In this document: in pieces, positions 1 through 64,000 of the stretch
How the letters are laid out: each line of letters starts with the position of its first letter
Numbering within the stretch: position 1 is the first letter of the stretch
Assembly (NCBI RefSeq): GCF_004010195.1
Contig: NC_057719.1
Coordinates: 28,868,556 to 28,932,555, forward strand
Direction of reading: 5' to 3'
Length of the DNA stretch: 64,000 bases
DNA from: Chiloscyllium plagiosum
Lineage: Eukaryota
Notes under the pieces: model-generated
What the model was told of the DNA's origin: nothing
Database searches by the model: none
The model's input: only the letters and a program-made list of their open reading frames with translations
Translations under genes and position numbers: made by a program

Positions 1-2660
1 ACACCTTACTGAAGTCCATATAGATCACAGCTACTGTTCTGCCCTCATTGATCCTCTTTGTTACTTCTTCAAAAAACTCAATTAAGTTTGTGAGACATGA
101 TTTCCCATGCACAAAGCCATGTTGACTATTCCTAATCAGTCCTTGCCTTTCCAAATACATGTACATCCTGTCCCTCAGGATTCCCTCCAACAACTTGCCC
201 ACCACCGACGTCAGGCTCACTGGTCTATAGTTCCCTGGCTTGTCCTTGCCACCTTTCTTAAATAGTGGCACAACGTTAGCCAACCTCCAGTCTTCCAGCA
301 CCTCACCTATGACTATCGATGATACAAATATATCTTAGTAAGCGGCCCAGCAATCATTTCTCTAGCTTTCCAGCGTTCTAGGGTACACCTGATCAGGTCC
401 TGGGGATTTATCCACTTTTATGCATTTCAAGACATTCAGCACTTCCTTCTCTGTAATATGGACATTTTTCAAGATGTCACCATGTATTTCCCTACATTCT
501 ATATCTTCCATGTCCTTTTCCACAGTAAACGCTGATGCAAAATACACAGTTAGTATTTCATGCGACTCCACACAAAGGCTGCCTTGCTCTATTCTCTCCC
601 TAGTTACCCTTTTGTCCTTAATCTATTTGTAAAAACCTTTTGGATTCGCCTTAACCCTATTTGCCAAAACTACCTCATGTCCCTTTTTGCCTTCATGATT
701 TTCTCTTAGGTAAACTCCTACTGCCTTTATACTCTTCCAAGGATTCACTTGATCTATCCTGTCTATACCTGACATATGCTTCCTTTCTGTTCTTAACCAA
801 ACCCTCAATTTCTTTAGCCATCCAGCATTCTCTATACCTACCAGCCTTTCCTTTCACCTTGACAGGAATATACTGTCTCTGCACTCTCGTTATCTCATTT
901 CTGAAGGCTTCCCATTTTCTAGGTGTCCCTTTACATGCGAACATCTCCCCCCCCCCCCCCCCCCCGCCTCCCAACAATCAACTTTTGAAAGTTCTTGTCT
1001 AATACCATCAAAATTGCCTGTTCTCCAATTTAGACCTTCAACTTTTAGATCTGGTCTATGTTTTCCATCACTATTTTAAAACTAATAGAATGGTGATCGC
1101 TGGCCCCAAAGTGCTCCCCCACTGACACCTCAGTCACTTACCCTGCCTTATTACCTATGTATTGTAGAGGGAATTACACTTCAAACCCAGGGCATCAATG
1201 TGGACTTCAGTTTCCTCATTTCCCCTTCCCCCACCTCACCCCAGTTCCAAACTTCCAGCTCAGCACTGTCCCCATGACTTGTCCTACCTGCCTATCTTCC
1301 TTTCCACATATCCACTCCACCCTCCTCCCTGACCTATCACCTCCATCCCCACACCATTCACCTATTGTACTCTATGCTACTTTCTCCTCACCCCCACCCT
1401 CCTCTCATTTATCTCTCTACCCTGCAGGCACTCTGCCTCTATTCCTGATGAAGGGCTTTTGCCAAAAACGTCAATTTTTCTACTGATGAGATGCTGTCTG
1501 ACCTGCTGTGCTTTTCCAGCACCACTCTAATATCAAATCTGGTTTCCAGCATCTGCAGTCCTTGTTTTTACCCAAGAGTAAGTCAAGTTTTGCACCTTCT
1601 CTAGTAAATATATCCACATACTGAATCAGAAAATTTTCTTGTACACTCTTAACTAACTCCTGTCCGTCTAAACCCTTAACTCAATGGCAGTCTCAGTCTG
1701 TGTTCGGAATTGTTAAAATCCCTGATCATAACCAACTTATTTTTCTAATAGTTAACTGAGGTCTCCTTACAAATTTGTTGCTCAATTTCCCTCTGATTAT
1801 TAGGGGGTCTATAATACAATCCCAAAAAGGTGATCATCCCTTTCTTATTTCTCCGTTCCACCCAAATATCTTCCCTGGATGTATTTCCAGGAATATCCTC
1901 CTTCAGTACAGCTGTAATATTATTCCTTATCAGAAATGTCACTTCCCCTGCTCTCTTGCCTCCTTTTCTGTCCTCCTTGTACCATTTGTATCCTGGAACA
2001 TTAAGCTGACAGTCCTGTACAGCCATGTTTCTGTAATTGCTGTGATATCCCAGTCCAATGTTCCTAACTATGCCCTGAGTTCATTTGCATTCTCTCTTAG
2101 GCCCCCTGCATTGAACTAAACGCAGTTTATCATTCCTACCTTGTTCACTGCTTTGTCCCTTGCCTGCCCTGCCTGTTTGTTTGTTTGACTGGCTTCTTTT
2201 TTCAACTGTACCAATCTCCGATTGATCTCATTCCTCACTATCTCCCTGCTACCCCCCCAATCTTACTAGTTTAAATCCTCCCGAGCAGCTCTAGCAAATC
2301 TCCCTGCCAGTATATTAGTCCCCTTCCAATTCAGGTGCAATCCATCCTTCTTGTACAGGTCACTTCTATCCCAGAAGAGATTCCAATGATTCAAAAATGT
2401 GAATCCTTCTCCCCTGCACCAGCTCTTCTGTTATGCATTCATCTGCCCTATATCCTCCTATTCCTACCCTCACTAGCTATTGGAACCGGGAGTAATCCAG
2501 GTATGCCTAACTCTCTGTATTCTCCCTTCAGAATCTCAACCTTTTCCCTTCTATGTTGTTGGTTCCAATGTGTACAGTGACTTCCTGCTGGGCCCTCTCC
2601 CCCTTGCGGACATTCTCTGAGACATCCTTGGTCCTGGCACCAGGGAAGCAACACCATTTT
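1..2660 (-). mobile_element. CR1-clade LINE, decayed (end of ORF1 SGNH esterase, ORF2 endonuclease, start of RT; runs off the window edge)
   Basis: Minus-strand fragments 'VDKSPGPDQVYPRTL', 'WQLNVPGYK..R.DRKGGKR' type, 'GLYYRPPN', and ORF1-type 'REKVEILKGEYRELG'; multiple frameshifts and deletions; clearly homologous to the + strand copy at 53.7-56.5 kb. Confidence 0.92.
1157..1570 (+). mobile_element. Penelope-like element 3' fragment nested in the CR1
   Basis: Same repeat as 9290-9570, 15833-16120 and 50934-51406 (cagggcatcaatgtggactt... pyrimidine tract... ctgatgaagggcttttgcc...tgctgtgcttttccagcacca); CR1 sequence resumes at ~1570. Confidence 0.8.
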
Positions 2661-2699
2661 GTCTGTGCCTTGGACAGTCGATCTCCTGAAACCTGACAT

Positions 2700-2978
2700 A
2701 CTTCTCATTGTATGCCATTTGACCCGTAGAGTCGGCACTGACCCTCCAAAGATTATCCCACCCAGACCCATCCTATCCCCATAACTGAGCATTTAGCATG
2801 GCCAATCCAGCTAATCTGCACATCTTTGGACTGGGAGAAGACCAGCACAGCAGATAGAAACCCACACAGCCACAGGGAGAATGGTGAGCTCCACAATACA
2901 GTCACCCAAGGCTGGAATTGTATATGGGTCCCTGGTGCTGTGAGCCAGCAGTGCTAACCACTGTGCCCCCATGCTGCC
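2700..2978 (-). mobile_element. HE1-type tRNA-derived SINE (diverged)
   Basis: Reverse complement of ggcacagtggttagcactgctg...cacagcaccagggaccc head and conserved body shared with the other copies in the window. Confidence 0.85.
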
Positions 2979-3729
2979 TTGCAAATACTCCAGAGGTGCC
3001 CTGATTTACCACCTCCCCAGGGACCCATGCATCTCAATATCAAGCTGAAGAGGTGCAGCGATGCAGTGGACTCCGAGCTGGCCTAGCCTACAGGACTCTG
3101 GGCAATCAGAGATATCCACTAAAGTTATTTGAGGTATTCAGCAGGTATTCAAGCTCAGCTGCAGCTGTGAAAGCAGCACAAAGACATACGGTAAGAAAAG
3201 AAAGATTAAACTACATTGAAGTTACATTATCTGCACAGATGCTGATCTTCTTTACAACTTGCCACGAATATAGCACTTTGATAATGGGACTACCATGCAA
3301 TCTGTTAATCTGGACTGTTTGTTTATATTTCTCTTCAGACTATCTTGAGGGGCGCTGATTAATGTATGTGTTTGTATGTCATTCTTTGCTGTTCTCTGGG
3401 AGGAGGGTAAACACAGCAAAGCAGGACATTTAGTTTTGGTTTTGGATTGATCAGCAAAGTGTGTTCCCTGTATATCTCTCTAACAGATAGAATGCCCCTT
3501 GTAAACTGATGTTCATGTCATAGAATGCACACTCTTGTAATCCTGCATAACTCTGCTCTGACAAGTGAGCTGATCAGGAGGTTAATAGTACCAAGAGAAC
3601 AAATTAATTTGCAATTAATGGCAAATGAAATAGTGTAACATTTTGAAGATACAAAGCAAGCATTCCCTTGAGAGCAAGAAGGTCTGGACACCATAATTGC
3701 TTGTAGTTCTAATTGACTTATGTGGACAT

Positions 3730-4800
3730 CCGTGGTGAAATCCAACTGCTATCAGGTTCCCTTGGGCCTGTTTTCCCCATTTTACAACTACCCTGTTTTG
3801 TTCAGCATCCTCATTGTCAATGTTGGCTTCATCAGACTCCCCTTCTTCCTCATTTGAGCCATCATGTGGCTGGTCTATCACTCCCACATTAAAGTTCTCA
3901 CCCTCTTGAAGAGCAAGATTGTGCAAGATGAGGAAGCAATCACTACTCTGGAGATCCTGTCTGGTGAATATTGGAGTGCTCCTCCTAAATGGTGCAGGTA
4001 ATGGGAGAACACTTTCAGACCAGTTGTCTGTTCAATGATGGCCCTAGTAGATACTGTGGACAGCATTGAGGTGATATTTGACATCAAGCTAAGGGCTATG
4101 TACTGGGGTTGTTAACAGTGCCTTCTAGAGGTACCCCTTTTTACCTATGACACAATCCTTTTAAGGAGGTGGGCAAACATTCAGGGAACCTAAGAATTGT
4201 GAAGAATGTAAGCATTATGACTGCTCCCTGGATCGTGGGTGTATATCTGCAGGAATTATTGCCTGTGGTCACAAATGTGGGACATTGAGAGAGTGAAATC
4301 CCTTCCTGTTCAGGAATCCAATTGGATGATGAATTGAAGCTTTCAGTGCCACATGTGTGCAGTCGAAGGCCTCGTGTAACTGAGGGAATCCAGTGTTGGC
4401 TGCCAATCTCATGGCATGGGCTCCTTGGCTCTGTGAGTCTGTGGTGAATCAGTAAAACTGTGTGGCTTTCCTGTAAAGGGCAGCAGTGGCTGAATGAAAG
4501 CACCACAAATTTCCCTGGTTGAGGTTTGAAAGGAGCTGGTGATTAGGAGTTTAATGTCACTATGTTGGTTCAAGGCCACAAACACTTCTTTTTTCCCCAA
4601 GCTGCACAGTTGCAGACATATCTGGCAAATGTAGGTGAGGGTGTTCCCAGTGATGTAAAGACATCTCTGGTACTGCCTTTACATCATCTGCAGATAGGTG
4701 CAACTTTGATAGACCCACCCGCAGTGCACTGCGTGACAACACTGAAGACCCTGGCTCCCCTCTTCCAATGCTGCTCATTCTCTGCAGCTCCTGAGGATCA
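3730..4800 (-). pseudogene. PIF/Harbinger DDE transposase relic (HARBI1-like family)
   Basis: Manual minus-strand translation across frameshifts: GFPQLHEAFDCTHVALKA, FLNRKGFHSLNV, ICDH..FLQIYTHDPGSSHNAYIL, IGKKGY, STRAIIEQTTGL..GGALQYSPDRISRVV, LHNLALQ plus acidic tail; this is the DDE_Tnp_4 motif order. Confidence 0.88.
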
Positions 4801-6232
4801 TATATCTGGTTCTGTTTGCACTGGGCATTCCTCTTTCTTGACCTCAGCAATACGAGTAGGTTAAGTTAAATTGATGAAACATCTAGCATGGATGTACTGA
4901 TCTGTGAAGAAATATTAGGAATGGAATGTTTTCCATTTTGAGATCTAGACACAAAGCCCTTAAAGCCCTCATTAAACTGCTCATGTGTTAGGTGAGAACT
5001 ACCATCCAGCCTCCTCTTTTGGGAAAGTGCTCTTCAATGCTCAGTCTGATGTGCAAGATCTTTGTAGCCTTGATCTTGATGTTGCTTTCCATGCATGCGG
5101 CAATTAGCTTAATCTAACTCTTGATCTTCATGATCAACCCACAACTTTGGAATCTACAACTTCACAATGGTTTCATCCGCATGTCATTGGCTTTCTGATA
5201 CATGGGTCTTGTGAAGGCTTCTGCACTGTTGCTTTTGGAATAGCACCTTCCCTCTTCATCACTGTTGGTGAGTCTTGGGTGCCCTTCTTCTCAGAGTTAC
5301 ATGAATCAAATAGATGTTGAGGCTCTTTGACTTTCTAGTCCGCATTCTCTGCTTGAGCTTCTTTTTAAAGGTAATTTAGGACAAATATAGTGGTTGTAAA
5401 TGTTTAATTTGTTCACCTAACCTCAGCCTCTGAACTCCACTTTCTCCTTTCAATAACACATGGTCTTCTGTTTTTCTCTGGAATTCCTCTGTTCTTCTGC
5501 AGTATCTCCCTGTGACTAGGCCCACGCATTATCCTATACATATTCCTGCTCTTCCCCCAATCCCACTCCCACCCAGATCCCGATGCCCAGCCATGGCCTT
5601 ACAATGCTCTACCTGAAAATTCCTTCTGCACCTTAAGTATGCAGTTTCCACCCCTCTTTTTCCCCTTTGACCCTATCAATGTAACTTTCCTCTTTGTTTC
5701 CCTGTATTCCGCAGGACGTTTCCTCCTTATGTCTGCGACAACTACACCCTTAAAGTTCCATTTCTTACCATTCCTTTCCAGCTGTTATAGGATGGGCCAA
5801 GGGACTAAAATTGTTGATATTCGGCAGCTGCATGACCTTGAATGAGTCCTGTGAACATCCCTGTACGTCCGTCAGACAGCACAATCAAAACCTGTTTTTT
5901 ATATAAGCAAGCAGTTTTCTGCATTTGATTTTCTGTGCCTTGCTCTTTGTTACGCTGTGTAAGAGAGAGAGTTTCCTTCCAAGTCGTCAGACTTCACTTT
6001 GAACTGAGATCGTGAACAGTGCTGGGAACAATCCCAGCCATCAACCGAGGGCTCTCCGATGGGCAGAAGGCTGTGAGGCTTATCATTTTGTTTTACTTCC
6101 TTTTTTCATCTGTCATTATTCCTCAATAAATGTTCATATTTAAGCAAATTGCTGGTTTCGAGCCTTTTCTAACTATATTTAACCAAATCCAAAAAGAACT
6201 GCTTCGATGCACTCTGTGATCCAAGACATTTG

Positions 6233-6252
6233 TGGTGATGAGGATGGGATTC
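6233..6252 (+). promoter_or_regulatory. Primer-binding site complementary to the tRNA-Ser(GCU) 3' end
   Basis: tggtgatgaggatgggattc vs expected TGGCGACGAGGATGGGATTC (two CpG-decay mismatches), 4 nt after the LTR terminal CA. Confidence 0.75.
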
Positions 6253-6270
6253 GGCAAAGTGTGTAAGAGA

Positions 6271-6590
6271 AGGGAAAGGTGGCACAGTGGTTAGCACTGC
6301 TGCCTCACAGCGCCAGAGACCCGGTGTCAATTCCCGCCTCAGGTAACTGTGTGGAGTTTGCACATTCTCCCTGTGTCTGCGTTGGGTTTCCTTTGAGTGT
6401 TCCGGTTTCCTCCCACAGTCCAAAAAATGTGCAGGTCAGGTGAATTGGCCACGCTAAATTGTCCGTAGTGTTCAGTGAGGGGGTAAATGTAGGGGAATGA
6501 GTCTGGGTGGGTTGCTCTTCGGAGGGTCGGTGTGGACTTGTGGGCCAAAGGGCCTGTTTCCACACTGTAAGTAATCTAATCTAATCAACC
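6271..6590 (+). mobile_element. HE1-type SINE
   Basis: tggcacagtggttagcac A-box region, B-box-like gtcaattcc, 3' gggcctgtttccacactgtaagtaatctaatctaatc tail. Confidence 0.93.
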
Positions 6591-7527
6591 TAATGCATCC
6601 AAGACCTTCCATATTCCAGGATGGAATGTGGCAGGCTCTGGATTTAGATTTGTAGAAACAAATTGCTGTTGTTGAGCCTTCTCTTTACATTTAACTGAAT
6701 CCAAAAAAAAACCCACTTGGATATGCTATGTGATCCAAGACACTGCTAACCTACTTTTTTTTTGTTGCTGAACCTTTTGAGCTGAGGCCCATTTGCCTGC
6801 CTCTGTGAGGTTTGCAAGGCTTCACCAATGTGCCTGCCATATTTGGGGTGGGCTTGTTGACCTGGTGAGGCTTCACTCTCTGCACTGTAAAAATTTAAGA
6901 ATTGCAAAGAAGAAGACTATGTACAACCGCAATTTCTCATGAACTGGTTGAGCTTGTCAGGCTTAACCTGTTACACTGTAAGCGCTTTGTGTCTGTTTAC
7001 AAGTGGAGCCAAGTAAGTGAAGAAGGTTGTACTTGCTGAAACCCTGCCAAGCAAACGCATCATACAATCAGGCTTGTGAGCACGCAGCTCCCATCTTTGT
7101 CTACCAAGATTATGCTCATCAAAGTAATTCCAGTGAGCTGGGGTTTGGCTGAGTGTTCAGGACATACTAATGAATGCAGAGAGGTTCCAGACCATCAAGG
7201 ACAGGAAAAGCAAACTGTCTGAAAGGATCTGAGAACTAAATACTGAAATGTTAACCGACTATCATTAAATTCCTGTGGCCATCTTCTAAAAAGCTCCTAA
7301 AATGGTGAGATAAACATGCAGGATTAACGTTAAGAACCCAAAAGCCGATGTAGACCCAGCGTTATCTTGTGAAAAACGGAACCCGTATTCCTGCTGAAGA
7401 AGATCCAAATGGACAACACAAGAAAAAGGTTCAGACTGGAAATGCTGAAAAATTAAATATGTAAATGTGGTGGTAAAGGTAAGGATACAACAACATGAAT
7501 GAGCAATACAAACAGATTAAAGTATTT

Positions 7528-9569
7528 GGGAGAAAGTGAGGACTGCAAATGCTGGAGATCAGAGTTGAAAAGTGTGGTGCTGTAAAAGCACAGCCAGTCA
7601 GGCAGCATCCGAGGAGCAGGAGAGTTGACATTTGAGCATAAGCTCTTCATCAGGATTGATGGGGGCGGGGGGATTGCTGGGAATGTGAAAGGTAGATGAA
7701 GATGAGGTGTGATGGTGATAGGGTGGAGCAGATAGTTGGGAAAGGAGATGGACAGGAAGGATGGGTCAAGCGGGCAGTGTCAAGCAAGAGGGTTGGATCT
7801 GGGATAAGGTGGGGAGAGGGGAAATCAATATTGGTCCCGTGTGGTTGGAGGGTCCCAAGGCAGAAGATGAGGCGTTCTTCCTCCAGGCGTTAGGTGGCTA
7901 GAGTTTGGTGGTGGAGGACTTGTATGTCCTTGGAGTGAGAGGGGGGAGTTAAAATGTTCAGCCACAGGGCAGTGGAGTTGTCCCAGAGATGATCTCTGAA
8001 ACGTTCTGCAAGTTGGCGCTCTGTCTTCCCAACGTAGAAAGACCACATCGGGAGCAATGGACACAGTAGATGATGTGTGTGAAAGTACAGGTAAATCTCT
8101 GTTGGATGTGGAAGGATACTTTGGGGCCTTAGACAGAGGTGTGGGGGAGGTATAGGTGCAAATTTTGCAATTCTTGCAGTGGCAAGGGAAAGTGCTGAGA
8201 GTGGAGAGTGGGTTGGTGGGGTGCATGAACTTATCAAGGGAGTCGCCGAAGGAATGTTCTCTGTCGAACGCAGACGGGAGTGGGGAGGGAGGTTTACCCC
8301 TGGATGGTAGGGTCTGTTTGTAGGTGGCGGGAATGGCAGAGGATGATGCAATGTATCTGAAGGCTGATGGGGTGGAAGGCAAGGACCAGAGGGTTCTGTC
8401 CTTGTTGAGGTTGGGGGGTGGGGTTCAAGGGCAGAGGTGCGGAAGTGGAGAAGATGCACTGGATGGCATCATTGACCATGTGAGAGAGGAAATTGCAGTC
8501 CCCGAAGAAGGAAGCCATCTGGGAAGTTCTTGTGGTGGAATTGGTCCTCCTGGGAGCAGATGTGGTGGTAGAGGAATTGGGAGTAAGGGATAGAGTTTTT
8601 GCAGGAGGCAGGGTGGGAGGAAGTGTAGTCCAGATAGCTGTGAGAGTCGGTGGGTTTGAAGTATGTGTCTGTGCTGAGTCGGTCGCTGGAAATGGAGACG
8701 GAGAGGTCCAGGAAGGGGAGGGAGGTGTTCTAGATGGTCCATGTGAACTTGAGCTCAGGGTGGAAGGTGTTCGTGAAGTTGATGAACTGGTAATGAACTC
8801 CGGATATAAGGCTTACCTACAAACGGACCCCACGAGGGATATATTTCCCTCCCCACCCCTCTCTGTGTTCCGCAGAATCCATTCTCTCCTTTGTTAGGTC
8901 CACGTCCCCCACCAACCCACACTCAACTCCTGGCATCTTCCCTGCCACCGCAAGAAGTGCACAACCTGTGCCCAAACCTCCCCCCTCACCTCCATCCAAG
9001 ACCCAAAAGGATCCTTCCACATTCGACCGAGATTTACATATACTTGCACACACGTTGTCCACTGTGTCCGTTGCTCTCAATGTGGTCTCCTCTACATTGG
9101 GGAGACAGGATGCCAACTTGCGGAACATTTCCGAGAACATCTCCGCGACACGTGCACTAAACAACTCCACCGCCCTGTGGCTGAACACTTCAACTCCCGC
9201 TCCCACTCTGCCACGGACATGCAAGTCCTTGGCCTCCTCCAGCACCAAGCGCTAGCCACCCGACATGTGGAAGAAGAACGCCTCATCTTCCACCTCGGAT
9301 ACACATGGAATCATTGTTGATTTCACCGGTTTCCTCATTTCCACTGTCTCCACCTTATCCCAGATCCAACCCTCTGACTTGACACCGCCCTCTTNNNNNN
9401 NNNNNNNNNNNNNNNNNNNNNNNNNNNNNNNNNNNNTTTATTGCTCAGCTCCCTTGGGACCCCCCACCCCCACCCCATTCCTTATGAAGAGCTCATGCTC
9501 AAAACGTTGACTCCCCTGCTGCTTGGATGCTGCCTGATCAGCTGTGCTATTCCAGCACCACACTTCTCG
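7528..9569. mobile_element. Fold-back Penelope-like element: minus arm (RT C-terminus + GIY-YIG + tail, 7528-~8790) joined to plus arm (GIY-YIG + tail, ~8811-9569); 14-bp TSD
   Basis: Plus arm encodes HVVHCVRCSQCGLLYIGETGCQLAEHFREH; minus arm encodes YVGKTERQLAERFRDH and YFKPTDSHSYLDYTSSHP; agattaaagtattt at 7514-7527 and 9570-9583. Confidence 0.9.
9395..9436. other. Assembly gap
   Basis: N run. Confidence 1.
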
Positions 9570-9904
9570 AGATTAAAGTATTTATCAAGGAAAGTTGAAC
9601 TGCGTTTTTAAGAAAAAAGAAACCATGGCTTATGGTTGCAAACTGCAAAAGGTCAAAGAAAGGAGAAAATGGTAGAATCTCAAAACTGAAGAATGCAAGC
9701 AGAAATTGCCTATTGCAAATCGAAACACTTGAATAACAGGCTAAGAGGAGAACAAATGTTTAAAGTGCATATTACATGATGAATTGGATTGCCTAAGAAG
9801 ATCACACCTTAAGTATACAACATCCAGGGAGGTTAGTGGAACCCAGGGTTGGAAACAACAGAGAGGAAGAACGGTGTTTAATGAACAAGTCCCCAATTAA
9901 ACAA

Positions 9905-10078
9905 GTACAATTACAACATTTAAAAGGCATCTGGATGGGTATATGAATGGGAAGGGTTTAGTGGGATTTGGGCTGAGTGCTGGCAAATGGGATTAGATTA
10001 ATTTAGGATATCTGGTCGTCATGGATGAGTTGGACCAAAGGGTCTGTTCTATGCTGTACATCTCTGACTCTATGACTA
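9905..10078 (+). mobile_element. CR1 3' tail fragment
   Basis: tacaattacaacatttaaaaggcatctggatggg...gctgtacatctctgactctatgact; same tail as 20420-20592 and 54655-54823. Confidence 0.85.
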
Positions 10079-11650
10079 AGTAAAATATGAAAGGTGCATT
10101 TTGGAAAAACTAAATGTAAAAGAAAACTAAAACCTGAAATAATACAGCTTGAAGAAGAGTTGTACTTTGACATATCATTGGACCAGAAATACTAGAGGGT
10201 GAATAGCAGTAAATAAGATGAAAAACTGAAAAATCAACAGAGAGATGAAATACCTGCATTATGGTTTAAAACGTACAAATGTAACATCAATACATACTAA
10301 ATTATCAACAATGGCCAGAGAATTTCAGGCAGGTGACAATGAAATTAATGATGTTCTGACTTTCACATATTTAGTCTGATTCTCCATGCATCGGTAGTTT
10401 GGTTGCGAATGATAAGACAGAGTGGGTGGGAAGGCACAGAACCACATTGCAGATGACCAGTTTGAATTCCAGGGAGGCAGAGAGATGTGAGAAGCAATCA
10501 CATTGTAAGATCAATGAGTAAATGCTGTTGAGAGTTCAACATTTGATTTGCAGATTTTTAAAAAGAACAATCAGTCTGGTTGAAGGGACTAAATTCTTAA
10601 CTGAGCTGAAAGATATTGGAATGGACTGGAGAAATAGATGATTAGTAATACACAGGGGACAAACAGCAACAGTAAGAGAAGTCTAAAAGTAGTCAAATGG
10701 AAGAGAGTTCAACAATGCTGTTGTTTAATACTAGTTCTCTTCAATGTCTGTGAAAACATAATCATTAAAGATTGGGAGTGGGGGGTGGAGTAATTTGCCA
10801 GCAGATCAAAGCACTATGGCAAGCACAGAAAAATGATTACTAGAACTAGTTTATAGACCAGAGATGATCTGTGGAATGAAAAGTGAACAGAAAAAAACAA
10901 AGTGCTTATCTTAAAATCATCAACAAAATTCATTGTTCATAGAAAGAAGCATCAAATGCAAGAACTCAAATATTTAGGATGAATAATGTCTGCAGACAGA
11001 AGAAGAAGCAAAGAACTAAGAACAACAATAGCTTTGGGAAAGCTGTATTTACCCAGAAGAGCCAGTTGCTAACCAGGGAAAGCTGAATAAACAACTGAGG
11101 GAGAGACTTGTGAAGTGCTTGATATGGAGTGTTGATTCATACGGATGTGAGACCTTGAACCTTGAGGAAAGAAAAGGCCAACTTGCTAAATAGCTTTTAA
11201 ATGTGGCTTTTGAAGAGCTGAAAGAATCAACTTGTCCAAAAAGAAACAACTGAAGCGTTGAGGAGAATGAACAAACAAAAGGCATTGCTAAATATCGTTA
11301 GTATATAAAACTACTTTTAATTTTCTTTTGACTATGGATGCAAAATGAGAAAAATGGATTCTGCTTTAAAAAGGAGATAAAATGCAATTTCTGAAGAAGG
11401 GTCACGAGATCCAAAACATTAACTCTGATTCTCTCCACAAATGCTACCTGAGATTTTTCTGCCATTTCTGTTTTTGCTTGCTTTTTTATAAAATGCAAGG
11501 AGTTGTTGCAGACTTATGCAAACAAGTGAAGCTGAATGGTGCATATGAAACGCTATCACCTTTTGGGGAGATTGGATCCAGACAAGTGCCACCATTTGCT
11601 ATAGGTTCAGGAAAGCTCAGCAGAGCAATCTCTACAAGATTCCGAAAACA

Positions 11651-11785
11651 CAGTCTGGATTAGAGTGGTGCTGGAAAAGCACAGCAGTTCAGGCAGCGTT
11701 CAAGGAGCAGTAAAATCGACGTTTCGGGCAAAAGCCCTTCATCAGGAATACAGGCAGAGAGCCTGAAGGGTGGAGAGATAAGGTG
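11651..11785 (-). mobile_element. 135-bp Penelope tail insertion with 14-bp TSD, inside an older Penelope-type tail (to ~11930)
   Basis: agattccgaaaaca at 11637-11650 and 11786-11799. Confidence 0.85.
11718..11745 (-). ncRNA. Minimal hammerhead ribozyme core (Penelope-associated type)
   Basis: Minus strand CTGATGA-A-GGGC-TTTT-GCCC-GAAA-CGTC: conserved core, 4-bp stem II, palindromic ACGT stem III and GUC triplet; stem I is short and imperfect. Confidence 0.7.
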
Positions 11786-12660
11786 AGATTCCGAAAACAA
11801 CCAGTGCTGGAGATCACAGTGGGTCAGACAGCATCCCTGGAGAGACAGCAAGCTAACGACTTGAGTATAGATGACTCTTCATCAGCCCTACAACTTTTCA
11901 GTTCCGTTTCAAGCATCTACAGTAATTTTCACCAACAAGGCTCTTATTGCTAAGGTTGTAGTTTATCACAGTCTCTGTGAGGGGAGTGAATAAGACCGAG
12001 GGAAGCAAGGAGATCTCCTGAAGGTCGTTGCATCAATCCTTTCCCTCTCTCCCTTCTCTGTAAAACTGCTATCTCCAATTTTCTGTCAAATATGCAGGGG
12101 AAAAAAAAATATTGGGATGCATTGTGGGAAATAATTCTAAAACCGAAAGATTACCAGAAAGACCCCAGGTCCAATCAACCAACTGATGAATTAAAGACTG
12201 ATCATCACTGGACAGATAATATGTGAAACATTATCAAGGATTGTAGAAATAACTCATCACACTTGTAATACGATACAGATTTGTGGTCCTCTTTCTATTT
12301 GATTTCTGTCCAGTCCAGGTATTTGTCTTTATTTTATCTTTATGTGCCTGTGTGTTGTGGGGGATGATGGGGGAATATTAAAAGCGATGAAGTTTAAGTT
12401 GCATAAATTAGAAATCCTCTTCATTAAAAAAAATCTTATTTTATATTTACTGATTGAACTTGATGTGGTTTGCTTTTATCTTGGCAGCAGTCAGAGACAA
12501 ATTGAGATTTTTAGTAGTTTAATCAAGTCGTCACACCCGTTATGACTCCAGCAATATGGAGCTTGATTCCAGTGTGCTCCCCCATGAGTCATTACATTAG
12601 GGGTAGTGCAGAGAAACTGGATAGGGCACAGTTTAAGAGGGAATGAACTAGTTCGAGACA

Positions 12661-13183
12661 AAGTTAAAAGTCACACAACACCAGGTTATAGTCCAACAGG
12701 TTTATTTGGAAGCACTAGCTTTCAGAGGGCTGCTCCTTCATCAGGTGGCTGTGGAGTATAAGATTATAAGACACAGAATTTATAGCAAAAGATTACAGTG
12801 TCATGCAACTGATGCGATATATTGAACAAACCTGGATTGTTGTTAAGTCTTTCATCTTTCAGAACAGATTACAGGTTGTGTTTCATTAATGTGTAAATCT
12901 TAGTTCTGGGATTTACAGATTAATGAACCAAAACCTGCAACCTGTTCTAAAAGATAAAAGACTTAACAACAATTCAGGTTTGTTCAATATCTCATTTCAG
13001 TTGCATGACACTGTAATCTTTTGCTATAAATTCTGTGTCTTATGAGCTGATAATCCACAGCCACCTGATGAAGGAGCAGCGCTCTGAAAGCTAGTGCTTC
13101 CAAATTAACCTGTTGGACGATAACTTGGTGTTGTGTGATTTTTAAATTTGTCTACCTCAGTCCAACACTGGCTCCTCCACCTC
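12661..13183. mobile_element. Non-coding palindromic Penelope-derived element (~245-bp arms) with 13-bp TSD
   Basis: 12657-12903 is the reverse complement of ~12906-13152 with scattered mismatches; ctagtt(c/a)gagaca at 12648-12660 and 13184-13196; ctgatgaaggagcagc.ctctgaaagctag in both arms. Confidence 0.88.
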
Positions 13184-13439
13184 CTAGTTAGAGACATTAT
13201 AGAAGGAAGATTTCATGATAGGAAGGGGAAGAAGATAATATTAAAGTGAGGTGATTTGAAATTTGACTTAAGCTATTAAGAAATGAATAGACTTGTTTAG
13301 GGTAGCAGGTCTTGGGAAAGATGATAAGCCAAGGACTTCCCTGGATCAGAGCCGACATGACGGTGATATTCTATAACACTCTACCCTTGTTGGAAAGCCC
13401 CATATCGAGGAATATTGAGTTCCTGGTCCTTTATTTTGA

Positions 13440-13990
13440 TACATTCAGGGGCTGGGTCAGAAATGTTTGCCATCCCTGTTTGCCCTGGAGAAGGTGGTGG
13501 GTGAGCTGCCTTCTTGAATCATTGCAATCCATGGTCATAGGGATACCTGCAGTGCTGTAAGGAAGGGAGTTCTAGGATTTTGACCCAGCATTACTGAAGG
13601 AATATAGTTCTTGGTCAGGCTGGTGATTGGCTTGGAGAGAAAGATGCATGTAATGGTGTTCTCAGGTACTTGCTGTCCATAATCTCCTAGATGGTAATAC
13701 TTGTAGGTTTGGAAGATGCTAGGGGGCCTTGGTGAATCCTACAGATGGTATACACTGTTGCTACTACTAGTTAGCGGAAAGTGTGAATGCTTTTGGATAT
13801 GGTGTCAACAAGTGGATGTTTTGACACCATCCAGGGCAAGGTTTTTGAGTGTTGTTTGAGCTGTACAGAAAAGTGGGGAATATTCCATCATCCTCCTGAC
13901 TTGTGCCTTGTAAATGGTGGACAGGCTTTGGGAATTTGAAAGGTAAGTTTCTCACAAGCATCTGACCTGATTTTGTTACTGAAATATTCA
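13440..13990 (-). mobile_element. Old LINE 3' region (CR1/L2 group); related copies at ~15480-15700 and ~48885-49140
   Basis: Shared gagaaggtggtgg..gagctgccttcttgaa...ggagttc.aggattttgacccagc..ctgaaggaa block at three places. Confidence 0.6.
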
Positions 13991-14496
13991 TTCGACTGAT
14001 CCAGCTCAGCTGCCGACCAACATACCAAGTGTCTTCCTAACAGCTTTTGCTTGCTTTCAGTGGTATACAAGGACATCCATGTCCTCTCATACATCAAAAT
14101 TTCATATTCCATCACCATTTACTCTACCTTTCTGTTTTTCTCACCAAAGTGGATAACTTCACTTATCCACATTTTACTGCATCTGCCATGCATTTTCCCA
14201 CACACTTGCCCAGTTTGCTTGAAGCATCTTTATTTCTTCCTCTCCCAAACACACCTAGGTTTGTGGTGTAGGCTGATTTGAATCACAGATTCAAAAGCAA
14301 ATTGGAAAAGCACTTTTGAATGGAGAAATTTTGCAGGCTACATGAATTGAACAGAGAACTCGGGTGTGTGTGTGTGTGTTGCTATTTCCAAAACGTGCCA
14401 TGGAAATGACAAGCTAAGTGACCTTTTTTTTTTGCATTGTAACTGCTGTGTGATTCTAATCCTGAGCAATGGGCAGGTTTTCGGCAATCCTGACTG

Positions 14497-14785
14497 TGGG
14501 GCGGCATGGTGGCTCAGTGGTTAGCACTGCAGCCTCACAGCACCAGGGACCCAGATTCAATTCCAGCCTCGAGTGACTGTCTGTGTGGAGTTTGCACATT
14601 CTCACTGTGCCTGCGTGGTTTCCTCCCACAGTCCAAAGATGTGCAGGCCAGGTGAACTGGCCATTGCTAAATAGTGTTAGGAGCATTAGTCAGGGGGAGA
14701 TGGGTCTGGGTGGGTTACTCTTCAGAGGGTTGATATGGACTTGTTGGGCCAAAGGGCCTGTTTCCACACTGTAGAGAATCTAATC
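14497..14785 (+). mobile_element. HE1-type SINE
   Basis: gggcggcatggtggctcagtggttagcactgc head, aatctaatct tail, short ctgactg duplication on both flanks. Confidence 0.92.
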
Positions 14786-15832
14786 TGACTGGCTACCTCC
14801 AAACTCATTGTCAGGATGACAGGAGGGCTCTGAAACTCAGATTTTCAGACAGTTGGATGCTTTTGTAGCCTGGCAGCCACTCTGGGCCAATTGTGGAATG
14901 GTGAGGCAAGTCAGAAAACTACAAGGGAGATCCAACTTGGAGGCCTCTTTGCTGGCTTGTACATTATTGATTAAGTAATTGGAATCTAAGTCAATTCGCT
15001 TCACGGGGAATCCCCTCCACTGGACTGCATAGCAAAGTGACAAATTTGGTGGCGTATCTATGCAAATAAATGTTTTGCCTCAGCAGAGCAGACAGCTCAC
15101 CTGTTTTCTAGGCCACCCTAGGAAAATACCCCAAGACTGTGAATCCTTCAGCGAGCCATCCTGACACATCCCCTATTTTTCCCAGTCAAGCCTTACCTTC
15201 AAGCCTGAAAATGGGACTGAAAACTTCAGCTCAAGGTGTTTTCACAACAACAAAGTTTCTCATTGAAAATCACAGCACCACCTACAGGTGTACAGGTATT
15301 TCAGGTAATCTAAACTTTCAGAATGAAATTCAGTTGGAGCGGGGTGAAAGGACTATGACATATTTGGCAAGAGATTGTTGTGATCCACCCACAGCTTATA
15401 TTTTAATTATAATTTACCTCTGCCTGTCACTGCTTATTTGCAAAGTATGTGTCGTAATCACACTGCAGTCATTCAAATTTCAAATTCATGCAGCTGCTGC
15501 TTGTAGTTATACCTCCAGGATCCCTATTGTTGTTTAATGTCATACTATTAAGGAGAAAATTCCAGGATTTTGACCCAGCGACACTGAAGGAACAGCCTTC
15601 CAAGTCAGATGGTGGTATTTCCATGTTTCTGCTGCCCATGTCCTTCAAGATGTCAGTACTCATGGTTTGGGACAGTGTTATCTAAGGAACTTTGGAGAAT
15701 TCCTGATGCCTACTCTGTCAAATGGCCTTGTGTCAATCTTGCCTTACCTAGTGAATATTCTATCAAGGTCAGTGCTGGATTGATCAATAATTGACCCAAA
15801 GGGACAATATTGCCTGATCAGCCTAGTTGTGT

Positions 15833-16120
15833 TCCAGCTCAACACCACCCTCATGACCTGTACCACCAGTCAATCTTTCTTCCCACCTATCCGCTCCACC
15901 CTCCTCTCCGCCCTATCACTGTTACCCCCACCTCCATTCACCTATTGCACTCTCAGCTACCTCCTCCCCAGCCCCAACCCCCTCCCATTTATCTCTCCTA
16001 CCCCGAGGCTCCCAGTCTTATTTCTGATGAAGGGCTCTAGCCCGAAACATCGATTTTCCTGTTTCTCTGATGCTGCCTGACCTGCTGTCCTTTTCCAACA
16101 ATACACTCTCAACACTGTCT
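15833..16120 (+). mobile_element. Penelope tail fragment with hammerhead-like core (16024-16051) and ~11-bp TSD
   Basis: ctgatgaagggctctagcccgaaacatc; cctag(t/c)tgtgt at 15822-15832 and 16121-16131. Confidence 0.8.
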
Positions 16121-17684
16121 CCTAGCTGTGTACAGTCTTATTCAATATTTTTCATGGAGTTTTGACCATTAGTTTTGCACAAAGCAATCTTGAAATAAAT
16201 GCCTTGCTCTGCTTGTTACCTTGATGCATAGCCATTTTTCTTTGACACATTTAAACACTGAATGTATACGTTGCAAAGATGTTTTACACCTTGCAATGTG
16301 TTTAGATCTCTACATGTGGGACATAGGATTTGTTTCATAGCTTGTAAGGGCATTTTGTCTATGAATACCCAAACTGCTGCCTTAAATATACACAGCTAAT
16401 TTGGCTATCTCAATAAGGATTCTATGTCACCAACAGAATCCTGATATTATTTTAGCAATACATTGGATGCAGCATAGAGGAGCACAAAGGTTAGTGCGTA
16501 CACGTGTTTGCCGAGTGGGCATTCTCTTCCAGGCTACACAAAACTGATCCAGAAAGCTGAAGTGCCGAGTACGCTTTTCTCCCTCCCAAGAATAAAGTCT
16601 CAACTTCCTCCGGGCTTGCAAGTCTGCCAAGCTACTAGGTATTGTAGCCAGCTGTCTTGGAACTCTGTCTTCAGTCACAGTCTAGCAACGTACCCCTGTT
16701 CATGAGACAAGACTGTTAAAAAATTGATCGGACTTCCTGTTAACGCTATTAGGCTGCCACATCTTGCCTGAAAACTGCATAAAAGGCCATTTTTCATTTC
16801 ATTTTCTGGATATTTCAAAACAAATGAACTTGCATTATCATGAATGAAATCTTTTGTTTTTTTGCAAAGGGAAAGTCACTTCAATAGAGGTAATGGACCT
16901 CCCACCATAACTCTCACTTACACAAATTCCCCTTCTGCTGCACAATTTCTGACTCAATAGAAGAATGGCCTGCTTTGTCTATAATTGCTCTGATGTTCTG
17001 GTCGGTAAACAATAATTAATTGGCTTGAAGGCTTTGGAAATAAATGGAAATACAATAGAACAATCTTGTATACGGAGGAGGTCAGAGTTCAACTGCTCCT
17101 TAGGCGGCAAGTTGAAGACATGGCTCTACTTTTTTTTTAGCTTTTTGTTTCCAAGTGCCATTGATGAGACTCAATGGATGTTGACATATTGTTGCTTTGT
17201 CAATTACTGTACTTACAGTTATTAGAGTGCTGTATACTGCCCATCATATTTAAACAGAAGTTGTATCGAAATTTTCAGTGTGACCCATAAGGTAACACAA
17301 AAGTGAAAGAAATGCACCTTAGGTAACTCATTTTTATTACAAATAAGAATATCCATGTATGGTTTGATTTTTGGATAACGTGTCACAATTTGAAATGGCA
17401 ATAGCCTTTGCAAACAATCATAATTGGAATCCATGGTGCCGTTGAAAGTGCCTCTATAAACATTAGTAATGGGAATTAATGTATAAACATTTCATTGTCA
17501 CTATTTGTTGGCAAAACAATCAAATCACTTTGATTTTTGAAAAGAAAATTACTTCCACTACTAGTACCTGAAATTTCAGAATTTCCAACATAAAATCTTA
17601 AGCAGAGCAACAAAAGGTTCACAAAAATGAGAGTTTAGAATAATATGTTTGAATTTACCCAGCAAAGGTCTTTTAATGTTTTAT

Positions 17685-18715
17685 AGAGTCATACAGCACG
17701 GAAACAGATTATTATTCAATCCAACTCATCTACGCCGACTAGACACCCCAATCTTACTCAGTCCCATTTGCCAGCATTAGGCCATATCCCTCTCAACCCT
17801 TCCTATTCATATACCCATCCAAATGCCTTTTAAATGTTGTAATCGTACCAACCTCCACCTTCCTGTGGCAGGTCATTCCATAAACGAATCATTCTCTGTG
17901 TGAAAATGTTACCCTTCAGGTCCTTTTTAATCTTTCCCCTCTCACCTTAAACCTGTGCTCTCTAATTGTGGACTCCTCCACCCTAGGGAAAAGACCTTGG
18001 CTGCATAATGTCATCCCTCAGTCTCCAATGTTTTAGGGAAAACAGCCCCAGCCTATTCAGCCTGTCCCTATAGCTCAAACACTTTCCAACCCTGGCAACA
18101 TCCTTGTAAATCTTTGCTGCACTCTCTCAAGTTTAACAACATTCTTCTGAAAGAATTGTACACAGTATTCTAAAAGTGGCCGCAACAATGTCCTGTATAG
18201 CTGCAACATGAAGTCCCAACTGCTATACTCCATTGAATCCCTACAGTGTGGAAACAGGTCCTTCGGCCCAACAAGTCCACACCGACCCTCCAAAGAGTAA
18301 TCCACCCAGACCCATTTCCCTACCTTATATTTATCCCTGGCTAATGCACCTAACCTATGGGTGCACTATGGGTACCCTGAACACTATGGGTAATTTAGCA
18401 TGGCCAATTCACTGAACCTGCACAACTTTGGACTGTGGGAGGAAACTAGAGCACCCAGAGGAAACCCACGCAGACATGGGGAGAATGTGCAAACTCCACA
18501 CAGACAGTCTGCCCAAGGCTGGAATCGAGCCCTGGTCCCTGGTACTGTGAGGCAGCAGTGCCAACCACTGAGCCACCGTGCCGCCCCAATACTCAATGTT
18601 CTGACTAATGAAGGCAATAATGCCAAATGCCTTCTTCACCATCTTGTCTACCTGCGACTTTCACTTTTAAGGGACTATCTACCTACATCCCTAGGTCACT
18701 TTGTTCAGCAACAAT
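17685..18715 (-). mobile_element. CR1 3' fragment split by a SINE
   Basis: MLQLYRTLLRPLLEYCVQF..VVKLERVQQRFTRMLPGL on the minus strand; tail tagagtcata at 17684. Confidence 0.9.
18234..18588 (-). mobile_element. HE1-type SINE nested in CR1
   Basis: Head ggggcggcacggtggctcagtgg on the minus strand; atactc(c/a)at on both flanks; internal ctatgggt triplication at 18356-18391. Confidence 0.92.
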
Positions 18716-20244
18716 GTACAACTTCTGTCTCCCAAATAATGGACTTTAATATTTTTGCCTGGAGTATTTATAAAGTTAGCGGCCATATCATGGACATTGT
18801 GCACAGTTTTTCAGGATGCTTCACAACAAAACAAGTAATAATAATTTGAGGAGAAAAAAAAAACAAATTTGAAAAGTACTTATACAGCTAATATGTATTG
18901 ACTGTTTTGAAACAATAGATTTTGTGAGACAAATTATTAACCACATTCCTATTGTTGCACTGGAATTTCTTTTGTTATAGTTTCTTCTATGCATTTTGTA
19001 GAAGCATTAAACTAAGAGAATGAAAAAAAGATACGTGCCCATGTACATGCACATTGAATTAGAATGATTTTAATTTGACCTCAACCTTGTTCAAGAAGAA
19101 AAATGGCACAGTTTGAACAGTTTGTCACCCACCTGTTTGGCAAAAATAAGCTGGAGTGCTCTACCAAGTCCCCCAGGAATATCTTCATCGTCACCAACAA
19201 ACAAACAGCACTCACCCCCTCATTACATCATAGCACCCACTATCAAAATTCTTCCCCTTTCCTTCTACCTATGGAGGACCTTAGCAATTCTTGACCTCTT
19301 GCTAATCATTAAACTGCCCAACAGCATTTATTTAGCGCCGAAAGCTCACCAATCCTGTACACAAGCCTCAAAAGAGCATCTTATTTGAGTTCTTGCTTTT
19401 CAATTTAAAAAGTGGAATATTGAAATTCTGCGAGTTTCTCACCCTTTGCGTGAACCAAAAGAATCCATCTGTTGAATCTGCAGCAGTTTCATATTGTGCA
19501 CACACTCTCTGAGATTTCCATCCTCTTTCTGTCTGAAGGTAAACTATTTCTCAATGGTACGACAGCACAGTCTTGTCTTCAATGCAGCTCACTCCTATGG
19601 CCCCAAGTTCCTAATTCCTTGAATTATTCAAATATTGAAATCGTTTGACTCCTGGAAGTATCATCATTCCTGACAACTATGCTATGTTCTGGAGTTAATT
19701 ATCTTTATCTAATAAAAGTTTGGGATTTTCCTAAAGGCCTTACTACAGTTGAATTGCTCATACCTGAAGTCTACTGTACATGAAGTTCCCACAGAAACCT
19801 GGGAATTTTCTTGGGCATATTCCTTTACTGAAGAGAGCAGGAGTGTCAAACATGAATGGACAAAACAAATCTGTCCATTGTGTTCACTGTCTAAATTTAG
19901 GGATGAGATGACATTTTGACAGGTCCAAGTCAACCCCAGCCAAGATATGGATTGAATCCCCTGCTATTGGCATTATTCTGAAGCACACTCTACCCAGCTA
20001 GCTAATTCAAACAAGTTGCACCCCGTCCCCTGCTCCAATAACTCTGTAACTGGCAACCCTTTCACACAAAAATACAATCAAGCAACTCGAGTAATAACTC
20101 ACTACCAATGCTCAGTCTGAGTTCTGCCAGGACCATTCTGCTCCAGCCTTGGGCTATGTATGAACAAAAACCTGAATTCAAGATGTGAAGTGATGTGAGA
20201 TGTTGCTGGATCCAAATTGCAGAACTCCCCTCCTAATGGCATGA

Positions 20245-20592
20245 ATCATGAGGGGCATGGATAGGATAGACGGGCAAAGTCTTTTCCCTGGAGTGAGGAA
20301 GTCCAGAACTAGAGGGCATAGGTGCAGGGTGAGAGGGGAAAGATATAAAAGGGTCTTAAGGTGCAATGTTTTCACTGGTATATGTATGGAATGAGCTGCC
20401 AGAGGATGTGGTGTAGGCTGATACAATTACAGCATTTAAAAGGCATCTGGATGGGTATATAAATAGGAAGTGTCTAGAAGGATGTAGGCCAAATGCTGGC
20501 AAATGGGAGTAGATTAGGTTAGGATATCTGGTCAGCATGGACGAGTTGGACCAAAGAGGCTGTTTCCGTGCTGTACATCTCTATGACTCTAT
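20245..20592 (+). mobile_element. CR1 3' fragment
   Basis: atcatgaggggcatggatagg...tggaatgagctgccagagga...ctctatgactctat tail. Confidence 0.9.
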
Positions 20593-20687
20593 ATACGACA
20601 TGGACAATAGGAAGGTGACTCACTACCACTTCCTCAAAGACAATTAGGATGACACTGGCCTTGTCAGTGATGTGCCCAGCCCATGAA

Positions 20688-21162
20688 TGTGATGATGTTG
20701 CTTCTTTAAGAAGTTTATGTTGTCCTTGGTTTTTGTTTCAGAAGGATTGTAAATGCGGAGACTCCAGGCAGTCTGGTTTTTATGGGTTTTAGGGTCAATT
20801 TGATTATAGCTGACAGATGCTGTCTCAGGCAAAAGGCTTTCAAGTTTAAAAAAGAACACTTATACAATGAGTGGAAAGTGGCCAGTTCTCCCAGCTCAGC
20901 TTTTCTCTGGTTTGGTTTGGTTTTGGGTTTTGCAGTCTGGCTGTTCAGAGCAAGCATGGTTTTGAGGCTGCTGGTCAAAGTAAACAGTTACATGGACAAA
21001 AGTGTTCCATGCTGAATTTCTCTGACATCTCTCTTGTAAGACCCTGTTTTTGATTTTTTCTTTTGTGCCAAGTGGTGTTTACAGGGATTGTTGCAAGCAG
21101 TGGAACAGCATCTGTGGGTTTTCGGATGGGTTAAGTTATTCTGTATTCTGTTCTCTTTTGTT
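20688..21162 (+). mobile_element. Possible LTR, cut by the assembly gap
   Basis: Starts TGTGATGATGTTGCTTCTTTAAGAAG, resembling the TGT...gctgcccctttaagagag start of the LTRs at 37316/42374; 3' end not visible. Confidence 0.35.
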
Positions 21163-21889
21163 NNNNNNNNNNNNNNNNNNNNNNNNNNNNNNNNNNNNNN
21201 NNNNNNNNNNNNNNNNNNNNNNNNNNNNNNNNNNNNNNNNNNNNNNNNNNNNNNNNNNNNNNNNNNNNNNNNNNNNNNNNNNNNNNNNNNNNNNNNNNNN
21301 NNNNNNNNNNNNNNNNNNNNNNNNNNNNNNNNNNNNNNNNNNNNNNNNNNNNNNNNNNNNNNNNNNNNNNNNNNNNNNNNNNNNNNNNNNNNNNNNNNNN
21401 NNNNNNNNNNNNNNNNNNNNNNNNNNNNNNNNNNNNNNNNNNNNNNNNNNNNNNNNNNNNNNNNNNNNNNNNNNNNNNNNNNNNNNNNNNNNNNNNNNNN
21501 NNNNNNNNNNNNNNNNNNNNNNNNNNNNNNNNNNNNNNNNNNNNNNNNNNNNNNNNNNNNNNNNNNNNNNNNNNNNNNNNNNNNNNNNNNNNNNNNNNNN
21601 NNNNNNNNNNNNNNNNNNNNNNNNNNNNNNNNNNNNNNNNNNNNNNNNNNNNNNNNNNNNNNNNNNNNNNNNNNNNNNNNNNNNNNNNNNNNNNNNNNNN
21701 NNNNNNNNNNNNNNNNNNNNNNNNNNNNNNNNNNNNNNNNNNNNNNNNNNNNNNNNNNNNNNNNNNNNNNNNNNNNNNNNNNNNNNNNNNNNNNNNNNNN
21801 NNNNNNNNNNNNNNNNNNNNNNNNNNNNNNNNNNNNNNNNNNNNNNNNNNNNNNNNNNNNNNNNNNNNNNNNNNNNNNNNNNNNNNNNN
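21163..21889. other. Assembly gap
   Basis: N run; the 280-350 aa ORFs across it are artefacts. Confidence 1.
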
Positions 21890-22157
21890 ATCTTCGTATC
21901 TTCTGCAAATTTACTGACCCACCCTTCGTCTCCCTCATCTAAGTCATTAATAAAAATTACAAACAGCAGAGGACCCAGAACTGATCCCTGCGGAACTCCA
22001 CTTGTAACTGGGCTCCAGGCTGAATATTTGCCATCTACCACCACTCTCTGACTTCGACCGGTTAGCCAGTTTTCTATCCAATTGGCCAAATTTCCCTCTA
22101 TCCTATGCCTCCTGACTTTCCGCATAAGATCCCATGCCTCCTGACTTTCCGCATAAG
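21890..22157 (-). mobile_element. CR1 RT fragment, 5'-truncated
   Basis: [48 protein letters not shown]...SKFAEDTK. Confidence 0.95.
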
Positions 22158-25100
22158 TCAGGAGGCATTGCATCTCTTGACAATGCACTGGAAAATGAGG
22201 TTGGCTCCCATTTTATCCAAAGGCACATATATGGTGCTGCTGATACTGGGAGCTGAATGAACACACATGGCAGTGTGCTAGTTTACCCAATTACTGCTCT
22301 GCTTTCTGCCTTGCTTGGAGAACTACTAACTCCCCCACTCACTCAGTACTCTGCTCACCATCTCTCATGCCATTTCACTTGGTGCCCCTCTCACTGCTCC
22401 ACTTGCCTCCCTGGCTGTCCTGTTCCCATGCATCATTGTTTCCTTCCCACTCAGCACCTTACTCTCTTGCTTGGGGAAGAAGGATGGTAAGTCAGAGGTA
22501 GGTAGTGAGGGGTTGGGAACAGGATAACCAGGGAGGTATTGAACAGAACAGCCAAATGCTGGGAGTGAGACAGCAAGCAAAACACTGCAACTGCATGAGT
22601 AGTGAGAGCACCCCTTCAGTTCTGCTGGCATCAAATGCAGCCACTTATAATGTAGCCAATTTATTAGGAATCAATAGAGCACCAGTCATTGTCAACATTC
22701 TATGTAGCTAGATACGTGACCCAGTCCAGGAGATTTAAACACTGGGCTTAAGGAATCAGGTGTTAATTTGATGACATTCAATGCCTTCATCCATAAACTG
22801 CTATGCTACAAGTAGCTATATACCACCCTATTCTGAGCATGACACATAAAAGCAGCTGCGATTATTCAAATAACCTGATATTTAAGTTATCAATAAATGT
22901 GGAAATGAAATAGTTTTAAAATTCTCCTAAAACTGACTGATAAGCATGTTTAGCCGAATGTAAAAAGTAACAACGAGGTATAAACAGTGGAATTCTCTAC
23001 CGCAGAAGACTGTGCAAATTCAGACATTGAGTATTTTTGAGACAAAGATCAATAGATTTCTAGAAGCTAATGACATGTAGTGATATGGATATGGTACAGA
23101 CAAATGGCATTGAGATAGATGATCAACCATGATCCAGAATAGTGGAGCAGGGATGAGGGGCAGAAACTCCTCCTACTAGTATGCTACTATGTTCTAAAAC
23201 AATGATTTAAACTGAGATCCTCAATGTCTTTGCTGTTCAAAGATGGCTAAAGTATTCAGCTACTCTCAACTGTGGTAAAATTACAACTTATAACTGACTA
23301 GAACTGATACCTTGAATGGAATTGTTAAACAGTCCATATTCTTTCAAGGAACTCTGAAACCACAAACCTACAGACTGAGCATCAATAAGTATGACTAGTT
23401 ATTTGGTAAGAAGTATTTAACATAGTGTGAACCTGACTCTCTGTACACCTGTTCTACAGGAGTTTAAAAATGTGCAAAAATATAACTTTTTTTAGAAAAA
23501 TATTTGAAGCAATTTGTCCACAGTCATAATTGAATATTTTGTGGATTTTTAATGTAGATATGTCGATTTAACAAATGTATAAAAGATATGGACAGTATTA
23601 GTATGCACATTTGTCCCTGACCTTACCAGACCAATAACTGCTTTTAATACTCCCAGGTTTGTTATATCACAGATCAAGTGAAAAGCTTTAACTATGTTAT
23701 ACTATCAAGGTGTTAAGTCCAGCTTCAGAAATCCACAGCTTGCAAAAGTGCATATGTTGCTAGAATTGTGTGTGCAGTTTAATGGTACAGTAGCTAGTTA
23801 TTTTTTAAGTCACTTAATATAAGATTATACACTGTTTTTCCTGCAAAAAACTATAAATAGAACATATCTTTTACAGATATTTATAGGCGCGTATTATGAA
23901 AGAAAACTTTTGTATCATCCTTAAACTGTATTTTAGAAAACTTACATCTATTAAAGAAAATGCAAAAAAAATCAATTTGACATTCAATCCAATGCTCTAA
24001 AGTTGCAATGTATACAATTATATGTGAACGATTAATGATATACTTGCACTTAACCACACATTCCAATATACTGCATTGAAAATATTTGCCAGAGTGATTG
24101 TAAGAAAACAATTCTGTTTAAAATCATGATTAAATCCATTCAAATCAGAACTGATCATTTTCTCTCCACTTATTAACACATATTAAGAATTCTCATTAGT
24201 TTTTGTAAAATAGTAAGTTATTCCATATAAATTGATTTGCAACACATGAAAAATTACAATTAAATCATTTTTCAAGAACACATTTTGATATTAAAACATG
24301 TTCTTTAGTTTGATTTGTACTCTCCTTGTGGACAGTTCTGCAAATTGTTCCCGTAGCAATAAGGTGTGATCTTAGATGCAGACCAATTCATCATGGTCAC
24401 CAGCAATGCTACTTGTTTATAGAATGTACAGTTCATGCAGGCCAAGATGGATGATGCTGTTTAGTATTGTTATCCTGTCATGGAGTTTATTTAATTCCAC
24501 AGATCTACAGAAGATCTGCATTTTGTTGTTTTAATTAAGCATACAAGAAGTTTTTTCTGATCATTGCCAGCGTTGCGACTTGATTGATTTTTTTTTAAAA
24601 GGGATAAACCAAAATTCTGCTTTCAGTCTCCCTTTACAAATCAGTAACATAGACCTACCATTAGCACTGGTTTAATTGGTTTATGGAGTTGCCTTAGTTA
24701 TTGTATTCCTAACCCCAACCCTATTACAACTTCCAACTAACCCACAATGAATGGAAATAGATTAAATGGCAGCTATGCCATCTCTCTATGGAAGTGGGTG
24801 ATGGAGGGGCCATGCGCAGTGTTTCTTCACCTGCTGGCGCTTAAGTTGGTGCTGGTGACTGACTGAGATGGCAGTACCATGGCAACTGACTGAGACAGCA
24901 GTACCATCTCGACAAGAGAAGAACAGCAGGGAAAGTTCTCTTTTTGAGAAGTGTTTGCTTTTATCTCTATTTTTAAAGCATTTCAGATATACATTTTATT
25001 AAATCTTCTGTAAGGGCAACACACTGAAATTTGATAAAGTGGTTCACATCTGTAGAATACATTAAAAATAAATATCAGGGAAGAGTCCCTGGCTGGGGAG

Positions 25101-25639
25101 ACCAAGAATAAAACTATTGGGACATTTTTCTGCTTCTATTGATAATAATCATTTGGAACCATTTATGCTGGAAAATAACTATCATGTTGTTTGTGTGTGG
25201 CACCAAAGTGCATGGAGCTTCTCTCTCTTAAACAATGACAGCCTCCATTTATTCAAAGCTATGTACTTCAAATACGCTCCAGTGCTGGCACCAGCATAGG
25301 AATTGATGGGAACCCGACAGCTTGATTGTGAATAAATCTAAAGGACTGACCTAAAGTTGTGGGAGCCATAGGAGAATTTGCACTGTCAGTAAAAGACACA
25401 GAGGAGAAGCCTCTGCTGCCCTCCATACACCTCTGATACATAAAACCTCTGTTTTAATCATAATCTAAGGGTGGATGAAAAATAAATGCGCACATGGCAG
25501 AAATCCACAGGAAAAACAGATACAAATGCAATCCCAAGAAATTAAAATGAACTGAGACCATACAAAATATAGAGTCATAGCATAGAAACAGGTCCTTCAG
25601 TCCAATTCGTCCATGCTGACCAGGTTTCCTAGACTACAT

Positions 25640-26905
25640 AGGTCAGGATTTTAGGGAGTACTTGGAGGTGCATGGTAAAATAGGATTGAATCAGCATGGC
25701 TTCATCAAAGAGAGGCCATGTTAGAGCTGTTCGAACTGTTTGTGTAGGTAATGGGGAAATTAGACAAAGGGAAGCCAATGGATGTGATCCCTTTGGATTT
25801 CGAGAAAGCTCTTGACAAGGTGGCATACAGGAGGCTACTAAATAAGAGCCAATAGTGTTAGAAGTAAGGTACTGGCATGGATAGAGAATTGGCTGACTGG
25901 CAGAAATCAGAGTGTGGGGATAAAGGGGTCTGACAGCTAGTGACAAAGGATCAGTGCTAGGACCACAACTGCTCACATTATGCATTAATGATCTGAATGA
26001 AGGAACTAACAGCCATGTTGCTAAGTTTGAAAATGACACAAAGATAGGTGGAGGGACAGGTAGTGTTGAGGAATTGGGGAGGCTGCAGAGGACTTTGACA
26101 GGCTAAGATAGTGGGCAAAGAATTGCCAAATGAAATATACTGTGGGAAAGTATACGGTTATACAGTTTAGTAGGAAGAATAGAGGTGTAGACTATTTTCT
26201 AAGTGGGGAAAGCCTTTGGAAATCTGAAATACAAAGGGTCATATGAGTCCTAGATCAGGTTCTCTTAAGGTTAATGTGCAGGTTCAGTTCTAGTAAGGAA
26301 GGTAAATACACTGTTAGCATTCATTTAGAGAATGCTAGAATAGAAGAGCAGAGATGTACTGCTGAAGCTGTACAAAGCTCTGCTCAGACTGCATTTGAAA
26401 CATTGTGGATAATTTTGTGCATTGGAGGATGTGTTGGCATTGGAGAGGGTCCAGAGGATGTTTACAAGATCTTGGAATTGAAGGGCTTGTCATATGAGGT
26501 ACATTTGAGGACTTTGGGTCTGTACTTGGTGCAGTTTAAAGGGATGAGGAGTAACCTCGTTGAAACTTACAGAATGCTAAGAAGCCCGGAGAGAGTGGGA
26601 TTGGAAATGTTTTCACTACTCGGAAAGACTAAAACCCAAGTGCACAGACTCAGAATGAAGGAATGACTGTTCCGAACTGAGAGGAGAAGGAATTTCTTCA
26701 GCCACCGGGTAGTGAATCAGTTGTGGAGGCCAAGAGATTGAATGTATTTAAGACAGAAATAGATATATTCTTGATTAGTAAGGGAATTAAAGGTTACAGG
26801 ATGAAGGCAGAAGAATAGGGTTGAGAAACATATTTGCTATGATCAAATGGTGGAACAGACTTGATGGGCCAAATAGTCTAAATCTATATTTTACAGTTTT
26901 ATGAC
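25640..26905 (+). mobile_element. Older CR1 RT to 3' end, decayed
   Basis: LDFRKALDKV-like, GSVLGPQLLTLCINDL, AKFENDTKIG motifs; 3' UTR ttgatgggccaaatag. Confidence 0.85.
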
Positions 26906-27419
26906 CCAGTGGGGAAGGGGAGGCAGATCAGAACCCAAGAGGTGAAGGCCCTCTCTTCCCGACCATCATCTGAGGTGCGACCTACTGCCAGCCAACCAAT
27001 TAACAGTCGACAGGGAGGGCCCCTGGCCATTATGCACCTGGAGCTGTGCGTTCAGGTGGTGGAATGCTGATGATATTTAAATGGCTGCCAGCACCCAAGT
27101 CCTGATGTAAATAGAGGTCTCCAAGAAACTAATCAACTCCTGTCCCTACCACCCTCCCAGAGCCAGCCAGCTGTGACAAAAGGTCAGTTGGACTTGAAAT
27201 GTCAGCTATTTTCTCTCCTTACAGCTGCTGCCAGACCTGCTGAGATTTTCCAGCATTTTCTCTTTTGGCTTCAGCTGTGACATTCCCCCTCACTCCCCTT
27301 CAGCGAGTGATTCCCGCAATAGGCAGCCGGCAACCATCCTCGACAGCCTGTGAACTGCCAGCACCCCATCATTTAAGGGGCCAGAAATCACATAGGCCCC
27401 TTGCAATGGAAAACCACAC

Positions 27420-27595
27420 ATGGCAGAAACAAGAGCCCTGGGGACCCGAAAGATCAGTGACAACTCCCTGTCTGTCTTCCTCCCAGCGATTTAGGCAAGG
27501 TGGAAGACCCTCTTTCCCAAGGGCAAAAGGAGGAACCCTCCCTCCTTCCCCTACCAAGCAAGCCTGGTTGAAGATCCAGGAGAAGGCCGTATAGC
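27420..27595 (+). pseudogene. Harbinger ORF2 (Myb/SANT-like DNA-binding protein) N-terminal relic
   Basis: MAETRALGTRKISDNSLSVFLPAI*ARWKTLFPKGKRR, then frameshift to TKQAWLKI; resembles the RFSD.SL..L...V......LF......TK.AW pattern of Harbinger trihelix proteins. Confidence 0.5.
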
Positions 27596-29082
27596 CAACC
27601 CGGCTTCAAGCAGAACATCTTGGTTCTGACAGGGTGAATGACAAACCTCTGGTGTCAACAAGAGGACGGCAAATTGATAAAAGTGATGCTGAGGATCCTG
27701 GAGAGGAAAAGTCCAATGTGTTGATCTGATGGATAGAGTCTGTAGCTTCCACCTGGGTAAGAAATGGCTGAAGCGTTGATGGGGTACAAGCTTGGGAGTG
27801 TCAACTCTTACAAAAATAAAAATGGTAAAGAACAGTGGGGAGAACCCACACCCAGATCCTCAACAATCTGACTCCCAGGGTGATGGCAGGGTATCAGAAT
27901 GCGCACTCCATCATGGATAATGAAGACAGAGCTCAGTGTTGGAGGGTGGGTCATCAATGGCCATGATGGAGACATCACGTGGGCCTAAGGGAAGGTTGTG
28001 TGAGCCTCCTGTGTACAGAAATCGATGTGAACTGCAGCCTGTCTGGAAATCCCAACAATGACTATTCATCCTTGCAGATCAACACAAGAACAAAGAGCTC
28101 TGGTTTCGGAGGGACACATCCACCTTTGAGGAGGAAAAGGAGGGGACCTCAGAGAATGCAGTAGTATATCACTATCCCTTCATCAGATACAGAAGGTACT
28201 ATGCCACAGTGGCTATGTATTCACAATTAGTTTCAGTGTCACAAACTGGTGCAAGTATCAGGCATGCACCTACCCAGCTGGTGGGGGCTGTGACAGCTGA
28301 GGCCACTGACCCTCAGGGAATGTGTGAGAACAGACCCAAGTGGAACTGTAGGCTGATAACATGCCTTTGCAGTAATCCTGGGGGCTGCAAATGTTGGCAG
28401 TGATGTGTGAGATCAGGTGGAGATTCCAGAGGGTGTACATACCCTTACGTGGGAAGTGGAGGAGTTCGTCCTGACCTTGAGCACTGTGATCTCTCTCTCG
28501 TTTGTGCACATAACCTCCTCTATTGAGATATAGATGATTCTCATGGAGGAGCTAAAGGTTTTGGCAGGCTCGGAGGCCTTAGAGAAGCGATGAGTGACTG
28601 CCGTATGCTTGGACTGTGGAGCGTAATTTGTCTGGATGGGTCCTGAGAAATGTTTGAGTATGAGGCTTTTGAGCCTTAATTGTGCCAACAACTTTGTGGC
28701 CTGCAAGCAGTTCATTGTATGTAAAGTATCTCATTTTGAAGAGAGTGATGGTCTTCTAAATGGTGGATCACATGCCCCGCTTTAGAGTGTTCCTCGGCTT
28801 TAGTCATTGGGTTCCTTCCTGCTGTTTGGAGCCATCTCTTTGGTAAGTAACCATTGATCGCCAGCATCTCTCTTTGTAGATGCACAACAGGATTGAAAAG
28901 CACCTGGGAGCGTTGGAGAATGTATGCATTGTGACTGCTTCAGAATAAACAGCATGGACATGCTCTTGAAAGCTTGTGTTTGGGAAATCTAGCCATTCTA
29001 TTGAAATGTCCGGCTCCATCAGTCTGCATCATTTCAGAAACTGATTAACTGATCGGCTTTTCTGCAGAGGTAATCTAGCATT

Positions 29083-29300
29083 AACAAAACAAAACTGCTG
29101 GAGAAACTCAACAGGTCTGGCAATCCCTGTGGACAGAAAGCAGAGTTAACATTTTGGGTCCTGTGTTCTGAAGTGGGGCCACTGGACCTGAAACATTAAC
29201 TCTGCTTTCTCTTCACAGATACTGCCAGACCTATGGAATTTATGCAGCCATTTGTGTTTTTGTTTTGGATTTCCAGCATCTACAGTTCTTTGATTATTAT
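29083..29300. mobile_element. Older small fold-back Penelope-type tail element
   Basis: ctggca..gtggacagaaagcagagttaacattttgggtcc inverted against ggacctgaaacattaactctgctttctcttcacagatactgccag; extra tail gatttccagcatctacag on the right arm. Confidence 0.7.
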
Positions 29301-31439
29301 TTGTTTAGTCAGTCATTATGTTCATCCAGTGATGTGTGGTTGATTGGGAGGCTCAACACCTATCTCTATTTAATCCCTAAATTCAGGGCCACCATGACTT
29401 TAACAACTACTGGCATTGGATGACCACCAATACAGTGGAATTTACCTTCCCACCCTCATGGTGCAAAGTTCTCAGTGAAACTGTCACTCTGACACCTGCA
29501 GGCAGGGGGCATGCTTTGCCTGTAGATTCTGGCCATAGCATGCCTGCATATGCATGCTGCTGTGTGCTTATAGTTCCCATTGTGGCCTTCTGCCACTTCA
29601 ATACCACAACGCTACATCTGAAGGTGTCAAGGCGATGCGTACAATCCTCTCTCCCTCTCAGGGTTTCCTTCTCATTACCAGAATGAGAGATGCTTGCACC
29701 AGCTAGGCACTGCTGCACTGATAGGTGGCATCCTTCCACTCAATGCAGCAATGCTGTCTAGGCCCCTTGCCCCTCTCTGACCTCTATCTAGTGCACCCTC
29801 TGACAGGACCACAACTTCAACATTGACACCAAATCAATGGCAGAATTAATGATGTCAGGGATTCAAACCAACATCATTCCAAGTAATTTTATGATACCTC
29901 ACCTCTTCTGCCATCCATTTCTGCTCCATAAAATCCTGGCCATTGAAATGAATAACAAAGAAAAATAGGTGTATTCTAAGGCAGAGGTATTAATATTCTC
30001 AAAGCTATTACTGCCCACATTTAGATCTCATAAATTTGCTTGCTGCCCTCAAGTGGAAGAACCCACCTATTCTAATTCATTCAAATATTGCAGGAAGGAG
30101 TCAGAATGAAAGCATTGATAGACTACCTGGTTAGCCAATTACAGTAGGTAAACTGATGATAACTTGATAATATTACAATGGGCAAAACTTGCCTCTCTAC
30201 ACCTCCTCTTGTTCTAAGTTATAGACATGACTTTAGAAGGAAATTGACACAATCTGCTCGTTGTAAAACTATACTATGACTAAAATAATTAACTAATTTA
30301 TGAAATAAGATTAAAACAGGCAAATCAAAATTTAAATAAAGAAATCTATTTTGAGGTCCTCAGTAAATTCAAGTCAGTACAATTAGGTTTGTGGATGGTT
30401 TTGACCAAATTAAGGGATACAATTTCAGAAGCAAACTTAGAAGAATTTACATGAATGTGAAATTAGAATTCACCCACCTTTTATAAGACATGGAAGAAGG
30501 TGACTAAAGGTATGTTTGAAGCAGTTGGTTTTGGAGACACATTATTGAGGTGGAAGGCAATCCTAAATGTGAGGAAGAACAGCTTCTCAGTGTGACTGAG
30601 AGAAGGGATACAGAAGAATGAAGAATGAGTGGAGAAACCTAGCATTCAAATAAATGGCTGAGGTAGTGAGGCTTGAAGTTGTGAAAGGGATAGTAGACAC
30701 TCTGAACTTGAAGTCAGAGGGAATAAATCATCAATGAACTGGTGGAAAGACAAGGGCTAACAAAACAGAATAAATTATTGTGGATTGGATACAGAAAGCA
30801 AAACCTTAAATGATATGAAATTTACGTGTATGACTTGAAAGGCCAATTAACAGATGATTGGACTAATCTGAAGCAACAAAAGGCTGTTAACTACTTCAGG
30901 GTCAGTGATGGGTGAGTTAAGGGTACAGACAGGTGAGGTGAAAGTTTCAGAAATAGCTCTTGATGGTAAATGTAAAGTTTGGAGTTCAGCTAATAGTCAG
31001 TAACAAAATTGTGCACCATCAGTCTGAGCAAACTGTTTCAACAAGAAGATGGAAATAAAGGCTATATTTTTGGTAGAAGTGACCAGAATGACTTTGGTCT
31101 TACTGATGTGAATTGAAATCAATTATTGCTTATCTGGAACTAGGCGAATTTAGGTCAACATTGAAATCACTGTGGAGTCACTCATTCAGAGGACTTGGAA
31201 TGACAATAGATAATAAAGGGGAAAGGGAAGAAGGAGCAATGGATAATGTGGTCAAGAGTAGAAGATGCCAAACTGTAAAGAGGCAGGAGGAGATAACAAA
31301 CAGCTTGTTAATATGAGCCAAGGCATGAATCAAAATATTGTGAAATATATAATCAGGTAGGACAGGGAGTCTTTGTAATGGGAAAGAAGTCACCATCTAA
31401 AAGCCAAGGTCTAAAAAGGGTAGATCCTTACATTGCACC

Positions 31440-31870
31440 AACTCTCTAAACACTACTGCTGTTGCTAAATTGTCAGACTGCTCTTTTAAGATCCAGTGCT
31501 AGGATAAGCAGACATTTTCTCAGAAGACAAAAGTCAATATCTTCAGTTATTGCTTGAAACTCAATTTCCAGATTACCCACTGCTTCAGACTAAACCAAAC
31601 TGTTCACAACCTTGGTGTCACCCTTCACTTTGAGTTGCACTGTCAAGCATATATTCCTTCCACTAAGAACTTCCATTTCTATTTTCAGAACATTGCTGGA
31701 CGTGACAATTCCAATGCACTGATGCCCAGTCTCCCAGATCCTTAAAGTTATCCATGATTACTCATGTCCACAAATGCACCAAATCCTGTTCACCCATCAC
31801 TGCTGTGCTCATTGATCTATAATGACCCCCAGTTAAGTAAGAACTCAATTTGAAAATTCGAGGATATTTT
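31440..31870 (+). mobile_element. L2-like LINE remnant (a second remnant at ~47100-47560)
   Basis: TVHNLGVTL motif and cccatcactgctgtgctc..gatcta 3' region. Confidence 0.45.
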
Positions 31871-33054
31871 ACTATATTGAAGGTGCTACATAAATACAAG
31901 TTGAATTAATATAAGATAGCAGCCTTTTGGCAGAGTTGGTTGACAGTAAGAGATTCATACATGTGGCTGCAGGAATAGACTTGGCAGAGGAGAGAAGGGT
32001 AAGAAATTGGTTTGTTCCCAGCAAGATCACCAAAAACATGATCCAAAGAGGTGAATATAAGAGGATTTTAAAGAAGAAGAAGGGAAAATAGAAGGAATTC
32101 TAAAACATGGGGCCAAAATGATTAAAGGCATGGCTGTTTCCAATAGTGGAATGAAGGGAGAGTTAACACAAGATGCCACATTTGGGGATTAAAGACTGCC
32201 TGTTTAGGAATACCAGCAATGCAACTTATGGTGGGTCTCACAGAGAGTTGCTGGAAAAGAATAGATGGAAGGTATTTGATTTAATTAATTCATTAAATTT
32301 TCATGATTTTACAGTCCTACAGTGTAATCATGGCCTCAATAAAGCAAAATACATTTAAATTTCTCAGTAGAGTATGATACCACAACACTATCTGCAACCA
32401 CATTTCAAGAACTATTTCCAAGTAAAAGTAGTGACAAAATGCTGAGGTCTCTGATCCAAAACGGTATCTCGTCAATTTATATTACAGGGTCTTCAGAATA
32501 CCAAAATCTATCATCCAAAAATGCCAAAATCAATCATCCAAAATTTATAATTACAGCTTTAACTTTTTTGCTTTGGTTCTCATTCTGGTAGTAAAGTATA
32601 CATATGCTAGCAATGTACAAATCATATTGCTGGTCTTTTGGGTAAACTCAATGCTCAGTCCTTGCATGCACTTTCTCCAAAATCACAACCGTATTCGCTA
32701 GTTTGGCTGCTAAGTATCTGAAGAGTGGACTGCTATATGCATAATGAGTGCTGAATCTTTTATAATCCCAAATTCACAAAAGGGGTCAGAAGTAGATATT
32801 AGGCATTTGACTTGTAAATTCAGTCAGTTTCAAGCACAAGCTCTAGACACATATGAAAGATGCTTAACCAATATGGCAGCCTCCTGCCTTGTAATTGGCA
32901 CATCATCAGCCACATTGGACCCTTACTGCCTATATGGACAAGCAAAATGGGCAGAGTGTAATCCAATGTCTAGGCCAATATTTCAAGAGATGGAAAAAAT
33001 TGACAAATAAAATGTGAAGCAAACAAATAAGTCAATAACCAAGGGACTAATAGT

Positions 33055-33370
33055 GGGCGGCATGGTGGCACAGTGGTTAGCACTGCTGCCTCACAGCGCC
33101 AGAGACCTGGGTTCAATTCCTGACTTAGGCGACTGACTGTGTGGAGTTTGCACATTCTCCCCGTGTCTGCGTGGGTTTTCTCCAGGTGCTCCGGTTTCCT
33201 CCCACAGTCACAAAGATGTGCGGGCCAGGTGAATTGGCCATGCTAAATTGCCCGTAGTGTTAGGTTAAAGGGGTAAATGTAGGGGTATGGGTGGGTTGCG
33301 CTTCGGCGGGTCGGTGTGTTGGGCCGAAGGGCCTGTTTCCACACTGTAAGTAATCTAATCTAATCTAATT
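33055..33370 (+). mobile_element. HE1-type SINE, young (CpGs retained)
   Basis: Full head with gggttcaattcc B-box and (taatc)3 tail. Confidence 0.95.
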
Positions 33371-34482
33371 CATCTGCAACTATGCACATTTAGATCATCT
33401 GCCAGAAGTTGTGACCCTCAGTTGGTTATCATGTTCACCTCCTTCCCCAAAATGTGATTGGCAGTTACAAGGTTAAATAAAAATTAACAGGAATAGACAG
33501 CAAATAAATGATAGTCGATTATAATTCTTTCTAAATGAATTGTAGCTGTGTGCTGATGGTCAGAGCCCTTAAGATAATAGCTAATGTCTAGTTAAATGCT
33601 TCTGAGCTGACAGAAATCAAAATTATTTTGCAGGCATACAGTGATTTCTTGCTCATAACACTGCAATCCTTTTATATGCAATGTATCATGAGATGGACCA
33701 AAAGAAAAATAACTTGTAATCCAACCTAAAAATAACAAGTACAGCTATACCAGCATTTACCATGATATCTTCAGATGTGGTATAGAGTTACTTGTATCCA
33801 GAATTATCCTGTAATCCATTTGTCACCTCAGATGCTGGTGAATTTGGCTGTGTTAATCTGATTGTAAGTTTCATGTTTATCGCAGAAAGAGATGATCTCA
33901 CAGATACACAGTGAAAATATCAACAACTATTTGATTATGTTCCACAATTCTCTGTTAGATTCTGAATAATTATTTCTGTTGCAGTCTAGAATGTACTACA
34001 CCAACAGTGTTCCTGCATAATTTCATTAACTCTTTAATACTAAACCCAAAGGCTGTGGAATAACGTAGTAAAATACAGATTTATACAGCTGAGATTTGAA
34101 TAACCATTGTTTCAAAATGTGAAAAAAAAGACTCCTGTATATTTGTGGGAATAACTAATGTGCTGAAATTAAGTTTGAGAATCTTGGGCATTAGGAATGA
34201 CACTGTAATTCTCCAAACTTAATTCTGTATATCACATAGTCTTAGTTTAACATAGTCCCATGCCTTATTGTGAAAGCTTGCTCTGTTGTGGCCATTATGA
34301 CAAAAGCATATGACCTAATGTCCACAATTTCTAAAAGTAACTGGCAATGAAATTCTAAAAGCTGTGCAATTTAAAAAAAATACACATTATTGCTTGTTTC
34401 CATACAACCCTACCACCTCGCATCTAAGCTAATACTTAGCAGCTACAGCTGTGTGTTCCTACTTTCATGCTATCCGATCCCT

Positions 34483-34496
34483 GTTTCCATAGTAAC
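34483..34496. promoter_or_regulatory. RFX X-box motif in unique sequence
   Basis: GTTTCCATAGTAAC fits the GTNRCC-N-RGYAAC/GTTTCCATRGYAAC consensus; function not shown. Confidence 0.4.
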
Positions 34497-37315
34497 ATGT
34501 CAGCAAGGATAGGTGCAATAAGGCCAGTGGTGCTCAACTTGTGCTGAAACACAGCCAGTCAGACCCCTTGTGTGAGCCGACAATGCACCTCCAAAGTGTG
34601 GGAAACACTAACCGAACCGGTTCCTCTGAGTGGCTTGAGTTGGGTTTCCCATGCCATTGTCTTTGCACTTTACGTGAGTCAATTATTCCTGGAATAGCTA
34701 AGCAAGTGATGAAAAGGCTTACCTGTAATCTCTAGCACTACTGAAAAGTAAAGGGCGAAATGAGATATTTCAGTCATTATCTTGGCTCGACTTACCTATT
34801 TTTCTGGCAGCCACCAGTGAGGTTCTGAGAACGTCCCGCCAAGGGAAATTCAACAGTGCAAAAGCAGCTATTGGTTTAAAATTATTTAGAATTTAAAACA
34901 GTAATTTATCTTTATATAAATGATCTCCCACTAATTTGCAGCAAAAACCATTGAGTTTACAACATCAATTCATATATGTTATACAGCAATGTAATTGCAT
35001 GTTTAAATTAAAATTAAATTAAATTTAAACTTCTTGTCTTGCTTCATATTCTTTCTGTTAATAGTGGGCATTGAAATATTCTATACAAGGAAATAACCCT
35101 GTATAGAACTTTATTGTGAAGCTGATTACATCTCACTTTTTGGTTCCATTGTGGAAATAGGCCAAATAGTGTGAACAAATTATATGATTTTAACAGAGTT
35201 GGTCAGAAAAGTAAAAATCTTTGCTATTGTAGCCAATTTTAGTGGAATTATGTACCAATGCAATATGAAAAAAAAATTGTATTATATGGCGAAGTAACTA
35301 CATCCGGCCACTGAAAAATACAGTCACAAATGCCATTGTGCGGAGCAACAGAGAATATGGTGTCAAAGTTATACTAAGTTAAGATACAATATAAATACAG
35401 GTTGTTGTTGCAAAGGAATAAACTAAAGGAAGAGAGTTGATGAAATGAAATTCCCAAACAACTGAAAAAGAAACAACACAGCATAGAAAAACCAAAGGCC
35501 ATAAAGGAAAGATAACATGACCAAAGAAGACAATTGAACATTTGCGCAATCTGAAAAATGAAGACAACAGCAACTCCTCATCAGAGCATGCCATTGAATT
35601 TAATATATAATATTCTAGTACTTGTAATAACTAAATGATATCATAATATTTATAAAGTTACTTATAATGGACACTCTAGCAACAGGCATGTTCAAAATTT
35701 TCTGCTTGATGTGCACACACTTTAACTGTGCTCTCTTTAGGTAAATACAATTAATTAATAGTTCTTTGTTTTCTGAATCAGTCATTGTAGATGCACTTGA
35801 ACATGTTGCAAATTGAAAATGTAATCATGCAAATTACTTGTAAATTTCCAGTAATAATTTTACATGTTGAGTACTGTGTGATTGCATGAGTCTAAGGCAA
35901 AGGCTAATATTCATACAGATCACAAGACACACAACCAGTGAAAACATGTAAACCTAATGATCTAGACACCATTGATTGATCATTTTATCAATTTCTGGGA
36001 ACAGGCTACACTGTTAATGATCTCATAGCCCTTTGCAGTCAAGTCAAAGCATCTACCTCAATTCATAGTTAACCACTACTAGCACTTTAATGCCTAATTT
36101 CACAATGACAGTATATTGGAATTTTTGTACATAGGTACGTGGTGTTATAGTAAAGTAGCAAATATTGTGTGGGGTAAGCTAAACACAGTTGATTGTACAT
36201 GTTGCTTACCTAAACGGCTTGTCTATCACAATAAAAACAGAAAATGATGTAAATTTGAACTAAGTCTGTAAAGGGAAATACAATATAAAATTTCAAATAA
36301 ATGTATTTCTCTGAACTGTTTTCTATTAAATCAGCAGCCTTTCATACTGCAACCATATTCCTCAAGAAAATGACTGCTGGTGAGAAGGAAGAATTGTGGA
36401 GAAACCCTAAATTCTTTTAATAACTTATGTTATCCTTTATATTTTCCAGATTTTATATACCTGTACTCAATAAACATCTTGTATGTTTTCTCTCTTGATA
36501 CCGTAAGTCAGAGAATAGACAAATGTGGTGACCTCTTGTTAGATCCTGTAACATGGACAATCATTCTGTTTTGTGTCTAAATAATGAATACCGCTGTTGT
36601 CAACATACTTCAAACTACTTTGAAACAAGAATATTATATTATCCCCAGAGTTTTATTGTTACTTATTTACTGTTTATATTTGGACAATTGTTCCTGTACC
36701 TGACTGATAAAATAAAGCCACTTTAACATTGCTATCTGTTATAGTTTTTGTCTTATCCTGATTTTGCTTCAAAAATAACAATACATCATTCTTTACATAA
36801 AACAACCAAATGACACTTTGCAAGGACATTGCAGGACCCAGCTGAAAGTTCATTTGAAGATCAAGGTTTTAAGAAAGGAATGTACAACTAGAGATGGAAT
36901 AAAGACTATCTTTGGGCACAATGCTGAAATCAGTACATTAAGCAATAGATAGTGTTGGGAAAGCCAGACTTAGAAAGTGGACTCAAAAAATGAAAGACGA
37001 AAGCAAATTGTAGAAGTCAGTTGAAGTAACAACAAAGTCCACAAAAGAGAATCTTCCTCCACTAAAGAGAGACAAATTGATCATATAACACGAAGAGCAA
37101 CACTCCAGATTGAGGCTGGGACAAGACAAAGAGGCCAACCGCCACAAACTATGACAGGCAGGTACTAGTGGTGTTGGCATCATTCGACACCATGAAAGAG
37201 ATTGGTAGATTTTTAGATATGGATATGGAGAGAAAGTGGAAATATGATGTTGTGCTAGACGATCAATCAAAACCATATTGAATGGCAGAAGTGCCTTGAA
37301 AGGCAAAATGGCCAA

Positions 37316-37487
37316 TGTTATGCATGTAGGTGGGGGTTGCTGCCCCTTTAAGAGAGTTGGTCAGGTTACCTACAGAGACAGAACTTCAGTCCAGTTTAGA
37401 ACCAGCTGTGTGAACAGTGTAAATACAGTGTTCCTGCTCAGATTGACTATTTGTCCACCTGGTACTAAAGAAACCATCAATATAACA
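37316..37487 (+). repeat. 5' LTR
   Basis: TGTTA...TAACA; shares gctgccc.tttaagagag.tggtcaggt.acc and taaagaaa.ca blocks with the 3' LTR. Confidence 0.9.
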
Positions 37488-37879
37488 ACTGGAGATGAGA
37501 ATGGGATGTACCCATGAGCTGTGAGCAAATGCCATTTTCTTTCTGAACAGAGGAGACATTACCCAGACTTTGTAAACAGCATAAAAAGGTAAATGTCGAG
37601 GGAAGCATTCGCAAGGGGATTCAAGCTGCTGTCGATGCCAGGAAAGAAGGTACCTGGGAGCAGGCTGAGAGCAGCTGTCAGGCTAATGGCTGAAAAAGAG
37701 AGTACGCACCCAGGAACTATTGGAGTCATTGCGGACAGTGGTTGTGAGGGGCCTTGGGCTGTGGGCTACCAGGGAGGAGCGGCACACTAGCACAGCCAGT
37801 GACAGAGTGGCTGAAGTGGGATTGTTCCCCAAAGGGACTTGGCTGCAAATGGCTACTCAATTTGAGTGATGGGAAAACA

Positions 37880-38510
37880 AAATGGTGGGCCATTTTGGAG
37901 TGATGGGATTATTTGATGAAAAGTCAGAAAATTGAACTTTATATACAGAACACTTTAATTTGCTTTTCATAGCAACCAAAGTGGCTGTGGACATCATTGT
38001 GTCAGTTTTTTATGTACCATCTGGTGCAAGGCCTTCAAACTTCTGCAGAGTCTGGTATCACCAGAGAAATCCAGGGAGGAGACATTCCAAGAGTGTGCAA
38101 AGTGTTAGAAAATTATTTCGAATCTAAGTCACTGATGATCATGAAACATTTCCGTTTTTACAAACAAGTACAGCATGCAGGAGAGTCAGTTGCCCAATTT
38201 GTGGCAATCTTAAAGAGGTTAGCAGAACATTGTGAATTCAAAGGTTCCTCCAAGGAGTCTTGCTGGACTGTTTGGTTTGTGGCCTCCAACTAAAATCCAT
38301 CCAACAGAAGCTAGTCACAAGGAGAGACCTGGATTTCAAGGCACCTTTTGAAATTGCTATCTTAATGGAGTTGACCCAGTTGGCCAACGATGCTCAGGTG
38401 CACCAAATAGTGGAAACTTGGCAAAGGATAGTACTGACTGTAGAATGCTGCCGATGTGGCAAGATTGGCCTCAGGGCGTCAATATGTTGTACTCGAGAAG
38501 CCCAATAAGG
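37880..38510 (+). pseudogene. Gypsy gag relic
   Basis: FRFYKQVQHAGESVAQFVAILKRLAEHCEF, DCLVCGLQLKSIQQKL, zinc knuckle remnant CCRCGK. Confidence 0.88.
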
Positions 38511-38590
38511 TCCATACCGCCAGCCAGGAAGTAGACAGAGAGTCAACTGGGTATGTGGGAGAAACAGAAGACCCAGCGTCAACAGAGTTT

Positions 38591-38882
38591 TGGGTGGCAT
38601 GGTGGCTCAGTGGTTAGCACTGCTGTCTCACAGCACCAGTGTCCCAAGTTCGATTCCAGCCTCGGGCGACTGTCTGTGTGGAGTTTGTACATTCTCCCTG
38701 TTACTGCATAAGTTTCCTCCAGGTGCTCTGGTCTCCTCCCACAGTCCAAAGATGTGCAGGTTAGGTGAATTGGCCAGGGTAAATTGTCCATAGTGTTAGG
38801 TACATTGGTCAGAGGGAAATGGGTCGGTGTGGACTTGTTGGGCCGAAGGGCCTGTTTCCACACTGTAGGGAATCTAACCTAA
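38591..38882 (+). mobile_element. HE1-type SINE nested in the Gypsy element
   Basis: Typical head, gttcgattcc B-box, tail. Confidence 0.93.
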
Positions 38883-39261
38883 ACATCCTGTCAGTATGGG
38901 ATGAGGCTGATCATTTCTGGGTTCTTCCCAAAGTAGAGAGAAAGATACTAAAAATGTGTGCAGTGGTGTCCCAGGTTCCCAAATAAGTCTATAGGGAGAA
39001 GTTGAGGGCATTACCATCGAAGCCTGCCAGATTACAACACAGGTATACAAATAACAAGTGAAGGGCTATGTATGGGTGAAAGCACAGTTAAGGGACCAGT
39101 GGGCAGTAGTGCCATATGATGGAGTAAAAGACAAATATCCTACATTGCTTGGACATTCCTCATTACAAAAATTAAGATTGAACCAGGGTGTGGTTTGTGG
39201 ACTGATGGACTCAAACTCCCATTGCAAGAGATCCTGGACAAGTACAAAGATTTTATCATAG

Positions 39262-39590
39262 CATCCCCACAGTGTGAAAATATGCCCTTCGGCCCAACAA
39301 GTCCACACCGACCCTCCAAAGAGTATCCCCCCAGACCCAGTCCTCTACCATTCTCTATTTCCCCTGATTAATGCACCTAGCCTATACATTCCTGAATTTA
39401 GCATGGCCACTTCACCTAACTTGCACATCTTTGGACTGTGGAAGGAAACAAGAGCACCCAGAGGAAACCCACGCAGACACAGGGAGAATGTGCAAACTCC
39501 ACACAGACAGTCGCTCAAGGCTGGAATCGAACCTGGATCTCTGGTGCTGTGAGGCAGCAATGATAACCACTGAGCCACTGTACTGCCCAT
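39262..39590 (-). mobile_element. HE1-type SINE nested in the Gypsy element
   Basis: Reverse-complement head and body. Confidence 0.92.
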
Positions 39591-39594
39591 AAAG

Positions 39595-41954
39595 ATGTCT
39601 TCAAAGGAAGTCTGGGAAATGAAAGGAGTTGAAATTAAATTACAGTTGAAGCCAGACGCTCATCCTCGGAATTTGAAGGTGCACCTGGTACTGTATGCCA
39701 TGTGGCCTAAAGTAAAGGTGGAACTGGAACAGTTGGTGAACTTGAGAGTGTTGGAGCCAAGAATCGCAAGTGAATGGGTCACTCCCATTGTTCCGGTCTT
39801 AAAAGCAAATGGAGCAATGAGGATTTGTGAGGATTTTAAGGTCACAGTCAACCAGCCCTATGTGTGGATCAATACTCACTTCCACTCGTTGAGGATCTGT
39901 TCAGTGGACTGGCTGGGGGCAAGCAATTCTCAAAAATTGATCTACCTTAAATCTACTTGCAGGTGGTGGTCACGAAGGAGTTTCAGCCACCGCTGATAAT
40001 AGTGAGACACGGGATTTTTCTGCTACAAGCATCTTCCTTTTTGCATCACATCAGCACCGACTCTGTTCCAGGAGGCCATGGATCAAATTATAATATTAAG
40101 TGGGTCACCAGGAGTCCAGTGTTATCTGCACAGTAATTTGATTACTGGATCCTCTGAAGAGGAGCATTTGAAAAATTTATAAGAAACCCTAAAAAGATTA
40201 CAGAAGCACAGCCTGCAAGGAAAAAGGGAGAAATGCAAGCTTTTTAAAAGACTCCATAGTGTACCTGGGCCATTTAATCTTTGGTGAGGAACTACACAAG
40301 GCAACCTAGAAGATAGAACTATCATGAAGACCCTTATATGAGAAACCGTGTCTTAACTGAGATGGTTCTTGGGACTTGTAAGTTACTATAGCAAGTTCAT
40401 GTGCAATCTGGCAACTATACTAAAACTCTTGCATTGGCTGCTGGGAAAAGGACGGCCTTAGAAATGGACCCCGGAATGTGAAGAAGCTTACCGGGAGGAG
40501 AAGTATGCATTGAAAAGGTCAGGAATTGTTAATTCGTTTCAACCTGAGGTTGTCACTACAGTCAATATGCGGCGCCTTGCCTTATGGAGTTGGTGCTGCA
40601 CTGTCACATGTTTTACCAAATGGAGAAGAAAAGCCCATTGCGCTTGCATCGAGTTCACTAACAAACTCGGAGGAGAATTATGCTCAGGTTGAAAAAGAAG
40701 AATTGAACGTCGTATTGAGTGTTAAGAAGTTCACCCACGTCCTTTAAGGCAGGCACTTCGTGTTATTGACCAACCACAGATCTCTAACCTCCACCTTTGG
40801 CCCGTATTCATGAATACAGATGGGTACTGGCTCTGTCAGCCTATTCATATGAAATCGAATACCGACAGGTGGAGAAGAATGGAAATGTAGATGCCTTATC
40901 AAGGCTGCCACAACCACTATTGCGGAATAAACATGTTTCCAATTGGACTCTGAAAATTATGTACTTTTCCCAGGATGACAAGGTGCCTGTGTTAGTGAAT
41001 CTGGTGTGGAACGCTAATTGGATCAATGTAGTTTTAAGCCAAGTGGTAAACTTGGTCCTGAGAGTGAAGACCAGTTATGGAAACTACCCAGAATTGTGCC
41101 TTTCTCTGCCAAGGAGGTAGGTGTTGTCCATATCAGACAGGTGTTTAATGTGGGGAATCAGCATTGTTATCTCTCCCCCATTTAGAGGAAAGGTGCTGGA
41201 ACAAATGCACCAAAGGCACATTAGTAAAAAAGGCACTTACCATGTCTTCACCCATGGGAGTGGCATCTTTAATTGTGACAGCAAATTCAGGTCAATTTTG
41301 CAGGACCAGTAGAGGAACAGACATTCTTAGTGGTCATGGATGCCCACTCCACGTGGCCTGAGGTGGCGGTCATGAAGTTGGTATCAGCAGAAGCACTAAT
41401 AGACCAACTGGATGAAATATTTGCCAGGTTCGGGAACCCCAGACAAATCATGAGTGACAATGGTCTACAATTTGTGGCACAGGAGTTCAAGGAGTCCCTT
41501 GAAAACCATGGAGTCAGACATGTGAGATCAGTTCTGTACCACCATGTGACAACCGGTCAGGTGGAGAGACTTCTTCAAATCCTGAAACAGACTTTAAAGC
41601 CCTCACAAGGGGAGGAGGTGCTCGAATGATGACTCAGCAAGTTCCTCAGCATGTACAGGAACAAGCTAGATAACAGCTACACAGTGTTTGCCAGTGTCCT
41701 TAATGTTCAACTGTCAGCTGAGAATCATGTTTGACTTACTGCGGCTGGAAGAGACCAGATATCAAGATGGACAGACGGTCAGAAGGCTGGATACCTCAAG
41801 GTTGAGGGTATTCCACAGAGGAGAGACCGTATTGGTCTGGAATTACATGTCAGGGGATAAACAGATTCCAGTGGTGATTGTGGCTCAAACAGGACCATTC
41901 TCATATATGGTACAGATTAGGGATGAACTTGTCTGGAAGAGGCACGTGGTCTAG
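39595..41954 (+). pseudogene. Gypsy pol relic (RT, RNase H, integrase)
   Basis: SEWVTPIVPVLKANGAMRICEDFKVTVN; YGVGAALSH...EEKPIALASSSLTNSEENYAQVEKE; NVDALSRLP; DAHSTWPEV..FARFGNPRQIMSDNGLQF..GQVER; many stops and frameshifts. Confidence 0.95.
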
Positions 41955-42373
41955 CTGATCGCTGCACCTCACCAATGAGGGAATGTCCCTCAGAATACCA
42001 AGCCAGTTCAGTTGATGTTGACCGAGTCATGTCTCTGAGCCAGGGTTGGCCACACCCAAGAGAGGAGACAACAGCAGCCTCACAGGCAACAACAGCCAAT
42101 CAGAAAGGAACATACCTGCAGAACAATAGAAGCTTCCAGAAGCTTGGGAGGCTACACTAGAAAAGGTACCTGAGACAAGGAGACAATCTTTGAGGTATTG
42201 CCATCTCTCTGAGAGACCGATCTGTCAATATAAGATACAGAAAGGTCATTCTCTTTTTCCATGTTTTGTTTGGTCATGCTCCTGACAATGTTGTGAGCTA
42301 CAATGTTTGTATAATGGTTTTAATTGTTGTATGTATGCTTATTAATGGGAGTTTCAAAATAAAGAGGGAGGGG

Positions 42374-42562
42374 TGTTATTGTAGTTGAGGCTGCTGCCCT
42401 TTTAAGAGAGCTGGTCAGGTGACCCAGAGGGGCAGAGCTTGGGTCCAGAATAGAACAGGCTGTGGATGTGTGAAGTAGTATATAAAGTGCTCCAGTTCAG
42501 ATTTACAATTTATCTTCCGAGTATATATAATTCTTGTTTTTAAAGAAAGCACTAACATTACA
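42374..42562 (+). repeat. 3' LTR
   Basis: TGTTA directly after the PPT, ends ...cattaCA followed by gccta. Confidence 0.9.
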
Positions 42563-45500
42563 GCCTACTCCTGTTCCTAACCCCTATATTTCATCTATGT
42601 TAACTGATTCCCACGTAAATACGTAAAGAGATTAGGAAACCAGACTGAAGACTTTAAAACTAATATGTGAGATAGAAAAAACAATAATTAAATGGCTTGA
42701 GAAGCTGAATTGCCTACTTCTGCTTGTAGTTCTTATGTTCTTCTATTCTTAAAGGTTCATGAAATGAGGTGCTAAACCACAGTACTTAATAGAGATGGAT
42801 CTACGTAATGATCTCTGGATGAATTGGAGCTTGTGTAAGGTAGAAATTGGGAAAGTTGCAACTGAATACTTGGGGAGGCCAAGTCATAACTTGACAAAAC
42901 TTTTGATGAGAGTTATGTTGTATGTTTAGCATATAAAAATTGGCAGAGAATTTTCTAAGTATGGAAGCTGACAATTCTGGAAATGGATGGGAGATTTAAA
43001 GCTGGACTTACATCAAACGTAATGCTGAGTGTTGAGCCAGGGCTAGGGGCAGAATGAGTACCAAATGTGTAAGTCTTCTAAATAAGGACCAACAACTTGG
43101 CTTGAATTTTGCCAGTGATATCTGGCAAGATTTCTAGCACATCCAGGCTTTGATATGTAATTGGCGCTGATATAGCATAATGTGTGTCATTGAGTGAACA
43201 ATAGAAATGGAGATGCAATATTAGAATCATTGACACGCATATAGACAACAGTTCCATATTTATGAATAATATCTCTGATTGGAAACCTGTAGGCAAGTTA
43301 TTTTGATTGTTGCCCCATTTGCTTTCTGATTTTCATGTTTAAAATATTGGGCAACATTTAGTTATAATGTGACAAGATTGTTATCATGCTTGGTGCAATG
43401 AGTTAAATTGGTGCATTTTTCTCTTAGTAACTAAGAATTATCTCTTCAAGATGCGTGTGGAAAGTACCTTTATACAGGAGACACCATGAAAGCGTTATTA
43501 ATATATAATCTCACATAACTAAACCACATATTAATTATTACCACAACAAAAGTATTCACAATTTACCCACTTGATCAAATGCATCACAGAGTTTTCAAGG
43601 TAATGAGAACAGATGGTGCAATGGGATATATCTCTGGAGTCTTAAGTTTAAATCCAGCTTAGCCTGTTGGGATACAAACATTTTTTTTCACTGCCAGCTA
43701 TTCAAAATGCTTTGGAGAATCACAATGTAGTCATTCCTGGGTATAAACAACAACTATGCATTTATAATGTTGCTTTACTGTAAATTGTCCATGGGAACAA
43801 GATAGATGAAGTGTTTACGGCAATCAGCTGAAGGCATAGCCTAAAAGAAAGTGGTAAGGAGGTATTTTTGGTGGGGGGAGGACGGTGGTGAGGAAAGTTG
43901 CAAGGTGGAAGAATTTAATAAGGGAGTTCCAGACACATGGATTTAAATTAATACTCACAATCAAACAAATCACAAGGATTTGGAAAGTGGAACCTTTGAA
44001 ACAGCTGATCAAAGACATAACCCAAAGACAACAAGGACAAATTACTAAAATATTTGTTGATTTTATAACTTGTTGAGTCATGCGGATTCTTTTTTAGTGG
44101 GTGCAAAGGCAAAACAGGCCGTCTGAGGTTGCATGACTGCATGCCCTTGTCGGCATCTGTGGGATCTAAGGTTCTGATGAAAGAAAGAATGTAACTGGAG
44201 AAGTGAAGACAGGAAGAAGAACCATATCCAATTAAGTTGGACCAGGAATGTAAGCAAAATAATAAATAATGGAACTGAAGGAATAAATGCTAAGGCAGAT
44301 CTTTTTTTAAAAAAAATGGTCCATGGAATGTAAGCAAATAAATAAGTAAAATAATAAATAAATAGAGAAAAGGTATCTTTATCAAATGAACTTCAGTACT
44401 GAGAAAGAGAATTAAAGATTTGTATTTCTTGATTTCATTCCTAATATTTTCAACATATCTTAGATCTCTCATTCACTTGTAGTTCAATTGCTACTGATGA
44501 ATGTGACAACTTACAACAAAAAATGATTTAACTGCTTATTGCATTGTTCAGCTTCTAGTAAATTTGATTAAAATGTTACTTGCCATCAATATGTCAAGAT
44601 CTGAACAGAGGAAAAAAATCCATTAAACATGACTTTGTATAAAAGATTTTTTTTCCCCTGCTTTTGGCATTAAATTAGCTCTTGTTATAAATAAGGCATG
44701 GATAAGGCCTGAAATTAATTTCATTCAAAGAGATGGACAATTAAAATTGTTGCCTATTCCAGTTCAATAGTGGCTAGTGGTGAAATTCTGACTGCTTTTA
44801 AATCATCGCCAGATCATTAAAACTTTCTTGAGTAATATGTGAATGAATGAAAGCAAAGAATAGGCCATTCTATTATGCATATTGTGGGTCATCTGCTTGT
44901 TGAAACACTCATGTTTTAGGGATTATTAGACTGTTAATATATGTTTACTTAACCCATAGCTAGATAAGACTTTCAAAATCTTCTTGTTAAAGTTTAAATT
45001 GTCAGATTTGTTTCTGACAGAAATTGCTAAATTTCAAGTGGCACTTTGTTTTACAATTAAACCATTCGAAATCAGAACAATTACTTGTCTTTTGTATTTT
45101 TTACTTTATTACTTTTGTCAATTTGACAAGCTATGAAATAAATAAAGGATATCCTACCAGAAGCTATATAGCTATTAAATTACTTGACATTTGCTATATT
45201 TCCGTCACTTTTCTCTCAGCCTGAAACTAAGGTGCTAGGACTTGCTCAGATTGGGATCTTTGGCTACTGACAGCCATCATTCTTCATTTCTGTAATATGA
45301 GTTTCCGGACTACACAACTGTGGAGGGTAGCACAATTCAACCCAGGTCTGTCCTCACTCAATGTCCACACATGTGCACTTTCCAGCAAGGGTCACTGGAT
45401 ACTGATCAAGAGCAGGAAGCCTGAATTTTTCCTTTATAGCCCAAGGACACTAAGGCCAATTGTAGTACACTAAAGTTGCCCCAGATGAAGCCAAATAACA

Positions 45501-48500
45501 CAGCGCAGATTCAATGTCAACACCAGGACCTCCTGCTCTGCACAATATAGCATCAGATCATTGGGCACAATAATCTGCAGAGGTTAACATATTGCATTTT
45601 TCATATATTAATTTTCTTCAATTGGTACATTCAGTTATTGCCTATTTGTCTGTTCCTTCATTTGTCCATACCAATATATCACAAAAAATTTTAATAAAAC
45701 ATAGTACACAGATCAAACCAAAGAATAACTGAATAGTTTTTAGCAGAGATGCAGAATCAAATTTGGATCCCAGAATTTTTTAAAATAGGTTCATTAACAT
45801 TTTTTACAACGTTGTGGGTTGCTCATTTAAACTTGTTGATTTTGTTTTACAGTGTCAGAGATTGTCTCAACTACTGTGGTGCAATTTGTTACAGTTGTGA
45901 AAACGTGAGCAGAGCTTTCAGAGCAGATTGTTTGATATAGACTAGACTGAAGTTGCCTCAATTAGTTGGAAGCTTTCAATAAAAATATTTTCTCTTTAGC
46001 TTTGTAGCTACAAGACATCATCTAGGTAGGGAAATGACTCCAGGAACAGCTGTAAAAACACAAAAACACTGAGTTAACACAGCATGGTATATATATATAT
46101 GTGCTCCACTGTGTGTCCTCTCAAGTTGTTTACTGTTTGTTTATATCGCAACATACAAAAACAGACAAGTCTATCAAGCTTGTTACATTCTGACTCAGTA
46201 CAAATGACATGGATAATAAAAGGCACTCCATCCCATGCCCATTTGCACAAATGCTTGAAAGAAGCATAAAAATTGAGAATTTTTTAAAAAGTTAGGCTAG
46301 TTTAGGGAAGTCAAAAACTTCCAGGAAATTATTCTATAACCACTGAAAATATTCAATCAAAGTTCGGAAAATTAACTTAATTGAAGTTTCTAGTCCCAGT
46401 TAATCCACTTACTACAACTCTCTTCTGCATGATTGCTCTGGATTGAAAGCAAAGTGCCAATTTTCCCATGTATGCTGAAAACACCTAGCTGCCATGTCTA
46501 CTCCTTCACTCTTGTTAAATTATAATGATGTTTACCTGGCATCCAGTATTAGATTATGTAAGAGTATGTATAGGAGTCACAGATTACCTAGAAGAAGATT
46601 GAGCTCACAATTATTTTGGAATAGTTTGCTAATTAGTTTATTAGTAAACCAAAATACATAAACTAAACAGACAAGGAAAAATACAACCCATGGTGAAGTC
46701 AGTTTACTGGTCCCAGAGTGTGGATGCAGCTAATGTTTGGTCTAGCAGGATTTCCTCTCAGTCTTTCTCTATCCGAAGAAGATTGACAGGACATGGATAT
46801 CTCTGAAATACTCTGTCAGAAGATATTTATTTTTCGACTTATGAGAGCCAGTCTTTGACTTTTTCTCAGATTGTTGGTTTATACATGGGTCATGAAATCC
46901 AACCTTACCAGTAAGGGCTAGTTCCTGGCAGAATTAATAGACAGCAAACTGCAATGAAAGATTTCTTTATAAAATATCTTTAATAATCAATTAAATATCT
47001 GTTTATTTTACAGTGGTTTCTTACAATGAATAGAAATATCTTCCAACTCACTCTCTCATTGGGAAGACCAAAACAATTACTTTTAATCCTTACTCTAAGG
47101 TCTGTTTCCTATTTAATACTCCATTCTTCTCACTGGCAATAATCTGAAATTAAGCCTGTCTATATGCAATTGTGATATCTCATTCGACTTTGAACTTCTG
47201 ATCTCAAGCTCACGCCATCACTAAGATATCCATTTCCACCTCCTAATATGTTGCTTCTTGTTTTAACTTTTTCAAGGCCTACCCCCCCCCCCCCCCCCTC
47301 CATTTAGTTCTCTTAGAGCTGTAATGCTAATTCAGACCTTCATTTCTCCTCGATTTGACTAGTCCAATGTTCTTTTGGCTGGTCTCCCACATTCAATGCT
47401 CTGTAAACTTAACATTCTTAACTTGCACCTCATGCTATCACCCAGTATGTTAACCAGTGTGTTCAGTGACCTACTTTAGTTCCTGATTAAACAATGTCTT
47501 GATTTTAAAAATCCCATCTTATTTCCAAATCTGTCCATTGCCTCAGTTCTTCCCTTGATTGAGTTTGGAATTTTGGGGATTGTCTAAGTTGCTGTGGTGC
47601 AATTTGTCACAGCTGTCAAAATGAGCACAGCTTTTAGAGCAGGTTCTTGGGTGAGGACTGGTTATCTCTTTGACCAAGTCGATGATCATTCAGTAGAATA
47701 TCTTCTTCTTTATAGGTGTAATATTTTGTTGCATAATGCTCCTGCGAAGCCCCTTTTTCATTTATTCATGGGATGTAGCAGTAGCTTGAGGCCAGTGTTT
47801 ATTGCGTATCTCTAATTCACAGAACAGTTAGACTGGAATGAAGGTTAATGTGACAAATTGTAACGGAGCAATGGGTTGTCTTAGTCAAGGTAGTCAAAAG
47901 GGAAAGGGAAGGAATACAAATCCAGAGAGCTCCCGACATAGAAGAGGAGATGGAACTGAAAATAAAGAACGTTGGTTTCTCTTTTTAATTTTCTGACAGA
48001 TTTGTTCCTCTACATCCTTCCCACTAGTTGGTAATCTATAGGCTACACTGAGTAATATAGTAGCACACCTTTTATTACTTAGCTCTAGCCAGAATGCTTC
48101 TGCTGTTGAAGCCCTGAGGTGTCCTCTCTCTTTCTAGCAGTGCAGTTCTTTCCTTAACCAATATCATCAACCTGACTTTTTTCCATCCTTTCTTATCTTT
48201 TCTGAATATCTTGAACTTGGAATATTTGTCACTCTGTCCTTCTCTTCCTTGAGCCAGGTTTCAGTTAAAACCACATCATATTTCAAAACAGCAATCTGCA
48301 TCTGCCCAATCATGTTTACTGTACTCTATGCATTATATGCACAGCAACTCTAATTTAGACTTCATTACTTTTGCCTTGATCCAAATACACATATTGATTT
48401 TCTATTCTCTACACAAGTGTTATCCAACTCTCCAAGTATTTTTTGACTCTGGTATTCCTCTCTAATATTCTATCTTGGTTCCCACAAATATGCTGAGTTA

Positions 48501-50767
48501 GTTTAAAACTCCCAACAACACTACCAAAATGCCCAACAAAGAACTCAGCCCCATTCTTATTTAAGTTCAACCCAACACGTGGTCATCTCGTACTCAGGTA
48601 GGGTCCATGACTTTTCACACATTCCACTCTACCAAGCTGAGATGCCATATCTTAAAATTGTTTCTCTTTGTGTAATCTTTACTTTGGACCCTACCAGAGT
48701 ACTAGATGACCACATGTGCAGAAAATGCTGCCAGCTGCAGAAACTTAAGCTCTCAGTTTTTGAGCTGTAGTAACCATGGTACATGTGTGAGATAGAGAGA
48801 TGCATGGATCACATGTACAGAGTGGTATTCACACAGCAGCTTAAGACTTTGGACTAAAGGTCTGTTTTTATGCTGACTGTAACTGGAGAAGAAGGTAGAG
48901 AGCTGCCTTCTTCAACCACTGGAGTCTCTGGAATGTAGGAGCGCCCATTGTGCTGTTAAGAAGGAAGTTGCAAGATTTTGACTAAGCGACACTGAAGGAA
49001 TGTGGATGTACTTTCAGGAATGGAATATGACTGGGAGGGGAACTTACAGATGGTGGGCTTCCATGTATCTACTGTTCATATCCTTCTAGCTGGTACAAGT
49101 TGTGGGTTTTGGAAGGTGTTGTTGAAGGACCCTTAGCATATTATATTAAAGGCCCTTTATAGATGTAAGTTATTATTGAATTTTGCACATATTCCTTGCT
49201 CTGTTGTTGCACAATTGTTGTGGCTATTCACTAGTAGAGTGTGTCGTGTGTTTCCTGTGTAAGTTACTTGAAAATGAAACTATTTAAATTCTGGAATAAT
49301 TCCATTCTAGAAATATTGTGAGCAGCTTATACCCCAGGAAGTATAAGTGCAGAGGTAGTGCAGCCTTTGTAAAGTCTGTAACCATCATTAATACACACAG
49401 AGGTCAACAAGGAGCTGCTATATTATGTTTCCTGGATCCCTTTGCATTTTGTCCAGTCAAGGGTACCTCCCATTTTCATCTATGGTGCTTCTTGTCAGAA
49501 ACTCAAGCGGTTATAGGCCAGCTGTACCCAGAGAACAATAGACAATATTACATCTCACCAGGCAGGTTGTGAGACATGACTGAGGATCTTTGCAAAGCTG
49601 GTCATATGGATTGACAATTGCAGACTTGGACAATTGCATCTTTGGGGATGAAGATCTTTTATAACTCTTCAAAGATATATGTTGCCGAGATACACTGCTC
49701 TAGATGGTTGCATCTGGTAGCTGGTATCTTGTGCTATTCTTCATTTGTCTCCTCAACTTCATATTTTCTTCCTCCTCCTCCTCCTCATCCTCCATACAGA
49801 GAATGGCATACAGAGGTCTGCCCTTGAAAAGTTGCACCATTCTCAATATCATTCCTACTCAGAAGAAGTAATTTGTGTGGGTGTTCTAAAATCATTCTTT
49901 ACACTCTATAAGTGATGCCTGGGGACAGAATTCTCTGATACACATTTGCAAACATTCACTGTGCACTGGATTGGATGTCAGATTGCTGAGGTGTGAGCTT
50001 GCAACCAGTCAACATCCTCCAAAAATGCACAGGGTAGGTAGAATATTCAATCAATCAATGAGATATTTTGGAGCTTAATGCTCCAGCCAACTCCCATTCT
50101 TATCCTTAGTTGCTGGTTGATTAGTTCTAGTTGCAATTACAATTTCACATATAATTGTTTCTTTCTATACTTGTTTCAAATTGTAAAATTCTACAGAAAT
50201 AATGTACCAAAAGATGACTTCCAAACTCTAAGACTTCTCCACACACCAGTGACTACTAGACATGATTGCTTATCTTACGATTGTAGTTTGCCATCCTCTT
50301 GGAATACAGAATCATTGGGAGAATGAACATTGGCCATGCAGAATAGAACATGCTTCCAAAAGATGAAGGATGATGAGCAAGTAAAGGAACAAGAGGAACA
50401 GATAGAAGTGACAAAGGTGAGAGGTGAGAACCTCAATGACAGCCTCTGTTTCCTGCGTTGTATGTGATGAACTGTTTCAAGTCAGATAACCCAATTTCCT
50501 CTTCACCTATAGTATCATGATCCTTACTATCCTCTATCACTGATTATCACATCATCACCATCACAATGATAACCATTCTAAACCAAATATATGAAATTTT
50601 GCACACAAATATAAGCTAATCACGCTTATGCATTCTTAACTTTGGGCCCCTACTAGCCAATGAACAGCATTGCAACAATCCTTTAGGTGACCATACAGGC
50701 TGTGGCATGCCATCTGCAGTAATCAGATTACTCACACGAGCTATCCAATTTTACACATGATTTTTTA

Positions 50768-52144
50768 ATAAGATTGCAGTTAAAAAGCAGTTCTTCCTGA
50801 AAATGGAGAGTGGAGAAATGGAAGGTGAGGAATTGAAATTTCTTTCTAATATAGACTGAGGAGCTGAAAATTGCAAAATTGAATCACTACAACATAGCCA
50901 CTCGTGGGCAAGTTGGATTGTAGTGTGACATTGGATTAGTGTGGTGTTGGAAAAGCACAGCAGGTCAGGCAGCATCCCAGGAGCAGGAAAATCGACGTTT
51001 CGGGCAAAAGGCCTTAATCAGAAATAGAAGCNNNNNNNNNGCAGGTAGGACAGGTCATGGGAACGGTGCTGAGCTGGAAGGTTGTAACTGGGATAAGGTG
51101 GCGGGAGGCGAAATGAGGAAACTGGTGAAGTCCACATTGATGCCCTGGGGTTGAAGTGTTCCAAGGTGGAAGATGAGGCGTTCTTCCTCCAGGCGTCGGG
51201 TGGTGAGGGAGCGGTGGTGGAGGAGGCCCAGGACCTGCATGTCCTCGGCAGAGTGGGAGGGGGAGTTGAAATGTTGGTGGGGTTGATTGGTGTGGGTGTC
51301 CCGGAGATGTCCCTCAAGGAGGCATCCAGTCTCCTCGATGTAGAGAAGGCCATATTGGGAGCAAAAGATACAATAAATGACATTGGTGGATGTGCAGGTT
51401 TTTACCTGTAGTGTGATATTGCTAACTTTGATGATATAGATGATAAATTTTGACACGATTATTTATTTTGTTAAAGTTAAAAAAGTTACATCTGGCATTC
51501 AGATTTTGTAGGTTACCTATCTCTGCAGTCACAAAATATGTCTTAGCAAAAGACAGAAAGCCAAGAGATGATTTGTCCCAGCTTCTGACAACCTACTGGA
51601 CCCAGTTTTGCCAAACATGGGCATTAAGTCTTCTATTTACAAAGTCAGTAAGTTGAATAATGTTTTAGGCATGGCTTTCCCAGTGCTTTTCCTGCCTTTA
51701 TCAATATACCAGATGGCATTTTTCTGGTGGAAAATGAGTATGCTTGTTACATTGCTTAGATATCTGCTTTGCTCCAGATAAACAGAGAAACAAATTTCCA
51801 GGCCAAGATCTGAAAGATGCCTCTGATTTCTGAGCAGATTCTCTTTAACTGCTGAGTTCCTAAACGCAATGTACTATGGTGGGACAGTTGGGAAACCAGG
51901 TGAGATGTCCGATGAGGAACCTTTGTGACATTGAGAGCAAAGAGTCCCATCTTCCAACTAAGTGTTGAACAGCTGGACAAGATTTTTGCTTGTGAGAGGT
52001 TTATTTGCATATATTAGCATGAATTAACATCTCATTATGACTTTTCATCTCCTCAGCCAATATTACAAAGAAATTTCAATTCCTCACCTTCTATTTCTCC
52101 ACTCTCCATTTTCAGGAAGAACAGCTTTTTAACTGCAATCTTAT
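50768..52144. repeat. 103-bp inverted repeat pair (50768-50870 / 52042-52144)
   Basis: ataagattgcagttaaaaagc.gttcttcctgaaaatggagagtggagaaat.gaaggtgaggaattgaaatttcttt.. and its reverse complement; about 6 mismatches by eye. Confidence 0.9.
50934..51406 (-). mobile_element. Penelope-like fragment (GIY-YIG + tail) with 15-bp TSD; contains a 9-N gap at 51032-51040
   Basis: TCTSTNVIYCIFCSQYGLLYIEETG; tgtagtgtga(c/t)attg at 50919-50933 and 51407-51421; mutated hammerhead-like core at 50994-51021. Confidence 0.88.
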
Positions 52145-53385
52145 GTGTTAATATCACGTTTTCCATTATCCCATCTGCCTGATAGAAACGAGATGCTGAA
52201 AATCCCTGACAAGGAAATCAGAGCAGCTACCTGGCAATTCCAATTCACCATTTACTTCACCAGATTTCTATCTTGGACACCTTTGCCAACATTTCAGATC
52301 ACACTACATTGGCAGCAGTCACATGCACCCCACTTCCATAGGCATCAGTATCTGACAAGAACCAGTCTCAGCACATCATCATGAAACATACCCAAACTAC
52401 CTACACTTCAGGTCAGTCTGCAATGTTGCACTTTGGAAGGCAATGACATGTCTCATTGCAGAACAAGATTTACAAGATTTACAAACCTTATCGATTTGAC
52501 CAAGCTGTACCTCATGGTTCTTCACTCTTAATGCTCATTTAATTGGTGTATACTGCAATTCTGGCCTTCCCTTGCCTTGCAGCACTTTGCCACCTCAGCC
52601 ACACTGTAAAGGCTCACAGGACTTTGGTATTGCCAAATCCAAGATGGAGTACAGAAAAAATTTCTGGCTGTAACAGCTGCTCCTTTTTTGAGGTATTTTA
52701 GGTGTTGGAGGTGATTTCCTCGAATTCCAGGAGCAGCAATTACTGCTTAATATGCTGTTGCATTGTTTTGGAACTTTGGAGAAAAAAAGTCAAAACAACA
52801 GCATCTTTAGAAGGGAGAGGAATGGACAAAGGAAGCACATGGTGAGGTCAGTGCAGGAGAGAGAGAGAGAAAGAAACCCACATTGCTAACTGATAGAGCA
52901 GTGAACCTGCACAGTTACTGCCTTTGCTGTTGAATTCATGTATCGCTGGACATTGGAGTGTGTCTGGGAACAGTGAAATTCACAACTGATCTTGGAGGAA
53001 GCTGTTTGGGAGAGGACACAGCACAGAAACAATAAGTGGATATTTTAAGTGTGGCCTTATGTTAAGTCTGTAGTAGTGAGTGGAGTGGGTTCTTTCTTGA
53101 TTATATGCTTTAATGAGATATGTCTCTTGATTAAACTTAAAATATAAGCCATAAGTATTAATTTAACCTGGAGCAGTGTTTTGAAAAGGAATAAGTCAGT
53201 GCTATTTTCTGGGTCTACAGATTGAAAGAAGCAAAAATAGCCTTTAGTAGAGTGATATGCTCTTCTTGTCGATGTGGGAGTTTAGGGAGAGTTTATGAGT
53301 TACTGAGGTTTATATCTGCAATAATTGCCGTTGGTTACAAATCCTATAAGATTGAATGGATCGGTTGAAGAGGTAATTAGAGGCA

Positions 53386-54067
53386 ATGAGGAATTTGCAA
53401 CAGCAACAGTATGTGATGAACAGCAGTTATAGGAAGGGGGGAATGTCTCAGATACAGTCACATAGGTGGGTTAACTCCAGTAAAGGTAAGAGAAGTAGGC
53501 AGCTAGTGCAGGAGTCTTCTGTGGCTATCCCCATTTCAAACAAGTATGCTGTTTTGGAAAGTATAGTGGGTGATGCATTCTCAGGGGAACGTAGAACAAA
53601 CAGCCAAGTTTTTGGTATTGAGACTGGCTCTAATGCAATGAGGGGTACGTTGGGTCCCAAGAGATCGATTGTGTTAGGGGACTGTCTAGTCCGAGGCACA
53701 GACAGAGGTTTCTATGGCCAGCAGCAAAAAATCAGAATGGTGTGTTTTTTCCCTGGCGCCAGGATCAAGGATGTCTCAGAGAGGGTGCAGAATGTTCTCA
53801 AGGGGGAGAGGGACCAGCAGGAGGTCATTGTCCACATTGGAACCAACAATATCGGAAGAGAAAAGGTTGAGATTCTGAAGAGAGATTACAGAGAGTTAGG
53901 CAGGAATTTAAAAAGGAGGTCCTCAAGAGTAGTGATATCTGGATTACCCCCGGTGCTACGAGCTAATGAGGGCAGGAATACGAGGGTAGAGTAGAGGATG
54001 GCTGAGGAGCTGTTGTATGGGAGAAGGATTCACATTTTTGGATCACTGGAAGCTCTTTTGGGGTAGA
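53386..54067 (+). pseudogene. CR1 ORF1 with SGNH/GDSL esterase domain (continues at 54824 after a nested insertion)
   Basis: IVLGDCLVRGTDR (degenerate GDS block I), PGA (block II), VHIGTNN (block III), DGLHL at ~54842 (block V). Confidence 0.88.
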
Positions 54068-54823
54068 AAGCAAATCTCAGCAGGATTTATACACTTAATG
54101 GTAAGGTCCTAGGGAGTGTTGCTGAACAAAGAGACCTTGGAGTGCAGGTTCATAGCTCCTTGAAAGTGGAGTCGCAGGTAGATAGGACAGTGAAGGCGGC
54201 GTTTGGTATGCTTTCCTTTATTGGTCAGAGTATTGAGTATAGGAGTTGGGAGGTCATGTTGTGGCTGTACAGGACATTGGTTAGGCCACTGTTGGAATAT
54301 TGCGTGCAATTCTGGTCTCCTTCCTATCGGAAAGATGTTGTGAAACTTGAAAGGGTTCAGAAAAGATTTACAAGGATGTTGCCAGAGTTGGAGGATCTGA
54401 GCTACAGGGAGAGGCTGAACAGGCTGGGGCTGTTTTCCCTGGAGCATTGGAGGCTGAGGGGTGACCTTATAGAGGTTTACAAAATTATAAGGGGCATGGA
54501 TAGGATAAATAGACAAAGTCTTTTCCTGGGGTTGGGGAGTCCAGAACTAGAGGGCATAGGTTTAGGGTGAGAGGGGAAAGATATAAAAGAGTCCAAAGGG
54601 GCAGATGGTGGTATGTGTATGGAATGAGCTGCCAGAGGATGTGGTGGAGGCTGGTACAATTGGAACATTTAAGAGGAATTTGGATGGGTATATGAATAGG
54701 AAGGGTTTGGAGGGATATGGGCCGGGTGCTGGCAGGTGGGACTAGATTGGGTTGGGATATCTGGTCGGCACGGACGGGTTGGACCGAAGGGTCTGTTTCC
54801 ATGCTGTACATCTCTATGACTCT
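54068..54823 (+). mobile_element. CR1 3' fragment nested in ORF1 of a same-family CR1
   Basis: LYRTLVRPLLEYCVQFWSP..LERVQKRFTRMLP..RLRGDLIEVYKI, tail ctctatgactcta; host ORF1 resumes with agtgacctgtacaagaaggatgg. Confidence 0.92.
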
Positions 54824-57800
54824 AAGTGACCTGTACAAGAAGGATGGATTGCACCTGATTTGGAAGGGGACTAATATACTGGCAGGGAGATTTGCTTGAC
54901 CTGCTCAGGAGGATTTAAACTAGTAAGGCGGTGGGGGGCTGGGGTGGGACCCAGGGAGATAGTGAGGAAAGAGATCAATCTGAGACCGGTACAGTTGAGA
55001 ACAAGGGCAATTCAAACAGTCAGGGCAGGCAGAGACAAAGCAGAGAACAAGGACTAATAAATTAAACTGCATTTATTTCAATGCAAGGGGCCTAAGAGAG
55101 AAGACAGATGAACCCAGGGCTTGGTTAGGAACGTGGGACTGGGATATCATAGCAATTACAGAAACATGGCTCAGGAATGGATAGGACTGGCAGCTTAATG
55201 TTCCGGGATACAAATGCTACAGGAAGGGCAGAAAGAGAGGCAACAGAGGAGGGGGAGTGCTAGTTTTGATAAAGTATAGCATTTCAGCTGTACTGAGGGA
55301 GGATATTCCCAGAAATACATCCAGGGAAGTTATTTGGATGGAACTGAAAAAATGAAAGGGATGATCACCTTATTGGGATTATATTATAGACCCCCTAATA
55401 GTCAGAGGGAAATAGAGAAACAAATTTGTAAGGAGATCTCAGTTATCTGTAAAACATAATAAGGTGTCAATGGTAGGGGATTTTAACTTTCCAAACATAG
55501 ACTGAGACTACCATACTGTTAAGGATTTAGATGGAAAGGAATTTGTTAAGTGCGTGCAAGAAAATTCTCTGAGTCAGTATGTGGATGTACCTAGTAGAAA
55601 AGGTGTAAAACTTGGCCTACTCTTGGGAAATAAGGCAGGGCAGGTGACTGAGGTGTCGGTGGAAGAGCACTTTGTGGCCAGCAACCCATAATTCTATTAG
55701 TTTTAAAATAATGATGGAAAAGGATAGACCAGATATAAAAGTTAAGTTCTAAATTGGAGAAAGGCTAATTTTAACGGAATTAGGCAAGAACTTCCAAAAG
55801 CTGATTGGGGGGAAATATTTGCAAGTAAAGGAACGACTGGAAAATGGGAAGCCTTCAGAATGAGGTAACGAGAGTCCAGAGAAAGTATGTTCCTGTGAGG
55901 GTGAAAGGAAAGGCTAGAGGTATAGGGAATATAGGGAGAGAATAGGACCCCTCAAAGATCAGCAATGCGACCTTTGTGTGGAGCCGCAGGAAATGGGGGA
56001 GATACTAAATGAATATTTTGCATCAGTATTTATTGTGGAAAAAGACATAGAGGATATAGAATGTAGGGAAATAGATGGTGACATCTTGAAAAATGTCCAT
56101 ATTACAGATCAGGTGTATCCTAGAACTCTGTGGGAAGCGAGAGAAGTGATTGCTGGGCCTCTTGCTGAGATATTTGTATCATTGATAGTCACAGGTGAGG
56201 TGCCAGAAGACTGGAGGTTGGCTAACATGGTGCCACTGTTTAAGAAGGGTGGTAAGGACAAGCCAAGGAACTATAGAGCAGTGAGCCAGACATCGTTGGT
56301 GGGTATGTTGTTGGAGCGAATCCTGAGGGACAGGTTGTACATGTATTTGGAAAGGCAAGGACTGATTAGGAATAGTCAACATGACTTTGTGCATGGGAAA
56401 TCATGTCTCACAAACTTGATTGAGTTTTTTGAAGAAGTAGCAAAGAGGATTGATGAGGGCAGAGCAGTAGATGTGATCTATATGGACTTCAGTTAGGTGT
56501 TTGACAAAGATCCCCATGGGAGACTGATTAGCAAGGTTAGATCTCATGGAATATAGGGACAACTAGCCATTTGGATACAGAACTGGTTCAAAGGTAGAAG
56601 ATAGAGGGTGGTGGTGGAGGGTTGTTTTTCAGATTGAAGGCCTGTGACCAGTGGCGTGCCACAAGAATCGGTGCTGGGTCCACTGCTTTTCATCATTTAT
56701 ATAAATGATTTGGATGTGAACATAAGAAGTATAGTTAGTAAGTTTGCAGATGACACCAAAATTGGAGGTGTAGTAGACAGTGAAGAGTGTTACCTCAGAT
56801 TACAATGGGATCTTGATGAGATGGGCCAGTGGGCTAAGAAGTGGCAGATGGAGTTTAATTCAGATAAATGCGGGGTGCTGCATTTTGGGAAAGCAAATCT
56901 TAGCAGGACTTATACACTTAATAGTAAGGTCCTAGCAGGTGTTGCTGCACAAAGACACCTTGGAGTGCAGGTTCATAGCTCCTTGAAAGTGGAGTCGCAG
57001 GTAGATACGATAGTGAAGAAGGTGTTTGGTATGATCACACCCACAGCATTTGTCAACGGCCAACTTAGCAAAAGCACTTAGCACACAGCTATGTCTAAAA
57101 GTCAAAGGGGAGTAATCTTCAGTCAAGTCAAAGGTCATTGCCATTAATTAAGGCGTTCTCAGTACAGTTGGTTAAGAGCATTATGTGTTCAAAGTCCTGG
57201 GGCTTGAGTATGGTCAGTCATCTGCTCAGGGTGGTCACGATCAGGCCTCTGTTGCTGTATAGTCTGGGGAGTAAGCACGGTCAATTCTATGGATCAGTGC
57301 AAACAGTTATGGACTTTGCAGAACATTAGTTATGGAGTTGCATGGACAGCAATCAGGGAATTAGGCAATTATCAGTTGGGGCTGTCCATCCAAGTCATTC
57401 AGGAGTGGGCCATGGTCAGTCCCAGGGTAAGCAAAATGAAATTCAATGGAGTATGAGGACACTCTGCTGTGATAGGAAAATGGGGGAATTCAATGCTGGG
57501 GATTATAAATACCAACATGGGATGTGGAAGGGACAAGGATTGTGAAAGGGAGAAATTCAACATATAAGGTAGGGAGGCAATAGTGAATATGAGGACATGG
57601 GACGGTTATCGACGGCCTTCATCACTGAAACCTCGATAGAGAGAGTGCATCACAATGGCAGTCAGAAATATATACAGGCTATTCAGCCCTTTGAGCCTGT
57701 GCAGCCATTAAATATGCTTGTGGCTAATCATCCAAATCAGGAAGTTTAATAATTATGTCCAGTCCTTCATAAAAATATTCAATGTTATGCCCTCAACCAC

Positions 57801-57867
57801 TTTTGGTGGCAGAGAATTCCACAGGCTCAACACACTCCGGGACAAGAAATTTCTTCTAATCTCAGAC

Positions 57868-58835
57868 GTCTGTTGTTTGTGAAATACAAAAGTGATCTGT
57901 AGGAACATATAGGTGGTCTGATTAGCAAGTTTGCAGATGACACCAAGATTGGTGAAGTAGCAGATAGTGAAGGGGACTGTCAGAGAATACAGCAGTACAT
58001 CGATAGATTGGAGAGTTGGGCAGAGAAATGGCAGATGGAGTTCAAACTGGGCAAATGCGAGGTGTTGCATTTTGGAAGATCAAATTCAAGAGCGAACCAC
58101 ACAGTAAATGGAAAAGTCCTGGGGGAAGTTGATATACAGAGAGATCTGAGTGTTCAGGTCCATTGTTCCCTGAGATGGCAATGCAGGTCAATAGAGGGGT
58201 CAAAAAGGCATAAGGCATGCGTTCCTTCATCGGACAGGGTATTGAGTACAAGAGTTGGCAGGTCATGTTACAGTTGTATAAGATTTTGGTTCGGCCACAT
58301 TTGGAATACTGCATATAGTTCTGGTCACCACATTACCAAAAGAATGTGGATGCTTTGGAGAGGGTGCAGAGGAGGTTCACCAGGATGTTGCCTGTATGGA
58401 GGGTGCTAGCTATGAAGAGAGGTTGAGTAGATTAGGATTATTTTCATTGGAAAGTTAGAGGTTGAGGGGGAACCTGATTGAGGTCTTCAAAATCATGAAA
58501 GGTATAGACAGGGTGGATAGCAAGAAGCTTTTTTGCATACTAAGGTTCACGAGGTCAAAGTGAGAGGGGAAAAGTATAGCGGAGATATGTGTGGAAAGTT
58601 CTTTATGCAGAGGGTGGTGGCTGCCTGGAACATGTTGCCAGCAGAGTTGGTAGAGGCGGGCACAATAGTGTCTTTTAAGATGTATCTAGACAGATACATG
58701 AATGAGCAGGGAGCAAAGGGATACAGACCCTTAGAAAATAGGTGACAGGTTTAGATAGAGGATCTGGATTGGTGCAGGCCTGGACGGCTGAAGGGCCTGT
58801 TGCTGTGCTGTAATTTCCTTTGTTCTTTGTTCTAA
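57868..58835 (+). mobile_element. CR1 3' fragment of a different subfamily, (tgttctt)n tail
   Basis: SKFADDTKIG, WAEKWQMEF..KCEVLHFG; inserted in an older minus-strand CR1. Confidence 0.9.
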
Positions 58836-60680
58836 TTAGCCTACCCTATGTCCTTAAACTGTGATCCTTGATTCTGGACCCCTTAATCATTCGAAATATC
58901 CTTACTGTGTTCACCTTATGCAGTCCTGTTTGAATTTTAGACATTTCTATGAGATGCCCCTCATTTTTCTAAACTCCAGTGAATATAATTCTAATGGATC
59001 CAATCTCTTGCCATTAGTTGGTCCTGCTATCCCAAACATTTGCTGCACTTGCTCCATAGACAGAACCTCCTTCCACAGTTAAGGAGACAAAACTGCATAC
59101 AATGCTTCAGGTATGGTTTCACCAAGACCCTATACAATTGCAGTAAGACATCCCTATTCTTGTACTCAAATATTCTCACTATGAAGGCCATCATATCATC
59201 TGCCTTCTTCACCATTACTGCACTAGAATGCTTACTTTTGCTGACTTGTGTACGAGTCTCATTGCACCCCACACTTTCTCAGTCTATTGTAATTCAGATA
59301 ATAACCGGCTTCCAGTTTATGACAGCAAGGTGGATAACCTCACGTTTTTCAAATTATACTTCATCTACTGTGCATTTGCCAACTTACTCAACTTGTCAAA
59401 CCACACTAAAGCATCTCTGCATTCTCCTCAGAGTTCACCCTCCCACCCAGCTTTGTGTTGTCTGGAGGCAGAGGGGGTCATAGATCAGAGTTATAGGGAA
59501 GTAGTAACTCACTCAACTTGTCAAACCACACTAAAGCATCTCTGCATTCTCCTCAGAGTTCACCCTCCCACCCAGCTTTGTGTTGTCTGGAAACTTGGAG
59601 ACATTACATTTGGATTTCTCATCTAGATCATCAATATATATTGTCAATAGCTGAGGTCCAAGCACTAATCCATACGGTCCCCCACTAGTCACTCCATGTT
59701 GCTTGGAAAAATAGCCATTTATCTTTGTTTCCTGTGGCCAACCAGATCCATATCCATATGAGTAGACTACCACCAATCCTCTGCACTTTAATTTTACATG
59801 CTAATCTCTTGTATGTGCCCTCATTGAAAACCTTCTGAACGTTCAAGTAAACCCCTTCCACTGGCTCCCTCTTATCACTTCTAATAGTTACAAACTTGAA
59901 GAAAAATCCAGTAAATCCATCCAGCATGACAAATAAGTTATTTAATAAATGCATTCTGACTTTGTCCAATTCTGTCATTGTTTTCCAAGTGCTCTGTGAT
60001 TAAACCTTTTATAAAAGACTCTAGCATTTTTCCTACTATAAATTTCAGACTACCTGATTATAATTCCCAGTTTTCTCTCTACCCACTGTGGACTTACATT
60101 AGTTACTCTATCCAAAGGAACTGTTCCAGAGTCTTTAGAATCTTGAAAGATCCAGGGTCACCTCCTTAAGTACTCTGGGGTGTAGATTATCAGGCCCTGG
60201 GGCTTTATTGGCCTTTAATCCCATTAATTTCCCCAACATCATTTCTTTACCAATATTGATTTCCTTTCTGTCCTCTGCAGTCAATTCTGCCCTCATTCCT
60301 TTGTAATTACCCTTAATTAAGTTGACCAGAGTTATTTCCAATCCAAGTTTCTCATTCTGACTATTAAATTCTACCATGTTGTTTTCACTATTTCCTAGGG
60401 GTTCTTTATTCTGACATACTTTATTAAACTTGCCTTATTACACAGTACTAGATCCCTGGTTGGGTCCACAATACTGTATATTGTTCTTGGAAAGTGTCCT
60501 GAATATACTCTATAAATTATTTCTCATAGCTACCTTTATCTATTTTAATTTCCTACTCAACATGAAGGTTAAAGTCACTCATGATTCATATACAGCCTTT
60601 TTATATGCCCTCATTATTTTCTGATTTATTTTCTGTTCTAAGGAATGGCTACTGTTAGGGGGCCCATAAACAATGCCCAT
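58836..60680 (-). mobile_element. Older CR1, heavily deleted (tail part at ~57660-57867)
   Basis: LLQLYRVLVKPYL, GLVLGPQLLTIYIDDLD..SKFPDNTKLGG, KAPGPDNLHPRVLKE, VYGPPNS. Confidence 0.88.
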
Positions 60681-61782
60681 CAGTTGCATTAGGAAGCATT
60701 GGGAGTTTGATTGCCAGCTCCTGCAGTCGGGTACACCATGCTGACAGGTGAGATGAAATGTTTGATCTGTTGCTGGCATGTTAACAGAAAGCACTTGATG
60801 GCTATACAGCAAAATGATTTCCACTGGCTGTTAAATACTCAGCTTTATCTTTGACATTTGATGGTACAGAAAATCCCTTTTAATTAGCGCAAATCTAAAT
60901 GAGGTTATTGTGCTGTTACCTCCTTTCAATCAAAAAAAAACAACCACAGCTGGTGCACAGTGACCATTATCTCCCTCATCCAGCACCAAGCTCCTATGTG
61001 ATGAAAGGTAGATTTGTTTATGTTCCAGCTTTGAATCAAGCTGATTGAGTTATTTATGAGCTTTTCTCCTTTGCTTCCTGCTTTTTAAACCAGTTTGGAT
61101 TCAACATGTTTTTACTAGCTGTTAGTAAATTTTAGTTTCCTCACTGTACACATTTTCTTTCTTGTCACTGGATATTTTTGTCATTTCCAATGCAGATTGA
61201 GTTTGTGACATGTGACATGTACCCGTATAATTTTCTTCTGTACTTGAAATCTCACAGGCTTGCTACACACAGGCTTTTCTGCCTGGCCATGTGGAAGAAC
61301 TAGTTTCAGGGCTCTGAGGTAAATTTAAGACATTTTAAGAAAGGATGAGAATCTCTAGTCTATACTGATATGTCACTGAGAGCACTAAAGGGGAAGTCAG
61401 CCCATACAAATAGTTAAACTGATGCTTCTTGGCATTAGAGTTGGAAAGTTAAAAGTTATGATAGCTGACATGATACAAACTATACTGGATGATTAATTCA
61501 ACCATGCTGCAGAGAAGTGTCTGTTATGTCATTACCTTAGATACTTGGGATGACAGCTGCTGGAAAGTATTATCTGTATTTCCAGAATTTACATCGAGCA
61601 TGACTAAGTTGCAGAGAAGCAAGCAGATGCTGATGATGTTCTCCTCCTCTAACATGTGCAAACACATCTTATATACTTCTATAACGTGATCTCTCAATCA
61701 ATTCCTTTGCTTTCGTCAAAACTCAATCTTTGACACCAGGTTAGTTCATCTTAGTATTGATTCCAGGGCTTGAATTTCTTAC

Positions 61783-61852
61783 CTGTGTTTGTGATCAGAA
61801 TTGCACAAAGTATCAAAGTGCAGAGAAAACAGATGTTATATTGTTGCAGCAT
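61783..61852 (-). CDS. Candidate signal-peptide (leader) exon
   Basis: gtcATG..MLQQYNICFLCTLILCAILITNT+G, then CAG|GTAAGA donor (phase 1); TATA-like tatatatag ~50 nt upstream; downstream exons not identified. Confidence 0.3.
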
Positions 61853-64000
61853 GACTTGTCCTGATTTATAACAGCTGTTTAAATGACGGAATCTAATATT
61901 CTATATATATTTCAGTAAGTTCTGGTCTACAAATAATTATTAAATAAGGCAGAAAAAAACTTGATCTATGTTACACAACCTTAAGATATTCCAAAATAAT
62001 TTATAGTCAAGTACTTTTTTAGTCACTGTTGCAATGTATAAATATAGCATACAGGCAGCAGTAAGGTAATGACCAAATAAAATGATTGAGTAATTTTGGT
62101 TGAGGAATAAATGTTGATCAGGGCACAAGGCGGAACTCTACTCTGTTGTTCAAACAGTGAGGTGGATTTTTTAAAAATATCATTCAAAAGTCATCACTGC
62201 CTCCATACCACATTATATTACAATCTCAGGTCTTTGGTGTGGGATTTGAACACAAAACTTCCTGACTCAAAAGTATGAGTGCTGGCACTGAAACAAGACT
62301 GAAAGCATTCCAAATAAGACTGACAGTCGATAGCACGGCTGACTCGTCTATGAAAATTTGTGAAATTTCTATCAACTTTATGATTAACTGTTCTGACAAT
62401 CAAATGAATACTCCTCCTGAACAATTTGTTTTCCTCATCCACATTACAATTGTGCATGTTAAATTTTGCCTGCCATTATTTCATCTACTTTTGTATGAAC
62501 TCACTCTATAGTCCCTGAACTGAATTACTCCCACCATCACATGAAGCTTAAATAATAGCCTTCTGTTCAGAATCTTGATTTTTTTTTAGTTAAATTGTAG
62601 CATGCTATACATTTTTCCACAGTTTACTTATTCACTGATTCAAAAAAATTGGAATTTCTTAGTCTGGACATCAATTCCACACCGTGTCTATGACCAAACC
62701 TTTTTTAAATCAGACCTCATTTGTAAGAGATTAAAGGAGGGGATAGTGTGGGTGTGTGTGGGAAACAAGCTGATATGTCAATAATTGCAAGGTAAGTGGA
62801 GAAGCAAACTCCTGAATACTTTATTGTTTGTTGCCCATTCTGAACTTGTAGGAAATTTGAACCAATGATTACAGTAGTTCCTGAGTGACCCACTCTGAAA
62901 AGTACCACTAGTAGCAGCCTTTGGTACATTTGAATTGTTAGGTGATAGCAAGGTGGACCATGAACAGAACCAACACAGTAGAATTTTGATGAATATACAA
63001 ATAATCAAATTACTCTTTATGATGATTGCTTTTCCTAAAAGTGGGAGTTTGTGTTGATTGTTCTTAATTCCATTTTTAAATTGATCATTAGGCTCTCAAG
63101 TACAAAAACATTTAAAGAGGTTGCTGTGATCTTGCTTAATTACCAACTTCAAATCAAAAGGAATTTAGCTCCAAGGTTTATGCCATTCTCAATAAGAACT
63201 AATTTAAACATAACCTGTTTGATTCCCAAAATCAATGAATGTTTTATTTGGAGCCAAAATTGGTTCCAAGGCTGCTGTTTGCCCACCTGTGATAACATCC
63301 TGTTCAGTGGCTGTAATGTGAATGCCAGATCTGCATGAAAAGCAACATGTTAGAAGCTGTTCAAGATCATTTAATTGCTATATTTGTTAGTAGCCTGTCA
63401 TCATTTTTTAATTATAAAAAACATTCAGCCAATAATATGTAATATTGCTAAGTTTAAAGTATAAAAATTATCTATTTAAGAAATGTATATTTTTCCTTCA
63501 GCTGGTAACTGTGAATTAAAAATAAATAAAAGCCAAATTGAACATATGAATTGAAAAACACAGAAGTGATATTAGATATCTATTGAACCTTGGTTAAATT
63601 CCATGTGCACAGATCCATGGGTGGATTTTATGGGGTTTGTCTTTTCCACATGGTAGCTAAAATGTTAGTCGGGAGCCCACTCACAATTACAATGCTTACC
63701 CAGCAAACACTTAACGCAGGGAACAATATTAATTGCTTTCAGGCAAGATTCCCACCCAGTTCTTAGAAGGAAATACCATCTTAGACTGCTGCTGGTCAAT
63801 CAGTTGGGCTAGTTAGCTCTCTCTATCACAGACTGCTTATGCTGCTTGCTATGTGCAAAGGTCCATATACTTTTCTTTTTGGATTATAAACTAAATGGTA
63901 GTTAGACTGCTATTTAGCTGAAATTACAGGAGAGTTTTGAAACTTGGAAAAGGTTTTATCTGCGTAAGACAAAGTTGTTTTTTGAAGCAATGAAAGGAAT

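What the first reader, a model, noticed from the sequence alone, without database searches (positions are those of the whole stretch)
12648..13196. Non-coding palindromic mini-element with two opposed hammerhead-like cores and a 13-bp TSD
Seen: ~245-bp arms form a near-perfect hairpin with almost no loop. Each arm carries CTGATGA-aggagcagc.ctct-GAAA-gctagtgctt (12720-12744 on -, 13065-13089 on +). The right arm alone has a ~30-nt extra tail, and the whole unit is flanked by ctagtt(c/a)gagaca, so it arrived in one event. Established: Penelope-like elements carry minimal hammerheads in their pseudo-LTRs and often have inverted terminal structure. Inference: this is either a one-off fold-back insertion product or a non-autonomous hairpin-RNA element. 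Transcription from either strand would give a ~245-bp dsRNA with one sense ribozyme core (a possible endo-siRNA or ADAR substrate). I could not build a convincing stem I for this core by eye.
Basis: partly seen in the sequence, partly recalled or inferred. Interest (0 to 1): 0.7.

Follow-up and report, generated by a model that had tools for sequence, protein, structure and literature searches.

The report
Penelope retroelement fold-back insertion, shark
This 549-base mirror-image sequence is real but ordinary: it is two back-to-back end pieces of a very abundant Penelope-type jumping gene, likely joined during one insertion event, and it is not a self-copying hairpin element; its ribozyme-like motifs are predicted to be locked away inside the hairpin.

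Summary
In detail: 244-nt arms, 91% complementary, a 35-nt tail on the right arm only, and a 12/13 TSD. Each arm is the 3' end (pLTR) of an endonuclease-bearing Penelope-like element. Longer copies run on into a GIY-YIG/RT ORF, and the tail ends at that ORF's ATG. Head-to-head pLTRs with a one-sided tail and a TSD are the published PLE layout. The core fits the dimer-only minimal hammerhead (stem I CAC/GUG, palindromic AGCU, CUA cut site), which is why no monomer could be built. In either transcript the sense core is paired with the other arm. No RNA reads reached the unique flanks. The likely mechanism is priming from both cut strands at two fixed RNA start sites. The scan noted this same layout before in other shark DNA (137 earlier notes matched my word search).

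The parts
12648..12660 (+). Left target-site duplication (13 bp). Its last 4-5 nt are also complementary to the element's continuation (microhomology at the tail-less end)
12661..12903 (-). Left arm: inverted, 5'-truncated 3' end of the Penelope-like element, tail-less; covers about -276 to -35 relative to the last base before the ORF start
12701..12706 (-). AATAAA of the pLTR (intact here, mutated in the right arm). Reads from other family copies carry poly(A) 12-15 nt downstream
   Evidence: sequence; loose ends at 12686 and 12689
12713..12747 (-). Minimal (dimer-type) hammerhead motif, left copy; stem II has 4 of 5 pairs
12902..12903 (.). Head-to-head junction with a 2-nt overlap (AG) shared by both arms
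   Evidence: same junction in L004 and L005
12902..13148 (+). Right arm: sense 3' UTR/pLTR piece, from -280
13062..13096 (+). Minimal hammerhead motif, right copy: stem I 13062-64 with 13094-96, CUGAUGA 13065-71, extra A 13072, stem II 13073-85, GAA, palindromic AGCU 13089-92, predicted cut after A13093
   Evidence: model from PMC4209133
13149..13183 (+). 35-nt Penelope 'tail'. In a full-length copy it leads straight into the ORF start codon
   Evidence: (L095)
13184..13196 (+). Right target-site duplication

Best explanation
The unit is two head-to-head 3' ends of an endonuclease-bearing Penelope-like retrotransposon between a 13-bp target duplication, likely made in one insertion when both cut DNA strands primed reverse transcription, and it does not spread as a palindrome family. 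Shown: arm identity, the ORF-adjacent tail, the TSD, varying centres and exactly one tail per insertion. Inferred steps: (1) the element's GIY-YIG nuclease cuts both strands about 13 bp apart. (2) One 3'-OH primes at the RNA site next to the ATG (tail arm). The other primes about 35 nt upstream, helped by a few bases of microhomology (tail-less arm). (3) Because both arms run past the usual stop near -120 into the 3' UTR, the template was likely a longer-than-unit (tandem) RNA. (4) Both cDNAs stopped near -280 and were joined through 2 nt of microhomology. (5) The copy has since decayed. The hammerheads are passengers of the pLTR. They are predicted to need a second same-strand copy and to be paired away in the hairpin.
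For: Longer copies extend from the arm into GIY-YIG endonuclease sequence. L080's 438-aa frame hits 29 proteins, best 53% identity at E 1e-147; Pfam finds RVT_1 in 3 of 3 homologues scanned and GIY-YIG in 1. L095 shows inverted pLTR + pLTR + tail + ATG + ORF + pLTR. Centre motif 5 matches against 8,405 for the parent. 47 of 88 consecutive insertions have a head-to-head partner, and 47 of 47 junction pairs differ. One tail in 39 of 40 (the 40th is not an outer end) and in 38 of 40 in the second sample. Own arms are 0.887 alike against 0.841 across loci; tail-tail, tailless-tailless and mixed pairs are equal (0.840/0.843/0.842). Either arm can be the longer one (27:27, with 23 level, of 77). In vitro a PLE protein cuts and extends both strands and starts at two RNA sites that bound the tail (PMC11167929, main text read). 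Core paired with the other arm at P = 0.965 in both strands.
Against: Some junctions recur: L001/L004/L005 share this one, and 2 pairs among the 11 matches have the same junction length. In the short class, 'different' junctions are separated by only a few bases, within BLAST end noise. PMC11167929 reports no start-site difference between strands, so it does not explain the strict one-tail polarity. It also reports priming without homology, whereas I see about 1 nt excess microhomology at the tail-less end. The similarity of own arms could come from later gene conversion. The L080 fragment had no Pfam hit itself and no PDB hit. No biochemical step was tested here.
Confidence: 0.88

Rival explanations
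1. Same identity, different mechanism: the second arm is made by self-priming (snap-back), on the cDNA or on an antisense RNA template, as proposed for rotifer Penelopes.
For: PMC3846280 (Discussion read) interprets junction palindromes as self-priming on an antisense template. This copy's centre is nearly symmetric. Own arms share non-majority letters (5 here).
Against: Pure cDNA snap-back cannot give a tail-less arm longer than the tailed arm, and this occurs in 27 of 77. Many junctions are hundreds of bases asymmetric. The antisense-template version was not tested directly.
Confidence: 0.2
2. A non-autonomous palindromic (MITE-like or retrozyme-like) element that is copied as a unit.
For: Three loci share this junction. 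The query retrieved many palindromes of similar size.
Against: 5 matches against 8,405; of the 5, only the window copy and L004 showed both arms. L005 has the tail on the opposite side. The three same-junction loci are 0.82-0.90 alike, share 0-4 non-majority letters and do not group together. The size similarity is a by-product of the query. TSD length varies 9-17 bp and the ends are asymmetric, unlike a MITE.
Confidence: 0.04
3. Whatever its origin, this copy is transcribed and acts as a hairpin RNA (endo-siRNA source or ADAR substrate) in the SIX gene cluster.
For: A very stable fold. Family copies appear in polyA RNA reads. Rotifer Penelopes yield small RNAs (PMC3846280).
Against: Zero RNA depth over the unique left flank in X19 and X20; right-flank reads only on repeat pieces. 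Only about 2-6% of those runs was read. The arms have about 9% mismatches, the same order as their distance from the family majority.
Confidence: 0.06

Closest known systems
EN+ Penelope-like element insertions with inverted pLTR, 30-40 bp tail and TSD (Pen2a_Av, PMC3846280; general scheme in PMC8557442 Fig. 2 legend; passages read)
   Same: Head-to-head inverted 5'-truncated copy, a tail at one end only, a TSD of variable length, and a tail continuous with the ORF start.
   Different: This copy holds no ORF at all, since both arms are truncated within the 3' UTR. In this family the tail stops at the ATG rather than inside the ORF. The family is far larger (114,369 matches to one pLTR 22-mer).
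Minimal hammerheads of metazoan PLEs (PMC4209133; results and discussion read)
   Same: CUGANGA, an extra base before stem II, G10.1-C11.1 in the family majority, palindromic 15.2-16.2, no helix III, and motifs on opposite strands 100-700 bp apart as that paper notes.
   Different: Stem I is 3 bp plus a mismatch plus 2 bp. The cut triplet is CUA. Both window copies carry G-U at 10.1-11.1 (CpG decay).
PAc (Poseidon of Anolis carolinensis), PMC11167929
   Same: Two reverse-transcription start sites bounding the tail, AT-rich targets (TSDs here 69% AT), and both strands cut and extended.
   Different: A different clade (this family has the Cys linker). In PAc the hammerhead overlaps the start codon and the tail lies inside the ORF.
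Non-LTR retrozymes (bioRxiv 10.64898/2026.07.22.740005; first fifth and passages read)
   Same: Non-coding, hammerhead-bearing, derived from PLE pLTRs.
   Different: Retrozymes are head-to-tail tandems with two or more same-strand hammerheads. This unit is head-to-head with one per strand.
LINE-1 twin priming (recalled, not looked up)
   Same: Inversion made by priming from both cut strands, with microhomology at the joint.
   Different: In L1 the two segments are different parts of one RNA. Here both arms copy the same 3' end, so two passes or two copies of the template are needed.

Membership tests
EN+ Penelope-like elements | Single ORF with RT and C-terminal GIY-YIG in the parent element | tested here: met
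   the linked ORF is collinear with 881-961-aa RT proteins, one with a Pfam GIY-YIG hit. Absent from the window copy itself.
EN+ Penelope-like elements | pLTR repeated before and after the ORF, direct or inverted | tested here: met
   L095: arm at 1941-2206 (-), 2560-2809 (+) and 6301-6478 (+) around the ORF.
EN+ Penelope-like elements | 30-40 bp tail at one end | tested here: met
   35 nt here; one tail in 39 of 40 and 38 of 40.
EN+ Penelope-like elements | Variable-length TSD | tested here: met
   13 bp here; 9-17 bp in 43 of 77; control 12 of 308.
Neptune clade | CX2-5CxxC linker between RT and EN | tested here: met
   Present in homologue P0001; in L080 with one Cys lost. Nematis shares the motif (PMC8557442).
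Neptune clade | RT tree placement with named Neptune references | not tested
   No named reference sequences were on hand; the clade label rests on the linker and on Neptune/Poseidon being the vertebrate clades in the bioRxiv survey.
Minimal type I hammerhead of PLEs | Core boxes, extra base, stem II, palindromic 15.2-16.2, NUH, stem I | tested here: met
   Both arms pass; 45 of 156 arm copies pass all criteria. A second family in the window changes AGCU to ACGU and alters stems I and II while keeping the pairing.
Minimal type I hammerhead of PLEs | Self-cleavage as a dimer | not testable with these tools
   Only folding was computed. The dimer layout (-13.1, one stem I drawn) is less stable than the co-fold minimum (-24.3).
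Rfam hammerhead families | Covariance-model match | tested here: not met
   No hammerhead family among 8 matches at E up to 10.
Non-LTR retrozyme | Head-to-tail tandem units with at least two consecutive hammerheads | tested here: not met
   One core per strand, head-to-head.
Replicating palindromic mini-element (MITE-like) | Many copies with the same centre and fixed-length TSD | tested here: not met

The most novel reading that the evidence does not exclude
These fold-backs are a genome-scale footprint of a polarised two-sided priming reaction. One cut strand always starts at the ATG-adjacent RNA site and the other about 35 nt upstream with short microhomology, both on the same RNA or source copy, so Penelope inverted pLTRs and the one-sided tail come from a single two-nick reaction rather than from self-priming. 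My searches found no paper stating this for PLEs; earlier scan notes already propose it.
Probability: 0.55. Interest if true: 0.45.

Novelty: new member of a known kind. Interest (0 to 1): 0.17.

Why it matters
The copy itself matters little: it is one old insertion among tens of thousands. The family is useful as data on an open question, namely how Penelope elements make inverted ends and the one-sided tail. Strict one-tail polarity, either arm being the longer, and same-source arms are predictions that the existing in vitro PLE system can test directly. About half of sampled insertions are fold-backs, so this genome carries a large load of potential dsRNA.

Tried and rejected
Rfam: no hammerhead hit; the MIR7996 and MIR837 matches are below gathering and reflect only a long hairpin. 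Pfam and PDB gave nothing for the decayed L080 fragment; identity came through homologues. Genomic trace of hammerhead cleavage: if cut RNA were the template, arms should begin at -89; only 5 of 135 begin at -86 to -90, against 59 at -113 to -133, so rejected. Monomeric hammerhead with a stem III hairpin: no stem I follows it. Run search: no RNA holder listed. X20 gave no reads, and X19 was read at about 2%; A-to-I editing could not be assessed because all arm reads come from other copies. Presence of the insertion in other individuals: contigs enter the arm by fewer than 31 nt, so not counted. The microhomology control omits the greedy extension of TSD calls, which could raise the null from about 0.45 to about 0.9; only the tail-less excess (1.87) survives, not the tail-end value (0.97). 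No supplements were read; the supplementary alignments of PMC4209133 may already list this hammerhead family, and Repbase/Dfam could not be searched.

Full report
Observation. The inverted repeat is at 12656-12899 / 12910-13153, 244 nt, 91% complementary. The unit folds into one hairpin at -366 kcal/mol and the 13-bp flanks match at 12 positions. The right arm carries 35 extra bases (13149-13183). The window is C10:28868556-28932555 of a 3.56-Gb genome. It lies between SIX-domain genes at 28.836 and 28.949 Mb, with MAT1 exons further left, so the element is probably intergenic.

Identity. The element gave 9,923 candidates, of which 40 were scored. Copies that matched only one arm continue upstream for about 850 non-coding bases and then into endonuclease-like sequence. 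A search with that piece gave 6,597 candidates; 26 of 30 fetched loci had the arm nearby. L080 holds a 438-aa open frame. It had no Pfam or PDB hit by itself but matched 29 longer proteins, best 53% identity. Pfam found RVT_1 in all three homologues scanned and GIY-YIG in one, and the alignment shows the YIDD and GIY-YIG-type motifs. L095 has the full layout: inverted arm with tail, direct arm with tail running into ATG, ORF, 3' UTR and arm. Coordinates below count from the last base before that ATG. A Cys-x4-Cys-x2-Cys linker points to the Neptune type; no tree was built.

Known layout. PMC8557442 (passages read) describes an inverted 5'-truncated copy at the 5' end and a 30-40 bp tail often at one end only. 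PMC3846280 (passages and Discussion read) shows inverted pLTRs with a 31-bp tail and 8-10 bp TSDs. PMC11167929 (abstract and main text read) shows that the tail lies between two reverse-transcription start sites and that both target strands are cut and extended.

Does the palindrome replicate? The centre 22-mer with up to 2 mismatches has 5 matches including this copy; the unbroken parent across the same spot has 8,405. Only two of the five showed both arms. pLTR 22-mers near -75 and -170 give 114,369 and 19,355 matches. I took 90 of the first 100 listed exact matches to the -75 motif on contig C1, skipping second hits on one palindrome, and dropped 2 duplicate views. Of 88 insertions, 47 had a head-to-head partner and all 47 junction pairs differed, with arms from about 50 to over 1,200 nt (BLAST ends are good to a few bases). 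None had both arms starting near -280. Against this reading, L004 and L005 share the window's junction, and two pairs recur among the 11 matches. But the three loci are no more alike than background, and L005 has its tail on the other side. Across 27 fold-backs, tail arms resemble other tail arms no more than tail-less arms (0.840, 0.843, 0.842), while a locus's own arms are closer (0.887; nearest in 10 of 27). Recurrent junctions are best read as microhomology hot spots (inference).

End rules. Exactly one tail was found in 39 of 40 fold-backs (the exception is L095's internal pLTR) and in 38 of 40 in the second sample, with 2 lacking both. TSDs were called in 27 of 40 against 12 of 308 control pairs, and in 43 of 77 with stricter settings, 9-17 bp, 69% AT. 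The tail arm was longer in 27, the tail-less arm in 27, and 23 were level. Fold-back of a single cDNA cannot give a longer tail-less arm plus a tail, so two independent primings fit better (inference). Microhomology averages 1.87 nt at tail-less ends and 0.97 at tail ends against about 0.45 in a control that probably understates the null by half. This copy has 4-5 nt at its tail-less end and none at its tail end.

Hammerhead. Rfam finds none. PMC4209133 (results and discussion read) defines a minimal PLE hammerhead with no helix III, an extra base before stem II, G10.1-C11.1 and palindromic 15.2-16.2, active only weakly and only as a dimer. The core here reads CAC, CUGAUGA, A, GGAGC-AGC-GCUCY, GAA, AGCU, A, GUG. 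Among 156 distinct arm copies, 68 keep the core, 103 keep all three stem I pairs and 45 pass everything; both window arms pass. The descriptor hits 3 places in the window and none in 20 shuffles; the third is a second family with ACGU and different stems. Within the family the changes look like decay, so there is no within-family covariation. In a transcript of either strand the antisense arm comes first, and the sense core pairs with it at P = 0.965. Arm 5' ends pile up at -113 to -133 (59 of 135), just before the core, and not at the predicted cut at -89 (5 of 135). There is thus no genomic trace of cleaved RNA serving as template, in line with PMC11167929.

Expression. No RNA holder was listed. 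In two single-cell polyA runs from one sample, read at about 2% and 6%, no read lay on the unique left flank, and all 371 laid reads fitted only in part. On the right, reads lay only on repeat pieces. In X19, 92 and 48 reads carried poly(T) 12-15 nt past the pLTR's AATAAA, so some family copies supply a poly(A) site at about -60. That is upstream of both element ends, so such RNAs could not template them (inference; the number of molecules is unknown).

Earlier scan notes. After I had set down my reading, a word search returned 137 notes in at least 15 genomes. Several describe the same layout, two-sided priming and run-off near the hammerhead. They are not independent support. The sequence look-up returned nothing.

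Verdict. A real but ordinary 5'-truncated, inverted insertion of an abundant Penelope-like family. It is a new member of a known kind, with interest 0.17. The remaining value lies in the family's end rules as a test of the PLE insertion mechanism.

Noticed in passing
family-wide; window 12686-12706 (-): PolyA RNA reads from other copies end 12-15 nt after the pLTR AATAAA (92 + 48 reads, run X19). The family may donate poly(A) sites to host or element transcripts.
   Followed up: partly
L134-L223: 59 of 135 arm 5' ends fall at -113 to -133, just upstream of the hammerhead core: a likely transcription start or reverse-transcription stop.
   Followed up: partly
window 11637-11799: Short insertion of a second Penelope family with an intact minimal hammerhead (11745, - strand, ACGU/GUC type) between 14-bp direct repeats.
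   Followed up: partly
window 7565-9570: About 2-kb head-to-head insertion of that second family with ORF remnants on both strands (tblastn at 8421-8771 and 8847-9287).
   Followed up: partly
L116/L117 (G000:C1:17.71 Mb): A fold-back whose centre region is tandemly duplicated 357 bp apart.
   Followed up: no
L050, L118, L048, L089: Own arms share 13-20 non-majority letters: rare subfamilies or gene conversion between arms.
   Followed up: no
window 1-2365 and 54824-56500: Long inverted pair of one repeat about 53 kb apart, 80-93% complementary in pieces.
   Followed up: no
G000:C10:28.74-29.10 Mb: MAT1 exons and three SIX domains surround the window; the element lies between the first two SIX domains.
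   Followed up: partly
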